Source: a virus
Lineage: Duplodnaviria > Caudoviricetes
Virus record (IMG/VR): IMGVR_UViG_3300030330_005139
Length of the DNA stretch: 64,000 nt
Direction: 5' to 3' (one strand)
Shown here: in pieces, positions 1 through 64,000 of the stretch
How the letters are laid out: every line of letters begins with the position of its first letter
How positions within the stretch are numbered: the stretch's first letter is position 1
Made by a program: the position numbers and the translations under genes
Notes under the pieces: model-generated
Databases searched by the model: none
What the model saw: only the letters and a program-made list of their open reading frames with translations
Told to the model about the DNA's origin: nothing

Positions 1-2
1 GA

Positions 3-752
3 CCAGGTGATGGAATTGAATCACCGTTTCCCTCTTACATTCTTGATGGAAAGAGAATCTCAAGTGGAAAAGTAACAACACTCAGTGAGTATTCAATTGT
101 CTCTGAGAACCGACTGACAAAGATTGATCCCAAAACACCAACAGTCTTGGCTGCAATGTTGGGTTGTTCGATGACCACAGCTCTGGGTTTGATTGACAAT
201 GAGATCAACCTGAAGTTTGGTGAGAGTGTTGCTGTCATTGGTTGTGGTGGGGTGGGACTCAATCTCATTCAGGGATTGAAGATGAAAGGCGCTCATCAGA
301 TCTTTGGTGTTGATGTCAATCAGTCTCTGGGTGACATGGTTCTGGATCTTGGAGCTGATTACTTCCTTTACAACATTGATGCTCTTCAACATGTGGATGT
401 TGTCATTGACACCACGGGTAACCCATCTGTAATTGGGAAGGCATATGAGAGGCTAAATCCTAGTGGTCGTTTGATTCTTGTGGGACAACCAGCACCGAAG
501 ATGGGAATTGCAATTCCAAATGCAGTCTCCATGTTTGAGGGTTCTGGTAAAACCATCAAGGCAACACAGGGTGGAATGACAAATCCAACTGTGGACATTC
601 CTCGTTACATCGACTTGGCACTTGCTGGGAAACTGGATTACGAGAGCATTCACACTCACACATACACACTGGATGAAGTGAATGACGCATTTGACCTCCT
701 TCGAAGTGGAAATGCAGGAAGGATTATGATCAAGATTGGAGAAGAACAATGA
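3..752 (+). CDS. Zn-dependent (MDR) alcohol dehydrogenase, 5'-truncated by window edge
   Basis: Frame open from nt 3; LGCS..T and VAVIGCGGVG Rossmann motifs; typical MDR C-terminus. Confidence 0.85.
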   Translation, partial: PGDGIESPFPSYILDGKRISSGKVTTLSEYSIVSENRLTKIDPKTPTVLAAMLGCSMTTALGLIDNEINLKFGESVAVIGCGGVGLNLIQGLKMKGAHQIFGVDVNQSLGDMVLDLGADYFLYNIDALQHVDVVIDTTGNPSVIGKAYERLNPSGRLILVGQPAPKMGIAIPNAVSMFEGSGKTIKATQGGMTNPTVDIPRYIDLALAGKLDYESIHTHTYTLDEVNDAFDLLRSGNAGRIMIKIGEEQ

Positions 753-1963
753 GAAAACAATGGACTAAACAGGAACTGATTGACTTTGAGAGTGAGATTG
801 GTGTTCTTTATGAGAACAATCAACTCCCTTTCTTGTTTCACCTCTCAGGAGGAAATGAAGATCAACTCATTGATATCTTCAGTCAAATCAATGAAGGAGA
901 CTGGGTGATTTCGAATCACAGAAGTCATTACCATGCACTTCTTCATGGCATTCCTCCTGAGATTGTCAAACAAAGAATCATCGATGGACGAAGCATGTTC
1001 ATCTATGACAACCAACGGAAGTTCTTTGTCTCTGCAATCATTGGTGGAACTCCTGCCATTGCTGCTGGAATTGCCTGGGCGTTGAAGAAGAAAGGAAGTC
1101 AGAATAAGGTCTGGTGTTTCATTGGTGATGGAACAGAAGATAACGGACACCTGTTTGAGGCTGCTCGTTATGTTGATGGTTGGAATCTTCCTTGTAACTT
1201 TGTGATTGAGAGTAACAATCGATCTGTGGAAGCATCCAATGAAGATCGTTGGGGGACTCAATCAAACCTTCAGTGGAACTTTGATTGTGTGACCAAGTAT
1301 GAATATGAATGTTCTTATCCTCACTGTCGTAAGCCTGGAATGATTGACCTGGAAGAGACTCTGAAGGTCAAGAAGACCGACGAAGAGTACTTCCCTCCTC
1401 TTCCTGACTTTAAGTATCCTGACCTTCCTCTAAAACTTCTGGAGGATGACAAACCCACTTACAAGGAGGGTGTCAAGAGATCGATGCAGAAACTGGCTGA
1501 GAGAGGTGCCATCTTCATTGGTTACAACGTAAAGTATGGAAAGGCAATGGGAACACTTGAGGGTGTTCCTGATGACCAACTGGTGGAGACACCAGTGGCG
1601 GAGAACCTGATGTCAGGACTGGCCATTGGAATGAGTCTTGAAGGTTTCCTTCCTGTCATTTACTTCGAACGACATGATTTCATGTTGGTGGCAGCAGATG
1701 CCATTGTGAATCACATTGATAAGATTGAACGCATTTCTCATGGTGAGTTCAAGGTTCCTGTTATAATGAGAGCTGTGACCGCAGACGCTGGTCCATTCTA
1801 CTCTGGTCCAACACACTCACAGAACCTGACGGAAATGTTTAGACGAGCTGTTGACTTCCCTGTCATTTGTCCTCAGGATGGTCTTGGTGTGATTTGGGCT
1901 GTGGATGGAGCACTTGCAAGTGGTCAACCCATGATGATGATTGAGAAGAAATCACTTTACTGA
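749..1963 (+). CDS. Fused TPP-dependent E1 alpha + E1 beta (pyruvate/acetoin dehydrogenase or transketolase-like)
   Basis: HLSGGNE, HRSHYH, GDG...NN TPP motif; second half ETPVAENLMSGLAIG, GPTHSQ. Confidence 0.85.
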   Translation: MRKQWTKQELIDFESEIGVLYENNQLPFLFHLSGGNEDQLIDIFSQINEGDWVISNHRSHYHALLHGIPPEIVKQRIIDGRSMFIYDNQRKFFVSAIIGGTPAIAAGIAWALKKKGSQNKVWCFIGDGTEDNGHLFEAARYVDGWNLPCNFVIESNNRSVEASNEDRWGTQSNLQWNFDCVTKYEYECSYPHCRKPGMIDLEETLKVKKTDEEYFPPLPDFKYPDLPLKLLEDDKPTYKEGVKRSMQKLAERGAIFIGYNVKYGKAMGTLEGVPDDQLVETPVAENLMSGLAIGMSLEGFLPVIYFERHDFMLVAADAIVNHIDKIERISHGEFKVPVIMRAVTADAGPFYSGPTHSQNLTEMFRRAVDFPVICPQDGLGVIWAVDGALASGQPMMMIEKKSLY

Positions 1964-1964
1964 C

Positions 1965-2708
1965 ATGACAAAGAAACGTATTCTTGTTATTGGTGACAGT
2001 TGTAGAGACGTTTACACTTATTGTGAGGCTTCACGTCTGGCTCCGGATCGTCCGGTCCCAGTCTTGGAACCTGTTCGTGTAGATAAGATGCCTGGGATGG
2101 CAATGAATGTCTACGAGAACTTGATTAAGATGACACCGAAGAGTGGTGTGGACATTGTTACAAACTCTAACTGGAAATCAATTCGTAAAGAACGATTTGT
2201 TGATTCCAAGAGTAACCACATGTTTGTTCGTGTGGATCATGGTGACGAAGTTGAGAGGTGTGATGTGAGTCAACTCAACCTTGATTATGACTGCATTGTT
2301 ATTTCAGATTACGATAAAGGTTTTCTTACAGAATCTGACATTGATGAGATCTGTCGGAAACATGACAATGTGATCCTGGACACAAAGAAACAACTGGGTG
2401 TCTGGGCAACAGACGCAACGTGGATCAAGATCAATCAACATGAGTATGAGAGGTCGGAAGTCTTCATTAAAAGATACATACCAGACAACATTATCAAAAC
2501 ACTTGGTGGTGAGGGGTGTGAGTTTGATGGACAGGTTTATCCTGTGTTAAAAAAGAAACAAGTTATTGATGTTTCTGGTGCTGGTGACACCTTTTTAGCT
2601 GCTTTTGTGGTAAGGTGGTGTCAAGATAAAGATGTGGTTGGTGCAATCAAAGTTGCCAATCACATGGCATCTAAAGTCGTATCTAAAAGAGGAACAAGTA
2701 CACCATGA
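1965..2708 (+). CDS. hldE: PfkB/HldE-type heptose-phosphate kinase domain
   Basis: ILVIGD..D, RLAPDRPVPV, ISDYDKG, DVSGAGDTF. Confidence 0.85.
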   Translation: MTKKRILVIGDSCRDVYTYCEASRLAPDRPVPVLEPVRVDKMPGMAMNVYENLIKMTPKSGVDIVTNSNWKSIRKERFVDSKSNHMFVRVDHGDEVERCDVSQLNLDYDCIVISDYDKGFLTESDIDEICRKHDNVILDTKKQLGVWATDATWIKINQHEYERSEVFIKRYIPDNIIKTLGGEGCEFDGQVYPVLKKKQVIDVSGAGDTFLAAFVVRWCQDKDVVGAIKVANHMASKVVSKRGTSTP

Positions 2709-3511
2709 CGGCGATTGTAACGGGACATAAAGGTTTCATTGGACGGAACCTTTATAACACCCTGAAGGTAATGGGTCATGATCCTCTTGGGGTTGAGATT
2801 AACAGCGCTTGGAGTTTCTTAGAGAACTTCAATAACTGGAAAGATGTAAGTGCTGTTTATCACCTCGGTGCAATTTCTGACACCAGGGAGACTGATCTTG
2901 ATAAGATTTACAATTACAACATTGACTTCAGTCGAGCTTTGTTTGAGGCTTGTGCCATCAATGGAGTTCCCGTGAAGACTGCATCATCTGCAAGTGTTTA
3001 TGGTAACCTTGTTCATGAAATCAACCCTCTCAATTATTATTCTCTGTCCAAACTGACGATGGACTATTGGATTGAGGAACACATGGCACACTTCCCTTTG
3101 ATCCAATCATTCAGGTTCTTCAATGTTTATGGGGATGGTGAGGAAGATAAGGTCAGGAAAGGGACAGCTTCTCCTGTTTCCACATTCATTCACCAGGCAA
3201 AGACCAAGGGGGTTGTCAAGGTCTTCACGGGGTCAGAGGACTTCATGAGGGACTTTGTTTGTGTGAGGGATGTTGTCTCTCTGATGATCAAGAATGATGA
3301 ACCGAGTGGTGTTTATGATCTTGGAACAAGTCAGCCAATCTCATTCCAGATGGTGGCAGAGTTGATCTGTGCAAAGTATGGAGCAAAGATAAAGGAAGTC
3401 CCCTTCCCCGAAGACTTGGATGGTAAGTATCAAATCTTCACCTCAGCCAAGAAGGATTTCAATCATCAGTTCATTACTGTGAGAGATTATTTGGAGTCAA
3501 TTCATGAGTAA
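2705..3511 (+). CDS. hldD: ADP-L-glycero-D-manno-heptose 6-epimerase-like SDR
   Basis: VTGHKGFIG, HLGAISDT, ASSASVYG, YSLSK, FRFFNVYG. Confidence 0.85.
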   Translation: MTAIVTGHKGFIGRNLYNTLKVMGHDPLGVEINSAWSFLENFNNWKDVSAVYHLGAISDTRETDLDKIYNYNIDFSRALFEACAINGVPVKTASSASVYGNLVHEINPLNYYSLSKLTMDYWIEEHMAHFPLIQSFRFFNVYGDGEEDKVRKGTASPVSTFIHQAKTKGVVKVFTGSEDFMRDFVCVRDVVSLMIKNDEPSGVYDLGTSQPISFQMVAELICAKYGAKIKEVPFPEDLDGKYQIFTSAKKDFNHQFITVRDYLESIHE

Positions 3512-3914
3512 GATTGTTTGGACAAATGGGTGCTTTGACATCCTTCACCCTGGTCACATTGAACTCTTCAAGATTGGTAAGACACTTTCCAATGGAGGGA
3601 AGTTGATTGTTGGTCTTGATTATGATGAGAAGGTGAAGGTGGATAAGGGTCCTGAGAGACCCATCAACACTTTTCAAGACAGGAAGATCATGCTAGAATG
3701 CATTAAATACATTGATGTTGTTCTTGGATTTGGATCAAGGAAGGAACTTGAAGACCTCATTGAACTACACAAACCTGACATTCTAATTGATGGAGGAGAA
3801 TGGCGCCATGATGGAGTGGGACGAGAATTTGCGAAGGAGACTCGGTTTTTCGATCGGGTCGGAGGATATTCCTCCAGTAAAATCATCGAAAGAATCCGCA
3901 GCAGATCCAATTAA
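3504..3914 (+). CDS. HldE-type nucleotidyltransferase (cytidyltransferase-like) domain
   Basis: TNGCFDILHPGH, KGPERPIN, SSSKII. Confidence 0.85.
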   Translation: MSKIVWTNGCFDILHPGHIELFKIGKTLSNGGKLIVGLDYDEKVKVDKGPERPINTFQDRKIMLECIKYIDVVLGFGSRKELEDLIELHKPDILIDGGEWRHDGVGREFAKETRFFDRVGGYSSSKIIERIRSRSN

Positions 3915-4251
3915 GTTTGTCCCCAAAGGTTGGGGATACGAAAAGTGGATTGCCAATGGACCTGAATACTGTGGTAAGCTTTTGTTTATTGCAAAGGATA
4001 GGAGATGTTCATGGCATTTCCATGAACTGAAAGATGAAGTCTTCTTCGTTTACAGAGGTGCCATTGAAGTTTATCATTCTAATGATGATCTTCTTGAGAG
4101 TGCAGACATGACTCTCCTTGGTCCTGGTGAGAAGTTTCATGTTCCTCGTGGGATGAGACACCAGATGGTTGCTCTTGCTGACACAGAGTTGTTTGAGTTC
4201 AGTACTCAACACTTTGATTCAGATTCCCACAGACTTATCAAAGGGGACTAA
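3787..4251 (+). CDS. Cupin (sugar isomerase-like); start uncertain
   Basis: VPKGWGYE, SWHFHELKDE, PRGMRHQM. Confidence 0.75.
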   Translation: MMEENGAMMEWDENLRRRLGFSIGSEDIPPVKSSKESAADPIKFVPKGWGYEKWIANGPEYCGKLLFIAKDRRCSWHFHELKDEVFFVYRGAIEVYHSNDDLLESADMTLLGPGEKFHVPRGMRHQMVALADTELFEFSTQHFDSDSHRLIKGD

Positions 4252-4589
4252 TGAAGAGGTATTGTATTGACATTGATGGTACAATCTGTACCCCCACAGT
4301 TGGAAGAGGTTATGAACTTGCTGAACCTTTCCCTGACAGGATCGCAAGCATCAATGAGATGTATGATCAAGGACATTATATTATCTTCTTTACTGCAAGA
4401 GCGATGGGTCGATTCTGTGGTGACCCTGACGACAGACAGAAAGCTGAGGATCTTATGAGAGATCTCACAGAAAAACAACTTGAGAAGTGGGGAGTGAAGT
4501 ATCATGAACTTCTTTTCGGTAAACCACACGCCGATGTTTTCATCGACGACAAAGCTGTAAGTGACACGGATTGGTTCTGTTATGGTTAG
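4251..4589 (+). CDS. Small HAD-family phosphatase
   Basis: DIDGTIC, FTAR, GKP.ADVFIDDK. Confidence 0.8.
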   Translation: MKRYCIDIDGTICTPTVGRGYELAEPFPDRIASINEMYDQGHYIIFFTARAMGRFCGDPDDRQKAEDLMRDLTEKQLEKWGVKYHELLFGKPHADVFIDDKAVSDTDWFCYG

Positions 4590-5376
4590 AGACAAGAATA
4601 AATCACTCTCCAAAGTAAAAGGGATTGGTCCAATTTATTATCTCAATCTTGATGGGCAACCTGAGAGACGTGAGTTTATGGAGGAGCAGTTCGAGTATTG
4701 GGAGATTGATAATTACAAAAGAATCTCTGCTTATGATGGTCGAGACGATGACCTGAGTGACATCATCAAGGGACGTTACCCTGACATGATGACCTCTGGT
4801 GAGATTGGTTGTACAACATCACATCTCAAAGCCATCAAGGAGTTCTATGAGACTGGAGAACCTTATGCAATCATCATGGAAGATGACTGCAGTCTTGACT
4901 TGATTCGGTTCTGGAACTTTACATGGAAGGACTTTTACTCTAGAATTCCTTATGACTGGGATGTCGTACAAATTGCAATCATTTGTACAGGAGACATTCA
5001 CATCAAAATCCATAAGAGATTTGTGAATGAGTTCTCAACAGCTTGTTATCTTATCACTCGTCATCATGCCGAGAAGATGATCAAGCTTCACTGTAGAGGT
5101 GACAAGTATAAGCTGGACAATGGAGTGAGACCTCGTCCCGTTGCGGATGACCTTCTTTATAACTCTGGAAACACTTACTCAATCCCTCTTCTTCTTTATC
5201 ATATCCCCTTGGGATCATCCATTCATCCTGATCATGTTGACGCATTTCATAAAGGGAATTATGATGCACAAATGAACTTCTGGCAAAACATGGGAGCTCA
5301 GAAGTCTATTGATGAGTTGATGGATTATGATCCTTATCTGGGTCGTGTCAGTGAGTCGTCAGCAAACAGGGGCTAA
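4582..5376 (+). CDS. Glycosyltransferase family 25
   Basis: YYLNLD..ERR, ISAYDG, GEIGCTTSH, IMEDD. Confidence 0.85.
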   Translation: MVRDKNKSLSKVKGIGPIYYLNLDGQPERREFMEEQFEYWEIDNYKRISAYDGRDDDLSDIIKGRYPDMMTSGEIGCTTSHLKAIKEFYETGEPYAIIMEDDCSLDLIRFWNFTWKDFYSRIPYDWDVVQIAIICTGDIHIKIHKRFVNEFSTACYLITRHHAEKMIKLHCRGDKYKLDNGVRPRPVADDLLYNSGNTYSIPLLLYHIPLGSSIHPDHVDAFHKGNYDAQMNFWQNMGAQKSIDELMDYDPYLGRVSESSANRG

Positions 5377-5416
5377 ATAATGAAACCCCACAACAAACAA
5401 CTAGCCATTATTAAAT

Positions 5417-5704
5417 ATGGAAAAAGAGGTATCGGACTTTTCTCTTAAGAGAAGAGAGTGTTCTGTTTGTAAGGCGGTCTGGATCAACGATCAACACATC
5501 TGGTCTGGAACTGGTGCTCAGGGGGATGAACAAACACTACATAACCTGGTATGTTACTCTCAACCTGAGGGATCTGGATGTATCAATCCAGCAAGAGAGG
5601 GTAAGGGTGGGCAGATGTATCCTGATAAGGACTCTTGGGAAAAGAGATCCCAAAAGATTGAACAATTAATGAAAGACATGGAGAACGGCAATGCCTCGTG
5701 GTAG
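5417..5704 (+). CDS. Hypothetical protein with CxxC
   Basis: 95-aa ORF downstream of TAAATA late-promoter-like motifs. Confidence 0.65.
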   Translation: MEKEVSDFSLKRRECSVCKAVWINDQHIWSGTGAQGDEQTLHNLVCYSQPEGSGCINPAREGKGGQMYPDKDSWEKRSQKIEQLMKDMENGNASW

Positions 5705-5846
5705 ACTTGACAAGATTGGAGCTGAGAACCGGCTTTATAAACTCATGAACAGACTCGACGATGAGCCATGTGCCGACAGTGATAAATATCTTGCAAAGAG
5801 GTATCTCAATTACGTTTTAGATTATATCAAAGAACATTCAAGTTAG
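5691..5846 (+). CDS. Small hypothetical protein (MPRGRLDK..., 51 aa)
   Basis: Translated by hand; below the ORF-track size cutoff; fills the gap. Confidence 0.55.
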   Translation: MPRGRLDKIGAENRLYKLMNRLDDEPCADSDKYLAKRYLNYVLDYIKEHSS

Positions 5847-5860
5847 GAAATAATAAATAA

Positions 5861-5960
5861 ACCTTGGGCGAATGGCTCAACTACTATCGCTAGCCCAAGA
5901 ACTAAACAAACAGAGACATGTCGAGTCTCTTATCATCCGTAGGTTAAACTCTACGAGACA
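5861..5960 (+). ncRNA. Candidate structured 5' leader (three hairpins)
   Basis: CTTGGGC/GCCCAAG, AGAGAC/GTCTCT and CGTAG/CTACG stems between ATAAATA (5853) and ATG 5977. Confidence 0.5.
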
Positions 5961-5976
5961 AAAAAGGTAAACAAAA

Positions 5977-6351
5977 ATGATCAAATCTGTATTCGCAGCA
6001 ACTGCTGTAATGTCCATGTCCGCTGGTGCCGCTTTCGCAGGCCCTTATGTTAATGTAGAAACCAATGCTGGTTGGGTTGGCGACGACTACACCGCAGCAG
6101 TTACCGACATCCACGCTGGTTTTGAAGGTCCCATTGGTGAGAGTGCTGGCTGGTATGTTCAGGGCGGACCTGCGCTGGTGAACGTTGATGGTGAAGAGGC
6201 TGCAACTGAGATCTCCGGTAAGGCTGGACTTGGTGTTGATGTTACAGAATCCCTCAACATCTATGGTGAAGTTTCCTTCCTGACCGAAGATCAGTCCTTC
6301 ACGGATGATCTGGCTCTCGGAACTAAAGTCGGCGTCAAGTGGACTTTCTGA
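5977..6351 (+). CDS. Small outer-membrane beta-barrel/porin-like protein
   Basis: Signal peptide ending AFA, alternating beta-strand pattern, C-terminal KWTF. Confidence 0.7.
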   Translation: MIKSVFAATAVMSMSAGAAFAGPYVNVETNAGWVGDDYTAAVTDIHAGFEGPIGESAGWYVQGGPALVNVDGEEAATEISGKAGLGVDVTESLNIYGEVSFLTEDQSFTDDLALGTKVGVKWTF

Positions 6352-6375
6352 TTCACACATAGTGTGTTATAATAT

Positions 6376-6400
6376 GGGGGGACCAGAGGTCCCCTTTTTT
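6376..6400 (+). terminator. Intrinsic terminator
   Basis: GGGGACC-AGA-GGTCCCC followed by T6. Confidence 0.8.
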
Positions 6401-6413
6401 ATTGCTTGGACTT

Positions 6414-6749
6414 ATGAGAAAGTTTATTCCCCTTCTCGTCCTTCCTTTTCTTGTGTCCTGTGGTGGACCGAAGGAGGAAGTGGTCGAGGCTCCTCAGTAT
6501 CCCGTTTACTGCATCCGTGAAGTCGTCTTCCTGGACGATGATCCTCAAGGTCGAGTTCTTCTGGACATGCCTGGTTATCCTTATGGACAGACTGACAAGT
6601 ACCAAGAGATTGATAGACAGACTTATAATGAACTTGATGTTCCTGTCTGCCAATCTGATGACCCACGCATGTCTTTGGAAGCAAGTGGCATTGCCTGGGC
6701 AGATGGACGTGACACATCATTGGATGAATTGCCCGAGTCGGTTGAATAA
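6414..6749 (+). CDS. Putative lipoprotein
   Basis: MRKFIPLLVLPFLVSC lipobox-like signal. Confidence 0.65.
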   Translation: MRKFIPLLVLPFLVSCGGPKEEVVEAPQYPVYCIREVVFLDDDPQGRVLLDMPGYPYGQTDKYQEIDRQTYNELDVPVCQSDDPRMSLEASGIAWADGRDTSLDELPESVE

Positions 6750-6774
6750 ATAAAACTGAATATCGTTGCCGCTG

Positions 6775-6814
6775 AGGGAGTGGTTGGCAAAATCCAACAA
6801 ACACTCCCCTTTTT
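6775..6814 (+). terminator. Long hairpin plus T-tract (terminator or small RNA)
   Basis: GGGAGTG-GTTGG-caaaat-CCAAC-aaa-CACTCCC then CTTTTT. Confidence 0.7.
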
Positions 6815-6831
6815 CTTCATTAAACTAAATT

Positions 6832-7554
6832 ATGATTGAATACTTTCCTTATCATAGAAAACTTCTAAAGAAGAAAGAAGTTAAAGAACTTTTAAATCAT
6901 TTTGACCAGACATTGCTGCACGTTGGGACAATGTCTGGAGGTGATAATGAGACCACAAGACAAATAAAGCAAGCTTACAATGGTTACTTTGAGGACCCAA
7001 GTGCTAATAGAATAATTTATGATGCCTTGGATAGAGATTCGGGGTTCTGCTGGAGAACCATTGCACAAACTACTGAGCGACCGCTGTTGTCGAAGAGTAA
7101 ACTCGGTCAGTTTTATCATCCACACCAAGACAGTCCCATTCTTGGAGACTACAGTACATCAGTTGTTCTGAACGATGACTTCGAAGGTGGTGAACTTCAG
7201 TTGCGTGTCGCTGGTGAGGTGAAGAATTACAAATTTAAACCTGGTGAGGCAATCACTTACCCAACAGGAATGGATCATTGTGTCCGTCCTGTGACTAAAG
7301 GAGAAAGGAAGGCACTTGTCATTTGGACTAAGAGCTCAGTGACAGATCCTCTGTTGAGAGAGATTGCCTGTCTTTCAAATAAGGCATATCATATTCTCGC
7401 TAAAGAAAAAGACAAGAGAAAAGAGAATCCCTATCTTTTTGAAGATGGGATTGAACAGGCTTCAAATGATCCTCTTTTCTTAATGGATAAGATTTTCTCC
7501 CTTATTGGAAGAGCTGATGGTAGCCAGTGGTATAGTAGACGAAATGGTGAGTGA
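6832..7554 (+). CDS. 2OG-Fe(II) oxygenase (PKHD/PiuC-like)
   Basis: YHPHQD, FEGGEL, HCVRPVTKGER. Confidence 0.85.
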   Translation: MIEYFPYHRKLLKKKEVKELLNHFDQTLLHVGTMSGGDNETTRQIKQAYNGYFEDPSANRIIYDALDRDSGFCWRTIAQTTERPLLSKSKLGQFYHPHQDSPILGDYSTSVVLNDDFEGGELQLRVAGEVKNYKFKPGEAITYPTGMDHCVRPVTKGERKALVIWTKSSVTDPLLREIACLSNKAYHILAKEKDKRKENPYLFEDGIEQASNDPLFLMDKIFSLIGRADGSQWYSRRNGE

Positions 7555-7765
7555 GATTGGAAGGTGGATCACAATGGTAATGATGCTCTTCACCATGTGT
7601 AACCAGAGCCCAGAAACACGTCAAGCTTGTATGACTGACTGGGATGTATGGTTATATCCTGAACTTAAGCGGGGGTGGGACCTTCGCTTCGGTGGAGAGA
7701 AACCCTATCAAGAAGAAGAGGAAAAACTCAGAGAGAGACAGAATAACAAATGTATGTTAGGATGA
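7544..7765 (+). CDS. Hypothetical protein
   Basis: ORF overlapping the upstream stop; hydrophobic N-terminus. Confidence 0.55.
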   Translation: MVSEIGRWITMVMMLFTMCNQSPETRQACMTDWDVWLYPELKRGWDLRFGGEKPYQEEEEKLRERQNNKCMLG

Positions 7766-7785
7766 ACACACACTGATGGGGTTCC

Positions 7786-8019
7786 ATGAACACTGACCGT
7801 ACTTATTACATTGCATACGATAACGAAACAAGGTTCTGGATTCAGGAAACAAGATTCGGTTTGTATCAGACCGGTCTTGAGGATGGAACTAAGCTTCTGA
7901 CTGGATTGGATAAGGATGGGACTCTGAAGATGACAGCTCAACACATTGTCTGGATGAAGGAAGGTTTCCCTGAACCACTTAGTGGATCTTATGATGGTGT
8001 GGTTGGTGGAAAACTCTAA
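7786..8019 (+). CDS. Hypothetical cyanophage protein
   Basis: C-terminal YDGVVGGKL motif recalled from cyanophage small proteins. Confidence 0.65.
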   Translation: MNTDRTYYIAYDNETRFWIQETRFGLYQTGLEDGTKLLTGLDKDGTLKMTAQHIVWMKEGFPEPLSGSYDGVVGGKL

Positions 8020-8044
8020 ATAAAGAGAAGAGTAGGATCATTAG

Positions 8045-9259
8045 ATGAGAAGTTTCGATCAGTTTGTTGAATCATCTTCGAAGATTATAAAAGATGAACT
8101 CAACCCAAAGTTCTGGGATGGGAAAGAACTGAAGGAAGACGTAAGAAAGGCATCGATGAGAATCGCTAAGTATTATGCCAACTGGACTGATATCCCCATG
8201 ACAGCCGTGGAGGATGTTCATCTGGTGGGTGGTAATGCTTCTTATCTTTATAATGATAAGTCCGATCTTGACATTCATCTCATCGTTGATAAAGATAAGG
8301 TTTCTGAGTGTGGAGAACTCCTGGATGATTATCTAAGATCAAAGAAGAAACTCTGGGCGTTTGAGCACGACGTAAAGATTTACGGAACAGAAGTTGAAAT
8401 TTATGCTGAGGATGTTAGTGATCCCAAACCTGCTGCTCAGGGTCGTTACTCAATCAAGAATGATGAGTGGATCACTCAACCGAGCAGAGAGATTCCAAAG
8501 ATCAATGATGCTGCAGTTGTGAGCAAGGTGAAGAACCTGGCTGGAGAGATTGATGACATCATTGATGATGAAGTATCAAATGAGTCGCGTCTTCAGTTTA
8601 TCAAAAAGAAACTCTTTAATCTTAGAAGACAATCTCTTTCTGAGGGTGGTGAGTTTGCCTTGGGTAACCTTGTGTTCAAGTCTCTGAGAAACAAAGGTTA
8701 CATTGATAAACTCAATGATTATATGACCAATGTTACTGATAAGAACCTCTCTCTTTATGAGTGGCTTGACATTGAAGAGTCCTCACTTACTCGTGTGATG
8801 AGTAAGGATAAGAAGGGTGGAATGGCAATCATGTCAGCACAGAGAGGTGACAAGAGTGCGAAAGAGAACAGAGCTCGTTCCCAGCAACTTGACAAAGACA
8901 TCAGAGGGAAGGGGTTACCAGGAGCAACCAAAGTTTCTGGTCGTTACACAGAGAACAAAGGTCAGAAGGATGAGAGAAAGGTTGGTGAGAGATCTCATGT
9001 GATCTCCAGTGGTAAGATGGGTAAGAAAAGATTTGCTAAAACAATCAAGTCCCTTGGTAAGAAATACAACCAAGACAGTGTGCTCTTGAAGAAGAAGACA
9101 AAAGGAGATGCGGCACTGGTGGGGACAAACAAATCCTCATTCCCAGGTTATAATAAGCGTATGAAAACTGGTAAGATGAATCCTGGTAAGACAGGTGAGT
9201 TCGACACCAAAGTCAAAAACAAAACGTTCACTTATGAATCAACTGAAGAGGGCATCTAA
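8045..9259 (+). CDS. Pol-beta-family nucleotidyltransferase fused to a basic C-terminal domain; probable head-packaged protein
   Basis: GGNASY...SDLDIH and VEIY motifs; N-terminal MRSFDQFVE resembles the T4 capsid-targeting sequence; TAAATA upstream. Confidence 0.7.
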   Translation: MRSFDQFVESSSKIIKDELNPKFWDGKELKEDVRKASMRIAKYYANWTDIPMTAVEDVHLVGGNASYLYNDKSDLDIHLIVDKDKVSECGELLDDYLRSKKKLWAFEHDVKIYGTEVEIYAEDVSDPKPAAQGRYSIKNDEWITQPSREIPKINDAAVVSKVKNLAGEIDDIIDDEVSNESRLQFIKKKLFNLRRQSLSEGGEFALGNLVFKSLRNKGYIDKLNDYMTNVTDKNLSLYEWLDIEESSLTRVMSKDKKGGMAIMSAQRGDKSAKENRARSQQLDKDIRGKGLPGATKVSGRYTENKGQKDERKVGERSHVISSGKMGKKRFAKTIKSLGKKYNQDSVLLKKKTKGDAALVGTNKSSFPGYNKRMKTGKMNPGKTGEFDTKVKNKTFTYESTEEGI

Positions 9260-9266
9260 GAAGTTC

Positions 9267-9467
9267 ATGAAGAAGTTCCCATTCAATCATGTGGTCCTGG
9301 AGGATCGTAAAGAAGTCTGGATCAAGGGAGGTTATCCTGGATGTATGGCTGTTCCTAAACTCATGGAAAAGTTTTATCCTGACTACGATGCTAAGTTGGC
9401 AAAGAATGAGTTCATTGAGGAACTCAAGAAAGATCCTTCTGTGAGGGACAGGTTAGACGACACATGA
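9267..9467 (+). CDS. Hypothetical protein
   Basis: ORF MKKFPFNH... Confidence 0.6.
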   Translation: MKKFPFNHVVLEDRKEVWIKGGYPGCMAVPKLMEKFYPDYDAKLAKNEFIEELKKDPSVRDRLDDT

Positions 9468-9571
9468 AGAACGAAGACAACCCTCACAGTATGGGGCCTC
9501 TCGCTAATTTAGTGGGAGGATTTCTAATTGCATTATTTGTTGTTCTGATTCCATTTATTATTTTACTATGA
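9464..9571 (+). CDS. Small membrane peptide (35 aa)
   Basis: ATGA overlaps on both sides; LVGGFLIALFVVLIPFIILL. Confidence 0.5.
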   Translation: MKNEDNPHSMGPLANLVGGFLIALFVVLIPFIILL

Positions 9572-9804
9572 CTTTTACTGTTTATTCGAAACAAGGATGT
9601 CCTTACTGTGTTAAGGTCATTAGGGCTCTGCAACTTGCAGAACAGAAGTACGTCGAGTTGAAACTAAATAGAGACTTCGACAAGAGTGAGTTTATCCAAC
9701 AGTTTGGGTTTGGTTCGACCTTCCCTCAAATTGTCACGGAGGATAAACGAATCGGTGGTTGTACCGAAACTGTCAAATACCTACGAGAGAACAATCTAGT
9801 CTAA
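9568..9804 (+). CDS. nrdC: Glutaredoxin
   Basis: CPYC, TFPQI, IGG. Confidence 0.9.
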   Translation: MTFTVYSKQGCPYCVKVIRALQLAEQKYVELKLNRDFDKSEFIQQFGFGSTFPQIVTEDKRIGGCTETVKYLRENNLV

Positions 9805-10169
9805 TGTTTGATCCAGATCTGGAAATCAATAACGCTGTTGAACTGGCAGTTGATCATGCTTTCAGAGGTAAGATTACTATCAACATGTATGAATATCTGA
9901 AGTCACTCAAGGCAACGAGAGGGGACGCTGAGAGATTTCTTGAGAGTCCCACCGCAAAGAATGTCAACCTTTTGATTTATGATCTCGATGATTATCTTGA
10001 GGGAGGTTCTGACTCCGAACATAAGCAACTCAGAGAGGCTTATGGTCATCTTGGGAAGCCAGAGGCAAGAAAGATAAGAAACTTTCTTGACAGTATTATC
10101 ACAGACGCAGGGAAGTATGCACATGACAAACGACCAGGAAGGAGGAAAAGATCTGGCCCCTCTAAATAA
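9804..10169 (+). CDS. Conserved cyanophage hypothetical protein
   Basis: LREAYGHLGKPEARKI motif; follows glutaredoxin. Confidence 0.7.
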   Translation: MFDPDLEINNAVELAVDHAFRGKITINMYEYLKSLKATRGDAERFLESPTAKNVNLLIYDLDDYLEGGSDSEHKQLREAYGHLGKPEARKIRNFLDSIITDAGKYAHDKRPGRRKRSGPSK

Positions 10170-10185
10170 TGAAGATCAACCCCGA

Positions 10186-10374
10186 ATGAACAGAGGGGTT
10201 GAACTAATGATGAGAAACAAAAACAGGAGGAGAGAAGAGCCTAGCCCGGAACCCAAACCTAAGTGGTTTCAATTTCGATTAGGGCAAGTGATTACTCTCT
10301 TTCGTAGAGAATTTCACTTTGGATTCGAAATCTATTTGGATACAAACAAAGGTAAGTTCTCAAAGGAGGAGTAA
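10186..10374 (+). CDS. Hypothetical protein
   Basis: NRGVELMMR ORF. Confidence 0.55.
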   Translation: MNRGVELMMRNKNRRREEPSPEPKPKWFQFRLGQVITLFRREFHFGFEIYLDTNKGKFSKEE

Positions 10375-10375
10375 G

Positions 10376-10597
10376 ATGATAGCTGTCACCCTTACACTGT
10401 CTGCTTTAATTTCACTGTTATTTCTCGGACTTGGTGGAGTTATTGGATGGTTAGCAAAAGATGTTGTTAATCAAAAGAACACAGCATTCTATCCCATGCA
10501 CCCAGAGTTCTTGGATGAGGATGGAAACATTATCGCAGATGAGATTATGTCTGTGAGATTCGAAAACCCTGAAGAACTTGGGGAAGATCATTACTAA
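10376..10597 (+). CDS. Hypothetical membrane protein
   Basis: GGAGGAG RBS, TM helix, HPEFLDEDG. Confidence 0.7.
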   Translation: MIAVTLTLSALISLLFLGLGGVIGWLAKDVVNQKNTAFYPMHPEFLDEDGNIIADEIMSVRFENPEELGEDHY

Positions 10598-10620
10598 ACA
10601 CTGATTATTTTATTAAGACC

Positions 10621-11079
10621 ATGGCAACAGCAAAGAAACTCCCACCCAACCCCTTTATTCATGAGATCCTTGAGTTGGCGAGTAAACAAAAGAGTGCCGC
10701 AAAGAAAGTTGAGGTTCTGAAAGAATACAGAACAGATGCACTTACGGCAGTTTTGATTTGGAACTTTGATGAGAGTATCATCTCTATGCTTCCTGAGGGT
10801 GAAGTCCCCTTTGAGAAGAATGATGTCCCTGTTGGTACAGACCACACCTCTCTTCGTAAAGAATGGAGAAACCTTTATCACTTCGTGAAGGGTGGTAACG
10901 ACAGTCTTTCGAAGACACGTCGTGAATCGATGTTCATTCAGATTCTTGAAGGTCTTCATCCCACTGAGGCAGAACTCTTGTGTCTCATCAAGGATAAACA
11001 ACTGACCAAGAAGTTCAAGATCACTAAGGCTAATGTTGACGCCGCTTTCCCTGACATCCAATGGGGCGATCGGTCATGA
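10621..11079 (+). CDS. Conserved T4-like phage hypothetical protein
   Basis: LPEGEVP, RRESMFIQILEGLHP. Confidence 0.75.
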   Translation: MATAKKLPPNPFIHEILELASKQKSAAKKVEVLKEYRTDALTAVLIWNFDESIISMLPEGEVPFEKNDVPVGTDHTSLRKEWRNLYHFVKGGNDSLSKTRRESMFIQILEGLHPTEAELLCLIKDKQLTKKFKITKANVDAAFPDIQWGDRS

Positions 11080-11264
11080 GTAAAGGTTTTGACATTAACT
11101 TCGAAGGACTTGACATGGACCCAGATCAGGTCCAGGCGCTTCTTAAGCAATATAAAAAGATTAAGAAGTATCAGAAATCAAATCTGTTTGCCATCAAGAC
11201 AATGGATGGAACAGAGAGTGTCGTGTCTAAGATGATTGAGGAAGCTAATGAAGAAGGGTTCTAA
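11076..11264 (+). CDS. Hypothetical protein
   Basis: ATGA overlap. Confidence 0.6.
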   Translation: MSKGFDINFEGLDMDPDQVQALLKQYKKIKKYQKSNLFAIKTMDGTESVVSKMIEEANEEGF

Positions 11265-11415
11265 CCCCATCAACATCCTTAGACTCATCAGTGAGTTGGA
11301 AGGATCCTCTCAGATGCTCAACCTGATCGATGAACAGGAAGACAAAAGAATCATTGATCTTCTGAAGTCAAAGTATTATAAAATTTATTTCAGTCTGAAG
11401 AAACTTGATAAATAG
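11248..11415 (+). CDS. Hypothetical protein (55 aa)
   Basis: Translated by hand: MKKGSNPINILRLISELEGS... Confidence 0.55.
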   Translation: MKKGSNPINILRLISELEGSSQMLNLIDEQEDKRIIDLLKSKYYKIYFSLKKLDK

Positions 11416-11433
11416 CTCAAAGAGTGCTATAAT
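11405..11433 (+). promoter_or_regulatory. Sigma70-type promoter
   Basis: TTGATA-17-TATAAT with TG extension. Confidence 0.7.
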
Positions 11434-11459
11434 GTACTCATGAGGTCAGAGGAACCACC

Positions 11460-11678
11460 ATGACAAAACTCTTATTGAGTCTAATTGTGATTTCCTTGTT
11501 GGGTTCATCACCCGCCTTGGCGGATGACCACACCCCTCTTAGTTGCGAGGAGTATTCTGAGGTTCGTGAGATAATCTTAGAAACTGATTGGCTCTCTCAA
11601 AAAGAAAAAGATCAGCTTCTTAAGAACATCGAATCGTTCCATGAAACTTCTTGTGTCTGGCCTTCGTTCATTCCTTAA
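11460..11678 (+). CDS. Small secreted hypothetical protein
   Basis: Signal peptide ending PALA; two Cys. Confidence 0.6.
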   Translation: MTKLLLSLIVISLLGSSPALADDHTPLSCEEYSEVREIILETDWLSQKEKDQLLKNIESFHETSCVWPSFIP

Positions 11679-11715
11679 GTTTTCATTTTTGGGTAGAAGA
11701 CTGGAGGAACGCAAG

Positions 11716-11790
11716 TAGGACAACGCGGAACGGATCGTTCATTTGAGACCACCCATACCTCAAACGCACACGTTGCCCAAAGGAACGGGA
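11716..11790 (+). ncRNA. Glutamine-II (Downstream-peptide) riboswitch
   Basis: CGTTCA-TTTGAG/CTCAAA-CGCA...GGAACGG core, CAACG/CGTTG pseudoknot pairing, upstream of a YRGV peptide. Confidence 0.75.
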
Positions 11791-11854
11791 ACTAACTCGG
11801 ATCACCCTTAGGGGTTAAAGGAGAAAAACTGTTCACCAACTTTGGAGTAAACAA

Positions 11855-12106
11855 ATGTCTCAAGCTACTTATCGTGGTGTTGCATACACCATTCAGAATG
11901 ACACACAGAGTGTCCCTCAAACCATCTTGACTTATCGTGGTGTGGACTACCGTCCCAACACTGAGATCAACCAACCGTCTGGTGAGCGCACCTATCGTGG
12001 TGTCTCTTACCAAGCTGGTGTCAATCTCGAAGTTGAGCATGTTCGTAAGAACATCCGCAAGCAGAACGCTCTTCATGGAGCACAAAAATCTCTGGCAATG
12101 CGGTGA
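11855..12106 (+). CDS. DUF4278-like protein with three TYRGVxY repeats
   Basis: TYRGVAY, TYRGVDY, TYRGVSY. Confidence 0.8.
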   Translation: MSQATYRGVAYTIQNDTQSVPQTILTYRGVDYRPNTEINQPSGERTYRGVSYQAGVNLEVEHVRKNIRKQNALHGAQKSLAMR

Positions 12107-12128
12107 TTGGTCACTCGTAGTTTGTGAG

Positions 12129-12154
12129 GGGAGGGGTTACACCCCTCCTTTTTT
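12129..12154 (+). terminator. Intrinsic terminator
   Basis: GGAGGGGT-tac-ACCCCTCC followed by T6. Confidence 0.8.
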
Positions 12155-12184
12155 AGTTTATACTGTCATATAATGCCAATCATC

Positions 12185-12343
12185 ATGGATACAGAAAAAC
12201 TAAAACTGATTGTAAGAAATTTAAAGTCTCTGGTCGATGTCTTGGAGTCTGAGATTTATTCTGATGTAGAATCATACACTAAAGGATCAGAGTATCTCCC
12301 CCCACTTGCTGATTACGATGAGGTCTTTGAAGATGACGAATGA
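12185..12343 (+). CDS. Hypothetical protein (52 aa)
   Basis: Translated by hand: MDTEKLKLIVRNLKSLV...DYDEVFEDDE. Confidence 0.65.
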   Translation: MDTEKLKLIVRNLKSLVDVLESEIYSDVESYTKGSEYLPPLADYDEVFEDDE

Positions 12344-12569
12344 GGATTGGAGATATTCAGAAGACAAACTCAAACTCAGGGGAGAGTGTCTTCACATCCT
12401 GTTAAATAAGTTTAGTTATGATGACCCCAACAAAGTCAATTACATAACTCAGGACATTTATGAGTGTGCTCATGACTGGGTGTCACAAGGAAATAAGATC
12501 AGCAGTGGAATCGTTGCTTACTTTGAAGCCTACTATGTAAACAAGGTGGACACAGAACGTTATGTATGA
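12333..12569 (+). CDS. Hypothetical protein
   Basis: DWRYSE...IYECAHDWVSQG. Confidence 0.65.
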   Translation: MTNEDWRYSEDKLKLRGECLHILLNKFSYDDPNKVNYITQDIYECAHDWVSQGNKISSGIVAYFEAYYVNKVDTERYV

Positions 12570-12741
12570 AGAACTAGACTGTTTTGAGAGGGCTTTGCAA
12601 CACTTTGGAACCAGGGTTGAAGTTATTGCTGCCATGGAACTTGGTGGTAGAATTAACGCTGAAGATGCCTATCAAATGATTAAAGACGAACTCAAAGAAC
12701 TCAAGAAATGTCGAAGACAAGTTAAAAAACAGGAGGATTAA
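12562..12741 (+). CDS. Hypothetical protein (59 aa)
   Basis: Translated by hand: MYEELDCFERALQHFGTRV... Confidence 0.65.
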   Translation: MYEELDCFERALQHFGTRVEVIAAMELGGRINAEDAYQMIKDELKELKKCRRQVKKQED

Positions 12742-12746
12742 CATCA

Positions 12747-13382
12747 ATGAAAGTTAGTTTAGTGACAGTTACTCCTGACGCAGAGAAGCACATCGCTTAC
12801 TGCGCAAGAGTCAGTAACCCACAGAATCAAAACAATGATTCATTCGAAGGATTGCTTCGTTATTGTATCAAACACCAACACTGGAGCATCTTTGAACAAG
12901 CAACAATGACTCTGGAGATTGAAACAACCAGAGCTATCGCGGCTCAAATTTTGCGCCATCGCTCATTTACATATCAAGAGTTTTCACAACGTTATGCAGA
13001 TACTAGTCTTCTGACTGACATTGAACTTCCTGAACTGAGACGACAGGACACCAAGAACAGACAGAACTCCATTGATGATCTTGATCCAGAGGTTGTTGAG
13101 AAGTTGAATCGTCAGATGGTAACTCTGTTCAGTTCTGCATCCAATCTCTATCAACAGATGTTGGGACATGGTGTGGCAAAGGAATGTGCTCGATTTGTTC
13201 TCCCTCTCGCAACTCCAACAAAAATGTATATGACTGGCTCAATTCGCAGCTGGTTACATTATATTGATCTGAGATCTTCTAATGGAACTCAGAAAGAACA
13301 CATGGACATTGCTTTGGCGTGTAGAGACATCTTCACAAAAGAGTTTCCAACCATTGCATCTGCGATGGATTGGACAGAATAA
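12747..13382 (+). CDS. thyX: Flavin-dependent thymidylate synthase
   Basis: HWSIFE, QILRHRSFTYQEFSQRY, ARFVLP. Confidence 0.95.
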   Translation: MKVSLVTVTPDAEKHIAYCARVSNPQNQNNDSFEGLLRYCIKHQHWSIFEQATMTLEIETTRAIAAQILRHRSFTYQEFSQRYADTSLLTDIELPELRRQDTKNRQNSIDDLDPEVVEKLNRQMVTLFSSASNLYQQMLGHGVAKECARFVLPLATPTKMYMTGSIRSWLHYIDLRSSNGTQKEHMDIALACRDIFTKEFPTIASAMDWTE

Positions 13383-13405
13383 ATAACTAACCCCTGAGTT
13401 TAATT

Positions 13406-13657
13406 ATGGCGACATATCCTGTCAGAAATAAAAAGACTGGTGAAGAAAAAGAGATCCAAATGAGTGTTCATGACTGGGATCAGTGGAGAGAGGACAATCC
13501 TGATTGGGAACGTTTCTACACTCCATATAACTCACCAGCGTTGGGTCTTGAAATGGGCGACCCCCTTAGCAAGATTTACACGAAACATCCAGGTTGGAAG
13601 GATGTTATCAGTTCAGCTAAGAAGCAACCAGGAAGTACACTAAAACACTACGACTAA
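13406..13657 (+). CDS. Hypothetical protein
   Basis: MATYPV..KTGE; lies between thyX and phoH. Confidence 0.7.
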   Translation: MATYPVRNKKTGEEKEIQMSVHDWDQWREDNPDWERFYTPYNSPALGLEMGDPLSKIYTKHPGWKDVISSAKKQPGSTLKHYD

Positions 13658-13661
13658 TTTT

Positions 13662-14426
13662 ATGCCGAGAAAGAGCAAGTCAGGGATTGGAAGTACTAAT
13701 CCTGTCCCCTTTGGTATGAGCAACAAGCAGATGAAGAGGAAGAAACCAATCAATCTTGATTACATCAAGAAGATTGAACCTCTCACTGATAATCAGGAAT
13801 ACTTCTTTGATAAGTATTCAAAAGATCAGAATATGGTTGCTTATGGGGTGGCTGGAACTGGCAAGACATTCATCGCACTCTACAACGCACTTCTAGATGT
13901 TCTGGATGTCAAGAGTCCATATGAAAAGATTTACATTGTTCGTTCTTTAGTCGCCACCCGAGAGATTGGATTCCTCCCTGGTGACCACGAAGATAAGTCA
14001 TCTCTTTATCAGATTCCTTATAAGAACATGGTCAAATACATGTTCGAGATGCCAGACGACAACGCTTTCGAGATGTTGTACTCTAATCTCAAAGCACAAG
14101 GAACGATTGGTTTCTGGTCCACCTCCTTTATCAGAGGAACAACTCTCGATAAAGCGATTATAATTGTTGATGAGTTCCAGAATTTGAACTTCCACGAACT
14201 CGACTCCATCATTACTCGTGTTGGTGTTGATTCTAAGATTCTCTTTTGTGGTGACGCTACTCAGTCTGATCTAACAAAACAGAATGAAAGGAATGGAATT
14301 GCAGACTTTATGAAGATTCTGAGGAACATGCCTTCCTTTGATATCGTTGAGTTTGAAGCAGAAGACATCTGTCGTTCTGGTCTTGTCAAAGAGTACATTG
14401 TTGCTAAACTTGAATTGGGTCTTTAA
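13662..14426 (+). CDS. phoH: PhoH-family ATPase
   Basis: GVAGTGKT, IGFLPG, FIRGTT, DEFQN, GDATQSD. Confidence 0.95.
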   Translation: MPRKSKSGIGSTNPVPFGMSNKQMKRKKPINLDYIKKIEPLTDNQEYFFDKYSKDQNMVAYGVAGTGKTFIALYNALLDVLDVKSPYEKIYIVRSLVATREIGFLPGDHEDKSSLYQIPYKNMVKYMFEMPDDNAFEMLYSNLKAQGTIGFWSTSFIRGTTLDKAIIIVDEFQNLNFHELDSIITRVGVDSKILFCGDATQSDLTKQNERNGIADFMKILRNMPSFDIVEFEAEDICRSGLVKEYIVAKLELGL

Positions 14427-15115
14427 TGTTTATTCATAAGGAAGTTGACTTTGACTCCATGTCAAGGGAGACAATTGATGGTGTCAGATACTACCATGTA
14501 CCTGGCACCGATAAGTTGGTTAGGTTACCTTCAATCACTTCTGTGATCAGTCACAGGAACAGAGAGAAGTTCAAAGAATGGAGGAAGAGGGTTGGTGAGG
14601 AAGAAGCCAACAACATCACTCGTAAGGCAACTCATCGTGGTACTGATGCTCACACATTGATTGAAGAGTATCTGAACAACGTTGATCCTGAGGAGATGAC
14701 TAAGGTTCTTCCTTTGTCTGAGTATCTGTTCAAACAGGCTAAGCCAACTCTGGACAAGATTGATAACATCCTGTGTCAAGAACAGGCAATGTTCAGTTAT
14801 CAACTTGGGATTGCTGGATCAGTTGATTGCATCGCTGAGTTTGATGGTGAGTTGGCCATCATTGACTTCAAGACTTCCAAGAAACCCAAGCCGCGTGAGT
14901 GGATTGAGGATTACTTTGTTCAGTGTGCAGCTTATGCTTGTATGCTTTACGAAATGAAAGGAACAACTGTTAAGAAGTTAGTTATAATTATGACATGTGA
15001 AAATGGTGACGTTGAAGTCTATGAGGAATATGACAAGAGCAAGTACATCAGACTTCTCACAGAATATATTAGAGAGTTTGTTCAATTCAAATTACAGGAA
15101 TATGCAAAAGCCTGA
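14426..15115 (+). CDS. PD-(D/E)XK exonuclease
   Basis: PSITSV, RGT..H, AGSVDC, IDFKTS, Q..AY. Confidence 0.85.
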   Translation: MFIHKEVDFDSMSRETIDGVRYYHVPGTDKLVRLPSITSVISHRNREKFKEWRKRVGEEEANNITRKATHRGTDAHTLIEEYLNNVDPEEMTKVLPLSEYLFKQAKPTLDKIDNILCQEQAMFSYQLGIAGSVDCIAEFDGELAIIDFKTSKKPKPREWIEDYFVQCAAYACMLYEMKGTTVKKLVIIMTCENGDVEVYEEYDKSKYIRLLTEYIREFVQFKLQEYAKA

Positions 15116-15371
15116 AGAAGAAAATCTGAACGATCTTCTGAGAAGTAAGTTCTTTTCTCCATCGAGATTCTCTGAGGAGATTGAGAAGGTCGTTCTTGAG
15201 AACCCATCCATGGGTTACATGGATGCCATTGTCTTCTTCTGCGATAACAACAACATTGACATTGAGTCTGTTCCAAAGTTGATCTCTAAGCCTCTGAAAG
15301 AGAGGATTAGATGTGAAGCGATTGAAATGAATTTACTGAAACGAACAAGCAGAGCTAAACTTCCCATATGA
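15102..15371 (+). CDS. gp33: Late transcription coactivator gp33
   Basis: YMDAIV...KLISKPLKERIRCEA; synteny. Confidence 0.85.
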   Translation: MQKPEEENLNDLLRSKFFSPSRFSEEIEKVVLENPSMGYMDAIVFFCDNNNIDIESVPKLISKPLKERIRCEAIEMNLLKRTSRAKLPI

Positions 15372-15970
15372 TTCCTAAGGTGAAACCCTTCGACGCTTAC
15401 AAGTCCTACCTTGGACTTAAGAACCACTTTACCCGGTCTAACTATGACTGGCATAAGTACGCTGGAAAGTCGAAGGCATCTGTTCAAGCATTTTATAAAA
15501 GAAAGGACAGATTTTGGTTTGAGAAACTCTCAAGACAGAAGAATGATCAAGAGGTCATCGACTTCTTCGTCGCCAACTTTTCAATGAGCGATGACCCTGG
15601 AACTCTCTGGATTGGTGAGGTTATTCGTAATGGAGAAAGTAATTACACAGAGTGGAAGAAGAGAAACCAAGCTCTGAGTTATCACTTCAAGGAAGAGGTT
15701 GAGAAACTCTTTGATGGAAAAAAGTTTGATGATGTGTTTATGATTGATGGGTCACGTCACCCTGAGATTGTTAAGAAACATTTAGGAAAAGAGGTTTCTC
15801 TTGAAACTTTGATTATATTGGAGAGGATTTTGGGATTCAAGAAAGAGTTTGACAAGAAACTTAAAGACCCTGTCTGGCAAGTTCTTTCCATGAGAATGTC
15901 TAAGTATAATTCATTCCTTAGTGTAGACATTTTTAAGTTCAAGAAAATTTTAAAAGACGCAGTGTTATGA
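15368..15970 (+). CDS. gp59: Helicase loader gp59
   Basis: YLGLKNHFT..YD..KY, FYKRKDRFWFEKL. Confidence 0.85.
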   Translation: MIPKVKPFDAYKSYLGLKNHFTRSNYDWHKYAGKSKASVQAFYKRKDRFWFEKLSRQKNDQEVIDFFVANFSMSDDPGTLWIGEVIRNGESNYTEWKKRNQALSYHFKEEVEKLFDGKKFDDVFMIDGSRHPEIVKKHLGKEVSLETLIILERILGFKKEFDKKLKDPVWQVLSMRMSKYNSFLSVDIFKFKKILKDAVL

Positions 15971-16302
15971 GTTTCTTTGATTCGGAAATTGTTCAAAAAG
16001 AAATGGAGGACATCACTTCTCTTCAGGAGGAGATCTATGATAATGTGTACTCCTACTTCACGATGAATAAGAAGGAGAAGATTGAACACATCAAACTCCT
16101 TCAAACCCTTGTTGACAAACAAAAGATTCTTTATGCTCGTCTTTCTCTCTCGGATGATCCCAGAGCAAAACAGATGAAGGAAAACATTCGTGACTCAGCA
16201 AAGAATCTTGGATTCCCTGATGATGCAGACCTAAATAAGATGTTCGCTTCGATGTCAAATATGATAACATTGATGATGGAGGCATTGGAGGAACAAGAAT
16301 AA
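15967..16302 (+). CDS. Conserved hypothetical protein (DUF1825-like)
   Basis: MSFFDSEIVQ, RLSLSDDP. Confidence 0.7.
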   Translation: MSFFDSEIVQKEMEDITSLQEEIYDNVYSYFTMNKKEKIEHIKLLQTLVDKQKILYARLSLSDDPRAKQMKENIRDSAKNLGFPDDADLNKMFASMSNMITLMMEALEEQE

Positions 16303-16368
16303 CAGATAGTGGGCTGGACGATCCCTAAGCTAAGTCACACAAGCCAAATACAACAAATAGGTAAACAC

Positions 16369-17292
16369 ATGTCGTTCGAAAGTCTAAAGAAGCAATCCTC
16401 TCTGGGTTCCCTCACTTCCAAACTGGTCAAGGAAGTGGAGAAGATGAATGGTGGAGATAAAGGAGGCGATGAACGTCTCTGGAAACCCGAGATGGACAAA
16501 AGTGGTAACGGTTACGCTGTAATTCGTTTCCTCCCTGCACCTGATGGAGAAGATCTCCCCTGGGTGAAGTTGTTCAACCACGCCTTCCAAGGTCCCGGTG
16601 GTTGGTACATTGAGAATTCTCTGACCACTCTGAACCAGAAAGACCCTGTCACAGAGAGCAACCGTGATCTCTGGAACAGTGGTGTTGATTCTGATAAGGA
16701 CATTGTCCGTCAACGGAAGCGTAAGCTCTCCTTCTACGCCAACATTTATGTGGTGAAAGATCCCGCTAACCCTCAGAATGAAGGTGGTGTCTTCCTCTAT
16801 CGTTTCGGTCGTAAGATCTTCGATAAGATCATGGAAGCAATGCAACCTGAGTTCGAGGACGAGACTCCCATCAACCCCTTCGACTTCTGGCAAGGTGCCA
16901 ACTTCAAACTGAAGCTGAAGAAGGTTGCGGGTTACTGGAACTATGACTCCAGTGAGTTCGCTGCACCATCAGCTCTTCTGGATGATGATGAGGCTCTGGA
17001 GGCAATCTGGAAAAAGGAGTACTCACTGGCTGAGATCGTTGCTCCTGATAAGTTCAAAGATTATGACACCCTTCAGAAGCGTCTTGACTCTGTTCTTGGA
17101 GTCGGTAAGCCCAAGGCTCGTCCTCAAGAGGATCTCGACACTGAGGTCGCAGAGACTGTCAAACCCGCAAGTGATGAAGAAGTTCTTCGTCGTCTTGAAG
17201 AGAGCGCTAAGGCAGCACGAGAGGTTGAACCTGCCACCTCTGTTGATGAGGAAGACCCGATGTCATATTTCTCAAAGTTGGCAGAAAGCTGA
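16369..17292 (+). CDS. gp32: Single-stranded DNA-binding protein gp32
   Basis: GNGYAVIRFLP, WYIENSLTT, GANFKLK, NYDSSEF, acidic tail. Confidence 0.95.
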   Translation: MSFESLKKQSSLGSLTSKLVKEVEKMNGGDKGGDERLWKPEMDKSGNGYAVIRFLPAPDGEDLPWVKLFNHAFQGPGGWYIENSLTTLNQKDPVTESNRDLWNSGVDSDKDIVRQRKRKLSFYANIYVVKDPANPQNEGGVFLYRFGRKIFDKIMEAMQPEFEDETPINPFDFWQGANFKLKLKKVAGYWNYDSSEFAAPSALLDDDEALEAIWKKEYSLAEIVAPDKFKDYDTLQKRLDSVLGVGKPKARPQEDLDTEVAETVKPASDEEVLRRLEESAKAAREVEPATSVDEEDPMSYFSKLAES

Positions 17293-17347
17293 GGGAAATC
17301 GACCTTTGATTCCAAAAAAGGTCTAAAATTTTTTCCTGGGCAAAATT

Positions 17348-17383
17348 GACCCCCTTTAGGTTTTTCAGACCTGAAGGGGGTTT
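17348..17383. terminator. Hairpin between convergent gp32 and gp53
   Basis: ACCCCCTTTAGGT...ACCTGAAGGGGGT. Confidence 0.65.
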
Positions 17384-17387
17384 CTGT

Positions 17388-18056
17388 TTAGGTGTACAAT
17401 CTGATGTCATCACCTTTCACAACACTTGGGCTCACATATTGAGTCGATCCTTGTTTGTATGGCATAATTCTGTCAAGGTCATCTTCAATCAACATGAGGT
17501 AGAATGGTTTGAGAACGTAAATGTTTCTCCTCTCTTCTTGGAGTCTCTCTTCCTCTTGGTAATTGGTCACCTCAACAGTGATTTCTGCTGCAGTCGCCTC
17601 ACTTCCAAGACCATAATCATAATAATCAAGTCTGAAGTTCTTAGGAACTGTGAGACCAGCTGGGATGAGAACTTTACCCAATGAGTCAGTCACTTCAATG
17701 GTTTCATAGTGATTGGTTGCGTTGATGTTCTCTTCTGATCCATACTTCTTCATCAGATAATCATCATATGCTTCTTGAGTGAGTGGCCACTCATTTCCAG
17801 GATTGATGATGTTATTTCCAAGCATCACCACCCAATCGTAGTTGGGAGTGTCATAAACTTCCTGAGATACGTCATCTGGACGATCTCCTGGTCTAATCTG
17901 AAAGCGTGTGTAATAGAACAGATTATTGAAAATGTCTGGTCTAATTTTTGCTCTCTTGAAGAGGTTTTTGGTTCTGACGTAGTCACCATTCTTCGCATTA
18001 GGAAGACGGCTGACATAATCAAAGTCTGGAACGTGTCTAAAGTACTTTCTTGCCAT
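17388..18056 (-). CDS. gp53: Baseplate wedge protein gp53
   Basis: YF..VPDFDY, RPDDVS..VY, DWVVML.NNI, WP. Confidence 0.85.
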   Translation of the reverse strand: MARKYFRHVPDFDYVSRLPNAKNGDYVRTKNLFKRAKIRPDIFNNLFYYTRFQIRPGDRPDDVSQEVYDTPNYDWVVMLGNNIINPGNEWPLTQEAYDDYLMKKYGSEENINATNHYETIEVTDSLGKVLIPAGLTVPKNFRLDYYDYGLGSEATAAEITVEVTNYQEEERLQEERRNIYVLKPFYLMLIEDDLDRIMPYKQGSTQYVSPSVVKGDDIRLYT

Positions 18057-18057
18057 T

Positions 18058-19539
18058 TTAGTAACCCATGTTGAGTGCGCCTTCTTCTGCGAGTTGGTCC
18101 CCCTGATAAATCGGTTCGAGTTCTGTGAAAGTTAAATCCATGTTATATGCTGTCATCGACCCATCGGGGTGAGTCATGTAGTTGTTGTCAGGAGTGTAAT
18201 TGACATTAAATGACTGCAACGCCACAGGTTTGAACTTAGGAAGGAATGGATGTTGTGCGTCAGTGTCTCCAAAGATGTACTCCAGTGTGAAAATGTTAGG
18301 AGTCAGGAGGAAAATACTTCCGTTTGAAGTTGCAGGAGCCATGTTCTTTTTGAAGAACTTGATGATGCTTCTACACATACCTGCTTCCTCCAATTCTCTC
18401 GGACAGAGTTTAAAGTTGAAGTTGACAGTACGAAGTGTGGGACCTTGGAACAGAAGTTCCATGTTTGGGTTGAGAACTTGACCTGTCGCACGAGCAACAA
18501 TGTTTCTCCCAACAGCTTGACCTGCGAAATAAGCTTTGATGAAAGGTGCCATTCCTGCATCTCCAGCCAGTTCCTGAGCGGATGCGGAGATGTCACCAAT
18601 CAATCTAGAAGCTGCGCCTGTCAAATCGAAGTTACCCAGCGTTCCGATTGTGTTACCTGCAGCAGCGGCGAGTTTAGCCTGAATGGCGTTTAGTTCATCT
18701 GCACCCCACTTGACATTCGTGTTTTCTTGAATACTTGGTTGCATCGGAAGTAAGACACTTCCTTGAGGATCTCCAAGACGATTTTTACCACTACTAATTA
18801 AGTTAGCAGCAGATTTCTCTCCAGCAAGTACGTCTATCCCAGCGTCTGCCCCGGGCGCTGTGTATTCATAGGCACTAATTCTAATGTAATCAAAACCAAG
18901 TTCTTGTAAATTCGCTAAAGGATATCTAAGTTCCTTTACAGATGCTGCTTGGGCCGCGGCTTTGGTTTGAGCTGGTTTGATTCCATCAGAGTCATTTGTG
19001 AGTGGAATGCTGGTTTCACCTGTTGGATCAACACCAAAGTTTGCTGATGCTGTCAGTGGAAACGCGATATCGGAGAGGAAATTTACTGGAGCATCGGATA
19101 GAAATTGAGGTTGCGCTGAGTATGGGTTAAAGTCTGTAACTGTCCCATTATTATTCACTACCTGCCCTGTTGTGGGATTAACCACATAAGGAATCATTTG
19201 TTCAGTGGAATAATAAGTTTGAAGTGTCTCTGCCTGAAGGGGACTCTCGTACTTTGTTGTGTCATTGAGGATAAGTGCTCTGTCTTCATTGAAAAGGGGC
19301 ACACCTTCCAAATAAAACTTCTCAGTGAACTGATCTACGGTTAATTGCTCACTCCCTGATAGACTACTGTTATAGAGTTGAGTGAACAATTCACTGTCAG
19401 TGATAGTCCAGTTTGAATCTGTAGACTCAGCAAGAAGTTTCCCCTGTGATGAATACAGTTGCATCTTGCCTGTACTTGTATCAGTGATCTCATCCACCTT
19501 TAGGGAGTCCCAAATTCTAGATGATTTATACGACGCCAT
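18058..19539 (-). CDS. gp48: Baseplate tail-tube cap gp48
   Basis: LRYP, NPNMELLFQGPTLR, F.ELEPIY. Confidence 0.8.
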   Translation of the reverse strand: MASYKSSRIWDSLKVDEITDTSTGKMQLYSSQGKLLAESTDSNWTITDSELFTQLYNSSLSGSEQLTVDQFTEKFYLEGVPLFNEDRALILNDTTKYESPLQAETLQTYYSTEQMIPYVVNPTTGQVVNNNGTVTDFNPYSAQPQFLSDAPVNFLSDIAFPLTASANFGVDPTGETSIPLTNDSDGIKPAQTKAAAQAASVKELRYPLANLQELGFDYIRISAYEYTAPGADAGIDVLAGEKSAANLISSGKNRLGDPQGSVLLPMQPSIQENTNVKWGADELNAIQAKLAAAAGNTIGTLGNFDLTGAASRLIGDISASAQELAGDAGMAPFIKAYFAGQAVGRNIVARATGQVLNPNMELLFQGPTLRTVNFNFKLCPRELEEAGMCRSIIKFFKKNMAPATSNGSIFLLTPNIFTLEYIFGDTDAQHPFLPKFKPVALQSFNVNYTPDNNYMTHPDGSMTAYNMDLTFTELEPIYQGDQLAEEGALNMGY

Positions 19540-19557
19540 TTGGTGAAGTTGTGGGTT

Positions 19558-19920
19558 TTAGTTATTTAGAGTGAATTTTTGATAAGCTATGGATCTGAGG
19601 TCACTCAACTCACTTTCACGAACAATATGAAGTTGGCTCTGGGTCTCAACCCAATCATAATTACGAACTTCTCCCCAGTGGTAGTTGATGCCCCTGAATC
19701 CCCACTCGAAGACACCGATACAAGCAATCAGTGGAAACTCATCATAAAGAATTCTTGGTGTCTTTGCTTTGTAGATGAATGTGTAATACTTTCCCACTTC
19801 TGGAACAACATCCGTATCTTTGAGAGTATCCATGATCAGTAACATCTTGTCATCAGAATCCTGAATTAGGGATGTTTGATCAAGAAGATCTCTTGTTCTG
19901 ATTGGTTCTGAATTAGCCAT
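19558..19920 (-). CDS. gp2: DNA end-protector gp2-like (short)
   Basis: GKYYTFIY.AKT, YDEFPLI, GINYHW. Confidence 0.65.
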   Translation of the reverse strand: MANSEPIRTRDLLDQTSLIQDSDDKMLLIMDTLKDTDVVPEVGKYYTFIYKAKTPRILYDEFPLIACIGVFEWGFRGINYHWGEVRNYDWVETQSQLHIVRESELSDLRSIAYQKFTLNN

Positions 19921-20356
19921 TGAACAAGTTGTCCTCTGTGATTATTTTGAATTCAACTCCATTATCCAAACAGAAGTCCTCAGCAGCCTTCCACTTAGCT
20001 CGATTGACTTCATATGTCTTCACTTCATTGATGTAACTTTGAGTTACACGACTCCTCTTCTTTGGAGGCATTGTTTGTTTCTTTGGTTTAACTTCAACAA
20101 CATATTTCTTGACTTTTCCACCCTTCTCTTTCACCTCAATCAGATAATCTGGAAAGTAACGATGAACTCTGTGATCAACAGGAGAGAGATAAGGAATGCT
20201 GAACTCTTCTGATGCCCACCTGAGGATGTTTTCGTTCTTATCACACCAATTGCAGAATCGTCTCTCCCAAGAACTTCTACAAATAATGTTGTTCGGATCA
20301 CCTTGATATTTCTTTGGGTTACTCGGTTTGAACCGACTTTTAATAGGTCTCCCCAT
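19913..20356 (-). CDS. gp4: Head completion nuclease gp4
   Basis: NPKKYQGD, RSSWE, WASEE, HRYFPD, EVKP. Confidence 0.9.
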   Translation of the reverse strand: MGRPIKSRFKPSNPKKYQGDPNNIICRSSWERRFCNWCDKNENILRWASEEFSIPYLSPVDHRVHRYFPDYLIEVKEKGGKVKKYVVEVKPKKQTMPPKKRSRVTQSYINEVKTYEVNRAKWKAAEDFCLDNGVEFKIITEDNLFNG

Positions 20357-20394
20357 ACCCACTAAATAAAGCATACTAATCAACCAATATTTAG

Positions 20395-21051
20395 ATGGCT
20401 ACCGCAGGCGGTTCAAATCCAAAGGCATCGAGTATCAGGACATCCGATCTCAGAACTCGCGTTGCAAATGTCGCAACAACAACCAATTATATTGTCAAAC
20501 TACAACCACCCCCGCTTGTCGCCGCTTACTTGAGAGATAAAGGGTTTAATTACACCAGTGATGATGGTTATAATGTTGAGTTATCCTGTAATGTGGCTCA
20601 ACTTCCTGGTTCCAGTTTCTCAACACATGAACAAAGGAATGATTATTCTGGTGTAACGGAGAGAATGGTTTATCGTAGAGAATATGATACCAATTTGTCT
20701 TTCACATTTATGGTGAATAATCAATATGATGCTGTTGAGATGTTTGATGGTTGGATGGACTTTATTGCTGGACAAGAAGACACCTCATCGTTCCTAAGTC
20801 CTTACGCTTCTTATCGGACTTCTTATGCGAACGATTATAGAACAAACATTCACATTACCAAGTTTGAGAAGAATGTTGATGCGAAATCACTAAAAGGTGA
20901 AAGACCAAGAGAATTGAGATACACCATGGTTGGTGCATATCCTATTTCAACACAACCAATGCAAGTTGGTTACGGGGACAAAAATAACATGTTACAATAC
21001 AGTGTTTACATGACCTTCATTCGTTATGTGAGAGAAAGAGTAGACGCATAA
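20395..21051 (+). CDS. Tail tube initiator (gp54/gp19-like)
   Basis: C..AQLPG, F.GWMDFI, AYPIS; position before gp26. Confidence 0.65.
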   Translation: MATAGGSNPKASSIRTSDLRTRVANVATTTNYIVKLQPPPLVAAYLRDKGFNYTSDDGYNVELSCNVAQLPGSSFSTHEQRNDYSGVTERMVYRREYDTNLSFTFMVNNQYDAVEMFDGWMDFIAGQEDTSSFLSPYASYRTSYANDYRTNIHITKFEKNVDAKSLKGERPRELRYTMVGAYPISTQPMQVGYGDKNNMLQYSVYMTFIRYVRERVDA

Positions 21052-21093
21052 ACCCCACCTAAATATTCACACTGAGATTGTTATTACTTTACA

Positions 21094-21810
21094 ATGCCTT
21101 TACCAAAAATTGCAACTCCAACTTATGAATTGGAACTGCCCTCAACAAAGAAGAAAATCAAATATCGTCCCTTTCTTGTAAAAGAAGAGAAACTCTTGGT
21201 TCTCGCAATGGAGAGTGAGGATACGAAACAGATTACAACAGCAATCAAGAACGTGCTGAAATCATGTATTTTGACCAGAGGTATTAAGGTTGAAGTTCTT
21301 CCAACATTCGACATTGAGTTTTTGTTTCTCAACATTCGTGCCAAGTCCGTTGGTGAGGTTGTTGAGTTGAAGTTGATTTGTCCTGATGATAGAATCACAG
21401 AAGTTGATGTTGAACTTGATATTGAAGAGATTCGTGTTCAGGAACAGGAGGGTCACAACAAAACAATCATTCTTGATGACAATCTGAGGATGGACATGAA
21501 GTACCCCTCTCTTGAACAATTCATCAAGAATAACTTTGATGTTGGAAATGTAGACATTGAGCAATCTTTTGAGTTGATCGGTTCTTGTGTGGATAAGATC
21601 TACAACGAAGATGAGGTTTGGGATACTGCTGATGTCTCGGCAAAAGAGGTCAAAGAGTTTCTTGAGCAGATGAATTCGAAGCAGTTCAAAGACATTGAGA
21701 AGTTCTTTGAGACGATGCCAAAACTCATTCACACAATCGAAGTTATTAATCCAAAAACTAAAGTTAAGAGTCCTATCGTGTTGGAGGGTTTAAACTCTTT
21801 TTTCGCGTAG
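21094..21810 (+). CDS. gp26: Baseplate hub/assembly protein gp26
   Basis: MPLPKI, YRPFLVKEEK, FDIEFLFLNIRAKSVGE. Confidence 0.85.
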   Translation: MPLPKIATPTYELELPSTKKKIKYRPFLVKEEKLLVLAMESEDTKQITTAIKNVLKSCILTRGIKVEVLPTFDIEFLFLNIRAKSVGEVVELKLICPDDRITEVDVELDIEEIRVQEQEGHNKTIILDDNLRMDMKYPSLEQFIKNNFDVGNVDIEQSFELIGSCVDKIYNEDEVWDTADVSAKEVKEFLEQMNSKQFKDIEKFFETMPKLIHTIEVINPKTKVKSPIVLEGLNSFFA

Positions 21811-21812
21811 GG

Positions 21813-21980
21813 ATGGTACACATGTCTCTTGAGGCTTATTTCAAACTGAATTTCGCCCTCATGCAGTACCATAAATACTCACTGACGGAGATTGAAAACA
21901 TGATTCCCTGGGAACGGGACATTTACGTTACACTCCTCCAGCAACATCTTGAAGAAGAGAAGAAACGGCAAATGGAGTAA
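21813..21980 (+). CDS. gp51: gp51-like baseplate assembly protein (55 aa)
   Basis: Translated by hand: NFALMQYHKYSLTEIENMIPWERDIY. Confidence 0.75.
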   Translation: MVHMSLEAYFKLNFALMQYHKYSLTEIENMIPWERDIYVTLLQQHLEEEKKRQME

Positions 21981-24146
21981 ATGGCAGATCCAAAGAAGTC
22001 AAACAAAATGTCCATCTCAGGTAACTCTGAATCGACTTCTGCTGCCAAGAAGAAAGGTATAAACTCAGTAAAAAGTAAGGCAACATCAACGGATATTGTG
22101 GATGTTGATGAGAATGTCGCAGAAGTAATTGGCATTCAAGACAACTTTGACCTATCATATGGGGAGTACAGAACTCTCCTAAAAGAAGCTGCTATCAGGG
22201 GAAGAGATGACAATTCACCAATTGATGGAGAAACAACAGAGAAGATCACACAAGAATACAGGAGAATAAAGGGAAAGGAAGGACAGATTAGACCTAAGGT
22301 AAAGAAGGTTTCCTTCCAAAAAGTATTCAATACAAAACCACCAAAGGTAGCTGGACTGATTGGTGGATCTTCTTCTCTTGCACTGAGATCACCAGATGCT
22401 CTGAAAGAAAAAGAAGAAAAAGAAGAAGACAAAAAAGAGATGATGATGGACAAGTATGTCTCATCATCTCTTACAAAGATAACAAAGAACATCTTTGACA
22501 TTGAGAAAGTTGTTGTTACTATCTTAGGGGACGAAAAGACAAAAGCAAAAAGAGATAATCAGGCAATCCGCGATGCAAAGAGGAAAGAAAAAGAAGAAGC
22601 AGGTGAGAAGGCAGTTGCGAAAAAATCTAAGAGTTTCTTGCAAGGCTTCAAGCCAAAGATTCCTTTCATGGATCAAATCAAGACGTACTTTGGAAACATC
22701 CTTGCTGGTGGAGCAGTCTTAGGATTGTTGAATTGGGTCAATGATCCTGAGAATCAAAAAAAGATTGATTCATTTACAACATTCTTACAGGATTCTGTTC
22801 CAGTAATTTTGGCTGGGTTTGCTGCCTTAATTGCTTTTGATCTTGGAATGAAACTTCTTGGATTTGTGAAGCTTTTTGTTCCTGTCCTAACAACACTTAT
22901 AGGGTTTATGATGAATCCTGCTGTGCTTCTTGCCCTTGCTGGGATTGGAGCTGCGATTCTAATTGATAAAGGTGTGGATATGGCCAGAGATGCACGAGAA
23001 GGTGCAGAGGCCCAAAAAGATCATGATGCACTCAATCAACAGCTGAGAGATGCAGGAATGACTCCAAGGGGGATGAACATCTCGTCAGACATTGGTGAAG
23101 GTGAAGATGGAAGAACACCAGCACAGGAAGCAATCTACCAAGAAGTTCAGAAAAGAAGAAAAATACTTCACAAATATAGTGAGGGTATGAGATCGGAGTT
23201 TGATGCTGTCGATCGTCTAAGACGAGAGCAAATCGAAGCAATTCAGGAAAAAGACTCGAAGTATACTATTAAGAATGTTTATGGTAATCGTGTTCTTACA
23301 GAGGAGGGAGAAGCAGAAGTAGAAAGAATCAAACAAGAAGCAGAAGAAAGGAAAAAGAAAATTCGAGAAGAGTTTGATAAGGAAGTTGCAACTCCTGGTA
23401 GTGTCATGAGGGGTGGTATTTCACTCACCGACCAAGTCATGGGAACTGGTGAGGTTACCACTGAGAGAATTGATGAGCGACTGAGCGCAGCGGAGAAAGC
23501 AAAAAAAGGAAGTAATACCAGAACAAGAGTTCCCGGTGTTGGGTCGATTGTCGCTGGAAGGAATTTCTTTGGTATTGCTGAAACGAAATACTACAATGTG
23601 AATGGAGAGCAAATTAAGAAAGAAGAATTCGATAAACTGGTTAAAGGTGTAAAGTCCAGGATAGAGGGTGGAGAAAAGATTACAATTCCATCAGTCACTC
23701 CACAACCAGGTGTTGGTCCTGGATCAGAGAAAGAAACCGCAGAAAAGGTTAAACCAAGAACTCTGACTGAAGCTGAATTTACTGAGGCAAGAAATAATGC
23801 TGACATCCTTGATGAATATAATGATGAAATTGGAAATTCAAGAAATTATGAAGAGTATTTGAAATCAAAGGGTCTCATCGTCCCTAGGGATGATAAAAAG
23901 ATGGGAGTGGATGCAGAAGAACTTCCAATTGCTCCAGTACAGAAGACACAACCAGCCCCAGATCCTCCTGGAGTAACTGATAAGGATGATGTGACTGTTA
24001 TGCCTGGACCAGAAGCTGGTCCCAACGCATCGACTGCTTCATCCCAACCAGCAGCTGATGTTGCCTTCTTCTCGTCTGAGGACACTGGTAATGATTCAAT
24101 TCTTGGTGTGAAGGGTCTCTATAATGTAACGGCGGTGGCAGCATGA
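21981..24146 (+). CDS. Tape-measure-like / baseplate hub protein
   Basis: Long helical protein with hydrophobic central segments, after gp26/gp51. Confidence 0.55.
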   Translation: MADPKKSNKMSISGNSESTSAAKKKGINSVKSKATSTDIVDVDENVAEVIGIQDNFDLSYGEYRTLLKEAAIRGRDDNSPIDGETTEKITQEYRRIKGKEGQIRPKVKKVSFQKVFNTKPPKVAGLIGGSSSLALRSPDALKEKEEKEEDKKEMMMDKYVSSSLTKITKNIFDIEKVVVTILGDEKTKAKRDNQAIRDAKRKEKEEAGEKAVAKKSKSFLQGFKPKIPFMDQIKTYFGNILAGGAVLGLLNWVNDPENQKKIDSFTTFLQDSVPVILAGFAALIAFDLGMKLLGFVKLFVPVLTTLIGFMMNPAVLLALAGIGAAILIDKGVDMARDAREGAEAQKDHDALNQQLRDAGMTPRGMNISSDIGEGEDGRTPAQEAIYQEVQKRRKILHKYSEGMRSEFDAVDRLRREQIEAIQEKDSKYTIKNVYGNRVLTEEGEAEVERIKQEAEERKKKIREEFDKEVATPGSVMRGGISLTDQVMGTGEVTTERIDERLSAAEKAKKGSNTRTRVPGVGSIVAGRNFFGIAETKYYNVNGEQIKKEEFDKLVKGVKSRIEGGEKITIPSVTPQPGVGPGSEKETAEKVKPRTLTEAEFTEARNNADILDEYNDEIGNSRNYEEYLKSKGLIVPRDDKKMGVDAEELPIAPVQKTQPAPDPPGVTDKDDVTVMPGPEAGPNASTASSQPAADVAFFSSEDTGNDSILGVKGLYNVTAVAA

Positions 24147-26146
24147 TAGGAATGGTCCCTGGGAGTTTAGCTAAAGGTCTTCTTGGTGGAAGTGCCAAGA
24201 AGTCTTCGGTGCAGGGTGCAAGTCGAGCAATCGTCAGACAAACCAAACAAGACGGAGAAGAACGAGCGAAAGAGAAACCAAAGGCAATTCCTGTAAAGAG
24301 ATCATCTCGTTCATCAGGTGGGATGAGTCTGGCTAAATTCACAGGAACATCTAGACCTGAGGAGAAAGTTGAGAAGATTCAAGTCGAAGAAGAGGGAGAT
24401 GAAAAGGTTGCCTCTTCTTTGACATCTCTGGACAAAGCCACAAAGTCTCTCAAGGAGTCCATGGTGGCTCTTGTTACCTTTAGGAGAAAGCAGGATAAGG
24501 AAATAGAAAAAGAAGAGAGAACTGCAACGAGAGAAGCAAAAGAGAAAGGGTTTGAAATTGGAGTTCCTGGGTTCGTTCGCAAAGCCGTACAACCACTCAT
24601 CAATAGGACGATGGATTATCTCAAGAACATTCTGATTGGTGGAATCATTCTTGCCATTGTTCAGAATCTTGAGAAGATCATCGATTACATTAAAGAACTT
24701 TGGAATGAAACTCTTAAACCAATTTTTGAATGGATGAACAAATGGATCTTCCAACCAATATGGACTGGATTGAAGTGGATCGTGAATGAAGGAGTTCCAA
24801 TTGTTAAAGAAATCTTAGCGCATCCTATATCACAAACGGTAATTGATGGGATTAAGGCTGGTCTTGATAAGATCAGTGAAGTCTTTCCAATCTTTGAAAA
24901 TTTGGTCAAAACATTCACCAAGGGTGGCAACGGTCAAGGTGGAGGCAGTGGCACATATGATACGTCATCTGGGGGTCTTTTGGCTGGAGGTGGTGTTGAT
25001 ATGGGATCAGCTGCGAAGAAACAAATCTCTGAAGCGGGATTTGGTGAATCTGAATTCACCTTGTTTAGAGACGCAGTTGCACAAATTGAATCTGGTGGTG
25101 AATATGACATCCAGGGTGGATCTGGTGACATGTATGCTGGTAGATATCAGATGGGTGCAGCTGCAAGACAGGATGCCGCAAGATTCTTAGGTGAAGAATT
25201 CCAAGGAGACAGTGAAGCAGCAAGAAAGAGATTCAGAGAAGATCCTGCAATGCAGGAGAGATACTTCGCTGCTTACACCAGAGCCAATCATCAGACTCTG
25301 ATGAGGAACAAGACTTATGCGGCAATGAGTAATGAGCAGAAACTCCAAGTTCTTGGTTATGCCCATAACGCTGGAGCTGGGAATGCATTGAAGTGGATGC
25401 AACAGAACATGAGAGGAAGTTTTGAGGATGGGTTTGGTACAAAGTCCTCAAAGTATGCAGACGCCATAAGAAGAGCTCAAGAACAAAGAAGACAACCACT
25501 GCCACCATCCATGAGATCAAGGGGTACAACACCTGTTGCTGGAGAGAGTATTGTGTCAAGTGACATTAAGGATTTTAGAAAGTTTAGAACCTCAATGGGT
25601 GGAAGTGCCACAAGACAACCAACTGCTAACCCTGATTATTATCAGATCAGAGAAATGGGTGTTTATGGAAGTGGTAATTATAATATTAGTCCTTTGGCTG
25701 ATGACACCAATTATGAGATTGGACTACACAAAGGTGCAGGACACCATGAGAACAGAGCCTTTGACATTCCAGTCCCTCCCAATTCTGCACAGGGTGACAG
25801 AGTTGCAAAGTTCTGGAGAGATCGTGGATACACAGTGATTTGGAGATCAGCTGGTCACTATGATCACGTTCATGTGGAAGTTCCGAAAGCGAGAGCTGAA
25901 GAGTTCTTCAAAGTGATTCCAGAACTTCAAAAACCAGTTCCTCCAAGTGACAGAGCGAAGAATGTTTCAACCGAACCCTCTTACAGTAAAACTAAAAATA
26001 CTGTTGTGGTTGCATCCAACCCTCCAGCAACACCAGTTGTTATTAATGGGGGTGGTTCAGGTCTTCCCGCCTCTGGCGGTTCTGACAAAAAGGCGTTAAA
26101 TAGTCTTATGAGACAAAGAGCAAATAGTCAACTCTATTCCGCATAA
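24143..26146 (+). CDS. Tape-measure-like protein with lysozyme-like and M15 peptidase-like domains
   Basis: IESGG...GRYQMG...AHNAG; GHHENRAFDI...HYDHVHVE. Confidence 0.7.
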   Translation: MIGMVPGSLAKGLLGGSAKKSSVQGASRAIVRQTKQDGEERAKEKPKAIPVKRSSRSSGGMSLAKFTGTSRPEEKVEKIQVEEEGDEKVASSLTSLDKATKSLKESMVALVTFRRKQDKEIEKEERTATREAKEKGFEIGVPGFVRKAVQPLINRTMDYLKNILIGGIILAIVQNLEKIIDYIKELWNETLKPIFEWMNKWIFQPIWTGLKWIVNEGVPIVKEILAHPISQTVIDGIKAGLDKISEVFPIFENLVKTFTKGGNGQGGGSGTYDTSSGGLLAGGGVDMGSAAKKQISEAGFGESEFTLFRDAVAQIESGGEYDIQGGSGDMYAGRYQMGAAARQDAARFLGEEFQGDSEAARKRFREDPAMQERYFAAYTRANHQTLMRNKTYAAMSNEQKLQVLGYAHNAGAGNALKWMQQNMRGSFEDGFGTKSSKYADAIRRAQEQRRQPLPPSMRSRGTTPVAGESIVSSDIKDFRKFRTSMGGSATRQPTANPDYYQIREMGVYGSGNYNISPLADDTNYEIGLHKGAGHHENRAFDIPVPPNSAQGDRVAKFWRDRGYTVIWRSAGHYDHVHVEVPKARAEEFFKVIPELQKPVPPSDRAKNVSTEPSYSKTKNTVVVASNPPATPVVINGGGSGLPASGGSDKKALNSLMRQRANSQLYSA

Positions 26147-27435
26147 TGGAGAATCCAAACACAGGTGCAGGTAACATAAAGAAGTTCCAAGTCACCAACA
26201 ATCGAACTGGTAACTCTGTGGATCTCTCTGCAGGTATTGTTGAGTATAGTTTTTACGAGAACGTTCTCTCAAACAATATTACTGCACGTGCTATTGTTGT
26301 TGAAACTGGTAACCAAGATCAAGGTGCTCAGGACAGCACCATTGATGGACTTCCCATCCGAGGTGGTGAGAAGGTCGTCATTGAGGTTGAAGATGCCACA
26401 CAACAACCCATCACTCTTCGTAATCCTTTGAGAGTTAATAAGATTGGTAAGGCGACGCCTGGAACAAGACAGGATGTTTATGTTCTTGAGCTTGCAACCG
26501 ATGAGTATCATTTGAATGAGCAGACGAGGGTCACGAAACAATATCAAGGAAAGATCTCCGATAATGTAAGAACGATCCTTACAGAGGTTTTGAAGACAGA
26601 GGAACCCCTTGACATTGACGAGACAGCTCTGGATATGAACTTCTTTGGTAACACCAAGAAACCATTCTACACTGTGACATGGTTGGCATCAAAGTCAGTT
26701 CCAGACTCAAGTGTTGGTGACACAGCTGGTTATCTCTTTTACCAAACAAGAGATGGTCTGTTCTTCAAATCAATTGACAAGTTGTTTGAACAAGAACCAA
26801 CTAAGAAGTATTTTCTGAATGACACACAAGCTCTTCCACCTGGTTACGATGCAAAGGTGTTGAAGTATAATATTGGAAGTAACATCGATCTCCACACTCA
26901 ACAATCAATCGGTGCTTACAACAACAGAAGCATCTACTTTGATTTTTATGCAATGAACTATAAGGTTGTTGATTTTAGTATTGAAGAACAAGAGGGAAAG
27001 GCAAAAACAGCTGGACCAGATTACATCAATGTTGATGAAGAGTTTGTGGCGGAACCCACCAGACTTTACAATCACATTCTTGATGTTGGTGTCAATCCTC
27101 CTGGTTCTGGTGATGATCAACTGAGGAATCAGAAAAAAGATCCAACTGCACCAAACTACAAAGCAGAAGACACAATGGTTCAGACCATTATGAGATATAA
27201 TCAGATGTTCACTGTTAGGGCTGATATTATTATTCCTGGTGACTTTACTATCAAGTGTGGAGACATCGTTCAATGTGACTTCCCACAACTAAAAGGTGGA
27301 AGAGAACAAGAAATAAACAGACAAAGTGGTGGTAAATACATGGTGGCATCTGTTTGTCATCGAATTACAGGAAAGGATACATTGACGAGTCTTGGTTTGG
27401 TTAGAGATTCGTTTGGTAAAGAGGGAGGTTTCTGA
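26146..27435 (+). CDS. Baseplate hub protein (gp27-like)
   Basis: LPIRGGE, GYLFYQT, IPGD, SGGKYMV; precedes gp5. Confidence 0.6.
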   Translation: MENPNTGAGNIKKFQVTNNRTGNSVDLSAGIVEYSFYENVLSNNITARAIVVETGNQDQGAQDSTIDGLPIRGGEKVVIEVEDATQQPITLRNPLRVNKIGKATPGTRQDVYVLELATDEYHLNEQTRVTKQYQGKISDNVRTILTEVLKTEEPLDIDETALDMNFFGNTKKPFYTVTWLASKSVPDSSVGDTAGYLFYQTRDGLFFKSIDKLFEQEPTKKYFLNDTQALPPGYDAKVLKYNIGSNIDLHTQQSIGAYNNRSIYFDFYAMNYKVVDFSIEEQEGKAKTAGPDYINVDEEFVAEPTRLYNHILDVGVNPPGSGDDQLRNQKKDPTAPNYKAEDTMVQTIMRYNQMFTVRADIIIPGDFTIKCGDIVQCDFPQLKGGREQEINRQSGGKYMVASVCHRITGKDTLTSLGLVRDSFGKEGGF

Positions 27436-27437
27436 TA

Positions 27438-30344
27438 ATGATGGACGATTTATTAAGACAACATTTTGTTGGCCGGGATGGATACACCTGGTGGGTAGGA
27501 CAGATTGCTCCTGAGGAGACTTGGAAGAATAACATTCCTGGACAACCAGAACCAGATAACACTTCGATTCTTGGTTTCTCTGAGAGATACCGTGTGAGAA
27601 TCATGGGTTATCACACAGACAGCACATTTGATGTTGCAGACGAGGAACTCCCCTGGGCATACATCATGTACCCAGTCACTGCTGGTGGTGGAGGTAGATC
27701 ATCTTACCAGTCATCCAACATTGCTGCTGGTAACTTCGTCATTGGTTTCTTCATTGATGGACCCAACGCACAACTCCCCATCATCCAAGGAATTATTGGT
27801 AACAATGATTACCAAGAAGTGATGAAGGAGTTGAATGGTGATAAGAGATTTGTCCCTATAACTGGCAACCAACCAGGTGAAAAGGTTTCAACTTTATTGG
27901 TAAAGGCAACTCCTGGTGCTGGAGAAACTGCTCCACAAGAAAACTCAACTGGTGCCACAACCAATAAGGATTACGTTGAGAGCACGACAGGAAATAACAC
28001 TCAGACAGATTTCCAATCTCAAGAGAGTAGGAAAAGCGGTCAAAGGGACAAACCTCTTGCTGAAACACAAGAGTGTGATCCAGCACAAACTGGCAAATTC
28101 CAACAACAGTTGCAAAACGCTCTTCGGGATATTCAAGAGCTCCAGAGGTCAATTTATGACACAAGGAGTGCATTAGCATTGGAGACATCTGACATTCAGG
28201 CAGAGATTGATGCCAAGATTGACGAGGCTTCTAAGTTGATTTCAGGAACAATCAAGAACGGAATCAATGAAGTTGAGGCAGCCATTCAGAGAGAAACCAA
28301 TGAAAAACTAAAACAGGCTTACAACAAGGTCTTCCCTAATGAGATGCCTGGCGTCATGAAGACAACAGAGAAAGTTGTAGACGCACTTGCTTGTGCATTT
28401 AGAGAACAGGTTAATGGCACAGGAGGAACAGTTGCAGATATGTTGGGATTGGCATCAAACAGAATGGTCAACGCTGACAACTGTGCTGCTGAGATTGCAA
28501 TGGGGATCTTGTATGGTATTGCTGTGGGTGGTGCCTCTAAATCACTAGGAGAAGGACTTGGTGATCTCGCTACTGATGTCGTTGATGACACCACTGGGAT
28601 TGTTGGTGACGCCGCTGGTGATATTGTTGGAACTGTTAGTGGTACAGCAGATCAAGCTCTTGGTGCCGCTGGTGACGTTGTTGGGGCTGTTGGTGATCTA
28701 ACATCGGCAATCTCAGATGTCACAAGTGGTGCTAAAAGTTTTGTCAAGGATCCTTTGTCATTCTTGGGTTGTGAAGAGGACCCTAAGTGTAACACAGTCA
28801 CAATTTACAGTCTGTGGAATGGGTCAAAAGTGAGTGGAAAACCTGGCATTTCAGGGGTGATGGACTCAATGAAAAACTCTGTTGATTCTGTAACAGGAGT
28901 TGTTGATGCAGTAACAGGCACCCCAGATGATATTGAAAGTATTTTGAATGAGACTCTGGGAGAATTTCAAAATCTCTTCAATAATCCAAACTGTGATAGT
29001 GGACCCAACAGTGCAAAAGAATGTGGACCACCAACAACCAAGTACATGAACACTGGTGGTGGTTCTGGTGCTTCTGGAAATGTCATTGTCAGTGTAGCTG
29101 GTGAGGTTCTTGGTTACGATCCCATTGATTTTGGAACTGGTTATTCAAAAAACACAACTGCTTATATTGATGACGATTGTGGAACTGGAAGTGGTGCTGT
29201 CGTTAAACCAGTCATTGAAGACTACACCTACACAGATGATGAAGGCAATGAAGTGAAAACCCAAGGTGTTGTTGACCTGATTGTTCTTGATCCTGGAGCA
29301 GATTACACACCAACACCAAATGGAAACAAAGGTGGATTTGGAAGTGTGTGGAAGTATTCAAATGAAACTCTTATCACTCATCCTGATAAAACATTTGACC
29401 CACCCATTCCTCCTGGTTATGAAGTTGAGGTGACACCTGGTGATGGAGTCGAACTCCCACCTGGAACGGAGATTGTCACTGAACCGACCTCACCTAATGA
29501 GACAACTGGTGAAACTGGTGGTGAGACAATCGTTGGTGGAGCCACTCACATCGTCCAACGTCCTGGAATATTTACAACTCCTTTCCCACTTGACAAACCA
29601 GTCGGAGAGAGTTATCCTTCAGAATCAGATGGTGCTTATCCTGTTCTTCTTTATCTTTGTGAGATCATCATTCAGGAAGCTGGTGTTGGTTATCAAACAG
29701 GAGATGAAGTTGTCATTGAACCGTCTTATGGTGCAACCGCAGTCATGGAGGCAGACAATGTTGGAAGAGTAAATAAGGTTAAAGTTACCGCAGGAGGAGA
29801 GGGTTTCAAAGAAATGCCACTGATTTATGTCAGATCGGCAACTGGTTTCAACTCTGTCTTAAGTGCCAAGTTCTGTGTCAGACAGGTTGGCAAGGATGAG
29901 ATGTTCGAACCAGAAACTCAGGAAAAAGTGGTCACAGTCGTTAACTGTGTTGGAGCAAGACCAGTTGGATATGTAAATGGGAAACCATATTATGGTCCAT
30001 TCCACACACATAATGGCAGAAAGATGGTGGGAGCGGTACACACCTCCACTCCTCATGACTTTATTGATGATGTCCCCATCGTCCGAACACCTCTCCCCGA
30101 GGTTGAGGTTAGAAGTTCATCAACAACATCCACACCAGCGTCAACGTCAACAACACCGACACCGACACCCACTTCAACTCCAGTCCAAGCTCCGGTCCCA
30201 ACACCCACTCCAACACCTGCCCCGAGCCCAGCACCTGCCCCGAGCCCAGCACCTGCTCCGAGTCCAACTCCGAGCCCTGCTCCATCACCAAGTCCAAGTC
30301 CAAGTCCATCACCAGGTGGTGGAGGAGGATATGGAGGTTATTGA
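27438..30344 (+). CDS. gp5: Baseplate hub/spike gp5-like protein with Pro-rich tail
   Basis: WWVGQI, RYRVRIMGYH, LPWA, GFFIDG OB-fold motifs. Confidence 0.8.
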   Translation: MMDDLLRQHFVGRDGYTWWVGQIAPEETWKNNIPGQPEPDNTSILGFSERYRVRIMGYHTDSTFDVADEELPWAYIMYPVTAGGGGRSSYQSSNIAAGNFVIGFFIDGPNAQLPIIQGIIGNNDYQEVMKELNGDKRFVPITGNQPGEKVSTLLVKATPGAGETAPQENSTGATTNKDYVESTTGNNTQTDFQSQESRKSGQRDKPLAETQECDPAQTGKFQQQLQNALRDIQELQRSIYDTRSALALETSDIQAEIDAKIDEASKLISGTIKNGINEVEAAIQRETNEKLKQAYNKVFPNEMPGVMKTTEKVVDALACAFREQVNGTGGTVADMLGLASNRMVNADNCAAEIAMGILYGIAVGGASKSLGEGLGDLATDVVDDTTGIVGDAAGDIVGTVSGTADQALGAAGDVVGAVGDLTSAISDVTSGAKSFVKDPLSFLGCEEDPKCNTVTIYSLWNGSKVSGKPGISGVMDSMKNSVDSVTGVVDAVTGTPDDIESILNETLGEFQNLFNNPNCDSGPNSAKECGPPTTKYMNTGGGSGASGNVIVSVAGEVLGYDPIDFGTGYSKNTTAYIDDDCGTGSGAVVKPVIEDYTYTDDEGNEVKTQGVVDLIVLDPGADYTPTPNGNKGGFGSVWKYSNETLITHPDKTFDPPIPPGYEVEVTPGDGVELPPGTEIVTEPTSPNETTGETGGETIVGGATHIVQRPGIFTTPFPLDKPVGESYPSESDGAYPVLLYLCEIIIQEAGVGYQTGDEVVIEPSYGATAVMEADNVGRVNKVKVTAGGEGFKEMPLIYVRSATGFNSVLSAKFCVRQVGKDEMFEPETQEKVVTVVNCVGARPVGYVNGKPYYGPFHTHNGRKMVGAVHTSTPHDFIDDVPIVRTPLPEVEVRSSSTTSTPASTSTTPTPTPTSTPVQAPVPTPTPTPAPSPAPAPSPAPAPSPTPSPAPSPSPSPSPSPGGGGGYGGY
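30200..30315 (+). repeat. Coding tandem repeats (PAPSPA/PS)
   Basis: cctgccccgagcccagca x2 plus variants; ccaagt repeats. Confidence 0.8.
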
Positions 30345-30375
30345 CAAATGACAGAACAACTAAGGAGAACGACAA

Positions 30376-30960
30376 GTGGCTGAAAGAAAGAATTGGCACC
30401 AGGTTAGATATGGCACCGCTGAAGGTGAAATAAAGTTTGGTCATCTTCATGATGACAATGAACAGTCTGCTTTCATTGCGAGGAATGGTAGATCAAAGAA
30501 CCATTACATAACACTTGATCAAACTGGTGGACCAAACAGAAAACATGGAACCATCTGTAGGTCTCCTGGGTCATTCCAAGTTGAGGCAGGATCTGCTGTT
30601 CCAGTAGACACTCCTGGCATTGTATTTGATGCCGAAAATGGAGACATTGTGATAAAGGCACCGAATGGAAGAATTCGGATGGAAGCCATCAACGTTGACA
30701 TTCTTGCCATTGGTGGTGATGGTAACAATGGAAACATTCAGATTGAGGCAAATGAAAAGGTTCTTGTAAAGACCAAAGCATTTGATGTTCAATCAAAAGT
30801 CTCAACCAAGATTTTCTCGGAGAAGACAGTTGATGTTATTGGAAACTCAATCTGTAATCTTTATGGTGGAATTCTTGATTGTGCTGATGGATCCACAAAG
30901 GTCATTGGATCCAAAACACCATCAACAAATGAAGAACAAAACAGAGCGAGGACAGCATGA
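30376..30960 (+). CDS. Spike/beta-helix-like baseplate protein
   Basis: AENGDIVIKAPNGRIRMEA beta-repeat pattern downstream of gp5. Confidence 0.5.
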   Translation: MAERKNWHQVRYGTAEGEIKFGHLHDDNEQSAFIARNGRSKNHYITLDQTGGPNRKHGTICRSPGSFQVEAGSAVPVDTPGIVFDAENGDIVIKAPNGRIRMEAINVDILAIGGDGNNGNIQIEANEKVLVKTKAFDVQSKVSTKIFSEKTVDVIGNSICNLYGGILDCADGSTKVIGSKTPSTNEEQNRARTA

Positions 30961-31763
30961 AGGTACCTGATTTATATGTTGGTAAACAGTTATTTGTTGG
31001 TCTTGGTAAGGCCACTGCACTTGGAGTGGGAGACGCTGCAATTCGTGGATCTGCTTACCTTGAAGGTCCAACACTAACTGGATCCCCAGTGTTTCCCAAT
31101 GTTTGGGCGACATCAATGATTGGACCCACTGCAAACAGTGAGTCTCCAGTGCCATTCATTCCTGGGTCCCTTTGTTACTCAGGTAAAGCCCCTTGGCCCG
31201 ATTGCCCTGCAAATCCATTTTCTCTTGCTGTTATTGGACCAGCAGCATTTATGGGTCCAGTTAACACTAATCATGATGTGGTTGTTGGTATCGATCTTCT
31301 TGCACAGGGTGAAGTCAAATCCAATTGTGGTGGACATGTTCTTTCAAACAAGAAAGACTTTGACATTCCTCACCCAACAAAAGAAGGGTGGAGACTGAGA
31401 CACACCTGTCCAGAAGCACCTTATAATGATGTTTATGTGAGAGGGAGACTGAAAAACAGTGACACCATTCTTCTTCCAGAATATTGGACTGAGTTTGTTG
31501 ATAAGCAATCAATCACAGTAAACATCACTCCTGTTGGTGCTCCTCAATCAATCTATGTAAAGAGAATTGAGGGAAATAAGATTATTTTGTCTTCACAAGG
31601 TGCAATTCCAATCAACTGTCATTATCATGTGTTTGGTGACAGAAAGGATGGAGACAGGTTGATTCCTGAATATGAAGGAGAATCTCCAGCAGATTATCCT
31701 GGAAACAATGACGAATATTCAATTCTTGGTTATCATTATGACATCAGAGAGGAAAGAAAATGA
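30957..31763 (+). CDS. Structural protein with FDIPHP...YVRG domain
   Basis: Paralogous to the next gene. Confidence 0.6.
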   Translation: MKVPDLYVGKQLFVGLGKATALGVGDAAIRGSAYLEGPTLTGSPVFPNVWATSMIGPTANSESPVPFIPGSLCYSGKAPWPDCPANPFSLAVIGPAAFMGPVNTNHDVVVGIDLLAQGEVKSNCGGHVLSNKKDFDIPHPTKEGWRLRHTCPEAPYNDVYVRGRLKNSDTILLPEYWTEFVDKQSITVNITPVGAPQSIYVKRIEGNKIILSSQGAIPINCHYHVFGDRKDGDRLIPEYEGESPADYPGNNDEYSILGYHYDIREERK

Positions 31764-32401
31764 GTGAAACACCGGGCTATTCAGAAGCATTTATTCCTGG
31801 GAATACAGGTTCAGACAGTTGCTCTGATGATCAAGTTTGGGGAGACCCATCAACAGTCTATTCTTACATCCTGAAACCCAGGATGAAACCAGAAGATGAG
31901 TGGGATGCTCAATGTGACCCACTTTATCACAAGACAGCAAAGATTGACAGTCTTAGAATCAACACTGACATTCAGGGTCCTGGTGGAAGTGGAGCATTTG
32001 CAGTAACTTCTTCTACTGTTGCTTTTTCTGGAGCTGTAACTGCAACGACTGTCACTTGTGGTGGAGCAAAGTGTTTCAACATTCCACACCCAACCAAGGA
32101 GAACAAAAGACTTGTTCATGCTTGCATTGAGGGTCCAGAGACTGCAGTTTATGTTCGTGGTCGTCTGACAGACAATAGTGTTATTGAACTTCCAGATTAT
32201 TGGAAAGGTCTTGTTGATCCAGACTCCATCACTGTCTCCCTGACACAGATTGGTTCCTCACAGGATTTGATTGTTGAGGGGGTTGATTGGGGAAACAAGG
32301 TTAGAGTTCGTTCTGGGAATGCTTCTCGAATTGATTGTTATTATAACGTTACAGCAACTCGGATTGACCTGGCACCACTGGAAGTGGAACAGGACGCTTG
32401 A
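31760..32401 (+). CDS. Structural protein with FNIPHP...YVRG domain
   Basis: LVHACIEGPE.AVYVRGRL, LPDYW. Confidence 0.6.
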   Translation: MSETPGYSEAFIPGNTGSDSCSDDQVWGDPSTVYSYILKPRMKPEDEWDAQCDPLYHKTAKIDSLRINTDIQGPGGSGAFAVTSSTVAFSGAVTATTVTCGGAKCFNIPHPTKENKRLVHACIEGPETAVYVRGRLTDNSVIELPDYWKGLVDPDSITVSLTQIGSSQDLIVEGVDWGNKVRVRSGNASRIDCYYNVTATRIDLAPLEVEQDA

Positions 32402-32450
32402 CAGATTGGATGGGATGGGTTTATGATGTAACCATCCCACAAGAGGTTCT

Positions 32451-32687
32451 ATGAACAGTGATGATCTTTACGATCGTTGTAACGAAGATCCTGAATACCT
32501 TGATAATGTTCTTGTTGACATTTGTTCCAGATCTATCATCTTGTTCTCCAATCATGGTAACCAAACTGATGTAACATGTGAGACTCCCAAACAGTTTATC
32601 GAAACACTCACTGCAATTAGAGACAATGTTGACGAAGAGGACATTTATTTCAAGAAGCCCAAGGTAACAAACACAAGCGAGGTTTAG
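32451..32687 (+). CDS. Hypothetical protein
   Basis: ORF after TTGACA-18-TATGAT (32398). Confidence 0.65.
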   Translation: MNSDDLYDRCNEDPEYLDNVLVDICSRSIILFSNHGNQTDVTCETPKQFIETLTAIRDNVDEEDIYFKKPKVTNTSEV

Positions 32688-32689
32688 TT

Positions 32690-32854
32690 TTGAAAATAAA
32701 CATCTGGTATTCAAGTCACGCCACTCAATGGAGATGGGTTCTCACTGATGAAAACAACCACCAAGAAAGTGGTGGTCAGGAGGATCTTAGAGTTGCAATG
32801 AATGACATTGCTAACACCATCGAGTGGTTGGCAAAGACTAAATTACCAGAATAA
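32690..32854 (+). CDS. Hypothetical protein (54 aa, TTG start)
   Basis: Translated by hand: KINIWYS..QWRW...ESG...AMND. Confidence 0.55.
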   Translation: MKINIWYSSHATQWRWVLTDENNHQESGGQEDLRVAMNDIANTIEWLAKTKLPE

Positions 32855-32897
32855 ATAACCTCGTGTGAAGGAAGGCCGCGTCACTATCTGTGCGTGG

Positions 32898-32924
32898 AAA
32901 GGACACCTTAGGGTGTCCTTTTTT
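32898..32924 (+). terminator. Intrinsic terminator
   Basis: AAAGGACACC-ttag-GGTGTCCTTT then T-run. Confidence 0.8.
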
Positions 32925-32965
32925 GTGTTCTAAATAAGTTATAACAGAATTAGTGCGCCGGTAAG

Positions 32966-35900
32966 ATGCCCCTATCTCGATTAGATAACTTCCTCAAAAA
33001 CGTAAGAGGTAACGTAATCTACGTTGCAGGAAATGACCTGGATGCAACAGACGATATTGCCAATCAAGGCAATTCTAGGTCAAGACCCTTCCTGACAATT
33101 CAAAGAGCACTTCTTGAAGCGGTCAGGTTCTCTTATCAGATTGGTCTAAACAACGACAGGTTTGAATACACAACCATCGTCGTTGAACCTGGAGTTTATT
33201 ATGTTGATAATAGACCTGGTTGGATTCCCGATGGCGAAAACTTCAGACTCAGAAGTGGTGAAGTTACTGCCACTTACGAGGAGATGAATGCAAGGACAAA
33301 CTTTAACCTGCAGGATCCCAACAACAGACTTTATACTATTAATAGTATCTACGGCGGTGTTATTGTTCCCCGTGGATGTAGTATTGTAAGTGTTGATGCG
33401 GATAAGACTCAGATCAGACCCCTTTATATTCCGAGCTCGACGAACGAAAATATTGATCCAACAACGATCTTTAGAATCACAAGTGGAAGTTCTATTGACA
33501 GTTTGACATTCTTTGATGGTGACCCAACAAGCACTGTTTATACTGATTATACAACCACCAGAGTCAATCCTGACTATTCTCACCACAAACTGTCATCCAT
33601 TGAATATGTGGATGGTGTAAATGATGTGGACATTAAAGATGAATTTATTGATTATTCTACAAATCGTACAGATTTGCAGATGTATTATGAGAAGATTTCC
33701 ATTCTTTATGGTCAGAGTTCCAACAGACCTATCACCCCCACTTATCCTGCAGATGGTGTTGACCTCCAACCCCTCAGTAATGAATTTGAGATCATCTCTG
33801 TAAGTGAAATTTCAGAAACTGGAATTAGTAGCATCAAAGCCGGTGACGGTACAACTGCAACAATCACAATTACTGTTGATCTTGAAGATCCAATTGATGG
33901 AATTGAGATCAATGACCTCATCGAGATTGATGGAGTTTCCGATTCCCGTTACAACGGCAGATTTGTTGTTGACACTGTTCTTGCTCAGAATGATTTTGGT
34001 GTAACTCGATTCACTTATAAGACTCTTGTTGCTCCTGATAATGCTCTCCCAACGCCTTCTGGTTCATTCTTTACATTATCTGTTGACACAATCAATTCCC
34101 CAATTCCTAAGATTTCTAAAGTTTGTGTCAAGTCATCTTATGGTCTCTCTGGTCTGTTCTTTGATGGAGATAAGATTGGTGGAACAAAACAAACAACGGT
34201 AATTGGTTTTGATTATGAATCTTTCCAGAATGATAACAATGCTTTCATTCGTTATAACAGTTCAAGTGGAACATTTGACGATTCAACCTCTGTGAGTAAT
34301 CTTCACAGTGATTCTTCTGCAAAGTTTAAACCTGATTTTTATAATTACGGAGTCAAAGCAACAAATGATGTTGAGATTGAACTCGACAGTTGTGCCTTCA
34401 CTGGTGCTTACCAACACATTTGTTCAGAGAATGGAGCGAGAGTCTTCTCCAGATCTGCGACCTCTAATTTTGGACAGAGTTCCATGTGCTCAAGAGGATT
34501 TACTGACTCCTCCACAACAAGAGAAGACACTGGTTATATCTCCCACATCATCTCCCCAAAATCAAACCTCAACGACCCCATCAAGCTTGAGTGGGATCAG
34601 ATTGATGTTGAGAGAACTGCTGGAATTGGTTCCACATCCAGACTTTATCTTTACAATGAGACGAACAAGTCCAATCCACCTAAGTCAACACTTCAGGGTT
34701 ATCACATTGGTGCAGCGGATAATGATCAGTTGAGGGTCAGAATTCATGAGTCAGATTATCACGCTGACATTGTGATGCCTCCAACTGAGAAGGATGCAAT
34801 CAAGATCACTGGAACAAAGCGTTACAATGTTGGTAGAAATGTCTCAACAGGAAACAGCATTACCTCAAACACTCTGACACTCACTAGCAATCATTCACTT
34901 CTGAATGGTGAGACAATCAGAGTTATCAGTGATAATGCCAGACTTCCCGATGGTCTTGACTCTGGTTCGATTTATTACTCAATCACATCTGGTGTGAGTG
35001 CCGACCAACTAAAAATTGCAAAAACTTATAATGACGCAGTTCTTGGTGAAGCACTCACAATCAATAACTTGGGTGGAACACTGAGCGTTGAGAGTCGTGT
35101 TTCCGATAAGGATCCTGGAGATCTTGGACACCCAGTTCAGTTTGATGACTCTGTTAATCAGTGGTTCATTACAGTTGCAGAAAGTGCAACCGATAACACA
35201 ATTTACCACGTTGTTGTTGGTCTTGGAACTGCTACTCTTGGTGAAACCACGTCTTCAACTCTGTTTGAGAGAACTCCTGACACAAGGTCACTGACTGACA
35301 GGATTTATCGTTATCGTTATGTCATTCCTGTTTCTTCTGGAATCTCTTCGGCAAAAGTTCCTTATAACGGACAAGTCATCCAATCGTCCTCCGATGTGAG
35401 TGGTGCAACTAACGACGAGGTTGCTCTTCTTTACAGCCCCAGTGGTGTCTCGATGACCAACGCTGGTGAACTAAGAAACCCAAGTTACATCAAACAGACA
35501 ACTTACAGTGGAACCACTGCCTCTTACTTCACTGAGAGGAGACACAATCTTGCAGTGGGTAACATGGTTAAGATTGATAATGTCACCAGCTCCATCAACC
35601 CCACTGGTGTTGGTAACTCTGGTTACAATGGAGAGTTTACTGTTACTGGAATCACCAGTGCAACTGGTTTCACTGTCACTCTTGCGGATAACCCTGGAAC
35701 ATTCAGTAACAACACCTCTTCAAGAACAACAAGTCTCCCCACCTTCTCTCGTAACGAAGGTAATCACGATTTTTACATTTACAACACAGAAACCATTCAG
35801 GACTTCATTCCTGGATCGAGAGATGGAATTTATTATTTGACCGTTCTTAAGTCGTCAAACACTCCCACAGTTTCTCCATTCAATGATGAAGATCAGTTCG

Positions 35901-38794
35901 CCTTTAGTTCTCCCATAAAAGATCTTTATCCTCAAATTGACAGGGACAATCCTGTTAATAACCCTCCTGCTGCAAGTCTTTACGCTCTCCCCTATGAACT
36001 GGGAACAGTTGTTGTTGATGACCAGAAGAACAGTGTCACCAGAGGGATACTTGAGGAGTCTTATCTCGACTTTGGTGTTGGAATTGGTGTCAGTGACATC
36101 ACTTCGACAGACGCTGACACTCACACAATCTTCACTGATGTTGAGCATGGTCTCAACAGAATCACATCTCTGACCATCACAAATGGTGGTGCAGGTTATG
36201 GTAACGGTGTTGGTGCTGAGAACATTTACAACGCTGGACTGACAACCACGAGTAAAGCAGGAGGAGCAACTGCCAGAATCACAGTTGATGCTTCTGGAAC
36301 AATCACCGCAGTTAAGGTGATGGAAGGTGGTTCAGGTTATGCTGTTGGTGACACTCTGGAAGTGACAGGAACAGCAACCACAACTGGTTACTCGGTTGCA
36401 ACACTAACAGTTGCTAACATTTACGATAACACTGGAGACACAGTTGTTGTTGCTGGTGTTGGTTCTGAGACTTATTCTGGTTACAATGGACTTTACGCCA
36501 TTACTGGAATCACAACAGCAAAAGAAATCTCAGTAACCTCTGTAGAGAGTGTTTCTGGATTCACTACTACTGGTGTTGGTGCAACACTCACAAGTTCCTC
36601 TTTCACTAATGTGACTGGAGTTAGACTAGACATTTCTTCTCTGGTTTATAACAATGTAACTGGATTGGCAACAGTTACGACAGTTCAAAATCACGGATTG
36701 GTTGCTGGTAATCCCATTAAAATTGCTGGAGCGACTGATGACCTTTACAACAAACTGGTCCCAACAACTGAAATTGTTGGACTCACAACATTCATCGCTA
36801 AGATTGGAGTTTCAACTGACTCCCCTGCAGTTTCTGGAACACTGAGAGGTTACAAACCATGCGACGAATCGGCAGCTGGTTCGGTCAATTCCTCAAATGA
36901 GAATTTGGGTGGAAGAGCAGCGAAAATTTATGATGGTCCAACTGGAATTACAACCACACTCTCTGATGGAATTGTAACTCCATCTGTGGCTGAGATTGAA
37001 ATCTCCAACGTCGAGAACTTCAACTTTGAGATTGGTGACTTCCTTCAGATTGATGATGAGATATTGAGGATCAAATCAACTGTAACAGGAAACCCTGTCT
37101 CTGTGTTTAGAGGTGTTCTCTCAACAGAAGCTTCAACTCACGAGATTGGAAGTGTTGTGAGAAGAGTTAAGGTTCTCCCACGGGAATTGAGAGATCCCTC
37201 ATTGGTGTCCTCCAATGGCCACGTCTTCAACTCTGTTGGATTTGGACCTGGTAATCTTTCAACTTCTGCACCCAATAATCAAGCGATTTCTCTGTCCTCT
37301 GTTGAGCAGAAACACTCACATGCAAATAAAACCAACTCTGGTCAGATCATTTACAATGGAACTAACGAAAGAGCAGAGTACTTCGTCAACAACAGAAAGT
37401 TTGAAGCTGTAACAGGAAAAGAAATCATCTTTGATGTTCCAAACCCAACAGTAACTGGTGAAGACAGAGGTGCCTTTACAGATGAACCGAACGCCACCAG
37501 AGTTACTGCTGTAAGTGGTAACTTTGAAGGTGGAATTAGTGTTGATGGTGGTCCAGATGAGACAACAATCTCAACCTTTGATGGCCCTGTTGTTTTCTCC
37601 AACAAGGTAACGTCCACCTCCAATGATGGTCTGGAAGCAAACCACATCCTCATTCAGGGTGACTTGGATGTCTCCAGAAAGATCTCTGTCTCTGATGTCA
37701 TCCCAACAGAGGCAGGAAATGTTGGTGACATTGTTTATCATGGAGAACCAGTCACTGGTGGAACTCTTGGATGGGTTTATTCCTATCAGAATGAGTGGGT
37801 CACATTTGGCAGTGTTGGTCTTAACCCTCAAGGTGATGCACTTCTCACCAGAGTTGGTGTTGCAACAGCCACACTTGATGATGAACTGACAGTTCAAGTT
37901 GGGTCTGGTTCTTCACTGGTTGCAATTGATGAAACCGGTGTTGGAATTGGAACCACCGCTAACGAAGTGGCACTCAGAGTTGATGGTGAAGTTTACGCTA
38001 ACCTCTTCACTGGTGATGGTTCTGGACTGAGAAACCTCAGCAATGACAGTAAGTGGGCTGGAATTACAACTTATTATCCTATCGGACTGGCAGGTGTTGG
38101 TGTTGGAACAACCGCACCAGATGTGAATTACTCACTCACAGTGGGTTCACCTGGAACTGGTAAGACTGACCTCTTTGTTTATAACAAGGCAGTGTTTGCT
38201 GGTCAGGTTGAGTTTACGACAGGAAGTGGACTTGAAATCAACACTGGTGTTAGCAGCATCAGAACAGTTTACAGATTTGATCACCCCAGTGGTCAAATCA
38301 ACGCTGGAATTGTTACCACAACTTCCATTGTTGTTAACACTGACACACTTGTTTCTTCTGGCACAAGCATCGGCATTGGAACCACAGCACCAAATGCAGA
38401 TTTGGACATTGATGGTTCAACAAGATTGAAAACTTATCATGAAATCGTAAAAACAATTTCCAGTAACTCTGGAATTGCAATTATTGACCTCGCAGAAGCA
38501 CAAACATTCGCCATCACAGCGACTGAGGACATCACTGAGTTTACACTCACGAATGTTCCCACAAATTCCACAACAGCATTCACTCTGAAAATTACAAACG
38601 ATTCAACAACCGCAAGATCAATTACCGTCGATAACTTCAAGACCCCTGGTGGTTCTGTGATTGATGTTTATTGGCCTGGTGGCGTTGTTCCGACAGTAAC
38701 ACAGAGCACAGGTGCAGTTGACATTTATTCGTTCATGACTCTTGATGGTGGATCAACACTTTACGGCGCAACTAACGGACAGAACTTCTCATGA
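32966..38794 (+). CDS. Large virion structural / tail-fibre-like protein (1942 aa)
   Basis: MPLSRLDNFLKN, PFLTIQRAL, GGSGY and GIGTT repeats; TAAATA upstream. Confidence 0.75.
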   Translation: MPLSRLDNFLKNVRGNVIYVAGNDLDATDDIANQGNSRSRPFLTIQRALLEAVRFSYQIGLNNDRFEYTTIVVEPGVYYVDNRPGWIPDGENFRLRSGEVTATYEEMNARTNFNLQDPNNRLYTINSIYGGVIVPRGCSIVSVDADKTQIRPLYIPSSTNENIDPTTIFRITSGSSIDSLTFFDGDPTSTVYTDYTTTRVNPDYSHHKLSSIEYVDGVNDVDIKDEFIDYSTNRTDLQMYYEKISILYGQSSNRPITPTYPADGVDLQPLSNEFEIISVSEISETGISSIKAGDGTTATITITVDLEDPIDGIEINDLIEIDGVSDSRYNGRFVVDTVLAQNDFGVTRFTYKTLVAPDNALPTPSGSFFTLSVDTINSPIPKISKVCVKSSYGLSGLFFDGDKIGGTKQTTVIGFDYESFQNDNNAFIRYNSSSGTFDDSTSVSNLHSDSSAKFKPDFYNYGVKATNDVEIELDSCAFTGAYQHICSENGARVFSRSATSNFGQSSMCSRGFTDSSTTREDTGYISHIISPKSNLNDPIKLEWDQIDVERTAGIGSTSRLYLYNETNKSNPPKSTLQGYHIGAADNDQLRVRIHESDYHADIVMPPTEKDAIKITGTKRYNVGRNVSTGNSITSNTLTLTSNHSLLNGETIRVISDNARLPDGLDSGSIYYSITSGVSADQLKIAKTYNDAVLGEALTINNLGGTLSVESRVSDKDPGDLGHPVQFDDSVNQWFITVAESATDNTIYHVVVGLGTATLGETTSSTLFERTPDTRSLTDRIYRYRYVIPVSSGISSAKVPYNGQVIQSSSDVSGATNDEVALLYSPSGVSMTNAGELRNPSYIKQTTYSGTTASYFTERRHNLAVGNMVKIDNVTSSINPTGVGNSGYNGEFTVTGITSATGFTVTLADNPGTFSNNTSSRTTSLPTFSRNEGNHDFYIYNTETIQDFIPGSRDGIYYLTVLKSSNTPTVSPFNDEDQFAFSSPIKDLYPQIDRDNPVNNPPAASLYALPYELGTVVVDDQKNSVTRGILEESYLDFGVGIGVSDITSTDADTHTIFTDVEHGLNRITSLTITNGGAGYGNGVGAENIYNAGLTTTSKAGGATARITVDASGTITAVKVMEGGSGYAVGDTLEVTGTATTTGYSVATLTVANIYDNTGDTVVVAGVGSETYSGYNGLYAITGITTAKEISVTSVESVSGFTTTGVGATLTSSSFTNVTGVRLDISSLVYNNVTGLATVTTVQNHGLVAGNPIKIAGATDDLYNKLVPTTEIVGLTTFIAKIGVSTDSPAVSGTLRGYKPCDESAAGSVNSSNENLGGRAAKIYDGPTGITTTLSDGIVTPSVAEIEISNVENFNFEIGDFLQIDDEILRIKSTVTGNPVSVFRGVLSTEASTHEIGSVVRRVKVLPRELRDPSLVSSNGHVFNSVGFGPGNLSTSAPNNQAISLSSVEQKHSHANKTNSGQIIYNGTNERAEYFVNNRKFEAVTGKEIIFDVPNPTVTGEDRGAFTDEPNATRVTAVSGNFEGGISVDGGPDETTISTFDGPVVFSNKVTSTSNDGLEANHILIQGDLDVSRKISVSDVIPTEAGNVGDIVYHGEPVTGGTLGWVYSYQNEWVTFGSVGLNPQGDALLTRVGVATATLDDELTVQVGSGSSLVAIDETGVGIGTTANEVALRVDGEVYANLFTGDGSGLRNLSNDSKWAGITTYYPIGLAGVGVGTTAPDVNYSLTVGSPGTGKTDLFVYNKAVFAGQVEFTTGSGLEINTGVSSIRTVYRFDHPSGQINAGIVTTTSIVVNTDTLVSSGTSIGIGTTAPNADLDIDGSTRLKTYHEIVKTISSNSGIAIIDLAEAQTFAITATEDITEFTLTNVPTNSTTAFTLKITNDSTTARSITVDNFKTPGGSVIDVYWPGGVVPTVTQSTGAVDIYSFMTLDGGSTLYGATNGQNFS

Positions 38795-40416
38795 GCCCAA
38801 TCGCTTTTAATGTCTTCAGAGGGACTCAGACAGATCTCGATCTGAATGGTCCCAATCTCTCCTTTCTTCAAAATGTGAGTGATGTTATTGTTGACAGCAC
38901 TGGTGGTGGTAATGCCACATTTGTTGGAATTGCAACAGCAACATTTCCCCAATCCGAAAGGGCAACTAACACAGGAACCATCACTTACCAGTGGTTTGAA
39001 CAGAAGGTTGGTGGTGATGTTAGATTACAAGATGGTGCAAACATTACAGGGACGGCGACAACAACACTCACTCTGAGTAACATCTTCTCTTCCGCAAACA
39101 ATGGAAGAGACTTTTACCAAGAAGTGAGTTACACACCTGGTCCAACAACTGGTAATGCAATCAACGAACCACTCAAATCTGCAGTTGGTGAATTGATTAT
39201 CATTCCCACACTTTCGTTTGTTGAGAACCCAGAACCCATTATTGTTGCTGAACAAGAGACAGCAAGGTTCGTTGCTGTTGCTGAAGTGAGTGATGAGAAC
39301 TTCCTTCCAATTACTTACTTCTGGACAAAGGATGGTGTCAAACTGACCGACAGTGACACTGTTGTTGGTTCTGCAACCACAACTCTTGAAATTACACTTG
39401 ACAGTGTTGGTCTTTCCACAATCCAATGTAACGCTGAAATTCAAGCTCAGGACAGAGTTGTAAGTGTTGGAAGCAGTGTTGTTGACCTGACAATCAGAGC
39501 ACCAGAAAGTAAGTTGAAGTTTGAGGCTTATGACACAAATGGAAATTATAAGACAATCACTCATGACATCTTGACTGATGGAACATTCACTCTCAACAGT
39601 GACACCTTTGGAAGTGATTATTCAATCATTCAGTTCACTGCACCTGAACTTGCCATTGATCGAGTGAGAGTGGATGCATTCGCCGCTGCTGGAAAGGACA
39701 GATCCATTCATAAAGGTGGTCAGGGTGGAAACTCAAGATTTGACCTTGACCTTGAGGTTGATGTTGAGTACACAATCATTGGAATCTCAAATAACACATC
39801 AATCTTTGTTTACAGACAGGCACAACTGATTGCTGTGATTGGTTCTGGTGGTGATGCTGGTTCCATTGGAGATGGTGGTGATGGTGGTGGAATCAACATT
39901 GATGGTTCAAGAGGAAGTGGAAAGACTCCTGGTGTTGGTGGAGAGTCACCCAACCCCGGAACATTGGAGTTGAATGGTGTGTTTGGTTCTCTCCTTGGTT
40001 CAAAGACAAGCAGCATCACAACTTATGTTGGTGACTCCATCGCAACAGGAAATGCTGGTGGACGGTCAATCTCTTGCACCAAGGGTTCTTATTGGACTGA
40101 CCTTGGAATCTCCCCATGTTCCAACAACTCCACAGATAAAATTAGGTTTTTTGATGACAGCGGACAAGAGATTGTTGACAGCATCAAAATCTTTAGAGGA
40201 TTCAAAGCAGGTTACACAATCAGCGACACCCGTGGTCTTGGAATCAATGATGGTGGAAATGGAGGAGGTGGTGCCACTGGTGGAGATGGTGGTGTGAATG
40301 GTTCTGGTGGTGGCGGTGGAAGTGGTTATTCCAACGGAACATTCGCTCTCCAGGAGTCGAGAAGAGGTGGAAACAACACGACAAACTCTTTCATGACATT
40401 TAGAATTCCCGATTAA
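38791..40416 (+). CDS. Structural protein with Ig-like domains and Gly-rich C-terminus
   Basis: TYQWF...GTATTTLTL and TYFWTKDG...GSATTTL; GGGGGSGY. Confidence 0.7.
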   Translation: MSPIAFNVFRGTQTDLDLNGPNLSFLQNVSDVIVDSTGGGNATFVGIATATFPQSERATNTGTITYQWFEQKVGGDVRLQDGANITGTATTTLTLSNIFSSANNGRDFYQEVSYTPGPTTGNAINEPLKSAVGELIIIPTLSFVENPEPIIVAEQETARFVAVAEVSDENFLPITYFWTKDGVKLTDSDTVVGSATTTLEITLDSVGLSTIQCNAEIQAQDRVVSVGSSVVDLTIRAPESKLKFEAYDTNGNYKTITHDILTDGTFTLNSDTFGSDYSIIQFTAPELAIDRVRVDAFAAAGKDRSIHKGGQGGNSRFDLDLEVDVEYTIIGISNNTSIFVYRQAQLIAVIGSGGDAGSIGDGGDGGGINIDGSRGSGKTPGVGGESPNPGTLELNGVFGSLLGSKTSSITTYVGDSIATGNAGGRSISCTKGSYWTDLGISPCSNNSTDKIRFFDDSGQEIVDSIKIFRGFKAGYTISDTRGLGINDGGNGGGGATGGDGGVNGSGGGGGSGYSNGTFALQESRRGGNNTTNSFMTFRIPD

Positions 40417-40466
40417 GACTAAATAAAGATAACAGTTTTGCGGTGGATAATGAAACCGCTAATTAA

Positions 40467-43400
40467 ATGGCAGAAAAGTCTTTTGTTGTAAGAAAGGGTC
40501 TTGAAGTTGCAGAAACTCTCATCTTTACCAATGATGAGATTAACAGTGTTGGAATTGCGTCCACTCAACCTGGTGGTAAGTTAACAGTCTCTGGAACCAT
40601 TGAAGGCGATGGAATTCGTTTGGTTGGTTTCAGCACTGCAGAAAGGGGTCTAAACATTGGTGTTGGTGGAACAGTTTTATCTGTTGAGACAAACACACAA
40701 AAGATTGGAGTTAACGAAGCGTCTCCATCGTTCCCACTGGAAGTCAAGGACCCAGCAGGAATTGGTGGGACAACTTTATTTGTGCATGGAAACATTGGAG
40801 TCAGCACCGACCTGATTGTTGATGAGACAGCAACGATTCAGAGAGACCTTACGGTCAATCGTCACTGTCTTGTCTCTGCTGCTGGCATCACAACATTAGC
40901 AAGTGAGACAAAGATTACTGGAGCAATCAGCGCTCATATCAACGCAACCAGCAGTCTTGCGGTTGGTTCGACTGCATCCTTTGGTGGAGCAGTTGCTTTC
41001 GCCAGTTCCATTGGTGGTCCTGAGGCACATATTGATGACCTGACTGTTAGACGCAACTTACATGTCAATGCAACAGGTTTCAGCACCATTGCAAGTGACC
41101 TGAGTGTGACTGGTAATGTCACAACTCACCTTGGAGTCACCAGCAGTCTCTCCATTGGTTCAACATCTGACTTCACTGGAGCAGTTGCTTTCGCCAGTTC
41201 GATTGGTGGTCCAGAAGCACACATTGATGACCTAACTGTCAGACGCAACTTGTTCGTCTCAAGTGCTGGTGTTGGTACCATTGCAGCAGACATTGCCATC
41301 ACTGGTTCTGTCACGGAACACCTTGGAGTTACCAGCAGTCTTTCCATTGGTTCCACTTCAGATTTCACTGGAGCAATCTCCTGTGCCAGTTCAATGACTG
41401 CTGTCACATTCTTTGGTGATGGTAATGGACTGACAAACATCAATCCAAGTGAAGTGAACTTGGATGGAACAGATCAAAGACTGGATGATCTGGACGTTGC
41501 CGGTGTCGGAACAGTCGCCACACTGGATGTTACTGGAGTTTCAACTTTCACAGGAGATGCCCACTTTGAGGCACAGATTGGAGTTGGAACAGCAGATCCA
41601 AAGACAGGATCTCTTCTTCATCTTTATGCCACTGCTCCTGAAATCTTCTTTGAGGAATCTGACGCACTTGCTGATAACAGAATTTGGTCTCAGAAAGTTG
41701 ATGGTGAAGAACTTCTCTTCGCTGCTGGTACCGATGCTCTTGGTTTTGGTACCACTCGGTTCAAGATGACTCGAACCCTCAACTCCATTGACACATTTGA
41801 AGCAGAGAAAGATGGAGAAACTTGGTTACTTGTTGACAACAGAGATAAGAGAGTTGGATTTGAAACTGCAGACCCAAAGGTTTCACTTCACGTTGTTGGT
41901 GACGCACAAGTAAGTGGTTTCTGTAGTGCAACCAACTTCTTTGGAGATGGTTCAGCACTCACCAACATTTCAGCATCTGAGGTTGACTTGGATGGAACCT
42001 ATCAAGACTTCCAAGGTCTGACTGTTGCTGGTGTTACCACACTCACAGAAGGATTGCGTTCAGTTGGATTTACAACTTTCCTTCAGAAGGTTCACATTCT
42101 CGATAACGTCCAACTTCAAATTGGTGGAGCAACAGAAGGTGCCACTGGAGACATGAGACTTTATCATGACACCACAAACAGTTTCATTGATGATAATGGA
42201 ACAGGTAATCTACAACTTAGAACTATCCTGGGAACAGGAATTGATATGATTGGTGGTGGTAGTACGGAGTACCTCTCAAGATTTATAAAAGATGGCGCTG
42301 TTGAACTTTATTATGACGGAAGTAAAAAATTAGAAACTCTCGAAGATGGTATTGATGTAACAGGTAATGTTGGGGGTGACACTTTAAACATCTCTGGAGT
42401 TGGAACCATCAGTGGTGGTTTGACAGGAAATGTGACTGGTAATGTTACTGGTGATCTGACTGGCACAGCCACTAACGCTACCAAGGTTAACATCGAGGGA
42501 TTGGATGCCACCGGAAACCGGGCCATCTTATTCCAGGGAGCCTCAGGAAATGCCGCCACCACTGAAGGTCGTGTTGCTTTGGCCTCCACTACTAACTATC
42601 CGAGGATTCAACCATCTACAGGAAAGATAACTGCTGCAGGTGGTGTTGTTGCCAATTTGACTGGTAATGTAACAGGTAACTTGACTGGTAATGTGACTGG
42701 CAGTGTCACGGGTAATGTGACGGGTGTTTCGACTGGATCAGATGCAGTCAAACTTACCACTGCAAGTGACGGAACAACCAGACAAATCCTCTTTGTTAGT
42801 GGGAGTAACACAGAATATGACGCCGTTGAGATTGACAGCGAATCCAGTGAGTTGACATACGTTCCATCAACAAACACATTCTCAGTTTCTAACATTGTTG
42901 GTGACTTGACTGGTAATGTTACAGGCAACGCAGACACAGCAACACTTGCAGCCACATCAACCATTGTTGCTGGTACTACAGCCTCCAGTTTCGTCAACTT
43001 CACTGATGGTGGAACAGGAGCACAGGCACTGAAGAGTGACACATCTTTGCGTTACACTCCCACATCACAGACACTTACAACTGGAACAGTTAATGCCGCT
43101 TTGACGGGTAATGTTACAGGTAATGTGACTGGTAACTTGACTGGTGATGTCACTGGTGATGTCACTGGTAACGCAGACACAGCAACAACTGCAACAAGTT
43201 CCACTAACATTCGGGTTGATTCTGATTCCACCAATGCTGATCGAATTATTGTATTCGCTGATAGTACAGGAACTAGCAAAAGAGCAAAGGCTGACACTAA
43301 CCTGACTTACAACCCATCCACAAACACACTGACAGCAGGAACTTATGACACAAGTTCTGACGAAAGAATCAAGAAAAACATCAATCCGATTGATGACGCT

Positions 43401-43619
43401 CTGGAGATTCTGAGTGAACTGAATGGTGTTAAGTTTGAGTGGAAAGAGAATGGTCTTCCTTCAGCAGGTGTCATTGCTCAGGATGTTGAGAAAGTTCTCC
43501 CAGAACTTGTCCATGAAGTTAACGAAGTCAAGAGAGTGAATTATGATGGACTTATCGGAGTCCTCATTGAATCAGTGAAGACTCTCACAAAGAGAGTTGA
43601 AGAACTTGAGAATAAATAA
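40467..43619 (+). CDS. Tail fibre with C-terminal intramolecular chaperone (peptidase S74)
   Basis: GNVT/GNLT repeats; TSSDERIKKNI...GVIAQDVE...VNYDGLI. Confidence 0.85.
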   Translation: MAEKSFVVRKGLEVAETLIFTNDEINSVGIASTQPGGKLTVSGTIEGDGIRLVGFSTAERGLNIGVGGTVLSVETNTQKIGVNEASPSFPLEVKDPAGIGGTTLFVHGNIGVSTDLIVDETATIQRDLTVNRHCLVSAAGITTLASETKITGAISAHINATSSLAVGSTASFGGAVAFASSIGGPEAHIDDLTVRRNLHVNATGFSTIASDLSVTGNVTTHLGVTSSLSIGSTSDFTGAVAFASSIGGPEAHIDDLTVRRNLFVSSAGVGTIAADIAITGSVTEHLGVTSSLSIGSTSDFTGAISCASSMTAVTFFGDGNGLTNINPSEVNLDGTDQRLDDLDVAGVGTVATLDVTGVSTFTGDAHFEAQIGVGTADPKTGSLLHLYATAPEIFFEESDALADNRIWSQKVDGEELLFAAGTDALGFGTTRFKMTRTLNSIDTFEAEKDGETWLLVDNRDKRVGFETADPKVSLHVVGDAQVSGFCSATNFFGDGSALTNISASEVDLDGTYQDFQGLTVAGVTTLTEGLRSVGFTTFLQKVHILDNVQLQIGGATEGATGDMRLYHDTTNSFIDDNGTGNLQLRTILGTGIDMIGGGSTEYLSRFIKDGAVELYYDGSKKLETLEDGIDVTGNVGGDTLNISGVGTISGGLTGNVTGNVTGDLTGTATNATKVNIEGLDATGNRAILFQGASGNAATTEGRVALASTTNYPRIQPSTGKITAAGGVVANLTGNVTGNLTGNVTGSVTGNVTGVSTGSDAVKLTTASDGTTRQILFVSGSNTEYDAVEIDSESSELTYVPSTNTFSVSNIVGDLTGNVTGNADTATLAATSTIVAGTTASSFVNFTDGGTGAQALKSDTSLRYTPTSQTLTTGTVNAALTGNVTGNVTGNLTGDVTGDVTGNADTATTATSSTNIRVDSDSTNADRIIVFADSTGTSKRAKADTNLTYNPSTNTLTAGTYDTSSDERIKKNINPIDDALEILSELNGVKFEWKENGLPSAGVIAQDVEKVLPELVHEVNEVKRVNYDGLIGVLIESVKTLTKRVEELENK

Positions 43620-43638
43620 GAGGAGGAGTTGATTTCTT

Positions 43639-44595
43639 ATGGCTGACAAGTATCAAGCGGGGGGATCGCTCCTTGCCGATAGTGAAGAGTTTCTAACAGG
43701 TAAAGATGGTACCTTCAGTGGAACGGTAAGTGCATCCGATTTCCATCTAACTGGAGGTATCCAGGCTGGATTGCCTTATCCAACTGGTACAGTTTTGTGG
43801 TGGCCAGCATCCTCAGCACCAACTGGTTGGAGGAAATGTAATGGTGATGCAATCAGCAGAACAACTTATTCTGATTTATTTGCACTCATTGGAACAACAT
43901 ATGGTTCTGGTAATGGTTCAACAACCTTCAACATTCCTACGATTAATGATGACCGTTTTATTCGGGGTTGGGGTAGTTCTGGTGGTCTTGATCCAGGGAG
44001 AACTTTTGGATCATCACAAAATAGTGACATAGGAAATCATAGTCACACATCAAACTCTGCCAATGCCCCACACACTCACACGGTGAACTCCAACGCCAAC
44101 CAGATGGGTCACAACCATCAGTTCGTGATTTCGGCAGCCAATATGCCACACCAACACAATGCCAACACTGGTGGTGCAAACGCTCCTCACAAACACGGCG
44201 GTAACGCGTCCGGCAATAACAATCACACCCACCCAATACGCAGAAGAGAAAACCGTTCGAACCCGGGCAATAACTATTCTGGACACTGGAACACCAACTC
44301 CCCGGCTGATAACGGCATGATGAGGCCTGCAGGAGGTCACAGCCACAATGTTGGTTTTGCAAATGCACAGGTTCCCCACAGTCATCCAGCCAACGTTGGT
44401 GCTGCCAATGCTCCTCACACTCACCCGACAGCTGTCGGGTCATCAAATGCTCCACACAATCATGGAACTAAGACCACTGCTGAAGCGAGTAATGTCTCAC
44501 ATACACACGCATTTGATGGTGGTGATGGTGGAGATAGTCCAGGGAACATAGTTAGGCCAGCTGCCTTCTCAATGATGGCTATTATCAAATTATAA
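43639..44595 (+). CDS. Tail collar-domain fibre with 11 HxH motifs (paralog 1)
   Basis: PTGW..CNG..ISRTTYSDLF collar domain; (N)APHxH repeats. Confidence 0.85.
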   Translation: MADKYQAGGSLLADSEEFLTGKDGTFSGTVSASDFHLTGGIQAGLPYPTGTVLWWPASSAPTGWRKCNGDAISRTTYSDLFALIGTTYGSGNGSTTFNIPTINDDRFIRGWGSSGGLDPGRTFGSSQNSDIGNHSHTSNSANAPHTHTVNSNANQMGHNHQFVISAANMPHQHNANTGGANAPHKHGGNASGNNNHTHPIRRRENRSNPGNNYSGHWNTNSPADNGMMRPAGGHSHNVGFANAQVPHSHPANVGAANAPHTHPTAVGSSNAPHNHGTKTTAEASNVSHTHAFDGGDGGDSPGNIVRPAAFSMMAIIKL

Positions 44596-44607
44596 GGAGG
44601 AATAAGA

Positions 44608-45513
44608 ATGCCATATAAAATAACAGGATCAGAAGTCGTTCAAGACGATCTTGACATATCTGGGAGAAATGCTACCTTTGTTGGTGTCGCAACTGCCGCG
44701 GCATTTGATGGTTTAAACGTAGCACCTACTGGTTCTATAGTTTGGTTCGCAGCTAATACAGCACCAACTGGTTGGCTTGCACTTGATGGTTCCAACGTCA
44801 GCAGAACAACTTATTCTAGATTATTCGCCATTTTTGGAACATCATTTGGTTCTGGTAATGGTTCAACAACCTTCGGGTTGCCTGACATGAGAGGTCGGTT
44901 CTTCAAACACCAAACGACCGGCAACGCGTTGACGAAGACAGGTGGAATTCCTCCACACAATCATTCACTTTCTGCCGCTAATGCAAAACACGAGCACCCT
45001 GGATCTAATTTCTCTAGCGTCAATGCACCACACGCTCATCCAGCCAACACTGGTAGTCACAACACTCCTCATTCTCATCCAGGAAATGCTGGTGGTGTAA
45101 ACGCTCCTCACGGTCATAACACAAACACAAATAATACAGGAGGTCACCACCATGAATTTACAGGAGCTGATGATATCGAAATTGACAACACTAGCTCCAG
45201 AGACAAATTTGTAAACGGCCCGGGTCCTCAGTCGCAAAATGCGAACACCTTCCCAGGTGGAGCTCATAGTCACCCCACAGTTAATTGCAACACTGTCAAT
45301 GCCCCACACAGCCATGCTGCGAACACCAGCAATAATCAGGTTCCCCATAATCACAGCTCGTCTATGACGAACACCAATGTTCCTCACACTCACCCAGCTA
45401 ACTTAAATACTGTTAACGCTCCACATAATCACGGTGCTGGTTCTCACACTGGCGGCGCCAGCAGTTATGTCAGACCCAAAAACATCGCTCTTCTTCCCAT
45501 CGTTAAGACCTGA
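44608..45513 (+). CDS. Tail collar-domain fibre with 11 HxH motifs (paralog 2)
   Basis: PTGWLALDG..SRTTYSRLF, PDMRGRF, RPKNIALL. Confidence 0.85.
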   Translation: MPYKITGSEVVQDDLDISGRNATFVGVATAAAFDGLNVAPTGSIVWFAANTAPTGWLALDGSNVSRTTYSRLFAIFGTSFGSGNGSTTFGLPDMRGRFFKHQTTGNALTKTGGIPPHNHSLSAANAKHEHPGSNFSSVNAPHAHPANTGSHNTPHSHPGNAGGVNAPHGHNTNTNNTGGHHHEFTGADDIEIDNTSSRDKFVNGPGPQSQNANTFPGGAHSHPTVNCNTVNAPHSHAANTSNNQVPHNHSSSMTNTNVPHTHPANLNTVNAPHNHGAGSHTGGASSYVRPKNIALLPIVKT

Positions 45514-45515
45514 TC

Positions 45516-46460
45516 ATGTCATTCAAAGTAGATTCTTCAACAATCATTGATAACAATCAAGATTATACATTCCAGGGAGGAACTTTCACAGGAACCTTAA
45601 CTTCCAATGGTGGGTTTAACTGGGGAGATGTTCCTGTTGGACTTATGCACTGGTGGGTTAAAAGTAACGTATCAGATCTCCCATCTAATTGGCTTCATTG
45701 TAATGGACAGGCAATCAGCAGAACAACTTATTCTGATTTATTTGCAGTCATTGGAACAACATATGGTTCTGGTAATGGTTCAACAACCTTCAACCTCCCT
45801 GACACCAGAAATCACTACATTATGGGTGATGTGTCTGGATCTGTTGGTGCTGGTCCACATGCACCAAAAATCTCTAACCACTCTCACCCCAGTAACACAT
45901 TAGGCCAAGCAGTAAACATTCCTCATACTCACACAGCGACTTCTGGTGGTGCGAACTCTCCACACACTCACAGCGCCAATACCTCTAACGCTTCCAATGC
46001 CCCACACACTCACAACGCGGCGACTAGTGCAGCCAACATGCCACACAGCCATAATGGCAGCACTGGCAACAATGGAAGTCACACTCATGCAGCCGGTACT
46101 GTTCCAACATCCGAAGTCGAAGCTTCGCCAGCTGGTAATCAAAATTATGCAGCCAAAAACGTAAGCCAACTCATTCCCGAGGGAACACGGCCTGCAGGAG
46201 GACACTCTCACCCCGTTGCTGGAACTGGAGCCAATGCTCCACATGGTCACATCTTGCCATGGTCTGGGAACGCACCTCATGGTCACACCGCCAACATCAA
46301 TCAATCAAACGCTCCACATAGTCACAGCTTATCGGTGAGTGACGCTAATGCTCCACATGTTCACAATACTGATGTAACAAATAACAACCCAGTTTCAGCC
46401 TCCAACAGTGGTGTGGAGTTGCATAGTTATCTCATGAGACTTATCATCAAGGTTACATAA
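45516..46460 (+). CDS. Tail collar-domain fibre with 11 HxH motifs (paralog 3)
   Basis: WLHCNGQAISRTTYSDLF; HxH repeats. Confidence 0.85.
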   Translation: MSFKVDSSTIIDNNQDYTFQGGTFTGTLTSNGGFNWGDVPVGLMHWWVKSNVSDLPSNWLHCNGQAISRTTYSDLFAVIGTTYGSGNGSTTFNLPDTRNHYIMGDVSGSVGAGPHAPKISNHSHPSNTLGQAVNIPHTHTATSGGANSPHTHSANTSNASNAPHTHNAATSAANMPHSHNGSTGNNGSHTHAAGTVPTSEVEASPAGNQNYAAKNVSQLIPEGTRPAGGHSHPVAGTGANAPHGHILPWSGNAPHGHTANINQSNAPHSHSLSVSDANAPHVHNTDVTNNNPVSASNSGVELHSYLMRLIIKVT

Positions 46461-46502
46461 ACCACAATTTCAGTTATAATGTCAAAATATTGATTATCCA
46501 AA

Positions 46503-47621
46503 ATGAGATCTAAATTATTTTCCATCCTTGGTAACTCATATAAAGTTATACCGAATTATATCTCAAAGAAAGAAGCAATCAGACTTGGGAAGAAATTTGA
46601 GAAGGAAACTCGCGAAAAGAATTTACCAGGTGAGGCTGGAAACCTTGTGGGAGAAAACCACAACGACGAATACATGAATCCAGATCATGTTGCTCTTCTT
46701 TCTGAGAAGACCAAGTTCCTAAACAAGTTGTTTGGGACAAAGGTTGTTCCAAGTTATTGTTATTCTCGTGTTTACAGATCGGGAACTCATCTCGGAAGAC
46801 ACAAAGACAGGCCTGCCTGTGAAGTATCTCTGAGTGTTCATCTCTATGGAACAAAAGAGTGGGCATTTGGTATTGTCGATAAAGATGGAAAAGACATTGA
46901 AGTTGTTCTTCAACCTGGTGATGCCATCATCTATGATGCACCTTATGCGGAACACTGGAGACCACCATTTCCAGGAAATGATGATGATGTTTATGTTCAA
47001 ACATTTCAACATTATGTCTTTTTGAATGGAAAGTTTGAGAATGAGATCTTTGACAAGAAGAACTCAGTAACGAGTGTTGGTATTTCTAATGACCTAAAGT
47101 CTCAGATTTTTCTCTCTAAGGGTGTCTTTACAAAGAAAGAATGTAAAGAGATCATTAAAAGGGCAATCAAAGTGGATGATTGGGAACCACAACAAACTGT
47201 GGGAAAACATGAAGGTGTCAGGGTTTGTGAAGGATGGTTTATTCCAAAAATAGAAGAGATTGACTCCTTAATACACAGTAAGGTTGGTGAGATTCTAAGA
47301 AAATCGGAGATCTATTATACTGAACTTGGAGGAAGTCCCCAAATTAATGAGGATCATGGTTATACAGTTTTGAAGTACATACCTGGTGGAAAGTATGATC
47401 AGCATATTGATCAGGGCCCAACTAACAACAGAGTTCTCACAATGATTATTGCTCTCAATGATGATTATGAGGGTGGTGAGGTTGAATTCTGGGACGGAAA
47501 ATATAAGTTAAGATTAAATAAGGGAGATGTTTTAGTTTTCCCCTCCAATTTCATGTTCCCCCATGCAATTGTTCCGATCAAATCAGGGGAAAGATATTCT
47601 ATTGTTACTTGGATCACTTGA
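46503..47621 (+). CDS. Two-domain 2OG-Fe(II) oxygenase (prolyl-hydroxylase-like)
   Basis: HKDRPACE...HWR and HID...YEGGE...HAIVPIKSGERYS. Confidence 0.85.
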   Translation: MRSKLFSILGNSYKVIPNYISKKEAIRLGKKFEKETREKNLPGEAGNLVGENHNDEYMNPDHVALLSEKTKFLNKLFGTKVVPSYCYSRVYRSGTHLGRHKDRPACEVSLSVHLYGTKEWAFGIVDKDGKDIEVVLQPGDAIIYDAPYAEHWRPPFPGNDDDVYVQTFQHYVFLNGKFENEIFDKKNSVTSVGISNDLKSQIFLSKGVFTKKECKEIIKRAIKVDDWEPQQTVGKHEGVRVCEGWFIPKIEEIDSLIHSKVGEILRKSEIYYTELGGSPQINEDHGYTVLKYIPGGKYDQHIDQGPTNNRVLTMIIALNDDYEGGEVEFWDGKYKLRLNKGDVLVFPSNFMFPHAIVPIKSGERYSIVTWIT

Positions 47622-47622
47622 T

Positions 47623-48288
47623 ATGAATTACGAACTTGAATTAATTGAAGAGATGAGGAAGGCTCACTCCAATGATGATTTTATAAGAGAATTTAAAGGA
47701 AACTTATCACCCAAAGTTTGTAAACAATTAATTGATCTGTTTGAGAAAGAGACATATCTCACTACTCCTGGACAAACTGGAGCTGGACTGGACACTACGA
47801 TCAAAGATAGTCTAGATCTAATGATAGGTTACGCAGTAGTAGAGTCCAAAAAAGAAAAAAGAAGAAAGAAGTGGGCGAAGTTGGATTCAATTCTCTGCGA
47901 TGCCTTGAGTAAAGGAGTTAAGGAATATTACAACGAATTTAAGGTTTTTGATGAAAAGTATCCACATGAGTGGACGGCATTTAACCATCCTGCACTTGTT
48001 GACACTGGATATCAAATTCAAAAGACGACTCCAAAATCTGGTGGATACGTTCCACACCATGATTCAAGGTCAGAATTCATAGAAGATCGCCCTCAGACAA
48101 GACAGCTGACATTCATCTGGTATCTAAACGATGTTGATGGTGGACCAACTGGGTTCATCACAGGGAAAGACATTCAACCAGAGGAAGGAAAGTTGGTTCT
48201 CTTCCCAGCAACATGGAACATGGTTCACTGGGGTGTTCCACCCAACACGGGAAACAAATATATTGTTACAGGTTGGTTGTATGATTGA
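47623..48288 (+). CDS. 2OG-Fe(II) oxygenase
   Basis: HHD, FIWYLNDV, GKLVLFPATW..H, KYIVTGW. Confidence 0.85.
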   Translation: MNYELELIEEMRKAHSNDDFIREFKGNLSPKVCKQLIDLFEKETYLTTPGQTGAGLDTTIKDSLDLMIGYAVVESKKEKRRKKWAKLDSILCDALSKGVKEYYNEFKVFDEKYPHEWTAFNHPALVDTGYQIQKTTPKSGGYVPHHDSRSEFIEDRPQTRQLTFIWYLNDVDGGPTGFITGKDIQPEEGKLVLFPATWNMVHWGVPPNTGNKYIVTGWLYD

Positions 48289-48313
48289 CAACCTGGAGAG
48301 AGACCTGTAAGAT
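48285..48313 (+). promoter_or_regulatory. Sigma70-type early promoter
   Basis: TTGACA-17-TAAGAT. Confidence 0.7.
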
Positions 48314-48420
48314 ATCAGTGTTGCACCTTCTTATGACCGCTTCCGACAAGTTAATTTTTGTGTCATCCTTCTTCATTCTCATGAATTGGGGTGTTAGGGT
48401 AACTCAAGCTCTGATCAACC

Positions 48421-48834
48421 ATGCTCTTAACTGAAATCACTGGTCACAACTCAAGAAAGAAACTCTGTAGGAGTGTTATTCAGTGGTTTGACGCTAAGTA
48501 TCTAAAGGATTACACAATCGACCTCACAGTCCATCACAGAGGTCTCAAAAGAGAGGGTGTCTTTGGTTGGTGTACTCCTGAGACTGATGACATTGACCCT
48601 CGTGAATTTCTCGTTGAAGTTCACAACAGACTGGACGTGGACGCTTATGTGAAGATTCTTCTTCATGAACTTTGGCATGTCTATCAACATGTCCGAGGTG
48701 ATCTTGTCGATTATCCAGAGAAGAGATGTTGGAAAGGCATCGACCACACTGATACAAATTATGAAGATCAACCCTGGGAAAAGGAAGCAGTTGAAATGGA
48801 GGATGAACTCTATGAAGGATACTTAGAGTCATGA
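48421..48834 (+). CDS. HEXXH metallopeptidase-like protein
   Basis: LLHELWHVYQ...PWEKEA. Confidence 0.7.
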   Translation: MLLTEITGHNSRKKLCRSVIQWFDAKYLKDYTIDLTVHHRGLKREGVFGWCTPETDDIDPREFLVEVHNRLDVDAYVKILLHELWHVYQHVRGDLVDYPEKRCWKGIDHTDTNYEDQPWEKEAVEMEDELYEGYLES

Positions 48835-49052
48835 ACATCAGCATCTACAGTTACTACACAACAATTCTAATCTTCATGGTTGTTGTATACGTGATCTCAC
48901 AAGATCAACTCCTTTCAGCAAGAATTGACCTCAACTTCAGAGCTTTCATGTTAAACTTACGGAAGTTGTGGCTTATGATTAAACTTCACCCACGAAATTT
49001 CATCACTAACTGGCAATTCGAACGTAAGTACAGAAACAGGAACAAGAAATGA
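48831..49052 (+). CDS. Hypothetical membrane protein
   Basis: ATGA overlaps; TM segment. Confidence 0.6.
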   Translation: MNISIYSYYTTILIFMVVVYVISQDQLLSARIDLNFRAFMLNLRKLWLMIKLHPRNFITNWQFERKYRNRNKK

Positions 49053-49375
49053 ACTACAACAAAGTTTGGGAAAAGATGAACCATCTTGAGGAATCTTTCA
49101 GTTCCATCTCCACAATCAAAGAACTTGTTGATGACGTTGATCGAATGATTGATTGTGAGGATCTTGAGAAGGCAAAGGAATCAGCAACAGTTCTGAAAGG
49201 TTATCTTGACATCTTCACTCGTAAGTGGGACAAAGCATTCCGAAGTGCTTGGAATGATGTTGTCATCCCTTGTAAAATTGAGGATCTCCACAGTTACTCT
49301 GAGCTCAATTACTCTGAGATCGCAGATGCTCTTGAAGAAGAAAAGCGACTGGATGAGACCTGTGGCACTCTCTGA
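49049..49375 (+). CDS. Hypothetical protein
   Basis: ATGA overlap; 108 aa. Confidence 0.65.
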   Translation: MNYNKVWEKMNHLEESFSSISTIKELVDDVDRMIDCEDLEKAKESATVLKGYLDIFTRKWDKAFRSAWNDVVIPCKIEDLHSYSELNYSEIADALEEEKRLDETCGTL

Positions 49376-49577
49376 GCAACAGTGGAAGCAAATGAAGATT
49401 CTTCTCAGAATGAAAAGGAAGATGCCTCACATCTTTGATGAATCTGCATCAATGCGTTGGAATCAACTTAAGGGGTTGGCAACCCAAGATAAAAGGGTTA
49501 ATCTAGGTTCTGTAGCACCTCCGCACAATAAATAAACTCTGTGGAGGAAACAACTATTGTTTTTCAAGGTCAAAACA

Positions 49578-49781
49578 ATGTCCAAAGAAAAAGATCCAAA
49601 CGACAAGTATTCAGAGTACGACTTCGGTCTTCACTGTAAAGAAGAACACAAGGAAGATGAGTGGGACTCTGAGCACGACGGCAAAATTGCTGATTGGCAT
49701 GAGCGTCATCGAGATCAACTCTTAGATGACTTCTGTGATACACATCCAGGTTCTCCGATGTGTAAGGTCTTTGACGTTTGA
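49578..49781 (+). CDS. cp12: CP12-like protein (Calvin-cycle inhibitor-type C-terminus)
   Basis: C-terminal LDDFCDTHPGSPMCKVFD resembles the CP12 C-x8-C tail. Confidence 0.55.
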   Translation: MSKEKDPNDKYSEYDFGLHCKEEHKEDEWDSEHDGKIADWHERHRDQLLDDFCDTHPGSPMCKVFDV

Positions 49782-49951
49782 TTATGAGAGTCGAACAGAT
49801 GTTGATGGATCTCCAAACACACATAAAGTATTTGGAGACCACGATCGAAAAACAGAAAAACGAGATTGAAAAGTTGCAACAACTTATTCAATTCATACAA
49901 GACGCTTCACCTCCTTCAAAAAAGTTTGATCTCTGAGTTGATTTAAACAAA

Positions 49952-50140
49952 ATGACCGACAAAGAAAAAGCGGCACTCAATCTCATGATTGAAAGTGTAC
50001 TCAAACCTGATGCAAAGTTGAGAGGTTGTGCATATAACCAAGGTTGTTATGAAGAATTGATGCTCTGGCGTGGAAGAATCCTGGAGCAACTTTATAGTTA
50101 TGAAAAAGGTGATTCGAATGAAGTTCCGTCTGAAGTATGA
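49952..50140 (+). CDS. Hypothetical protein
   Basis: 62-aa ORF. Confidence 0.6.
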   Translation: MTDKEKAALNLMIESVLKPDAKLRGCAYNQGCYEELMLWRGRILEQLYSYEKGDSNEVPSEV

Positions 50141-50270
50141 CAAGCCCAAGAAGAAGGGTCGGTGGTCGCGCCAAGAAGCAACGTTTTATGACATGAACGA
50201 CCTTCTCTGGTATAAAGACATTATACTGGAGTCTGGTTGTAAAAACTACACGATTACACCTGTTGATTGA
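50118..50270 (+). CDS. Hypothetical protein
   Basis: KPKKKG...QEATFY. Confidence 0.55.
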   Translation: MKFRLKYDKPKKKGRWSRQEATFYDMNDLLWYKDIILESGCKNYTITPVD

Positions 50271-50566
50271 TTATGGAACTCTTCTTCCATCGTGCCCCAG
50301 ATGGTTACGAATACGTTATTGACGACTTCAACAATACAACCAAACGAATCTGGATTCTCAATCGATCCAGAGAATTTATCTATCGTGAGGGTGCTGGACC
50401 TCCACGATCTGTTTGGGGTTTCTACAAACCAAAATCAAAGAAGTTTTACTCACCAATCAACCACAAAAAGGTTGGTAAAGAAGTTGACTTGAAAGAAACA
50501 TCTCCTTATTCTGCAATGCCACTCAACCTAAACCCACTAGAATCAATTCTCTATGGAAACTCGTAA
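50267..50566 (+). CDS. Hypothetical cyanophage protein
   Basis: SVWGF...SPINHKKVG...YSAM. Confidence 0.7.
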   Translation: MIMELFFHRAPDGYEYVIDDFNNTTKRIWILNRSREFIYREGAGPPRSVWGFYKPKSKKFYSPINHKKVGKEVDLKETSPYSAMPLNLNPLESILYGNS

Positions 50567-50825
50567 AGAGAAGATGCAGTTTGAATATGAAACTCCGAGA
50601 GTTGATGATTATGTGAGGTGGACCACATCAACTGGAATGGTTCATGAAGGATGGGTTTACTTTGCTGGTGATGAATACATTACAATTGAACTTGGGGTAA
50701 AGGATAAACCCAATTGCGAATACACGGTGAATGAGAAGCACAAAAAGATTCACAACTTACTCGTATGTCAAAACTGGTACTGGTCTGAGTTAGAATACAT
50801 CAAGACCAGAAAGGCTAGTAAATAG
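50553..50825 (+). CDS. Hypothetical protein
   Basis: DDYVRW...EGWVYF...YITIE. Confidence 0.7.
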   Translation: METRKEKMQFEYETPRVDDYVRWTTSTGMVHEGWVYFAGDEYITIELGVKDKPNCEYTVNEKHKKIHNLLVCQNWYWSELEYIKTRKASK

Positions 50826-50848
50826 ACACATTAACTTATGAGACTTAA

Positions 50849-51544
50849 ATGAAACGAACTTTATTTACTCTGGCACTTTTGTTGTCAGGAATGATTCCTG
50901 TGGGAGCCACACAATACACTGATGAAGTTGACTTCTCAACAAATCCCATCAGTGAAGTTGATTACAACTCAAACCATTCGATGGGTTGCATGTTACTTCA
51001 GGAATGTACTGCTGGAGTTGTCGAGATCACCTCATCGCAGGACCTGAAAGATTATTATGGTGAGTATTCCGAACTTCCATCAGAGTTTGAGAGCCTCCTG
51101 GAAGTTTTTGACGAGATTGGAATCAAAGTTTTCATTGCACCTGAGGAATACTTTGTTCAGAACACTCGTGGTGTTTATCACACCGTTTCGAACAATTTCT
51201 TTCTTAATGCAAAATACATGCAACATAAACATCATCTGATGTCTGTTGTTCGTCATGAAGGTTGGCATGCAGCACAGGATTGTATGGCTGGAAGCATCAA
51301 TAACTCATACATCGCTGTGATCCGCAATGACGATGACATTCCTCAGCTTTGGAAAGACATGGCTGAAGAACTTTATCCCCCAAGTGCTGTTCCCTGGGAG
51401 CAAGAGGCGGGATGGGCAGGAAGAACTGAGGGCATGACCCTTGAGGCACTCCGTGCGTGTGCTTCACCGACACCCATGTGGGAAATCTTGGAACCCACAC
51501 CACTGACGCGTCAGTTCCTGGTCGATAAGGGTTTCATCAAATGA
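50849..51544 (+). CDS. Secreted HEXXH metallopeptidase-like protein
   Basis: Signal peptide; RHEGWHAAQDC...WEQEA. Confidence 0.7.
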   Translation: MKRTLFTLALLLSGMIPVGATQYTDEVDFSTNPISEVDYNSNHSMGCMLLQECTAGVVEITSSQDLKDYYGEYSELPSEFESLLEVFDEIGIKVFIAPEEYFVQNTRGVYHTVSNNFFLNAKYMQHKHHLMSVVRHEGWHAAQDCMAGSINNSYIAVIRNDDDIPQLWKDMAEELYPPSAVPWEQEAGWAGRTEGMTLEALRACASPTPMWEILEPTPLTRQFLVDKGFIK

Positions 51545-51653
51545 CAACAATTTACGTCTTATTCTTGACACTGGGTCTCTGTGGTGTAATGCATGTTACT
51601 ATTCCTGGGAGATATCGATAAGAAAAGTCAAGTCTTAAGAATAAATAAAACAC

Positions 51654-51682
51654 TTGACAGATCCCACCTGTCGGTGTAAACT
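51654..51682 (+). promoter_or_regulatory. Sigma70-type promoter
   Basis: TTGACA-17-TAAACT. Confidence 0.6.
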
Positions 51683-51707
51683 TAATTCACATTCACCAGT
51701 CAGAACG

Positions 51708-51878
51708 ATGCAACTTTCTTCTTTGCCGGGTCAGAAAACGAAATATCGCATCACTCTTGAACTTGATGTTTTTGAAGACTTCTCACCCAATGATATTGAT
51801 TGGGAGAAAGTCCTTGACATTCAAGGAGATGAATCGATTAAATCTTATGTTGAAGATCTCTCGGTGGATGTTTGGTAA
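51708..51878 (+). CDS. Hypothetical protein
   Basis: KYRITLELDV...IDWEKV. Confidence 0.6.
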   Translation: MQLSSLPGQKTKYRITLELDVFEDFSPNDIDWEKVLDIQGDESIKSYVEDLSVDVW

Positions 51879-51883
51879 TTGTT

Positions 51884-51910
51884 AAGACACCTTACAAAGG
51901 TGTCTTTTTT
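51884..51910 (+). terminator. Intrinsic terminator
   Basis: AAGACACCTT-aca-AAGGTGTCTT then T-run. Confidence 0.8.
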
Positions 51911-51941
51911 ATGCTAAAATACTATTACTTGAGTCAGTAAA

Positions 51942-52103
51942 ATGGTCCTTCTCCCATACCTTCCTGTCGAGATTCCAGATGAGACCATTGAAATGAGGGA
52001 ATCAGTTCGCAAACTGATTGAACTTGATCCAAAAAATGATGAGTGGAGTCACGATCATGATGATGGAGACTTTGAGTTGGAAACAATGGAGACTGTTTAT
52101 TGA
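51942..52103 (+). CDS. Hypothetical acidic protein (53 aa)
   Basis: Translated by hand: MVLLPYLPVE... Confidence 0.45.
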   Translation: MVLLPYLPVEIPDETIEMRESVRKLIELDPKNDEWSHDHDDGDFELETMETVY

Positions 52104-52131
52104 TAAATAAGAAGAAGCTGTCTTTAGAAGA

Positions 52132-52761
52132 ATGAAGAATCTGAGAGATTTTGTGTCTGAAGCAACTTACGATCCAGATATTGCTGGTCGTTCTCAGATC
52201 AGAACAATGGGACAGGGTGGCAGACTGGCACCTTCCAAGAAAAAAGACGAAGCTCAGAAGACAAGAATGAAAGCCGCTGGTGGCGGTAAGATGGTCCCTG
52301 CAAAGGATTATAAACCTCGTTCTGACATTGGAACACCCAAACCCAAGTCCGCAAACATTCAACAACCCACAAAAGAACGTGGGTCTGCTGAGGTCAAACA
52401 GTCTTACGCAGATAAAGTAAGAGCTGAGAGAAAAGCTGCAGCACAAGCAAGAATTGCTGCTAAGAAATCAGGTGGTGAGGTGAAGAAAGACACCACATCT
52501 GCCAAAGCAAGTGAGAAGCAGGCAACTGAACTTCTGAAGAAAAAGACAACCAAGGCTGTCAACCCTAATTACAAGCCCCAGAAAGCGTCAGGATATACTA
52601 GACAAGAGCGCATGAAGATTACCCGCAAAGGTGAGACTGAACTCCGTGGCATCATGAAGCAACAAGAGACAGATCGTTATAAGAAAGAAACTGGCACCAA
52701 CCCTGACGCAAAAGGTCGGACTAAAATTATGGGTAGAGTACATCGCAGGATGAGCACTTGA
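52132..52761 (+). CDS. Basic Lys/Ala-rich protein, probable internal head protein
   Basis: ATAAATA upstream; N-terminus MKNLRDFVSEA resembles a capsid-targeting sequence. Confidence 0.6.
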   Translation: MKNLRDFVSEATYDPDIAGRSQIRTMGQGGRLAPSKKKDEAQKTRMKAAGGGKMVPAKDYKPRSDIGTPKPKSANIQQPTKERGSAEVKQSYADKVRAERKAAAQARIAAKKSGGEVKKDTTSAKASEKQATELLKKKTTKAVNPNYKPQKASGYTRQERMKITRKGETELRGIMKQQETDRYKKETGTNPDAKGRTKIMGRVHRRMST

Positions 52762-52823
52762 TGTGTTATAATGTTAGTAACCACCAAAGCTCCCCTTTGG
52801 TGTAATCACTAATCTAAAACGAC

Positions 52824-53015
52824 ATGTCGAGCACCCTTCTGGCAATTCAATCTCTTCGTAAAGTTTGGCGTGAGCAAGACTTCAAATTGAGTTCTGATCA
52901 ACAAAAACGTCTCGACGAGTTGACAGACCTTCGCCGCCGTGAAGTGAGTGAATTCTATGAACAGGGTCGCGTTTGGTCTGGTCCTTCTGAGGCTAGCAAA
53001 CCCGTCGAAGAGTGA
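52824..53015 (+). CDS. Hypothetical protein
   Basis: First ORF after repeat 1. Confidence 0.65.
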   Translation: MSSTLLAIQSLRKVWREQDFKLSSDQQKRLDELTDLRRREVSEFYEQGRVWSGPSEASKPVEE

Positions 53016-53021
53016 CAAACT

Positions 53022-53047
53022 GAGGGGGTTTCGCCCCCTCTTTTTTT
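53022..53047 (+). terminator. Intrinsic terminator
   Basis: GAGGGGG-tttcg-CCCCCTC followed by T7. Confidence 0.85.
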
Positions 53048-53060
53048 ATCTTAACTTATC

Positions 53061-53354
53061 ATGACAATGACTGAATCTAATTACAGAGTTCTGAAGTTTG
53101 GTAATCATCCCACCGAGGGTTTGTGGAACAGCAGAACATTCACTCGTTCGCTTGTTGAGGCAGAAAGTCTTTTTCATGAAGCAGAGGTTGAGCGTGCCAC
53201 TGGTGGAGATCTCATCGGTTCTGTTCTCATTAAGGTTGATGACGATTCCTGGCATGTCCTTGACAAGTTTGGCACAGAGGGTTACAGTATTGGTCTGTCT
53301 CAAGTTGGAGTGTTTGAGGTCTCAAATTCCGACACTGTTATGGATCTATCATGA
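53061..53354 (+). CDS. Hypothetical protein
   Basis: 97-aa ORF. Confidence 0.6.
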   Translation: MTMTESNYRVLKFGNHPTEGLWNSRTFTRSLVEAESLFHEAEVERATGGDLIGSVLIKVDDDSWHVLDKFGTEGYSIGLSQVGVFEVSNSDTVMDLS

Positions 53355-53623
53355 AATTTGTTGACTTTACGGCAGAAGAATATACCTTCGTTACCAAATT
53401 ATTGGAAGAGACGAAGGCATCTACAAACAAGGATCTTAAAGTTCTGAATGGTGCAATCTTGGCTCTCAAAATTGCATCGGCTGACGACCATTACCGTCGT
53501 TATGTGAAGATTGCTCCTCATGGTGAAAGACTCACTAGGGAACAATTCTTTGAGGAACTTTATCATATAACTGAACAAGATTTGAAGTCAAGAGATGATA
53601 ACGGCGGTTTCGGTTATTGTTAG
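53351..53623 (+). CDS. Hypothetical protein
   Basis: ATGA overlap; its TAG stop lies inside repeat 2. Confidence 0.6.
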   Translation: MKFVDFTAEEYTFVTKLLEETKASTNKDLKVLNGAILALKIASADDHYRRYVKIAPHGERLTREQFFEELYHITEQDLKSRDDNGGFGYC

Positions 53624-53647
53624 TAACCTCTAAAGCTCCCCTTTAGT

Positions 53648-54553
53648 ATGACTAAACCTCTCACCCACATAGCCCACCCAGAAGACCTCATCCTCTCCGG
53701 TGAGCTCTGGGTGGTTGATGCCCTAACTAATCAAGCCAATCACATCTCTGTCAAGATTGATGGAGCACCTGCGATTGTCTGGGGAACTCACCCACAAACT
53801 GGTAAGTTCTTTGTTTCAACCAAGTCTGCTTTCAACAAGAAAAAGGACAAAATCTGTTACACCATTGATGATGTCAGAAAGCACTTCAAAGGTGTTTATG
53901 AACTCCAAGACATTCTGATCACCTGTCTTATGAACTTGCCCGTAACTGAGGGCATCTTCCAAGGTGATTTCATTGGTTTTGGTGGTGAAGGTCAGAAAGC
54001 TTTCACTCCTAACACTCTCACCTACACCTTCTCTGAGGCACCACATCAGACCATCATTGTCGCCCCTCATACTTATTATGAGGTGGATTCTGACACTCAC
54101 ATGAGTCAAGCAGTCCCACATCCTCTGAAGGGTGATCTCATCTCGACCGACGATTGTTTGTTCATTCAACCTTTCGTTGATCGTTTCCAACGTGATCACC
54201 GTCCCTTCAAGATTAACAAGTCTCGTTGGAACTTTCTCTCTCAGAAAGACGCACAAAGTGCAATCATCTCCATCAACGCTTTGATCCGTTCTGGTCAAGA
54301 ACTTGATGACCAAACTCTCATCGAGATCATCGGTGATGCTGACCTGGTTAACCTCTATCAACTGGTCATTTCTCTAAAAGAGATGTTTATGGATGATCTC
54401 ATCGTTTATGGTTCTCCGACCTGTTCTGTGGGGTCTGAGAGGGTTCTGGCAGAGGGTTTCGTTATTTACTCCGACCACGGTGACATTCCTCTGAAACTTG
54501 TCAATCGTCATGAGTTCGCATTCAACAACATGAACTATGGTAAATTCTCCTGA
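53648..54553 (+). CDS. Ligase-like covalent nucleotidyltransferase-fold protein (DUF6267-like)
   Basis: H..HPED, VKIDGAP, FQGD, EGFVI, LKLVNR. Confidence 0.6.
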   Translation: MTKPLTHIAHPEDLILSGELWVVDALTNQANHISVKIDGAPAIVWGTHPQTGKFFVSTKSAFNKKKDKICYTIDDVRKHFKGVYELQDILITCLMNLPVTEGIFQGDFIGFGGEGQKAFTPNTLTYTFSEAPHQTIIVAPHTYYEVDSDTHMSQAVPHPLKGDLISTDDCLFIQPFVDRFQRDHRPFKINKSRWNFLSQKDAQSAIISINALIRSGQELDDQTLIEIIGDADLVNLYQLVISLKEMFMDDLIVYGSPTCSVGSERVLAEGFVIYSDHGDIPLKLVNRHEFAFNNMNYGKFS

Positions 54554-54605
54554 TTATTGTTAGTAACCTCCAAAGATCACCTTTAGTGTAACCGCCCCCC
54601 AACAC

Positions 54606-54803
54606 ATGAACGAACAGAACTCCAATCAACTGCGAGACAAAAGCATTGACACAATGGGTCAGACTCTTTTTGACCGTTTCGCTGAACTTCTGGACGACGA
54701 TCAAGAAACCGCTAAGGCACTCCATTCTGAATGGGTTGTTGATGGTCAGGATCCCGAAGAAGGCGATTACGAGTTCATCTTTGTTGAAAAGATCTCCTCA
54801 TGA
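54606..54803 (+). CDS. Hypothetical protein
   Basis: After repeat 3. Confidence 0.6.
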   Translation: MNEQNSNQLRDKSIDTMGQTLFDRFAELLDDDQETAKALHSEWVVDGQDPEEGDYEFIFVEKISS

Positions 54804-55006
54804 AAAATCTCTCAGATCGCACAATTTCTAACCTGGCAACTGCAGTCCATGAGTCTGTCGTCAAACAGATCTACAGTGATCCTAAATTCCTGACAGACTT
54901 GTCTGAAGCCCTTGGCAGATCCCTCACCGAGCTTTATGGTGAGATGGACGAACAACTAAGGTCAGATATTGGAATGTTAATTTTCGACAGGATGACAATC
55001 AAATGA
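54800..55006 (+). CDS. Hypothetical protein
   Basis: ATGA overlap; resembles 58691-58909 (IYSDPKF vs IYTDDRF). Confidence 0.6.
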   Translation: MKNLSDRTISNLATAVHESVVKQIYSDPKFLTDLSEALGRSLTELYGEMDEQLRSDIGMLIFDRMTIK

Positions 55007-55215
55007 GCAAATGGATTGTTCAGAAACCCTCCATTCTTGACCCAAAACAAATCTCTCACGGGTTTGTCATCAATGATGGAGAATATGCAGCAGTCCCAAT
55101 GAGTAACAGCGACGCACAACTGATGGTCATCCATAACGGATCACCACTCAAAGTTTGTCGTAACGAATCATCAGCTTTCAACTTTATCAAGAAACACCAA
55201 AAACGAAGAAAATGA
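55003..55215 (+). CDS. Hypothetical protein
   Basis: YAAVP...IHNG...CRN. Confidence 0.65.
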   Translation: MSKWIVQKPSILDPKQISHGFVINDGEYAAVPMSNSDAQLMVIHNGSPLKVCRNESSAFNFIKKHQKRRK

Positions 55216-55424
55216 AACAAACATTCAGATTCTTTTCATCCATCATCATCGGTTCTGTGGCACTTGCTGGTGTCTCTTTCATCTTTGATCAACAACGTAA
55301 CCAACAAGATTTTGTTGGTGGGCGAGTTGTTGGTTATGTTGAAGTTTCTCCTGGTGTTTGTGAATCCACCTTCATGGGAGAAGACAATGAGTTCTACATT
55401 ATTCAAGAGGAGTGCAACAAATGA
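55212..55424 (+). CDS. Hypothetical membrane-anchored protein
   Basis: TM N-terminus; VGYVEVSPGVC. Confidence 0.6.
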   Translation: MKQTFRFFSSIIIGSVALAGVSFIFDQQRNQQDFVGGRVVGYVEVSPGVCESTFMGEDNEFYIIQEECNK

Positions 55425-55606
55425 TCAACACTGATCTTCTCGCAGTCATCGAAAGTCTGGAAGATGGTGTGAATGTCTCATATGAGGCACTTGATGATCC
55501 TGATCGGGGTTATACTTACGCCACTAGATATTCACGAGTCACGATGACTCACGCCATTGAATGTCTCAAACTCATCATTGAACAAAACCAAAAAGAAAAT
55601 GATTGA
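55421..55606 (+). CDS. Hypothetical protein
   Basis: ATGA overlap. Confidence 0.6.
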   Translation: MINTDLLAVIESLEDGVNVSYEALDDPDRGYTYATRYSRVTMTHAIECLKLIIEQNQKEND

Positions 55607-55769
55607 CACTGATCTTCTCATCGCTTACGAAGAAGGAACCATTGAAAAAGATCAGTTCCTTGAATTGTTCCAACAAATTTATGACTCTAGGGCATATACC
55701 TGGCTTCAAGGTCATTATGGTCGCACACTTTCTGACCTGGCACAAGCTGGTCTGATAAATCTCAAGTGA
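55599..55769 (+). CDS. Hypothetical protein
   Basis: AYEEG...WLQGHYGR. Confidence 0.65.
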   Translation: MIDTDLLIAYEEGTIEKDQFLELFQQIYDSRAYTWLQGHYGRTLSDLAQAGLINLK

Positions 55770-55820
55770 TTATTGTTAGTTACCCCTAAAGCTCCCCTTT
55801 AGTGTAACCACTGATTTACT

Positions 55821-56009
55821 ATGACACTCACTGAAAGAAACCAAAAACTCTTCGAACTTCGTCAGAAACTCAACAAAGCCCGTGCAGAAGTTGCATGGAT
55901 TGAGCAAGAGATCTGGCTCACCAAAGATCAATATGATCGTGAGGGTCTTGACCTCTTCAAAGAAATGGGTCTCGATAGTCCCATGTTCTACGAAATTTAC
56001 GGAGGTTGA
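55821..56009 (+). CDS. Hypothetical protein
   Basis: After repeat 4. Confidence 0.6.
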   Translation: MTLTERNQKLFELRQKLNKARAEVAWIEQEIWLTKDQYDREGLDLFKEMGLDSPMFYEIYGG

Positions 56010-56013
56010 TGAC

Positions 56014-56181
56014 ATGATCACATCTAAGACACAAATGCTCAAGATCATGAAAACCTGTGCTCATGCAGATACTCTCACCCGAGAAGAAAAGTTTCTTGTC
56101 TTCTGTAGAGTATGTGACAACATGCTCAAAGAGGGCAGAATGACCAAGGCAACACATAAACGGTTCACTCAGATTTGGTGA
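56014..56181 (+). CDS. Hypothetical protein
   Basis: MITSKTQ...DNMLKEGRMT. Confidence 0.6.
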   Translation: MITSKTQMLKIMKTCAHADTLTREEKFLVFCRVCDNMLKEGRMTKATHKRFTQIW

Positions 56182-56235
56182 CATTATTGTTAGTTACCCC
56201 TAAAGCTCCCCTTTAGTGTAACCACGTTTTCCATT

Positions 56236-56583
56236 ATGACTTTCGTAGCTCCACAACACAAATCAGAATATCTCACTGAGTGTCTCATTGAGGTTCTCAA
56301 CAACCGTGAGAAAGTGAACGCTCTTGAGTCTTCACGAACCGTTTACACTAACTTCGAGTATGAAGTTGGTCGTAAGTACATCAAAGTCTGGTCTTATCTG
56401 GTCGATGGTGATGAACGTCTCCGTGGTCGTTCCTGTTACATGTTCGTGGACAAAGAGACTGGAGCGGTTTACAAACCAGCCTCTTATAAGGCACCCGCTA
56501 AGGGCATTCGGTTCCAGATTGATCAGTTGGCTGATAACCCTGACATCTGTGATCCTTATGGGAGTTTCCTTTACATCCGATGA
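56236..56583 (+). CDS. Conserved phage hypothetical protein
   Basis: GRKYIKV, FVDKETG.VYKPASYKAPAKG. Confidence 0.7.
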   Translation: MTFVAPQHKSEYLTECLIEVLNNREKVNALESSRTVYTNFEYEVGRKYIKVWSYLVDGDERLRGRSCYMFVDKETGAVYKPASYKAPAKGIRFQIDQLADNPDICDPYGSFLYIR

Positions 56584-56587
56584 GAAT

Positions 56588-56615
56588 GAGAGAGGTTTAC
56601 AACCTCTCTTTTTTT
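56588..56615 (+). terminator. Intrinsic terminator
   Basis: AGAGAGGTT-tac-AACCTCTCT then T-run. Confidence 0.8.
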
Positions 56616-56713
56616 ATGTTAAAATCCTTTTGTCTCAATGAAGGCGCTAAGAATCTAGAGTACATTGTTAGTAACCTCTAAAGCTCTCCTGTAGTGTAAC
56701 TTACTTGGTTTTT

Positions 56714-56908
56714 ATGACCAGTTCTGATCTTCGTCCTAATGTTGTGATGGAAATGGATGATTATTCATCCACCTTTGAACTCCTAACCCTTGACTTTAAG
56801 GCACGAGTAAAGATTCACAACTATGAAGTAAAGAAACTCGGTGAGGACATCAGAGCACTTTTCAACTTCGTTTCTGATAAGATGTTCTTCAAACTCATCG
56901 ACATGTGA
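56714..56908 (+). CDS. Hypothetical protein
   Basis: After repeat 6. Confidence 0.55.
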   Translation: MTSSDLRPNVVMEMDDYSSTFELLTLDFKARVKIHNYEVKKLGEDIRALFNFVSDKMFFKLIDM

Positions 56909-56913
56909 TGAAC

Positions 56914-56939
56914 GAGAGAGGAGTAATCCTCTCTTTTTT
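56914..56939 (+). terminator. Intrinsic terminator
   Basis: AGAGAGGA-gtaa-TCCTCTCT then T-run, abutting repeat 7. Confidence 0.8.
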
Positions 56940-56990
56940 ATTGTTAGTTACCTCCAAAGCTCACCCTTAGTGTAATCACTCATTCAAACC

Positions 56991-57170
56991 ATGATTCACT
57001 ATCTCGTTAAGTGTCCCTCTGATCCTTATGAGAACACCGATTGTTTAAGTGATCTCGACAGGGCTTGGGATCTCTGTCTCTCACTCGCTGAAGAGTATGG
57101 ATACGCCGAAGTTGGTTACTATAACATCCAAGGACATTACCAACTCGTCGGTGATTATTGTTTCAACTGA
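56991..57170 (+). CDS. Hypothetical protein (59 aa)
   Basis: Translated by hand: MIHYLVKCPSDPYEN...AWDLC...YGYAEV. Confidence 0.6.
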   Translation: MIHYLVKCPSDPYENTDCLSDLDRAWDLCLSLAEEYGYAEVGYYNIQGHYQLVGDYCFN

Positions 57171-57172
57171 TT

Positions 57173-57325
57173 ATGAATAATAATACCACTAACTCTGTCA
57201 TTTCTCTTGTTACCTATCTTCAGGAACTGGAAGAGAACAACAAAATCAATGAGAGTGAGTACAAAAGAGCGTTGAAACTTGTAAACAATATTGTTAGTAA
57301 CCTCCAAAACTCTCCTTTAGTATAA
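57173..57325 (+). CDS. Hypothetical protein (50 aa), reads through repeat 8
   Basis: Translated by hand; ends VSNLQNSPLV. Confidence 0.4.
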   Translation: MNNNTTNSVISLVTYLQELEENNKINESEYKRALKLVNNIVSNLQNSPLV

Positions 57326-57339
57326 CCCACTCAATCATT

Positions 57340-57474
57340 ATGACACCTGAAGAATTTGAAGAAAATGTCAGAATCATCACGGGAGATCCTAACTGGTCCC
57401 TCCCTGATGATGAAGACAATAATGTTAGTAACCCCCAAAGCTCTCCTTTAGTACAACCCACTCAACCATTATGA
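57340..57474 (+). CDS. Hypothetical protein (44 aa), reads through repeat 9
   Basis: Translated by hand: MTPEEFEENVR...VSNPQSSPLVQPTQPL. Confidence 0.4.
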   Translation: MTPEEFEENVRIITGDPNWSLPDDEDNNVSNPQSSPLVQPTQPL

Positions 57475-57659
57475 AAACTAAGAATCCTCGTCTTGTCTTT
57501 GGTGATGATGAATTCACCTTCTTCCGTGTTAAACTCCTTGAAGAGGTAAAAGCTCAGAAGAGGTTGTTCAACCCAACTCAAGCAAAGAAAGAACAGAAGA
57601 AGGCAGACGATTGTCTTCGTTATCTGATGAACCATCAACCACACCAACTGGAATTCTGA
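57471..57659 (+). CDS. Hypothetical protein
   Basis: After repeat 9. Confidence 0.6.
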   Translation: MKTKNPRLVFGDDEFTFFRVKLLEEVKAQKRLFNPTQAKKEQKKADDCLRYLMNHQPHQLEF

Positions 57660-57808
57660 TGAACACTTTACAAGTCGAACAATTACAGGAAGACATCATC
57701 ACAATCATGGAATCTCATTTTCCTAATGAGAACGTAGATGAGGTGATTGAACTTCTATGTGACGCTGTTAACCAAAACATTTCACCCACACTTTCTGATC
57801 ATGACTAA
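57659..57808 (+). CDS. Hypothetical protein
   Basis: EQLQEDII...LCDAV. Confidence 0.55.
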   Translation: MNTLQVEQLQEDIITIMESHFPNENVDEVIELLCDAVNQNISPTLSDHD

Positions 57809-58091
57809 AACTGAAGCACTCGCCATCTTCAAGCGAGCAGGATACACTTTCATTGGATACAAGGACACTGGCTGGGGTTGTAAGCAGTACTACTTCACTC
57901 ACCCCAACATTCAAGGAACTGAGGTTTCTTATGATCTGCCACTGTTGAGAAAGAGAGCAAGACATCTCGACATCAAGATGTGGCATGATGAGTATAAGGA
58001 ACAGCTGAGACAGGGCATTCAGGAGACTCTCTTCACTGACACGGAGATTGAGTGTAATTACTTCATCGAGAACCCTGTTGTAGTCGCCTAA
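57801..58091 (+). CDS. Hypothetical protein
   Basis: MTKTEAL...; stop abuts repeat 10. Confidence 0.6.
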   Translation: MTKTEALAIFKRAGYTFIGYKDTGWGCKQYYFTHPNIQGTEVSYDLPLLRKRARHLDIKMWHDEYKEQLRQGIQETLFTDTEIECNYFIENPVVVA

Positions 58092-58148
58092 TATTGTTAG
58101 TTACCTCCAAAGCTCCCCTTTAGTGTAACCACTCATTCAACTCAAATC

Positions 58149-58631
58149 ATGGCAACTCGTGGACGAATTGGAATCAAACTTTCTGATGGTTCCATCCTCT
58201 CAGCTTATCATCACTGGGACTCCTATCCTCAGTGGCTCGGTGTTAACCTGGTGAAGAACTTCAATTCTTTTCAGAAAGCAGCTGAACTCATCGATGGTGG
58301 TGACATGTCAGCATGTTACACTACTCATACTTGGGAGTCTGAACCTCTCAAACGAGAGATCATTCAACCTGATGGATCTTCTAAGTTCGAGTACATCAAA
58401 GACAATGAAGGCAACTGGGTTTACACCAAAGTGAAGCCAGAAGCTGGTCCTCAGTATTACTCTGAGCGTGGTGAGGATTGTCCTCCCCGTCTCGATCCTG
58501 ACCTTTTCGAGTATCTCTCCAAAGGCGAAGAATTCGCATACGTTTTTGAAGGTGGAACCTGGATATGTTATGATCTACATGAGTTCGATAGTGAGGAACC
58601 TGAAATTGTTGAAATCCCTCAGGTTCTCTGA
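58149..58631 (+). CDS. Conserved phage hypothetical protein
   Basis: MATRGRIG...YHHWDSYP...EEFAYVF. Confidence 0.7.
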   Translation: MATRGRIGIKLSDGSILSAYHHWDSYPQWLGVNLVKNFNSFQKAAELIDGGDMSACYTTHTWESEPLKREIIQPDGSSKFEYIKDNEGNWVYTKVKPEAGPQYYSERGEDCPPRLDPDLFEYLSKGEEFAYVFEGGTWICYDLHEFDSEEPEIVEIPQVL

Positions 58632-58690
58632 TTATTGTTTGTAACCTCTAAAGATCCCCTTTAGTGTAATCAACCATTTTCTCTAAACTG

Positions 58691-58909
58691 ATGACCAACC
58701 CTTCACAAACCCATAAAGCTCTTCAACTCCTTCGTGATGGGTTCATGATTGAGTTGACTGAAAAGATCTACACCGATGATCGATTCACAAATCTCATGAT
58801 GGATCTCACCTCTGAGTTTGTTGAGCAAAACATTCCCGTTGTTGATGAAGATCTCCAAGTGGATCTGGCACTGATGATGATGGAATCGATCTCGCTTCGT
58901 TCTTATTGA
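58691..58909 (+). CDS. Hypothetical protein
   Basis: After repeat 11. Confidence 0.6.
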   Translation: MTNPSQTHKALQLLRDGFMIELTEKIYTDDRFTNLMMDLTSEFVEQNIPVVDEDLQVDLALMMMESISLRSY

Positions 58910-58916
58910 TTTAAGT

Positions 58917-59435
58917 GTGACCGTGAAAACCAACCAAGAATTTATTTCCCTTGTAGAAGAGAGAACTCAATCAATTCTTTCCACCAAAGGTGATGTTGGG
59001 CGTCAGGCAATCGCAACGACTCGCGGTCAACAGGTGGAGAAAGCAGCAGCAATCTTATTATCGGATCACCCCAACGTTGAGAGTGTGGTTGAACAAGTCT
59101 TTGAAGAGGAAGTAGACGAGTTCTCCAACATTGACCTGGTTGTTACCACTAAAGACGGTCGAACAGTTTATGTACCCTGTGCTCGTGATCTTTGGTTGGG
59201 GACATCACAACAAGATCGCCTTCAGATTGTATGGGCAAAGTTTAAGGGTGGACTGTTTAATGACCATGATGTCTGTTATCTCTGCCTGGATGATATTAAC
59301 ACAATCTTGAACAAAGAGCACCGCAAGAGTGCCAGACGGGGACCAAAGATCAAAAACTGCTGTCGTGTTCTATTTGAAGCTGGAGTGATAATGAACTTCG
59401 AACACCTTTGGAATCACCTTCTCACCACTGATTGA
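58917..59435 (+). CDS. Hypothetical protein, possible degenerate restriction-endonuclease fold
   Basis: G..VE helix and IDLVV strand, no canonical ExK. Confidence 0.4.
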   Translation: MTVKTNQEFISLVEERTQSILSTKGDVGRQAIATTRGQQVEKAAAILLSDHPNVESVVEQVFEEEVDEFSNIDLVVTTKDGRTVYVPCARDLWLGTSQQDRLQIVWAKFKGGLFNDHDVCYLCLDDINTILNKEHRKSARRGPKIKNCCRVLFEAGVIMNFEHLWNHLLTTD

Positions 59436-59481
59436 TGGTGATTATTGTTTGTAACCTCCAAAGCTCCCCCTTAGTGTAACC

Positions 59482-59688
59482 ATGTTTTTCATTATGGCAT
59501 TTCTCGACTGGATTCAAGAAGCAATCGGTTCTAAAGTTGAAGACGAATTTGGCATGGTTCATGTCATCACAGGTGGCAAACTTGTGGCTGACTCTCCCAT
59601 GTGGCCGATGATTCAACTGACTGATGACATGGGTGTTCTACGATATGTCACTCTTGATCGTTTCATGGAACTCGTTTCTGTTGGGTGA
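59482..59688 (+). CDS. Hypothetical protein
   Basis: Between repeats 12 and 13. Confidence 0.6.
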   Translation: MFFIMAFLDWIQEAIGSKVEDEFGMVHVITGGKLVADSPMWPMIQLTDDMGVLRYVTLDRFMELVSVG

Positions 59689-59803
59689 TATTGTTTGTTA
59701 CCTCCAAAGCTCTTCATTAGTGTAACCAGGACTTCTTCTCTAAGGTTGTTTCTCTGAAAAGACTTCTTCCTTAGAGTTGTTTCTCCTCTTAAACAAAAAC
59801 ATC

Positions 59804-60010
59804 ATGGTCTATCTCATCTCTCAATCCAACGGTTGCACATACACTCTCGACCCCGATCATTCCCGAGTTCTGTATTACGCACCTTTGTTGTCCGATGGTA
59901 CTTGTGAAACCGCATTCTCAGCTTACGCTGAAGTCGAATGGGACGAATTGGATGAAGATGTTCTTAACGAAGCAGATCGTTGTTATCACCTTCTGATGTC
60001 TGATCGTTGA
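59804..60010 (+). CDS. Hypothetical protein
   Basis: Between repeats 13 and 14. Confidence 0.6.
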   Translation: MVYLISQSNGCTYTLDPDHSRVLYYAPLLSDGTCETAFSAYAEVEWDELDEDVLNEADRCYHLLMSDR

Positions 60011-60064
60011 GGATTATTGTTTGTTACCTCCAAAGCTCTTCATTAGTGTAACCACATCAACCTC

Positions 60065-60208
60065 ATGAAACTCGTTCTTTTCGTCATCGTTGGAATTCTG
60101 TTCTGGACGAGTGATGACGCACGAAACTTTACCGCTAATCAACTCAATAACGCAGCTGAAATCGTCCGACCTGATACTAACAAGAACTCCTTCACAATCA
60201 AATTCTGA
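60065..60208 (+). CDS. Small membrane protein (47 aa)
   Basis: Translated by hand: MKLVLFVIVGILFWTSDDARNFTA; fills repeat 14-15 interval. Confidence 0.6.
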   Translation: MKLVLFVIVGILFWTSDDARNFTANQLNNAAEIVRPDTNKNSFTIKF

Positions 60209-60264
60209 TTATTGTTTGTTACCACCAAAGCTCCCCTTTAGTGTAACCACTCATTCAACCAATC

Positions 60265-60501
60265 ATGACTAACACCACTTACAACGGCTGGGCCAATTAC
60301 GAGACCTGGAATGTCGCTCTCTGGCTTGGAAATGACGAATCGATGTATCAAATGGCTCGGATGTTCCGCCATCATGGTTATAAGTCACTTTCACACATGT
60401 TGGAAGAAACTTTCGGTTCTGTGACTCCCGATGGTGTATATTGGAAGCACTCTGATCTTGACATTGAAAGTCTCAATGAAATGTTAGAGGATGATTTCTG
60501 A
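60265..60501 (+). CDS. Conserved phage hypothetical protein
   Basis: YNGWANYETWNVALWL. Confidence 0.7.
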   Translation: MTNTTYNGWANYETWNVALWLGNDESMYQMARMFRHHGYKSLSHMLEETFGSVTPDGVYWKHSDLDIESLNEMLEDDF

Positions 60502-60503
60502 TT

Positions 60504-60791
60504 ATGTCATCAATTTATCAACTCCGCGGATCCACTTTGGATCCTTTTCTTTCTGCTAAACTTGCACCTTTCATTCACGCACATCGTCCACATGATAAAC
60601 CTCCCGCTAAAGAAGATTTGGATAAAGGTGATTACATCCCCAAAGAATCGCCATTGTCTAAAGATAACATCATCGACACTTATAAGGCAATTAAGTATCA
60701 CCAAGACCTTGAATGGTTAAAGAGAAAGAGAGAGTATAATAGTAAGTGGAAAGGATACAGATCTCATTTTGCGTTAGGTATCTCCGAATGA
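60504..60791 (+). CDS. Hypothetical protein
   Basis: 95-aa ORF. Confidence 0.5.
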   Translation: MSSIYQLRGSTLDPFLSAKLAPFIHAHRPHDKPPAKEDLDKGDYIPKESPLSKDNIIDTYKAIKYHQDLEWLKRKREYNSKWKGYRSHFALGISE

Positions 60792-61249
60792 AAGAATTTG
60801 ATTATGAACTTGATTACAAACGTCTTGACTTTACAGATGAAGAAACTCGTCAACTTTATCGTATTGGAAGGGGAGAACAAGGGGTTTTATTGGTACGCCC
60901 TTACACAGACGATATTTGTGCTCATTGGAAATTTAAAACCCCTCGTTTAGCATCATTATCATCACAAAAGATTCTAAAGATGTATGAAGATTATAAGGAG
61001 AATAAGGACTTTATTGGTATGGATATGTGTCGTAAGTTTTTAGAGATGGGTTTCACAAGAGCAAGAAGATATGCCAATCATAAGGATGGAAAGAAGTATA
61101 ATTCTCAGGGGGAGGTGTTACCTCAGGAGAAGGATTGGAGAACATCACCTAAGGCACAATCTGCTGTCATTTTTAAGAAGATAAGGGACCAAGTTGCTTA
61201 TGATCCTGTTTATAAGGAGATGAGAAGGTTATGGAGGGATAATGAGTAA
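60788..61249 (+). CDS. DUF4385-like protein
   Basis: YRIGRGEQGVL..PY, GMDMCRKFLEMGFTRARRYANHK. Confidence 0.75.
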   Translation: MKEFDYELDYKRLDFTDEETRQLYRIGRGEQGVLLVRPYTDDICAHWKFKTPRLASLSSQKILKMYEDYKENKDFIGMDMCRKFLEMGFTRARRYANHKDGKKYNSQGEVLPQEKDWRTSPKAQSAVIFKKIRDQVAYDPVYKEMRRLWRDNE

Positions 61250-61530
61250 ATGGTCCTAAAAAAAGGTCATAAATAACACTTTTTTATTAAATAAATGGTT
61301 TTTTAAATGTGTATGAGTGTTTTATTGTTTTCCACAAGTAATGTTCAATTCTGTGGAAATCGTGTGGAATAGTGTGATAAACTGTGGAAAAGTAACAGAA
61401 TAAGAGAGAGAATTATGGTCATCTTTTATCGTCCTAAATGTCTCCTGCCGTTGTGACTTATGTGTCTGGAAATGTGCCAGGTCTTGTGATCTTATTGTCA
61501 GTTTATGTCACCTGGCGTTGTGATCTTGGC
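61250..61530. other. Candidate replication origin or DnaA-binding region
   Basis: AT-rich tract, four TTTTCCACA-like boxes, three TTGTGA(T)CTT repeats. Confidence 0.45.
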
Positions 61531-61534
61531 GAGC

Positions 61535-61563
61535 ATTCTAACAGAAGGACTCAGAAATGTCAA
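61535..61563 (-). promoter_or_regulatory. Sigma70-type promoter firing leftward
   Basis: Minus strand TTGACA-17-TAGAAT with TG extension. Confidence 0.7.
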
Positions 61564-61694
61564 CCCCCCTCCGAGACACTCCCACCCCCAGATTGCAATT
61601 CCTTATGTATGACTTTCGCAACACACTTAACACAGTGGAGATATACTTGTTATAATACTTTTGTCCTCATAAAGGCACTGAGACTCAGCAGCAT

Positions 61695-62243
61695 ATGAAT
61701 ATACTTACCAAGACACTTTTAGGCACTCTGAGTCTACTCAGCACCATCACTGCCACTGTACTCTCAGGAGAACAGATTGGTAAGTATCACTTCATGACTG
61801 GTGAAGACTTTGGAGAACATGAAGCACTTGCCACACAACTGATTGATACACTGAACCAGATGAATGTGCCTGTGTTGGATGGTACTAAGAATGAACTCTC
61901 ACAGTGTACATCAAAGACGAGTAATGTTCTGGGGTACTACTCAGCAAAGCATGATGTGATGGTGATTTGTACTAAGGATGTTCCAGATTGGTTGAGGTTT
62001 GAGACATTGGTGCATGAGACAGTTCATGTCATTCAAGACGCCAGAGATGGGTTGGAGAATGACACATTAGGGCAACCTGGTAGGAGTTACATTTCTACCC
62101 TATATGGAGATCTGGCTAAGAAGAAGCGCCGCCTAATCCGTGAGTCTTATCCACAGTCTCAGTGGAATGTTGAGGTGGAGGCATTCTACTTTGAGACGAA
62201 ACCTCAGGTGGTGTTGAATGAACTGAAGACGTGGGCATTCTGA
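61695..62243 (+). CDS. Secreted HEXXH metallopeptidase-like protein
   Basis: Signal/TM segment; LVHETVHVIQD...EVEA. Confidence 0.7.
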   Translation: MNILTKTLLGTLSLLSTITATVLSGEQIGKYHFMTGEDFGEHEALATQLIDTLNQMNVPVLDGTKNELSQCTSKTSNVLGYYSAKHDVMVICTKDVPDWLRFETLVHETVHVIQDARDGLENDTLGQPGRSYISTLYGDLAKKKRRLIRESYPQSQWNVEVEAFYFETKPQVVLNELKTWAF

Positions 62244-62282
62244 TGGTGTTATTGTTAGTAACCTCGAAACCTCTTCTTTAGT

Positions 62283-62519
62283 ATGAACAACACTTCTACC
62301 ATCACTTTCCGTCAAGCACTTGTCATTCTTGAAGAACACTTTGACTCAACCTATCGTGGCATCAAAAGTGTTCGTGAAATGTGTTCAGATTTGACTGACG
62401 CGATGTATTGGGACAAGGAAGATCCCAACACAATCTATCATCAATTCGAGACTAAATTTGGTCCGAATCGTATTGTCAAAGACGATCAAATCATCAAACT
62501 TGCTCTACACTACGTTTGA
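62283..62519 (+). CDS. Hypothetical protein
   Basis: ATG embedded in the end of repeat 16. Confidence 0.6.
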   Translation: MNNTSTITFRQALVILEEHFDSTYRGIKSVREMCSDLTDAMYWDKEDPNTIYHQFETKFGPNRIVKDDQIIKLALHYV

Positions 62520-62527
62520 CCCATTGA

Positions 62528-62556
62528 TTGACAACTAAGGAAGAAACAGTTATTAT
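62528..62556 (+). promoter_or_regulatory. Sigma70-type promoter
   Basis: TTGACA-17-TATTAT. Confidence 0.75.
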
Positions 62557-62561
62557 ACATA

Positions 62562-62709
62562 TGTGAGACCAAATCCCTAAGGTCTATAAACTTAGAGGGA
62601 CACATAGAGAGTGGTTACTTTATGTGAGCTGTAAAGATTGGTGGTTCTTTCTTTATAGTCTAGTGGTTACAAAAAACAAGGGCTGGGGGTGGTTCCCCTG
62701 GTCCTTTTT
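62562..62709 (+). ncRNA. Candidate ~150-nt multi-hairpin small RNA with repeated GUGGUU
   Basis: Promoter upstream, four hairpins, terminator 62678-62709; GTGGTT at 62611, 62641, 62663, 62689. Confidence 0.65.
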
Positions 62710-62769
62710 ATTGCCTGGTTGTTATCACTGAAGTGGTGGTTATTATGTGACACAAAGTAACACTGAGAT

Positions 62770-62798
62770 TTGACAAATAAGAACAGTTCTGGTATACT
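62770..62798 (+). promoter_or_regulatory. Sigma70-type promoter
   Basis: TTGACA-17-TATACT with TG extension. Confidence 0.75.
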
Positions 62799-63040
62799 GA
62801 AGGGACAGTGATTTCCGTTGTTATAGTATATCGGGGTGTCCGGCTTAGTGAATAATAAGTAATAAGGGTAATAAGGGTTAACCCCCGAATGACCCCCCCC
62901 CTACTTTTTTCGAAAAGTCTAACCTACAAAGGTGACAATTCGAGCGAACAATATCTTTCTAATAAAAATATTTCTGAGGTATACGAAGGTAAATCTATGT
63001 CGAATTCAATGAGACACCCGTCGAAACACTTAAAGCACTT

Positions 63041-63208
63041 ATGAGACCAGAAACAAGAAAGTCCATGGAGATGTTATTCACCGCCCGTTGGAATGTCCCG
63101 AAGGCAGCCAGACACTGTAACCTCACAGATAAGGAAATGAAGATTACTTTCAATGAGTATTGTCGTCTCAACCCTCCCACCTGGAAAGTCTCTGAGACCC
63201 CCCTGTGA
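63041..63208 (+). CDS. Hypothetical protein (55 aa, possibly HTH-like)
   Basis: Translated by hand: MRPETRKSMEMLF..WNVPKAA.HCNL. Confidence 0.6.
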   Translation: MRPETRKSMEMLFTARWNVPKAARHCNLTDKEMKITFNEYCRLNPPTWKVSETPL

Positions 63209-63282
63209 TCCCCTCAGAGAGGCTTTATGACACTCAGTGTGTGTTTATGTTATAACTAAGATATCCTTACAATTACTCACCT

Positions 63283-63459
63283 ATGATTGAAAGTAAAGGA
63301 GAGGTTTATCATGTTTACTGTGAAAGAGAATGTGTGATGAATAATCTTCCAAAAGAAAAGTTTGAGTCTGTGTGGGAATTCTGTAAAGAACTGCAAGACT
63401 CTCGGTTTTCTTATGAGAGATGTGATACAATCAAAACACTCGAAGAGGAGAGTTATTGA
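63283..63459 (+). CDS. Hypothetical protein (58 aa)
   Basis: Translated by hand: VYHVY...F..VW...EESY. Confidence 0.55.
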   Translation: MIESKGEVYHVYCERECVMNNLPKEKFESVWEFCKELQDSRFSYERCDTIKTLEEESY

Positions 63460-63461
63460 CC

Positions 63462-63617
63462 ATGAAGAAGTATCTGGGTCACTGTGTTGGTCAGGTCGGA
63501 GTTCCGGCAATTCATAACGTCATCGTCGAAGCTCGTAATCCAATTCAAGCTCGACAGTTCCTTGAGGCTCGTTATCCGGGTTACACGAAGTATTACACAA
63601 GCTCACAGGTTTCCTGA
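63462..63617 (+). CDS. Hypothetical protein (51 aa)
   Basis: Translated by hand: VIVEARNPIQARQFLEARYPG. Confidence 0.55.
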   Translation: MKKYLGHCVGQVGVPAIHNVIVEARNPIQARQFLEARYPGYTKYYTSSQVS

Positions 63618-63635
63618 AAGTGAGGTGCAACCGAA

Positions 63636-63845
63636 ATGAAGTTTGATCTCACAATGGAAGACTTCACCATTATTCAGAATGCTCTTCATTATTATAAGCA
63701 CGTTGAGAAACGGGGACAGTTCCAACAGTATGACGTTGAGAGAGTGAATCAACTCAGAGATAAGTTATCTTATCAGTTGATTCCAAGTCCCATGTCTCGT
63801 CGCATTGATGAGAGTGACTATGAGGATGAGTCTGAGGGATTATGA
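63636..63845 (+). CDS. Hypothetical protein
   Basis: 69-aa ORF with GAGG RBS. Confidence 0.6.
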   Translation: MKFDLTMEDFTIIQNALHYYKHVEKRGQFQQYDVERVNQLRDKLSYQLIPSPMSRRIDESDYEDESEGL

Positions 63846-64000
63846 AAAAACCGGCGAAAAATAGGGCCGTTAAGAAAAAGAAAATCGTCCAAACATTTCC
63901 CAACTTCTTATCTAAGGAAGATTGGGACACGTCATTCTTTGAATATCTCCAACGACCGAAGTGGGGATATGGTCACGCTTCGGCAAGAAAAACGCCGTCA
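63842..64000 (+). CDS. 3'-truncated ORF, possibly a 2OG-Fe(II) oxygenase N-terminus
   Basis: ATGA overlap; NFLS...W.YGH; open to the window end. Confidence 0.35.
   Translation, partial: MKKPAKNRAVKKKKIVQTFPNFLSKEDWDTSFFEYLQRPKWGYGHASARKTPS

What the first reader, a model, noticed from the sequence alone, without database searches (positions are those of the whole stretch)
43639..46460. Three paralogous fibres with an identical 6+5 HxH register: candidate heterotrimeric metal needle
Seen: each protein has a collar domain, six HxH motifs at ~13-aa spacing, a 35-38-aa unrelated tip loop, then five HxH motifs. Counts are identical despite divergent sequence. Tip 1 is basic (RRRENR); tips 2 and 3 are acidic (DDIEID, SEVE). 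Established: in the T4 gp37 needle, HxH pairs from three identical chains bind Fe octahedrally in an out-and-back hairpin. Inference: these three chains co-assemble into one heterotrimer with ~11 metal sites and an asymmetric receptor-binding tip; the alternative is three homotrimers. Relevant to iron carriage by marine phages.
Basis: partly seen in the sequence, partly recalled or inferred. Interest (0 to 1): 0.8.

Follow-up and report, generated by a model that had tools for sequence, protein, structure and literature searches.

The report
Three-gene histidine needle fibre tip
A marine T4-like cyanophage carries three adjacent genes for short fibre tips, each with eleven metal-binding His-x-His motifs in the same register; they most likely build one mixed three-chain needle, which has been shown for a virophage but not for a tailed phage.

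Summary
Three tandem + strand genes (43639-44595, 44608-45513, 45516-46460) each encode a Pfam Collar domain, then 6 HxH motifs, a 35-38-aa unrelated tip, then 5 HxH. The paralogues are 34-40% identical. A profile of them matches the T4 gp37 needle tip (2XGF, E 2e-11).

An 11-site needle is not unusual. Single-gene, presumably homotrimeric needles with 11, 12, 15 and 19 HxH occur in other phages.

The unusual part is the triplet. It is kept intact in all five lineages found (62-91% identity), in position-specific clades and with coupled translation.

I favour one ABC heterotrimer (about 0.6) over three homotrimers (about 0.3), for four reasons:
- A 2025 paper shows a 1:1:1 heterotrimer for three consecutive collar proteins of virophage DSLV2.
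- In my loci, tight runs of equal-length collar genes come only in threes.
- A library search found a fusion series: three separate genes, two modules fused plus one separate, three modules fused, six modules fused. HxH counts are mostly matched within each set.
- P2 and P3 have lost motifs that most single-gene relatives keep.

Nothing here proves assembly or metal content. The complex prediction gave no verdict.

This scan has noted similar collar triplets on other DNA before. I class this as a new variant of a known kind, of moderate interest.

The parts
40467..43619 (+). Upstream 1050-aa tail fibre ending in a Peptidase_S74 (intramolecular chaperone) domain. Its stop lies 19 nt before P1. 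It is context and a possible docking partner.
   Evidence: Pfam PF13884 at residues 964-1016, E 2e-16. PHROG tail-fibre families. The same fibre-then-triplet order occurs in L064. Junction sequence.
43639..44595 (+). P1, 318 aa. It has a 47-aa N-terminal stalk, a collar domain and an 11-HxH needle. It is the only paralogue that keeps the long collar-to-needle linker.
   Evidence: ORF; Collar E 9.5e-20; HxH positions; alignment A6.
43786..43938 (+). P1 collar domain (residues 50-100).
   Evidence: Pfam PF07484.
44038..44508 (+). P1 needle: HxH 1-6 going out, tip, HxH 7-11 coming back (residues 134-290).
   Evidence: profile match to the 2XGF needle.
44233..44337 (+). P1 tip loop, 35 aa, net charge +3 (an RRRENR cluster).
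   Evidence: It is replaced in the L002 lineage (17% identity).
44608..45513 (+). P2, 301 aa, with collar and an 11-HxH needle. It starts 12 nt after the P1 stop, behind a GGAGG. Its linker is 9 residues shorter than that of P1.
   Evidence: (Collar E 2.5e-22).
45154..45264 (+). P2 tip loop, 37 aa, net charge -4 (a DDIEID cluster).
   Evidence: It is replaced in the L002 lineage (26% identity).
45516..46460 (+). P3, 314 aa, with collar and an 11-HxH needle. Its start lies 2 nt after the P2 stop, which suggests translational coupling. It lacks the family's C-terminal Arg-Pro motif.
   Evidence: (Collar E 1.9e-20).
46089..46202 (+). P3 tip loop, 38 aa, net charge -1.
   Evidence: 32% identity in the L002 lineage.
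46503..48288 (+). Two 2OG-Fe(II) oxygenase genes directly downstream (372 aa with two domains, and 241 aa). They are context only; a link to the needles is not shown.
   Evidence: Pfam PF13640; PHROG. The same order is kept in L001, L003 and L244.

Best explanation
The three genes encode the A, B and C chains of one heterotrimeric receptor-binding fibre tip of a T4-like cyanomyovirus.

Proposed mechanism:
- Each chain contributes a short N-terminal stalk and one third of a trimeric collar.
- Each chain then forms an out-and-back beta-hairpin. Its 6 outgoing and 5 returning HxH motifs interleave with those of the other two chains. This gives 11 stacked sites, each with six histidines, that hold metal ions (Fe2+ by analogy with T4 gp37).
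- The three unrelated 35-38-aa loops at the turn form one asymmetric tip that contacts the host receptor.
- The genes are transcribed together and translationally coupled, which favours equal amounts of the three chains.

Shown here: gene structure, domain content, motif register, homology to gp37, conservation of the triplet, and the recurrence of collar modules in threes. Inferred: co-assembly, metal binding, receptor binding, and where the needle docks on the virion.
For: 1. Precedent. Three consecutive collar-domain, gp37-tip-like proteins of virophage DSLV2 co-purify through one tagged subunit. They run as a complex of about 55 kDa and form 16-nm fibres. Position-specific clades are kept in 44 virophages (PMC12724248).

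2. The triplet is a fixed unit. All five lineages (91, 82, 74 and 62% identity to the window) keep three genes with 6+5 HxH each. Each position forms its own well-supported clade. Identity falls in lockstep at the three positions.

3. Runs of three. Among the unique tight runs of collar ORFs in 244 loci there were 180 singles and 5 pairs. One pair is a triplet cut by a contig end; the other four are unequal, one of them cut by a contig end and one with overlapping frames. There were 7 triplets from three families, each of equal length and equal HxH count (0/0/0, 1/1/1 and 11/11/11), and no run of four.

4. Fusion series. Among the best 150 library hits, 57 single chains hold three collar modules and 10 hold six. 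Of 47 three-module chains, 27 have equal HxH counts in all modules, against 2.65 in shuffles. Two-module P0212 (2+1 and 2+1 HxH) is followed 9 nt later by a one-module gene with 2+1 HxH. P0255 shows the same arrangement. AF2 folds three-module P0160 with pTM 0.67 and all three collars above pLDDT 90.

5. Division of labour. Only P1 keeps the long collar-to-needle linker. P3 lacks the C-terminal Arg-Pro motif in all four lineages checked, whereas 148 of 176 single-gene relatives have it.

6. Tips change together. All three tips were replaced on the same branch (17, 26 and 32% identity, against 48-92% in the other regions). The charges of the P1 and P2 tips swapped on that branch (+3/-4 became -4/+3).

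7. Coupled genes. The intergenic gaps are 12 nt and 2 nt, with no terminator between the genes.
Against: - Every solved collar or HxH fibre of a tailed phage is a homotrimer: T4 gp37 2XGF, T4 gp12, and the A-1(L) fibre 8KEC.
- Single-gene needles with 11, 12, 15 and 19 HxH exist. So 6+5 can be inherited from a homotrimeric ancestor, and a matched count is weak evidence.
- HxH spacings differ between the paralogues by 1-4 residues at several levels.
- Tip charge complementarity is not constant (0/-4/-2 in L244).
- The tip replacement and the charge swap are one evolutionary event on one long branch.
- The run-length and fusion statistics are not corrected for relatedness. The best-150 list favours multi-module proteins because their scores add up.
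- Two-module chains (56) are about as common as three-module ones, and only three of them were looked up.
- The evidence for DSLV2 is itself modest (one pull-down, one native gel), and I could not compare its sequences with these.
Confidence: 0.6

Rival explanations
1. The genes encode three separate homotrimeric fibre tips. Each paralogue trimerises with itself as gp37 does, giving three alternative receptor-binding needles per attachment site or per virion. This would broaden host range or allow sequential receptor recognition. The equal 6+5 register is then simply inherited from a single-gene ancestor and kept because one needle length suits the host envelope.
For: All solved relatives are homotrimers. 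Single-gene 6+5 needles exist in cyanophage ACG-2014f, in L004/L087 and in P0195, P0230, P0213 and P0251. Arrays of several receptor-binding proteins are common in phages (established knowledge). The three N-termini share one motif, so all three could use the same docking site in turn.
Against: This reading does not explain why tight runs are always three and never two or four. It does not explain why no lineage has lost or gained a copy. It does not explain why fused forms come as 3, 6 or 2+1 modules. It does not explain why P2 and P3 could shed motifs that most single-gene relatives keep. Homotrimers would also put nine arginines or twelve or more acidic residues together at a tip.
Confidence: 0.3
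2. The chains mix combinatorially. Because they share register and the NAPHxH repeat, they may mix freely (AAB, ABC, BCC and so on), giving a population of fibres with varied tips.
For: All 11 HxH levels and the repeat consensus are shared by the three paralogues, so the needle core by itself would not enforce a fixed composition.
Against: The position-specific, conserved differences in the linker and the C-terminus point to fixed roles. So do the strict gene order and the fused forms with a fixed module order. The one studied case gives a single 1:1:1 species.
Confidence: 0.07

Closest known systems
Receptor-binding tip of the T4 long tail fibre, gp37 residues 785-1026 (PDB 2XGF; Bartual et al. 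2010, as cited in PMC11705849)
   Same: It has a collar domain followed by an out-and-back needle, with HxH motifs on both strands and a tip loop at the turn. The profile of the window proteins matches it at E 2e-11 across all these parts. In gp37 each HxH from the three chains binds one Fe octahedrally.
   Different: gp37 is the C-terminal end of a long fibre protein (its tip construct ends at residue 1026) and a homotrimer with 7 metal sites. Here the module stands alone (about 310 aa), has 11 sites, and is present as three diverged tandem genes.
Tripartite tail proteins of virophage DSLV2 (Chu et al., J Virol 2025, PMC12724248)
   Same: It has three consecutive, co-oriented genes, each with a collar domain and a gp37-tip-like fold. 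Their lengths are broadly similar, and position-specific clades are kept across relatives. They are reported to be related to Synechococcus phage tail proteins and shown to form a 1:1:1 heterotrimer.
   Different: The virophage proteins are shorter (196-247 aa), and the paper mentions neither HxH nor metal. They sit on a capsid, not on a contractile tail. In that paper the Synechococcus phage relative was modelled as a homotrimer. I could not test direct sequence relatedness to the window proteins.
Long tail fibre of Anabaena myophage A-1(L) (PDB 8KEC; PMC10966104)
   Same: It is the best solved sequence match (E 1e-17) and has a collar followed by HxH motifs.
   Different: It is one gene. The entry holds 18 chains of one sequence (homo-oligomeric). 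It has fewer HxH motifs.
Single-gene needle-tipped fibres of other cyanomyoviruses (ACG-2014f 1959 aa; Sf-CH5 1970 aa; Sf-FR1 519 aa)
   Same: They have the same collar plus HxH needle: 6+5, 10+9 and 8+7 motifs. The ACG-2014f spacings are almost the same as those of P1.
   Different: In ACG-2014f and Sf-CH5 the needle is the C-terminal end of one long fibre gene (in Sf-FR1 the end of a 519-aa protein). In the window the fibre in the same position relative to Sf-CH5, behind the baseplate-hub gene (32966-38794), has no needle, and the needle module is split off and triplicated.
T4 short tail fibre gp12 (PDB 1OCY, 1PDI, 5IV5)
   Same: It shares the collar domain (E 1e-8 to 5e-7).
   Different: gp12 is a homotrimer. 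By general knowledge it has a single HxH site that binds zinc. It has no long needle.

Membership tests
Phage tail collar domain proteins (Pfam PF07484) | Match to the Collar model above the curated cut-off (24 bits) | tested here: met
   70.8, 79.0 and 73.0 bits for the three proteins.
gp37-type needle receptor-binding tip (2XGF) | Sequence homology spanning the collar, outgoing needle, tip and returning needle | tested here: met
   Profile A6 against 2XGF: E 2.2e-11, profile positions 37-271 aligned to chain residues 25-223.
gp37-type needle receptor-binding tip (2XGF) | Repeated HxH motifs on both the outgoing and the returning strand | tested here: met
   6+5 in each protein. All 22 motif histidines are invariant in 14 sequences.
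gp37-type needle receptor-binding tip (2XGF) | The three-dimensional fold is an intertwined trimeric needle | tested here: inconclusive
   The AF2 monomer model of P1 has mean pLDDT 37, and only the collar is ordered. A fold search on it would be meaningless.
gp37-type needle receptor-binding tip (2XGF) | Homotrimer of identical chains | not testable with these tools
   This is the open question. Comparative evidence leans against it.
gp37-type needle receptor-binding tip (2XGF) | Octahedral Fe2+ at each HxH level | not testable with these tools
   It needs ICP-MS or a structure. Zinc or another metal is equally possible from the sequence alone.
gp37-type needle receptor-binding tip (2XGF) | The module is the C-terminal end of a long fibre protein | tested here: not met
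   These are stand-alone proteins of 301-318 aa with only 39-47 residues before the collar.
Tripartite heterotrimeric tail proteins, DSLV2 type (PMC12724248) | Three consecutive co-oriented genes, each with a collar domain | tested here: met
   The intergenic gaps are 12 and 2 nt.
Tripartite heterotrimeric tail proteins, DSLV2 type (PMC12724248) | Each position forms its own clade across relatives | tested here: met
   Support is 98/94, 100/96 and 100/97 for positions 1, 2 and 3.
Tripartite heterotrimeric tail proteins, DSLV2 type (PMC12724248) | 1:1:1 co-assembly of the three chains | not testable with these tools
   It needs co-expression and pull-down or native mass spectrometry.
Tripartite heterotrimeric tail proteins, DSLV2 type (PMC12724248) | Direct sequence relatedness, position by position, to the DSLV2 proteins | not tested
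The other triplet families I found (L064, L021) each cluster by themselves and not by position with the window's.

The most novel reading that the evidence does not exclude
The three chains form an obligate 1:1:1 heterotrimer. This would be the first mixed-chain receptor-binding fibre shown in a tailed phage. It would have 11 stacked six-histidine metal sites and a truly asymmetric tip. It would also be one instance of a general and largely unrecognised rule: collar-domain modules work in threes, whether encoded as three genes, as two fused modules plus one, or as three or six fused modules in one chain.
Probability: 0.55. Interest if true: 0.7.

Novelty: new variant of a known kind. Interest (0 to 1): 0.55.

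Why it matters
Phage receptor-binding fibres are taken to be homotrimers, and host-range prediction and fibre engineering build on that. A mixed three-chain needle would give an asymmetric binding tip encoded by three genes that can each vary. That changes how specificity evolves and how it should be read from genomes.

It also affects estimates of iron carried by marine phage tails (the 'Ferrojan horse' idea cited in PMC11705849). One mixed needle holds 11 metal sites, whereas three separate needles would hold 33 per set.

The test is cheap: co-express the three genes, pull down, weigh the complex and measure the metal. The fusion series found here gives independent computational support that extends beyond this phage.

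Tried and rejected
- Complex prediction of P1+P2+P3 with orthologue alignments returned 'no answer'. The score was 0.38, and a control in which chain 1 was replaced scored 0.19. I do not use it for or against binding.
- The AF2 monomer of P1 on a 14-row alignment had mean pLDDT 37, so I ran no fold search on it.
- The AF2 model of the fused three-module protein P0160 has confident collars and pTM 0.67. No coordinates are given, so the pseudo-threefold packing could not be inspected. Foldseek against the PDB matched only single collar domains (gp12, gp37; about 68 residues at 2.4-3 A) and A-1(L) fibre chains at much higher rmsd (18-54 A).
- Megablast of the region against phage records found nothing. 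The nearest held virus record, G001, is a 37-kb fragment without a collar gene.
- I tested whether the summed tip length of the three chains is conserved. It is 119 in four sets but 116 in L244, so I dropped the idea.
- I tested whether tip charge complementarity is conserved. It is only partly so: +3/-4/-1, +1/-5/+1, 0/-4/-2 and -4/+3/0.
- I considered the matched 6+5 count as an argument for co-assembly. It is weak, because 6+5 is frequent among single-gene relatives.
- The n+(n-1) pattern seen among relatives is not universal. gp37 itself reads 3+4 in the alignment, and 6+6 forms exist.
- A 124-aa alternative-frame ORF with 3 HxH at 29977 is a low-complexity artefact of the Pro/Thr/Ser-rich end of the baseplate-hub gene.
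Full report
**What is there**

The window is part of a T4-like cyanomyovirus. It holds a gp5-type baseplate hub (27438-30344), long tail-fibre genes and several 2OG-Fe(II) oxygenases.

They follow a 1050-aa fibre gene that ends in a Peptidase_S74 chaperone domain. The junctions are tight:
- fibre stop, then 19 nt with GAGGAGGAG, then P1;
- P1 stop, then 12 nt with GGAGG, then P2;
- P2 TGA, then 2 nt, then the P3 ATG.

No terminator-like site lies between the genes.

**Checking the observation**

- Each protein matches Pfam Collar at E 1e-20 to 3e-22.
- Each has exactly 11 HxH motifs, arranged 6+5. Spacings within a block are 11-15 residues, and the gap across the tip is 38-41 residues.
- In each protein 22 of the 24-27 histidines are in the motifs. 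Shuffles give about 2 HxH and at most 9.
- Pairwise identity is 34-40%.
- The tips are 35, 37 and 38 aa, unrelated in sequence, with net charges +3, -4 and -1.

**Relation to known fibres**

A profile of the three proteins and their orthologues hits the A-1(L) cyanophage long tail fibre (8KEC, E 1e-17). It hits the T4 gp37 needle tip (2XGF, E 2e-11) across collar, outgoing needle, tip and returning needle. It hits T4 gp12 over the collar only. These are therefore gp37-type needle tips by sequence. A monomer AF2 model was useless (pLDDT 37), as expected for a fold that exists only as an intertwined trimer.

**The 11-site needle is not special**

- Other cyanomyoviruses carry the same module at the C-terminal end of one fibre protein: ACG-2014f (1959 aa, 6+5, spacings nearly those of P1), Sf-CH5 (1970 aa, 10+9) and Sf-FR1 (519 aa, 8+7).
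- Stand-alone single genes with 11 or 12 HxH occur in small phages: L087 with an Mtd_N domain, P0195, P0230 and P0153.
- Among the relatives found, the counts run 2+1, 3+2, 4+3, 5+4 and 6+5.

A long metal needle is thus a known design. The shared 6+5 count could simply be inherited from a single-gene ancestor.

**The triplet is the unusual part**

Five lineages carry it: the window, L001/L084 (91%), L085 (82%), L244 (74%) and L002/L086 (62%). L003 and L245 are cut by contig ends.
- All complete copies have three genes, each 6+5, with nearly unchanged spacings.
- On a collar-domain tree each position forms its own starred clade.
- Identity to the window falls in step at the three positions: 91/90/88, 82/82/76, 74/78/71 and 63/64/59.
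- In annotated phage genomes every other cyanophage match is a single gene.

**Heterotrimer or three homotrimers?**

A literature search turned up a direct precedent, Chu et al., J Virol 2025 (PMC12724248). Three consecutive collar-domain, gp37-tip-like proteins of virophage DSLV2 co-purify through a tag on one subunit. They run as one complex of about 55 kDa and form 16-nm fibres. The triplet is conserved in 44 virophages with position-specific clades, and the proteins are said to be related to Synechococcus phage tail proteins. That paper mentions neither HxH nor metal.

My own comparative results point the same way.

1. *Run lengths.* I counted the unique tight runs of collar ORFs in the 244 loci held, which came from four collection scans plus three annotated phage regions. 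There were 180 singles and 5 pairs. One pair is a triplet cut by a contig end; the other four are unequal, one of them cut by a contig end and one with overlapping frames. There were 7 triplets and no run of four. The triplets fall into three families, each with equal lengths and equal HxH counts: 152/153/152 aa with none, 197/197/196 aa with one each, and the window clade with eleven each. The 197-aa triplet (L064) also follows an S74-chaperone fibre and shares the N-terminal motif of the window proteins.

2. *Fusion series.* A profile search of 1.84 billion representative proteins found many single chains with several collar modules. Among the best 150 hits, 12 had one module, 56 two, 57 three, 11 four, 3 five, 10 six and 1 eleven.
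   - Six-module chains read as two sets of three, for example 4/4/4 plus 3/3/3.
   - Of 47 three-module chains, 27 have equal HxH counts in all three modules, against 2.65 expected from shuffling. This control does not correct for relatedness.
   - I looked up three two-module proteins. P0212 (2+1 and 2+1 HxH) is followed 9 nt later by a one-module gene with 2+1 HxH, beside an M15-peptidase gene, which suggests a phage. P0255 is followed in the same way. The third, P0224, sits on a contig too short to tell.
   - This gives a Rosetta-stone series: 1+1+1, 2+1, 3 and 6. Homotrimers do not explain it. It follows naturally if three modules make one needle.
   - AF2 folds the three-module protein P0160 with pTM 0.67 and all three collars above pLDDT 90. 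I could not inspect the packing.

3. *Loss of family motifs.* Only P1 keeps the long collar-to-needle linker typical of the family. P2 lacks 9 residues of it and P3 lacks 7. P3 has replaced the C-terminal Arg-Pro motif in all four lineages checked, whereas 148 of 176 single-gene relatives keep it.

4. *Tips change together.* Within the closer lineages the tips are conserved about as well as the needle. On the branch to L002 all three were replaced at once (17, 26 and 32% identity, against 48-92% in the other regions). The charges of the P1 and P2 tips swapped on that branch. This is a single event, so it is suggestive only.

**What weakens the case**

- All solved phage relatives are homotrimers.
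- 6+5 is common among single-gene forms.
- HxH spacings differ between the paralogues by 1-4 residues at some levels. One-residue differences also occur between modules of fused proteins.
- Charge complementarity and the summed tip length are not constant.
- The best-150 list favours multi-module proteins.
- Two-module chains are as common as three-module ones, and most were not checked.
- The complex prediction gave no verdict and counts for nothing either way.

**Verdict**

I put one ABC heterotrimer with 11 six-histidine metal sites and an asymmetric tip at about 0.6. I put three separate homotrimeric needles at about 0.3 and free mixing at under 0.1. Metal identity, receptor and docking site are inferences. 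The recurring order of S74 fibre followed by triplet suggests that the needle docks on that fibre or is assembled with it, but nothing here shows this.

Earlier notes of this scan describe similar collar triplets in bacteria and in one freshwater phage, and cite the same paper. I treat them as leads, not as evidence.

The finding is a new variant of a known kind. The principle has been published for a virophage. A tailed-phage case with a long multi-metal needle has not, as far as the searched literature shows.

Noticed in passing
window 46503-48288; L020 2500-3171; L251 5343-6224; L027 9948-10568: 2OG-Fe(II) oxygenase genes sit just downstream of long HxH-needle genes. This holds in the window clade (also kept in L001, L003 and L244) and in unrelated small phages with a single 6+6 needle (L020, and L251/L252, where a tail-fibre assembly chaperone lies between). 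One also lies about 2.6 kb from the 152-aa triplet of L027. A fibre-modifying role (hydroxylation of Asn, Pro or His in the NAPHxH repeats) is possible but untested.
   Followed up: partly
window 40467-43619; L064 2-817: In two otherwise different contexts the collar triplet follows directly behind a fibre gene ending in a Peptidase_S74 intramolecular chaperone domain. The N-termini of the triplet proteins share a short motif (M-x-aromatic or Ile-K-V/I ... D). This suggests a conserved fibre-plus-tip module.
   Followed up: partly
window 32966-38794: The 1942-aa fibre lies, after three small genes, behind the baseplate-hub gene, as does the needle-tipped 1970-aa fibre of Sf-CH5 (ACG-2014f has a similar 1959-aa needle-tipped fibre). 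Here it has no HxH needle and ends in a different C-terminal domain (phrog_9017). The needle module seems to have been moved to separate genes in this clade.
   Followed up: no
P0121, P0127, P0141, P0171, P0149 (library proteins): Some giant proteins carry collar modules in sets of three. P0121 (4832 aa) has 11 modules with HxH counts 3/3/3, 4/4/4 ... 3/3/3. P0127 has 4/4/4 plus 3/3/3. P0149 has an N-terminus resembling a type IV pilin signal, followed by three 4-HxH modules. Their origin and function are unknown.
   Followed up: partly
P0160, P0197, P0206: Three representatives, less than 50% identical to one another, of a fused three-module family all show HxH counts 4/3/4. The middle module has lost the same motif in each, so one level would have four histidines instead of six.
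   Followed up: no
L021, L023, L027, L028, L029 (for example L027 5968-7358): These contigs carry tight triplets of 151-152-aa collar-only proteins with no HxH and 11-nt gaps. The contigs also carry PhoH, an exonuclease and a 2OG-Fe(II) oxygenase, so they look cyanophage-like. The triplets are not next to a fibre gene.
   Followed up: partly
L010, L011, L013 (2712-6552); L061: Three collar genes lie within 4 kb but are not abutting. Their HxH counts are 2+1, 2+1 and 3+2 in three contigs and 2+1 in all three genes of L061. This is a loose arrangement in which the counts need not match.
   Followed up: no
window 29946-30344: The C-terminal end of the baseplate-hub protein is a long Pro/Thr/Ser-rich low-complexity tail ending in a Gly-rich run. 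Its +1 frame gives a spurious His-rich ORF.
   Followed up: yes

Follow-up and report, generated by a model that had tools for sequence, protein, structure and literature searches.

A repeated, probably promoter-type element at the boundaries of shuffled gene cassettes in marine T4-like cyanophages

Small genes at one end of a 64-kb cyanophage sequence are punctuated by 16 copies of a ~43-nt element, which most likely is the lineage's own promoter-type gene-start signal and, at the same time, a seam for recombination between copies. We assign this joint reading a probability of about 0.65. Comparison with related phages shows that genes were gained, lost, and reshuffled by recombination inside the element. 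The promoter function is inferred from the position and orientation of the copies, the terminators upstream of some of them, a copy in a divergent region of phage S-B05, and the rarity of late-promoter motifs across the array.

Results

All 16 copies are on the + strand and confined to positions 52771-62290 of the window (the entire 64-kb stretch of DNA analysed), 131-2040 nt apart (Table 1). This bears out the copy number, orientation, and spacing given in an earlier note on this sequence. A window scan with the 19-nt left-half pattern gave 18 hits versus 0.42 expected; two of these, at 59136 (+) and 62658 (-), were rejected as chance partial matches. A profile built from related copies finds precisely the 16 copies in the 64 kb (E <= 2.4e-10) and no others at E <= 10. 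The length of 35 nt proposed previously proved too short, as the conserved unit is ~43 nt, spanning -5 to +38 relative to the element start, with the linear consensus ATTA-TTGTTAGTAACCTCYAAAG-N5-CTATAGTRTAACCAC. The siting claimed for the copies, near the preceding stop and shortly before an ATG, holds: the upstream gene's stop codon lies a few nt 5' of the element or within it, and each copy ends 0-25 nt 5' of a start codon. The next ORF (at least 25 codons) begins 31-56 nt past the element start in 15 of the 16 cases, and the sequence 3' of the element is G-poor and A/C-rich. Genes of the array encode DUFs or proteins without family assignment.

Table 1. Element copies and intrinsic terminators in the window
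Feature	Position	Strand	Context
Element copy 1	52771..52809	+	variant CACCAAAG..CTTTGGTG; next ORF at 52824
Element copy 2	53617..53655	+	TAG stop of upstream gene inside; DUF6267 gene start = +31 (53648)
Element copy 3	54557..54595	+	next ORF at 54606
Element copy 4	55773..55811	+	next ORF at 55821
Element copy 5	56187..56225	+	DUF7717 gene start at 56236
Element copy 6	56665..56703	+	head of 276-nt cassette (56665-56940), missing in relative L111
Element copy 7	56941..56979	+	immediately 3' of intrinsic terminator 56914-56935
Element copy 8	57291..57329	+	copy plus ~120 nt 5' of it missing in relative G002
Element copy 9	57422..57460	+	131 nt past copy 8; 87% identity to copy 8 over 69 nt including flanks
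Element copy 10	58094..58132	+	next ORF at 58149
Element copy 11	58635..58673	+	head of 810-nt cassette (58635-59444), missing in L111
Element copy 12	59445..59483	+	51-nt indel directly 3' in G002
Element copy 13	59691..59729	+	loop/right-arm variant CTCTTCATTAG
Element copy 14	60017..60055	+	loop/right-arm variant CTCTTCATTAG, as in copy 13
Element copy 15	60212..60250	+	DUF7249 gene start at 60265
Element copy 16	62252..62290	+	most divergent copy; 78-aa ORF start = +31 (62283)
Intrinsic terminator	53022..53048	+	8-bp G+C-rich stem and T run; in first cassette group, apart from element
Intrinsic terminator	56588..56616	+	3' of DUF7717 gene
Intrinsic terminator	56914..56940	+	adjoins copy 7; terminator-then-element layout as in PeSLs

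The left-half pattern is present in 110 viral contigs and >120 metagenome contigs, and the family dataset comprises 574 copies from ~200 related marine phage contigs. Each half shows 1.5-1.9 bits of conservation per position, also in copies selected by the opposite half. Most of the 574 copies have an ATG at +45..+56, with a peak at +49, and wherever annotation was inspected the copies were directly 5' of, and co-oriented with, annotated genes. Two relatives (G003 and G004) carry their copies in a single ~10-kb cluster and a single orientation; S-B05 has 12 clustered copies and 2 elsewhere.

A sister motif, GAATTACTCACCTCSAAA-N-GTCCNCTATAGTGTAACCAC, occurs in Synechococcus phages S-B05, S-B43, and RN05-S; the searchable literature yielded no description of it. 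It has the same length and register as the window element, shares with it the right half CTATAGTGTAACCAC and the left core TTA-N-T-N-ACCTC-N-AAA, and is likewise clustered, ~48 nt 5' of start codons. The two differ at positions 0-2, 6, and 8 (TTGTTAGTAACC in the window, GAATTACTCACC in the sister motif). The sister motif is without any palindrome, whereas the lineage of the window has a partial one.

The hairpin is not a conserved feature of the element. The description of the element as palindromic was overstated: by reading the sequences, the full 6-bp core stem is present in just 5 of the 16 window copies, and pairing across the 574 copies is at the shuffled level (63.9% versus 63.7% in shuffled columns). 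The central pair is formed in 13% of the family copies and all six inner pairs in 21 of them, with no covariation of the stem. Among 13 window copies that were folded, 5 were better than shuffles (z <= -2.3) and 8 were not; internal hairpin energies range from 0 to -10.6 kcal/mol. The form of copy 1 that had been called compensatory is real as sequence, but it is isolated in a family that shows no covariation.

Several observations point to a promoter. In the family, 27 copies (13 gene families), copy 7 of the window among them, directly follow a strong intrinsic terminator, and the S-B05 array opens with a copy placed between divergent genes, where no gene upstream runs in the same direction. 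The late-promoter-like motif ATAAATA occurs 11 times in 52 kb of structural and AMG genes versus once in the array. A sigma-70 consensus scan returned 22 promoter-like sites; these include 0 of the 16 copies, and the copies have no TTGACA-like -35 at proper spacing, confirming that a canonical -35 is lacking. Hexamers of the -10-like form TAnnnT do occur in the element, in several overlapping registers, but at least one register is kept in 86.9% of copies versus 85.4% by chance, i.e., without excess. Some terminator-preceded copies have TAGTGA, which lacks the T at the last -10 position.

Two start geometries may be considered. A -10-like TAGTRT at +27..+32 would put a conserved box ~30 bp upstream (center to implied start), and a -10-like TAWTGT at -2..+3 would make the remainder of the element a conserved 5' leader. 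An ATG at +31, overlapping the TAGTRT box, opens an ORF in 115 of the 574 copies (20%; 26 protein families), and it is the real start for the DUF6267 family, including the gene headed by copy 2. Transcription starting downstream of +32 could not serve these genes, which would therefore depend on read-through; in that case the element would be kept at them by recombination rather than use. The +31 start codon in 20% of copies poorly fits the simplest promoter model.

The +31 genes also bear on a doubtful alternative, in which the element acts at the RNA level. Here most of the motif (+4..+37) would be transcribed, whether in a conserved 5' leader or between the cistrons of polycistronic early mRNAs; it would affect translation start or mRNA processing or stability, or be targeted by a small RNA of the phage. 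In the 5'-leader version, the start would be near +10, from the -10-like TAWTGT at -2..+3. Where the +31 ATG is genuine, as in many copies, at least +1..+30 must be in the mRNA. In addition, TAnnnT is present at -2..+3 in 73% of copies with a near-invariant A at -1, and the G-poor, A/C-rich sequence 3' of the element resembles an unstructured leader. A candidate ~150-nt RNA (62563-62715), which folds with z = -3.66, contains five GTGGTT(AC) motifs antisense to the GTAACCAC box at +31..+38. However, the GTGGTT cluster turned up only among the closest relatives of the window, and neither in S-B05-type isolates nor in G003/G004, and the exact GTAACCAC box is present at +31..+38 in only 6 of the 16 window copies. 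The element also has no conserved secondary structure and no match in Rfam, and its distance to the ATG varies by at least 12 nt, unlike a precise translation signal. Copies right after strong terminators would still need a promoter within the element, and the +31 ATG is depleted after terminators (1/27 versus 111/513).

Gene order is scrambled between relatives, and the rearranged units are delimited by the element. The same upstream neighbor is retained in 18.8% of comparisons at element junctions versus 45.3% at element-free junctions within arrays (bootstrap interval of the difference, 0.195-0.336). We counted 69 clean cassette indels between two copies versus 618 colinear junctions, and 21 indels versus 774 colinear junctions at element-free gene starts; clean gain or loss of one cassette is thus ~4 times commoner between two element copies, in pairwise indel and synteny counts that are phylogenetically non-independent. 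Part of the elevated rearrangement at elements could come from selection that keeps promoter-gene units intact, not from recombination there.

Individual junctions place the breakpoints more precisely. The single copy in L111 is a chimera of window copies 6 and 7, and homology of G002 to the window starts at 52762, just 5' of copy 1. In 32 triplets with one consistent crossover, every interval lies within -5..+41, and the intervals are spread along the element. They differ by event, from -6..+14 to +26..+39. This spread fits homologous recombination between repeats, and not an integron-type site. The earlier note had proposed a phage gene-cassette system comparable to PeSLs, with the element as both an expression signal and a recombination site, and had opposed to it an ordinary promoter with fixed cassette order and no covariation. 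Synteny, indels, and the chimeric copy put the breakpoints of gain, loss, and reshuffling within the element, which heads the cassettes, and so support the cassette system and the recombination half of the dual role; the expression half is plausible. Covariation is indeed lacking, but cassette order is clearly variable.

A site-specific mechanism fares far worse. The cassette-like look of the array, the partial palindrome in the window's lineage, and the fully paired 8-bp variant in copy 1 could suggest an integron-like or HUH-type recombination site acting as a single-stranded DNA hairpin, which we consider extremely improbable. Integron attC sites are conserved bulged single-strand hairpins, whereas the stem of the element is not maintained in the family and about two-thirds of the folded window copies are no better than shuffles. 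Integrons recombine at one fixed position, whereas the crossover intervals here vary between events over ~45 nt. Integrons also rely on a tyrosine-recombinase integrase and attI; within the window, the ORFs of the array and its flanks include no recombinase or nuclease family, as the earlier note had observed for recombinases. The very active general recombination of T4-type phages suffices (PMC2839356). Equally remote is a transcription terminator or attenuator between genes: the element does lie directly 3' of stop codons, and a hairpin forms in some copies. These hairpins, however, are weak and A/T-rich and lack a following T run, and the region has separate, genuine terminators, G+C-rich and with T runs; such terminators lie upstream of the element in 27 copies.

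Discussion

The element array is a PeSL-like variant. PeSLs, the promoter-early stem-loops of T4-type phages RB49/phi1, T4/PST, and KVP40/nt-1, combine near-consensus sigma-70 -35/-10 boxes with a stable stem-loop next to them, for which transcription termination has been shown, and their promoter activity and mini-circles were demonstrated experimentally (Arbiol et al. 2010, PMC2839356; Comeau et al. 2014, PMC4122927). Like the element, they are repeated, co-oriented motifs before small ORFans in hyperplastic regions of T4-like myoviruses. In both systems insertion, deletion, and replacement breakpoints between relatives lie in the motif, no dedicated recombinase appears to be involved, and the proposed mechanism is homologous recombination between copies. 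The element differs in having no sigma-70 consensus and instead a conserved non-canonical sequence of ~43 nt, and its internal palindrome is weak and unconserved, whereas the PeSL stem-loop is stable. The terminator-then-promoter layout of PeSLs applies to a minority of element copies (27/~540). Cyanophage S-PM2 has no dense PeSLs (Puxty et al. 2015, PMC4503421).

Neither half of the window motif exceeds control level in the genomes of Syn9, S-PM2, S-CRM01, P-SSM4, and Bellamy, and a de novo motif hunt in Syn9 recovered the late promoter only. Early-gene transcription in Syn9 and P-TIM40 is reportedly under the control of a novel, non-T4-type element (Doron et al. 2016), which is said to be abundant in cyanomyovirus genomes and metagenomes. 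It would have host group, genome region, and gene type in common with the window element, which, should they be related, would be a diverged version particular to its lineage.

In T4, MotA-dependent middle promoters have a MotA box in place of the -35 (Miller et al. 2003). The likeness to the element is one of geometry alone: if TAGTRT (+27..+32) is the -10, the conserved left box is centered ~30 bp upstream of the implied start. The element is without the TGCTT box of these promoters, and cyanomyoviruses are without motA and asiA (PMC5780444). Tentatively, and as an unlikely option, the element may represent a new promoter class that is not read by unmodified host sigma-A polymerase. A phage-specific reader, virion-delivered or immediate-early, would then recognize a ~16-bp left box near -30, and this lineage-private box (TTGTTAGTAACC here, GAATTACTCACC in S-B05) would co-evolve with its reader. 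Such a system would do, in phages with neither MotA nor AsiA, what sigma appropriation by these two proteins does in T4; in this lineage its regulon might in addition be tuned by the multi-loop small RNA 62563-62715, antisense to the GTAACCAC box.

In the promoter-and-seam reading that we prefer, the element would function as ~43-bp double-stranded DNA, read as sequence and not as a hairpin. Its carriers appear to form a clade of marine T4-like cyanophages (Kyanoviridae-like), for which the signal would be lineage-specific. Within the hyperplastic early/accessory region, every small gene or group of genes would be preceded by it, and it probably drives one temporal transcription class. Because ~40 bp are near-identical in every copy, general homologous recombination of the phage would also use the copies as seams. 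A crossover between two copies, in one genome or between co-infecting relatives, would delete, insert, or move a cassette and leave behind one hybrid copy.

Marine T4-like cyanophages are among the ocean's most abundant viruses, and their small accessory genes hold much of the potential for host adaptation. The sequence-level evidence from ~200 environmental contigs indicates that these genes are shuffled as cassettes in one widespread clade, via recombination inside a 43-nt signal unlike a host promoter. Who reads the signal and where transcription starts are the questions posed, and the sister-motif isolates (S-B05 and relatives) are suited to answer them. The element is a sharp, searchable marker of the clade's accessory region, and with its array the PeSL principle reaches beyond the T4-type phages of enterobacteria and vibrios into cyanophages.

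A conserved element heads the small genes of a cyanomyovirus

The window comes from a T4-like cyanomyovirus. Its genes for baseplate, tail lysozyme and tail fibres are followed by an auxiliary gene of the 2OG-Fe(II) oxygenase type and then by the block of small genes that carries the element, and nucleotide matches to the window in a phage collection came only from Prochlorococcus and Synechococcus myoviruses. Repeat finding recovered 16 copies as one family, all on the same strand and spaced as the earlier note states. The 19-nt pattern of the left half has 18 matches in the window (0.42 expected), two of which are chance partial matches, and a profile derived from related copies retrieves all 16 (E <= 2.4e-10), with no other match in the 64 kb at E <= 10. 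Within the window the consensus reads TGAtTA-TTGTTWGTWACC-NCYAAAG-CTCCC-CTTTAG-TGTAACCAC; a G-poor stretch of 10-25 nt separates it from the ATG. The existence of the repeat and its relation to genes are thus confirmed.

The family consensus, from 574 distinct copies, is ATTA-TTGTTAGTAACCTCYAAAG-tgyCC-CTATAGTRTAACCAC. When copies are selected by the right half, the left half still carries 1.6-1.9 bits per position and is equally conserved. About 43 nt are therefore under constraint. Roughly 10% of the metagenome left-half matches are unrelated coding sequence without the right half; these dilute the statistics of the family without changing them. No Rfam family matched the element or the sequence around it.

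Coordinates of features in the window and in Synechococcus phage S-B05
Feature	Location	Remark
Baseplate, tail-lysozyme and tail-fibre genes	18-44 kb	
Element array	52771-62290	16 copies, + strand
Terminators with common flanks	53013-53054; 56581-56622	
Gene ending within an element	53351-53623	
DUF6267 gene	53648-54553	301 aa
Tandem paralogous genes	55003-55769	~65-70 aa each; 178-nt period
Additional paralogue unit	55427-55604	indel relative to G002
Cassettes absent from contig L111	56665-56940; 58635-59444	
Copy absent from G002	57291	
Chance left-half matches	59136 (+); 62658 (-)	
Direct repeats after copy 13	59730-59785	
Non-coding AT-rich stretch	61249-61530	ATAAATA at 61269
Cluster of three sigma-70 consensus-type sites	61.6-62.8 kb	outside copies
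Non-coding stretch, ~150 nt	within 62528-62745	
Promoter TTGACA-17-TATTAT	62528	
Candidate small RNA	62563-62715	
Strong terminator	62678-62706	
S-B05 (MK799832.1), L253	31.6-40.4 kb	sister motif
S-B05 (MK799832.1), L256	156.0-157.0 kb	sister motif
S-B05, element-headed gene	156085-156966	882 nt

The element and its downstream gene always have the same orientation, and upstream ORFs end 2-12 nt before the element or within it. Read from the consensus, every forward frame meets a stop codon (TAG at +4, TAA at +14 or +32, and TAG at +27, relative to the element start), so any upstream ORF joined by recombination is closed whatever its frame; some upstream genes use these stops. Most copies have the start codon at +45 to +56, and +49 is the commonest position. 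An ORF opens at an ATG at +31 in 115 copies, spanning 26 protein families. This ATG is a spurious in-frame extension in some families and the real start for the DUF6267 family, including the window gene. Genes for DUF6267 are headed by the element in all of about 45 loci. In the window protein, a KIDG motif (..SVKIDGAPAIV..) recalls the KxDG lysine-nucleotidyl motif found in ligases and capping enzymes, and a THxxHPED box is conserved near the N terminus.

Only at copy 13 does the next ATG-started ORF (>=25 codons) begin, at +113, farther than 56 nt from the element start. Between this copy and that ORF are two direct repeats of 25 nt, GACTTCTTCTCTAAGGTTGTTTCTC, 84% identical and 31 nt apart. 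Two terminators share flanking sequence (TGA..stem..TTTTTTTATNTTAA) with 74% identity over 42 nt, and may represent a second, smaller repeated regulatory module.

Distribution in related phages

The element is real and widespread. An exact search with the left half identified 110 contigs from viruses and more than 120 from metagenomes, many of which carry 3-16 copies in a single orientation. Contig G002 (IMG/VR 3300037991_007379) has 15 copies, and its array shares 92-96% identity with that of the window. Copies are confined to one cluster of about 10 kb in each of two longer fragments, G003 (125 kb) and G004 (83 kb). The nearest record, G001, has no copy of the element. Neither motif half exceeds control level in the genomes of Syn9, S-PM2, S-CRM01, P-SSM4 and Bellamy, and no comparable repeat occurs in the homologous small-gene region of Bellamy.

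A sister motif, GAATTACTCACCTCSAAA-N-GTCCNCTATAGTGTAACCAC, equal in length and register to the window element, was identified in the cultured Synechococcus phages S-B05, S-B43 and RN05-S. S-B05 has 14 copies, 12 of them in one cluster. The other two head an 882-nt gene and a helicase gene, a pair of units away from the array. Where the annotation was examined, S-B05 copies lie directly 5' of annotated genes, on the same strand.

Cassette shuffling by homologous recombination

Gene-family maps of 86 non-redundant arrays place DUF6267, helicase, DUF7717 and other genes in differing orders, as element-delimited units. Within arrays, the upstream neighbour is the same in 18.8% of comparisons across element junctions versus 45.3% across element-free junctions (bootstrap interval of the difference 0.195-0.336). 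We scored a clean indel where two copies in one locus, the earlier by its left flank and the later by its right flank, matched the two flanks of one copy in another locus. Elements gave 69 clean indels versus 618 colinear junctions. At gene starts that lack an element, the corresponding figures were 21 and 774, and most of the 21 came from one tandem paralogue family.

Two window cassettes are absent from contig L111, whose single copy matches copy 6 of the window as far as about +35 and thereafter, from about +36, copy 7. In each of the 32 triplets that show one consistent switch, the crossover interval is contained in -5 to +41, at differing positions (e.g., -6 to +14, +1 to +26, +18 to +34 and +26 to +39). 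Crossovers spread over about 45 bp of shared sequence are the pattern expected from homologous recombination rather than from a site-specific enzyme, and no recombinase was found among the array genes. The breakpoints of gene gain and loss thus fall at the element, and the phage gene-cassette system proposed in the earlier note is supported, with homologous recombination within the element as its mechanism.

Relative to G002, homology starts 9 nt before copy 1, one copy is present in the window only, and several short indels occur in leaders just 3' of copies. Further indels lie within genes or between tandem paralogues. One of these corresponds to a unit that the window has in addition to those of G002 in a run of tandem paralogous genes; it is bounded by 23-nt direct repeats inside genes, not by an element. 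The array also contains a non-coding AT-rich stretch with several indels relative to G002 (78, 34 and 13 nt).

A putative class-specific promoter

The element is probably a promoter. A strong intrinsic terminator lies 7-29 nt upstream of 27 copies from 13 families, including window copy 7, and the S-B05 array opens with a copy in a divergent intergenic region. ATAAATA, the core of T4-type late promoters, is found once in the array versus 11 times in the 52 kb before it. Together with gene placement, these features make a class-specific promoter the most economical reading.

Transcription could start near +10. This candidate leader model would account for the +31 start codons and for conservation through +37. 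An ATG at +31 is rarer after terminators (1/27 versus 111/513), which favours transcription starting beyond +31 and reading through into those genes, although the comparison is phylogenetically clustered and its support therefore weak. TAnnnT occurs at -2 to +3 in 73% of copies, at +25 to +30 in 54% and at +27 to +32 in 75%. As a test for a maintained -10, the presence of at least one TAnnnT in the registers at +25 or +27 was not above shuffled expectation.

Likeness of the element to T3/T7 promoter cores prompted a search for a T7-like single-subunit polymerase. PF00940 was not matched in S-B05, S-B43, RN05-S, G003 or G004, nor in control genomes, so this result is uninformative. Sigma70_r2 gave one sub-threshold match, in G004 only. 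A canonical sigma-70 promoter is rejected, as a consensus scan picked up none of the 16 copies; high-scoring TTGACA-N17-TATAAT sites are few in the window, and three of them cluster outside the copies.

A candidate small RNA

Near the end of the window, a non-coding stretch bracketed by a consensus-type promoter and a strong terminator folds well (z = -3.66). In the candidate small RNA within it, GTGGTT(AC) occurs five times, antisense to the GTAACCAC box; these are 5 of the 26 GTGGTT hexamers in the window. Two of the five occur as GTGGTTAC, the exact antisense of that box, which spans +31 to +38 of the element. This RNA could pair with leaders bearing GUAACCAC. However, a cross-lineage search found GTGGTT clusters only in the nearest relatives of the window, and the stretch is conserved in G002 and contig L149 only.

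The hairpin is a lineage peculiarity

The earlier note described a 35-nt palindromic element with a core hairpin. The palindrome is present in the window lineage but is weaker than described: the sequences read as a full 6-bp stem in 5 of 16 copies, and 8 of 13 copies tested fold no more stably than shuffles. At the position where a T in the window lineage makes the CTAAAG/CTTTAG palindrome complete, most of the family has A or G. Among the 574 copies, the central pair forms in 13%, all six pairs form in 21, and the paired fraction equals shuffled expectation at every proposed pair. Pair counting on 143 aligned copies gave 63.9% paired and a covariation score of 0.058; shuffles gave 63.7% and 0.054. 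Variation at positions 14, 18 and 26 is uncompensated. The hairpin is not the selected feature. With the stem neither conserved nor compensated, no basis is left for a processing hairpin or one like attC, the integron cassette site, and on the folding, column statistics and pair counts we reject that reading.

Relation to known cassette signals

Doron et al. in 2016 reportedly presented a novel regulatory element of early genes that T4-like cyanophages share. The window element may be a divergent member of that family. In a de novo motif search of Syn9 for the early element only the late promoter emerged, and the excess of CTAAAG there is coding.

The element behaves like the promoter-early stem-loops (PeSLs) that bound cassettes in the T4-type phages RB49/phi1, T4/PST and KVP40/nt-1 (PMC2839356, PMC4122927). 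However, two defining PeSL features, a sigma-70 consensus promoter and a stable terminator stem-loop, have no counterpart in it. The cyanophage S-PM2 is without dense PeSLs (Puxty et al., PMC4503421). Overall, the element, for which we found no publication describing either the window motif or its S-B05 version, is a variant of the PeSL-like cassette signal.

Follow-up and report, generated by a model that had tools for sequence, protein, structure and literature searches.

The 64,000-nt stretch of DNA analyzed here (the window) comes from a T4-like marine cyanomyovirus and carries a small RNA (sRNA) whose loops display GUGGUUAC, the exact complement of GTAACCAC, the conserved last 8 bases (the modal tail) of a 40-nt repeated element. 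The anatomy and structure of this sRNA/repeat pair, its conservation, and its complementarity are established. As judged from the sequence, the sRNA may target the early genes as a class, and class-wide antisense control of early RNAs is our best reading, which we hold tentatively.

The 40-nt repeat is most likely an early-gene promoter

The element occurs in 16 copies, all on the plus strand between 52770 and 62290, and each copy spans from the upstream stop codon to just short of the next ATG. The exact tail GTAACCAC ends 5 of the 16 copies, namely, copies 4 (55772 to 55811), 5 (56186 to 56225), 10 (58093 to 58132), 14 (60016 to 60055), and 15 (60211 to 60250); TC follows it in copies 10 and 15, and copy 10 thereby holds a 10-nt complement of the sRNA loop M1 described below. 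Copies 1 (52770 to 52809; nhmmer E value = 8.6 × 10−14; GTAACCACC in the upstream half) and 7 (56940 to 56979) both end in GTAATCAC. The other tails are GTAACCGC in copy 3 (54556 to 54595), GTAACTTA in copy 6 (56664 to 56703), ATAACCCA in copy 8 (57290 to 57329), ACAACCCA in copy 9 (57421 to 57460), GTAATCAA in copy 11 (58634 to 58673), GTAACCAT in copy 12 (59444 to 59483), and GTAACCAG in copy 13 (59690 to 59729). In the two class 2 copies, element position 33 is a start codon: that of a 301-amino-acid ORF (53648) in copy 2 (53616 to 53655) and the ATG (62283) of a conserved 78-amino-acid ORF in copy 16 (62251 to 62290).

We read the repeat as a promoter because all 16 copies share one strand and each separates a stop codon from the following ATG. 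A terminator (56588 to 56610) lies ~50 nt before copy 6, and copy 7 begins inside the T-run of another (56914 to 56935), so that the gene after copy 7 needs a promoter of its own. Sequence comparison showed that conservation ends sharply at position 40. The −10-like box is TTTAGT in the window copies and TATAGT in relatives, where the element core is TATAGT followed by GTAACCAC; the −10 candidates are TATAGT/TTTAGT (positions 27 to 32) and TAGTGT (29 to 34), and a −35-like T(T/A)GT(T/A)A at positions 6 to 11 is present in some lineages only. If a sigma70-like promoter is taken as canonically spaced −35 and −10 hexamers and a start ~7 nt past the −10 box, either candidate predicts a start at about positions 39 to 41 and places the tail at about −6 to +2. 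RNAs that begin at this start would thus largely lack GUAACC, and by this geometry only read-through RNAs would be targets. The position-33 ATG opens the long ORF in 32 of 33 class 2 copies, for which the tail must be present in the RNA. We infer that the element functions as a promoter, which we consider probable; most likely it is an early-gene promoter peculiar to this lineage and not, as the original prediction had it, an RNA repeat that needs a guide.

An early-gene regulatory element of T4-like cyanophages was reportedly described by Doron et al. in ISME J in 2016. Like the window repeat, it is conserved, does not look like a consensus sigma70 promoter, and is repeated before small early genes, with a later class under host-like sigma70 promoters in both systems. 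The sequences differ (GTGGCACA...TGCTATACT versus GTTAGTAACCTCCAAAG...T(A/T)TAGTGTAACCAC in the window) and share only a TATA-type −10 box. Syn9 and ACG-2014f have a comparable small-gene cluster with a different repeated intergenic element (TATAAG or TGCTATACT). Defined as a GTGGCACA box ~28 nt upstream of a TATACT/TATTCT −10 box and repeated before early genes, the Syn9-type element was present in Syn9 and ACG-2014f and had no copies in the window. The window repeat is analogous to it in position only. We know of no antisense RNA partner described for this early element.

A probable structured, terminated sRNA lies at the edge of the early-gene cluster

The plus-strand segment from 62563 to 62711 (5′ end predicted), at the downstream edge of the early-gene cluster, is very probably a real sRNA. 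It is ~150 nt long, has no ORF, and folds with a minimum free energy (MFE) of −54.5 kcal/mol (z = −4.17; 0 of 200 shuffles as stable). A consensus scan for TTGACA-like and TATAAT-like hexamers 16 to 18 bp apart predicted a sigma70-type promoter on the same strand at 62528 to 62556 (TTGACA, 17 nt, TATTAT; 11 of 12 consensus positions), which is conserved in relatives G002 (TAGTAT) and G003. At the other end, a predicted intrinsic terminator, recognized as a GC-rich hairpin followed by a T-run, occupies 62678 to 62706 (12 pairs, 7 of them G-C, then TTTTT), with pair-preserving stem changes in G003.

The sRNA displays GUGGUU(AC) four times, and in three cases the motif sits in or at a hairpin loop. 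Hairpin A (62601 to 62626) has a 9-bp stem and the loop AGUGGUUA, which contains motif M1 (GAGUGGUUAC, 62609 to 62618); the loop of hairpin B (62628 to 62659), whose stem shows three pair-preserving changes in relatives, contains motif M2 (UGGUGGUUC, 62641 to 62646). Motif M3, GUGGUUAC at 62663 to 62670, lies within AGUGGUUACA (62662 to 62671), and the MFE fold pairs it with 62567 to 62571. Motif M4 (GUGGUU, 62689 to 62694) consists of the last terminator stem pair and the 5-nt loop UGGUU. A fifth GTGGTT on this strand, past the terminator (62736 to 62741), is not conserved in G003 and probably lies outside the sRNA feature. Across three haplotypes, every stem change preserves pairing, and all four GUGGUU motifs are unchanged. 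No part of the window matched Rfam 15 at the gathering threshold; the best subthreshold match between 62450 and 63000 was cow-rumen-3 (15.5 bits versus a threshold of 86.7). The original prediction is supported in that the structured sRNA is very probably genuine and holds its repeated motif in accessible loops.

The sRNA loops are complementary to the tail of the repeat

The original prediction also held that the sRNA motif is antisense to the 3′ end of the repeat, which is borne out by its exact complementarity to the modal tail. All of the coordinates and matches claimed were correct, and the copy numbering agreed with ours: the sRNA sites GAGTGGTTAC (62609 to 62618), AGTGGTTACA (62662 to 62671), and GGTGGTTCC (62688 to 62696) were present, as were the tails GTAACCACTC (copies 10 and 15), TGTAACCACT (copies 4, 10, and 15), and GTAACCAC (copies 5 and 14) and the variants AATCAC (copies 1 and 7) and AACCGC (copy 3). 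These variants can still pair through G-U, as proposed, although weakly (−10 to −13 kcal/mol versus −17 kcal/mol for the consensus tail). The further match, GGAACCACC at 11451 to 11459, does directly adjoin the ATG at 11460, but this lone 9-mer lies over a GAGG ribosome-binding site and carries no significance by itself. A role in recombination can be set aside, since homologous recombination needs more than an 8-nt inverted match.

The motif is clustered far more than chance would allow: the 64 kb contain 26 GTGGTT sites (14.7 expected), five of them within 62611 to 62741; both window occurrences of GTGGTTAC lie in the sRNA (0.89 expected); and the three-motif pattern has one match in the window and none in 100 shuffles. 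The complementarity to the repeat is modestly above chance inside the window, at a level of about 0.005. When all 153-nt segments are ranked by their antisense 7- to 9-mers, the sRNA comes first or second (fraction scoring as high or higher, 0.00005 to 0.002), and for 10-mers the fraction is 0.009; one comparable chance locus lies at about 12275. A profile HMM of 31 repeat copies hit the minus strand of the sRNA only at an E value of 4.5, which is chance level for the window. In a check against shuffled controls, unrestricted duplex energies gave a z of −2.1, and 3 of 200 shuffles were as good.

The M1 loop is accessible (probability unpaired, 0.96), at a cost of 3.7 kcal/mol to open its 10 nt, and its 10-bp duplex with the consensus tail has an energy of −17.3 kcal/mol. 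The sRNA is thus predicted to have the accessible seed and favorable duplex of a trans-acting base-pairing sRNA. Several observations count against such a mechanism: only ~30% of copies carry the exact tail, M3 is mostly paired (probability unpaired, 0.25), and freeing 8 to 10 nt around M4 would disrupt the stem of the terminator. Complementarity seldom extends consistently past the 8-nt core across lineages.

A hairpin family with the same loop accompanies the element in related phages

Comparative data strengthen the case for complementarity. Phages with the TATAGT-type core (S-B05-like isolates and many IMG/VR contigs) carry hairpins with covarying stems and a GUGGUUA(C/U) loop. Hairpins with GUGGUUAC loops lie at the syntenic locus of the L040 lineage, whose homologue of hairpin A has a different stem and an identical loop; they form a tandem pair in S-B05, RB11-B, and RN05-S and are also found in many IMG/VR contigs. 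Across 20 multielement loci, 11 of 14 gene-strand GTGGTTAC sites lay in loops of stems of at least 6 bp, versus 11 of 28 for control 8-mers. We aligned 11 distinct hairpin sequences and asked whether the stems change in a compensatory way while the loop stays the same. Of the 9 inner stem pairs, 7 had changes on both sides, 89.8% of cells were paired (versus 24 to 48% with the partners slid), and the observed covariation was reached in 0 of 500 shuffles, with the loop GTGGTTA invariant. These results indicate that the GUGGUUAC hairpin, proposed here, is a structured RNA hairpin family with a conserved loop. One loop variant was seen, GUGGUUAU in L152, and with it a G-U pair to G33 would still form.

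The family is confined to phages with this type of element and was not found in the complete genomes of Syn9, ACG-2014f, and WH25-B, all of which are without it. Six elements are kept in S-B43, in which no hairpin was found, and relatives at 63 to 80% ORF78 identity keep the element with no sRNA at the window's locus. By sequence, the independent sRNA appears only in close relatives of the window, and in more distant phages hairpins with the loop motif appear to lie inside early operons. In relatives, the hairpins stand 10 to 20 nt upstream of an element copy, and in S-B05, L156, L172, and L152 they directly precede one; the adjoining elements have nonconsensus tails, which also counts against a pairing mechanism. 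Loop motif and tail are conserved together across diverged relatives in which stems and other promoter positions have changed. Neither varies in any lineage found, so that the comparison suggested with the original prediction showed co-conservation and no co-variation, and the pairing is putative.

The hairpins could have a function unrelated to the repeat (protein binding, stability, or processing), with the complementarity a coincidence or a frozen trace of their origin. The 0.005 level of the window match, the equal score of the locus at about 12275, the HMM E value of 4.5, the lack of co-variation, and the rarity of consistent pairing past the 8-nt core all agree with this, and conservation of the tail extends to lineages and genomes without sRNA or hairpins, so that the tail does not need them. 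We nevertheless consider this account somewhat unlikely. It leaves two independently conserved motifs of one clade as exact 8/8 complements, for which we estimate a prior chance of ~5 × 10−4 to 3 × 10−3, and it does not explain why the hairpins are restricted to phages with this type of element. For a conserved 8-nt loop to complement the modal sequence at one of ~33 offsets in a 40-nt element, we put the prior chance at ~5 × 10−4. Moreover, the hairpins are not inverted element copies beyond 8 to 10 nt, which makes an invariant passive remnant unlikely amid such stem turnover. On balance, we lean toward the complementarity of the sRNA loops to the element tail being functional in some way.

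Proposed antisense control of early RNAs compared with other mechanisms

The loops might instead act as a decoy that mimics the promoter. They have the sequence of the early promoter's template strand in the region of the start (about −6 to +2) and could bind and titrate RNA polymerase, or an early-promoter specificity factor that reads the single strand of the open complex, so that four loops on a sigma70-driven RNA would form a sponge that turns early transcription off. Sigma70-like geometry does place the tail in the discriminator/start region, which is single stranded in open complexes; conservation stops exactly at element position 40; several copies of one short loop motif are the anatomy of a sponge RNA; an invariant motif on covarying stems is what a recognition site would show; and co-conservation is explained without a transcribed tail. 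The logic, not the sequence, would be that of 6S RNA and CsrB. 6S RNA mimics promoter DNA; unlike it, the window sRNA lacks a 6S-like architecture (a rod with a central bubble) and has no Rfam match. CsrB and RsmZ, like the window sRNA, are terminated sRNAs that repeat one short motif in hairpin loops, but the motif differs (GGA in CsrB), and CsrA is, to our knowledge, not known in cyanobacteria. We saw no candidate factor, and one or two operon-embedded hairpins, as in the relatives, would make a poor sponge; we regard the decoy as unlikely.

Promoter-early stem-loops (PeSLs) of T4-type phages (Arbiol et al. 2010, PMC2839356; Comeau et al. 2014, PMC4122927) are, like the window repeat, conserved composite motifs between small variable ORFs of hyperplastic regions, and neither paper mentions PeSLs in cyanophages. 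Their promoter part is sigma70-like, and their stem-loop is GC rich, terminator-like, and defined by its stem (PMC4122927). Taking a PeSL as a terminator-like stem-loop directly before a sigma70-like early promoter, repeated in hyperplastic regions, we found a stem-loop with an element in the relatives and a terminator with an element at window copy 7; most window copies have no stem-loop, and the element promoter is not of sigma70 consensus. Here, unlike in PeSLs, it is the loop that stays constant and complements the promoter tail, while the stem is free to vary. That the hairpins are cis-acting, PeSL-like stem-loops (read-through insulators or attenuators or recombination hotspots), of which the window sRNA is a derived, amplified version, is suggested by the hairpins directly before elements, which recall PeSLs (PMC2839356, PMC4122927), and by a T-run after the L153 hairpin, but is very improbable, because most hairpins lack a T-run and hence are not intrinsic terminators, the tails of adjacent elements mismatch the loop, the invariant loop is left without a reason, and the window sRNA comes with a promoter and terminator of its own and is not followed by an element.

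Class-wide antisense control can be set beside two known RNA systems. The C4 antisense RNA of phages P1 and P7 (Rfam RF01695) is likewise a small structured phage RNA, whose loops pair with short repeated mRNA sites and block expression; unlike the window sRNA, it is cut out of its target transcript and acts on one operon (icd-ant), not on a promoter class, and Rfam scans of the window found no sequence or structure match to it. A tracrRNA is likewise one small RNA complementary to a repeat that punctuates a cassette array, but its anti-repeat spans about 25 nt and not 8 to 10 nt, the repeats here precede protein-coding genes, no cas genes were seen among the annotated ORFs, and the duplex here is too short for RNase III.

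An RNA-RNA mechanism on early mRNAs is a tentative reading, and we infer its timing, the pairing in vivo, and the effect of pairing. The 40-nt repeat would be the early-class promoter of this lineage, with the role of the Syn9/ACG-2014f-type element and a different sequence, and a host-type sigma70 promoter would drive the terminated sRNA. The sRNA loops, chiefly M1, would base-pair with GUAACCAC wherever early RNAs carry it, 9 to 17 nt upstream of start codons; such RNAs would be polycistronic early transcripts formed by read-through or, if the start is at position 33, RNAs with the site at their extreme 5′ end. Across the early genes as a class, pairing would dampen translation or alter stability or processing, an effect that would set in once the sigma70-driven RNA accumulates.

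Identity of the phage and a repeat that is probably its early promoter

The window is a portion of a T4-like cyanomyovirus. Its large ORFs encode a T4-type baseplate hub, tail-tube cap and fibre proteins, and in blastn searches the stretch 55700-63300 matched solely Synechococcus and Prochlorococcus myoviruses, patchily and at 70-77% identity, while 62500-62960 had no match among GenBank phages. A fuzzy search located 16 copies of a 40-nt element with the consensus ATTGTTaGTaACCtCcAAAGCTCcCCTTTAGTGTAACCAc, all on the plus strand at 52770-62290 and none elsewhere in the window. Each copy starts on the preceding stop codon or a few bases from it and ends just 5' of the next ATG. All variants of the element's tail (its last 8 bases, positions 33-40) that the original prediction listed are correct, and we retain its copy numbering. 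Copy 7 begins within the T-run of a strong terminator, and its gene therefore needs its own promoter. In Syn9 and ACG-2014f, the same kind of small-gene cluster carries another repeated element, GTGGCACA followed by ~28 nt and then TGCTATACT or TATTCT. The window contains zero copies of this Syn9-type element, which its own repeat would resemble in working but whose sequence definition it fails. Early genes of T4-like cyanophages are reportedly driven by a novel conserved element and their middle genes by host-like promoters. Because of the placement of the copies, the position of copy 7, the counterpart in Syn9 and ACG-2014f, and this reported arrangement, we are fairly confident that the repeat is the early promoter of this cyanomyovirus lineage. 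A similarity to T7-like promoters (CTATAG), judged by eye, was dropped; there is no phage RNA polymerase among the annotated ORFs.

A degenerate pattern scan found 15 copies of the element in G002, an IMG/VR contig with ~87% identity over 61485-63162, and pattern scans recovered it from two more IMG/VR contigs (L032 and L033) and from metagenome contigs such as L040. The isolates S-B05, RB11-B, RN05-S, and S-B43, for all of which Synechococcus MW02 is the host, also have it, in a form whose upstream half differs. These relatives have TATAGT, which makes a good -10 box, where the window has TTTAGT, and they keep TATAGT followed by GTAACCAC as the core. When IMG/VR was scanned with the 15-mer CTATAGTGTAACCAC, single matches were about as many as chance predicts. 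Only loci with at least two full elements were used, and tail frequencies in these loci are biased towards GTAACCAC. Among 130 unique class 1 copies, a sample biased because it was partly fished using the tail itself, information content was high up to position 36, moderate at 37-40, and ~0.1 bit at 41. At unbiased loci, the exact tail GTAACCAC was the commonest variant (~4-5/16 copies). These results indicate that a new type of early element, missed by annotation pipelines, is present in S-B05-like isolates and many IMG/VR contigs.

RNA start and start codons

With a -10 box at TATAGT (positions 27-32) or TAGTGT (positions 29-34), the RNA would be predicted to start at about position 39-41, in which case the tail would be discriminator DNA rather than RNA. 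Speaking against this, the start codons obey a sharp rule. Of the 33 unique class 2 copies, 32 have their long ORF opened by an ATG located exactly at position 33 of the element; in the window, the ORFs concerned are a 301-aa ORF at 53648 (copy 2) and a conserved 78-aa ORF at 62283 (copy 16). The remaining start codons fall at positions 47-58, with almost none between 33 and 47, and the same bimodality (ATG directly after TATAGT versus 47-58) was seen in related contigs or loci, including L040, L041, L047, and L160. This suggests leaderless mRNAs or an RNA 5' end fixed at position 33, and the pattern would be expected if mRNAs started at 33, either leaderless or with a 14- to 25-nt leader beginning GUAACCAC. 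Alternatively, the invariant T34 and A36, which allow ATG only at 33, can also account for it together with read-through translation. Class 2 elements right after a strong terminator, which test for a start at or before 33, were represented by one weak case (locus L121). Under either explanation, the tail region occurs in some translated RNA. The start-codon rule also hints at the way in which these mRNAs are produced and translated.

The 78-aa ORF (62283-62519), which lies between copy 16 and the predicted sRNA, is conserved in 18 metagenome contigs at 63-100% identity. Its codons 1-4 (MNNT) belong to a variant tail of the element, ATGAACAACACT, that also heads other genes in relatives.

A predicted sRNA with four conserved GUGGUU motifs

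The predicted sRNA (62563-62711, plus strand) is served by a predicted sigma70-type promoter at 62528-62556 (plus strand; TTGACA, 17 nt, TATTAT) and a predicted terminator at 62678-62706 (plus strand; 12 pairs, then a T-run), between which neither strand has an ORF of at least 40 aa. No Rfam family was found in the window, and none corresponds to the sRNA. The 153-nt sRNA stretch had a minimum free energy of -54.5 kcal/mol (z -4.17), and 0/200 shuffles folded better. Of the GUGGUU copies in the predicted fold, M1 is in the 8-nt loop of hairpin A and M2 in the apical part of hairpin B. M3 is in a linker paired with the sRNA 5' end, and M4 is at the terminator loop, where the motif's first G closes the stem; a fifth copy, beyond the terminator, is not conserved. 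The sRNA is carried by two relatives, G002 and a second contig, G003 (identical to the metagenome locus L035), and a further locus, L034, is identical to the window; the nearest record, G001, does not cover the sRNA region. All four motifs are unchanged in G002 and G003. Hairpin B differs there by two changes from A-U to G-U and one from G-U to G-C, and the terminator by one from G-U to G-C, one from G-U to A-U, and a paired change that removes one pair; the structure is kept throughout. A D-loop or tRNA-like reading of the loops and a mimicry of the 16S rRNA helix 45 region were considered by eye and dropped; ARAGORN found no tRNA in the window.

Directly 3' of the sRNA terminator, 62770-62915 contains a second near-consensus predicted sigma70 promoter (TTGACA, 17 nt, TG-extended TATACT) ahead of an ORF-less stretch ending in a C-run and a T-run; this region is partly kept in G002, G003, L040, and S-B05, and its fold was no better than shuffles (z 0.48). 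At 62918-62935, TCTAACCTACAAAGGT is kept in all examined relatives, S-B05 included. It is similar to the element's upstream half (GTAACCTCCAAAGCT), without the TATAGTGTAACCAC part, and may represent a second promoter class with one common recognition site. At 61256-61391, TTCCACA and several TGTGGAA(A/T) boxes come after a tract rich in A and T, and a similar AT-rich tract lies ~1 kb 5' of the hairpin locus in L040.

Complementarity between the sRNA and the element

The original prediction held that sRNA motifs are antisense to the 3' end of the repeat and that one trans-acting RNA coordinately controls many cassettes; the first point was confirmed and extended, and the second was partly supported. 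Within the window, the complementarity is above chance only modestly. In a k-mer rank test on antisense 7- to 9-mers, the sRNA took rank 1 or 2 of all 153-nt windows, and a coding-region locus near 12275 scored as high. There, TACACTAAAGG (12275-12285, plus strand) matches the element core in antisense over 11 nt; as the sole other locus scoring like the sRNA, it was taken as the chance benchmark. Comparison with shuffled controls, which had been proposed as a check, gave z -2.1 with unrestricted RNAduplex; this was replaced because the duplexes were unrealistically long, and loop-sized duplexes with opening energies and the k-mer rank test were used instead. M1 required 3.7 kcal/mol to open and formed a 10-bp duplex of -17.3 kcal/mol, with -10.6 to -12.4 kcal/mol for variant tails, so pairing of M1 with the tail is energetically plausible in these calculations. 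By eye, the sRNA also resembled an inverted copy of the repeat (both halves in reverse complement, two GTAACC half-sites). This reading was rejected because a 31-copy profile HMM gave only short matches (E=4.5 and E=83), the former on the sRNA minus strand, where what matched was the element's upstream GTAACC half-site and not its tail.

The further complementary site, GGAACCACC before gene 11460, is there as had been described, and it overlaps a GAGG ribosome-binding site. Within 11415-11462, a predicted promoter (TTGATA, 17 nt, TGcTATAAT) precedes the same gene, and in ACG-2014f a similar AAGGAACCACC closes early 5' leaders, ahead of their ATG.

A hairpin family in relatives

At the syntenic locus, recognised by the conserved downstream stretch TCTAACCTACAA, the L040 lineage has a single hairpin with a wholly different stem and the loop cattGAGUGGUUACAguu. 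A possible synteny anchor, the conserved 55-aa downstream gene phrog_1308, was dropped because its neighbourhoods differ in Syn9 and WH25-B. S-B05, RB11-B, and RN05-S carry two tandem hairpins (GGCAT...TGTAAGGCC), both with GUGGUUAC loops, in an unannotated gap between early genes (15980-16085 in S-B05, the same in the others); they are an unannotated RNA motif in these published genomes. Further stem versions occur in many IMG/VR contigs. Of the 14 gene-strand GTGGTTAC sites in 20 multi-element loci (164 kb), 11 lay in loops of stems of at least 6 bp, the control being nine composition-matched 8-mers (11/28 in such loops). When 11 distinct hairpins were aligned, both partners had changed in 7 of the 9 inner stem pairs, 89.8% of cells were paired versus 24-48% with partners slid, and 0/500 shuffles reached the observed covariation. 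The loop GTGGTTA was invariant, and the sole loop variant, GUGGUUAU, could still pair G33 via G-U. On this evidence, the predicted hairpin, in which the loop GUGGUUA(C/U) is invariant and the stems covary, represents a new structured RNA motif missed by annotation pipelines. What is apparently under selection in it is the 8-nt sequence complementary to the modal promoter tail.

The complete Syn9, ACG-2014f, and WH25-B genomes, which have another early element, lacked the family, and so did S-B43, though six elements are kept there; the tail is thus independent of the hairpins. Relatives with 63-80% identity in the 78-aa ORF likewise keep the element and have no sRNA at this locus. In ACG-2014f, one exact forward-strand copy is antisense to that phage's own promoter tail and forms no cluster, which points to a clade-specific device, not a general cyanophage rule. 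Neither the loop motif nor the modal tail varies among the lineages found, a case of co-conservation without co-variation.

Interpretation of the complementarity

By our own estimate, the prior chance that two independently conserved motifs of a clade are exactly complementary by accident is ~5e-4 to 3e-3. Because of this low chance and the new hairpin motif, we lean towards the view that the loop-tail complementarity is functional in some way. Our preferred reading, held tentatively and at a little under even confidence, is antisense control of early RNAs by the sRNA loops. The sigma70-driven sRNA would accumulate, its loops would pair with GUAACCAC in early RNAs, 9-17 nt 5' of start codons or at 5' ends, and pairing would reduce translation of the early class as a whole or change how its RNAs decay or are processed. 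It is possible, if doubtful, that such an anti-leader or anti-promoter RNA times the simultaneous shut-off of all early genes in a marine cyanomyovirus clade. The GUGGUUAC loops, here in four copies on a dedicated sRNA, would then base-pair with the 8-nt signature of the early class, either in RNA (as a common 5' leader, if the start is at position 33) or in the open promoter itself.

The low prior chance of accidental complementarity also bears on an unrelated function, in which the hairpins bind protein or stabilise RNA and the match to the tail is a coincidence; we regard this as rather unlikely. As a promoter-mimic decoy, the loops, which by sigma70 geometry share the sequence of the template strand from about -6 to +2, could titrate either the polymerase or some factor reading the early promoter in its open state, an explanation we judge unlikely. 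A cis-acting stem-loop of the PeSL kind, serving solely the adjoining element, is improbable: the elements next to hairpins in relatives have tails that do not match the loop, which argues against pairing in cis. Overall, the analysis partly supports the sRNA as a phage antisense or decoy RNA, together with a new type of early element.

Relation to known systems and significance

The stem-loop and promoter modules of the relatives are similar to PeSLs (PMC2839356, PMC4122927), but here conservation is in the loop and not in the stem. PMC9964418 lists known RNAs of cyanophages (CfrI, PhotoRC-II, wcaG, manA, glnA, and abiF), and the sRNA is not among them. A literature search with the motif string returned nothing relevant. 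An analogy with tracrRNA, as the proposed term repeat-plus-guide system would imply, fails on duplex length, and no cas genes are among the annotated ORFs. Functionally, the C4 antisense RNA of P1/P7 comes closest, and the sRNA shares neither sequence nor structure with it.

T4-like cyanophages are among the most abundant viruses of the sea, and how their early-to-middle switch proceeds without MotA/AsiA is the question that this work addresses. T4 uses the proteins RegB and RegA for early-gene shut-off; if the anti-leader or anti-promoter reading is true, the sRNA would do by RNA what these proteins do in T4. An RNA recognising the early promoter or leader signature would be a simple, testable switch mechanism and, if true, would be unusual in that nucleic-acid complementarity directs a single regulator to a whole class of promoters.
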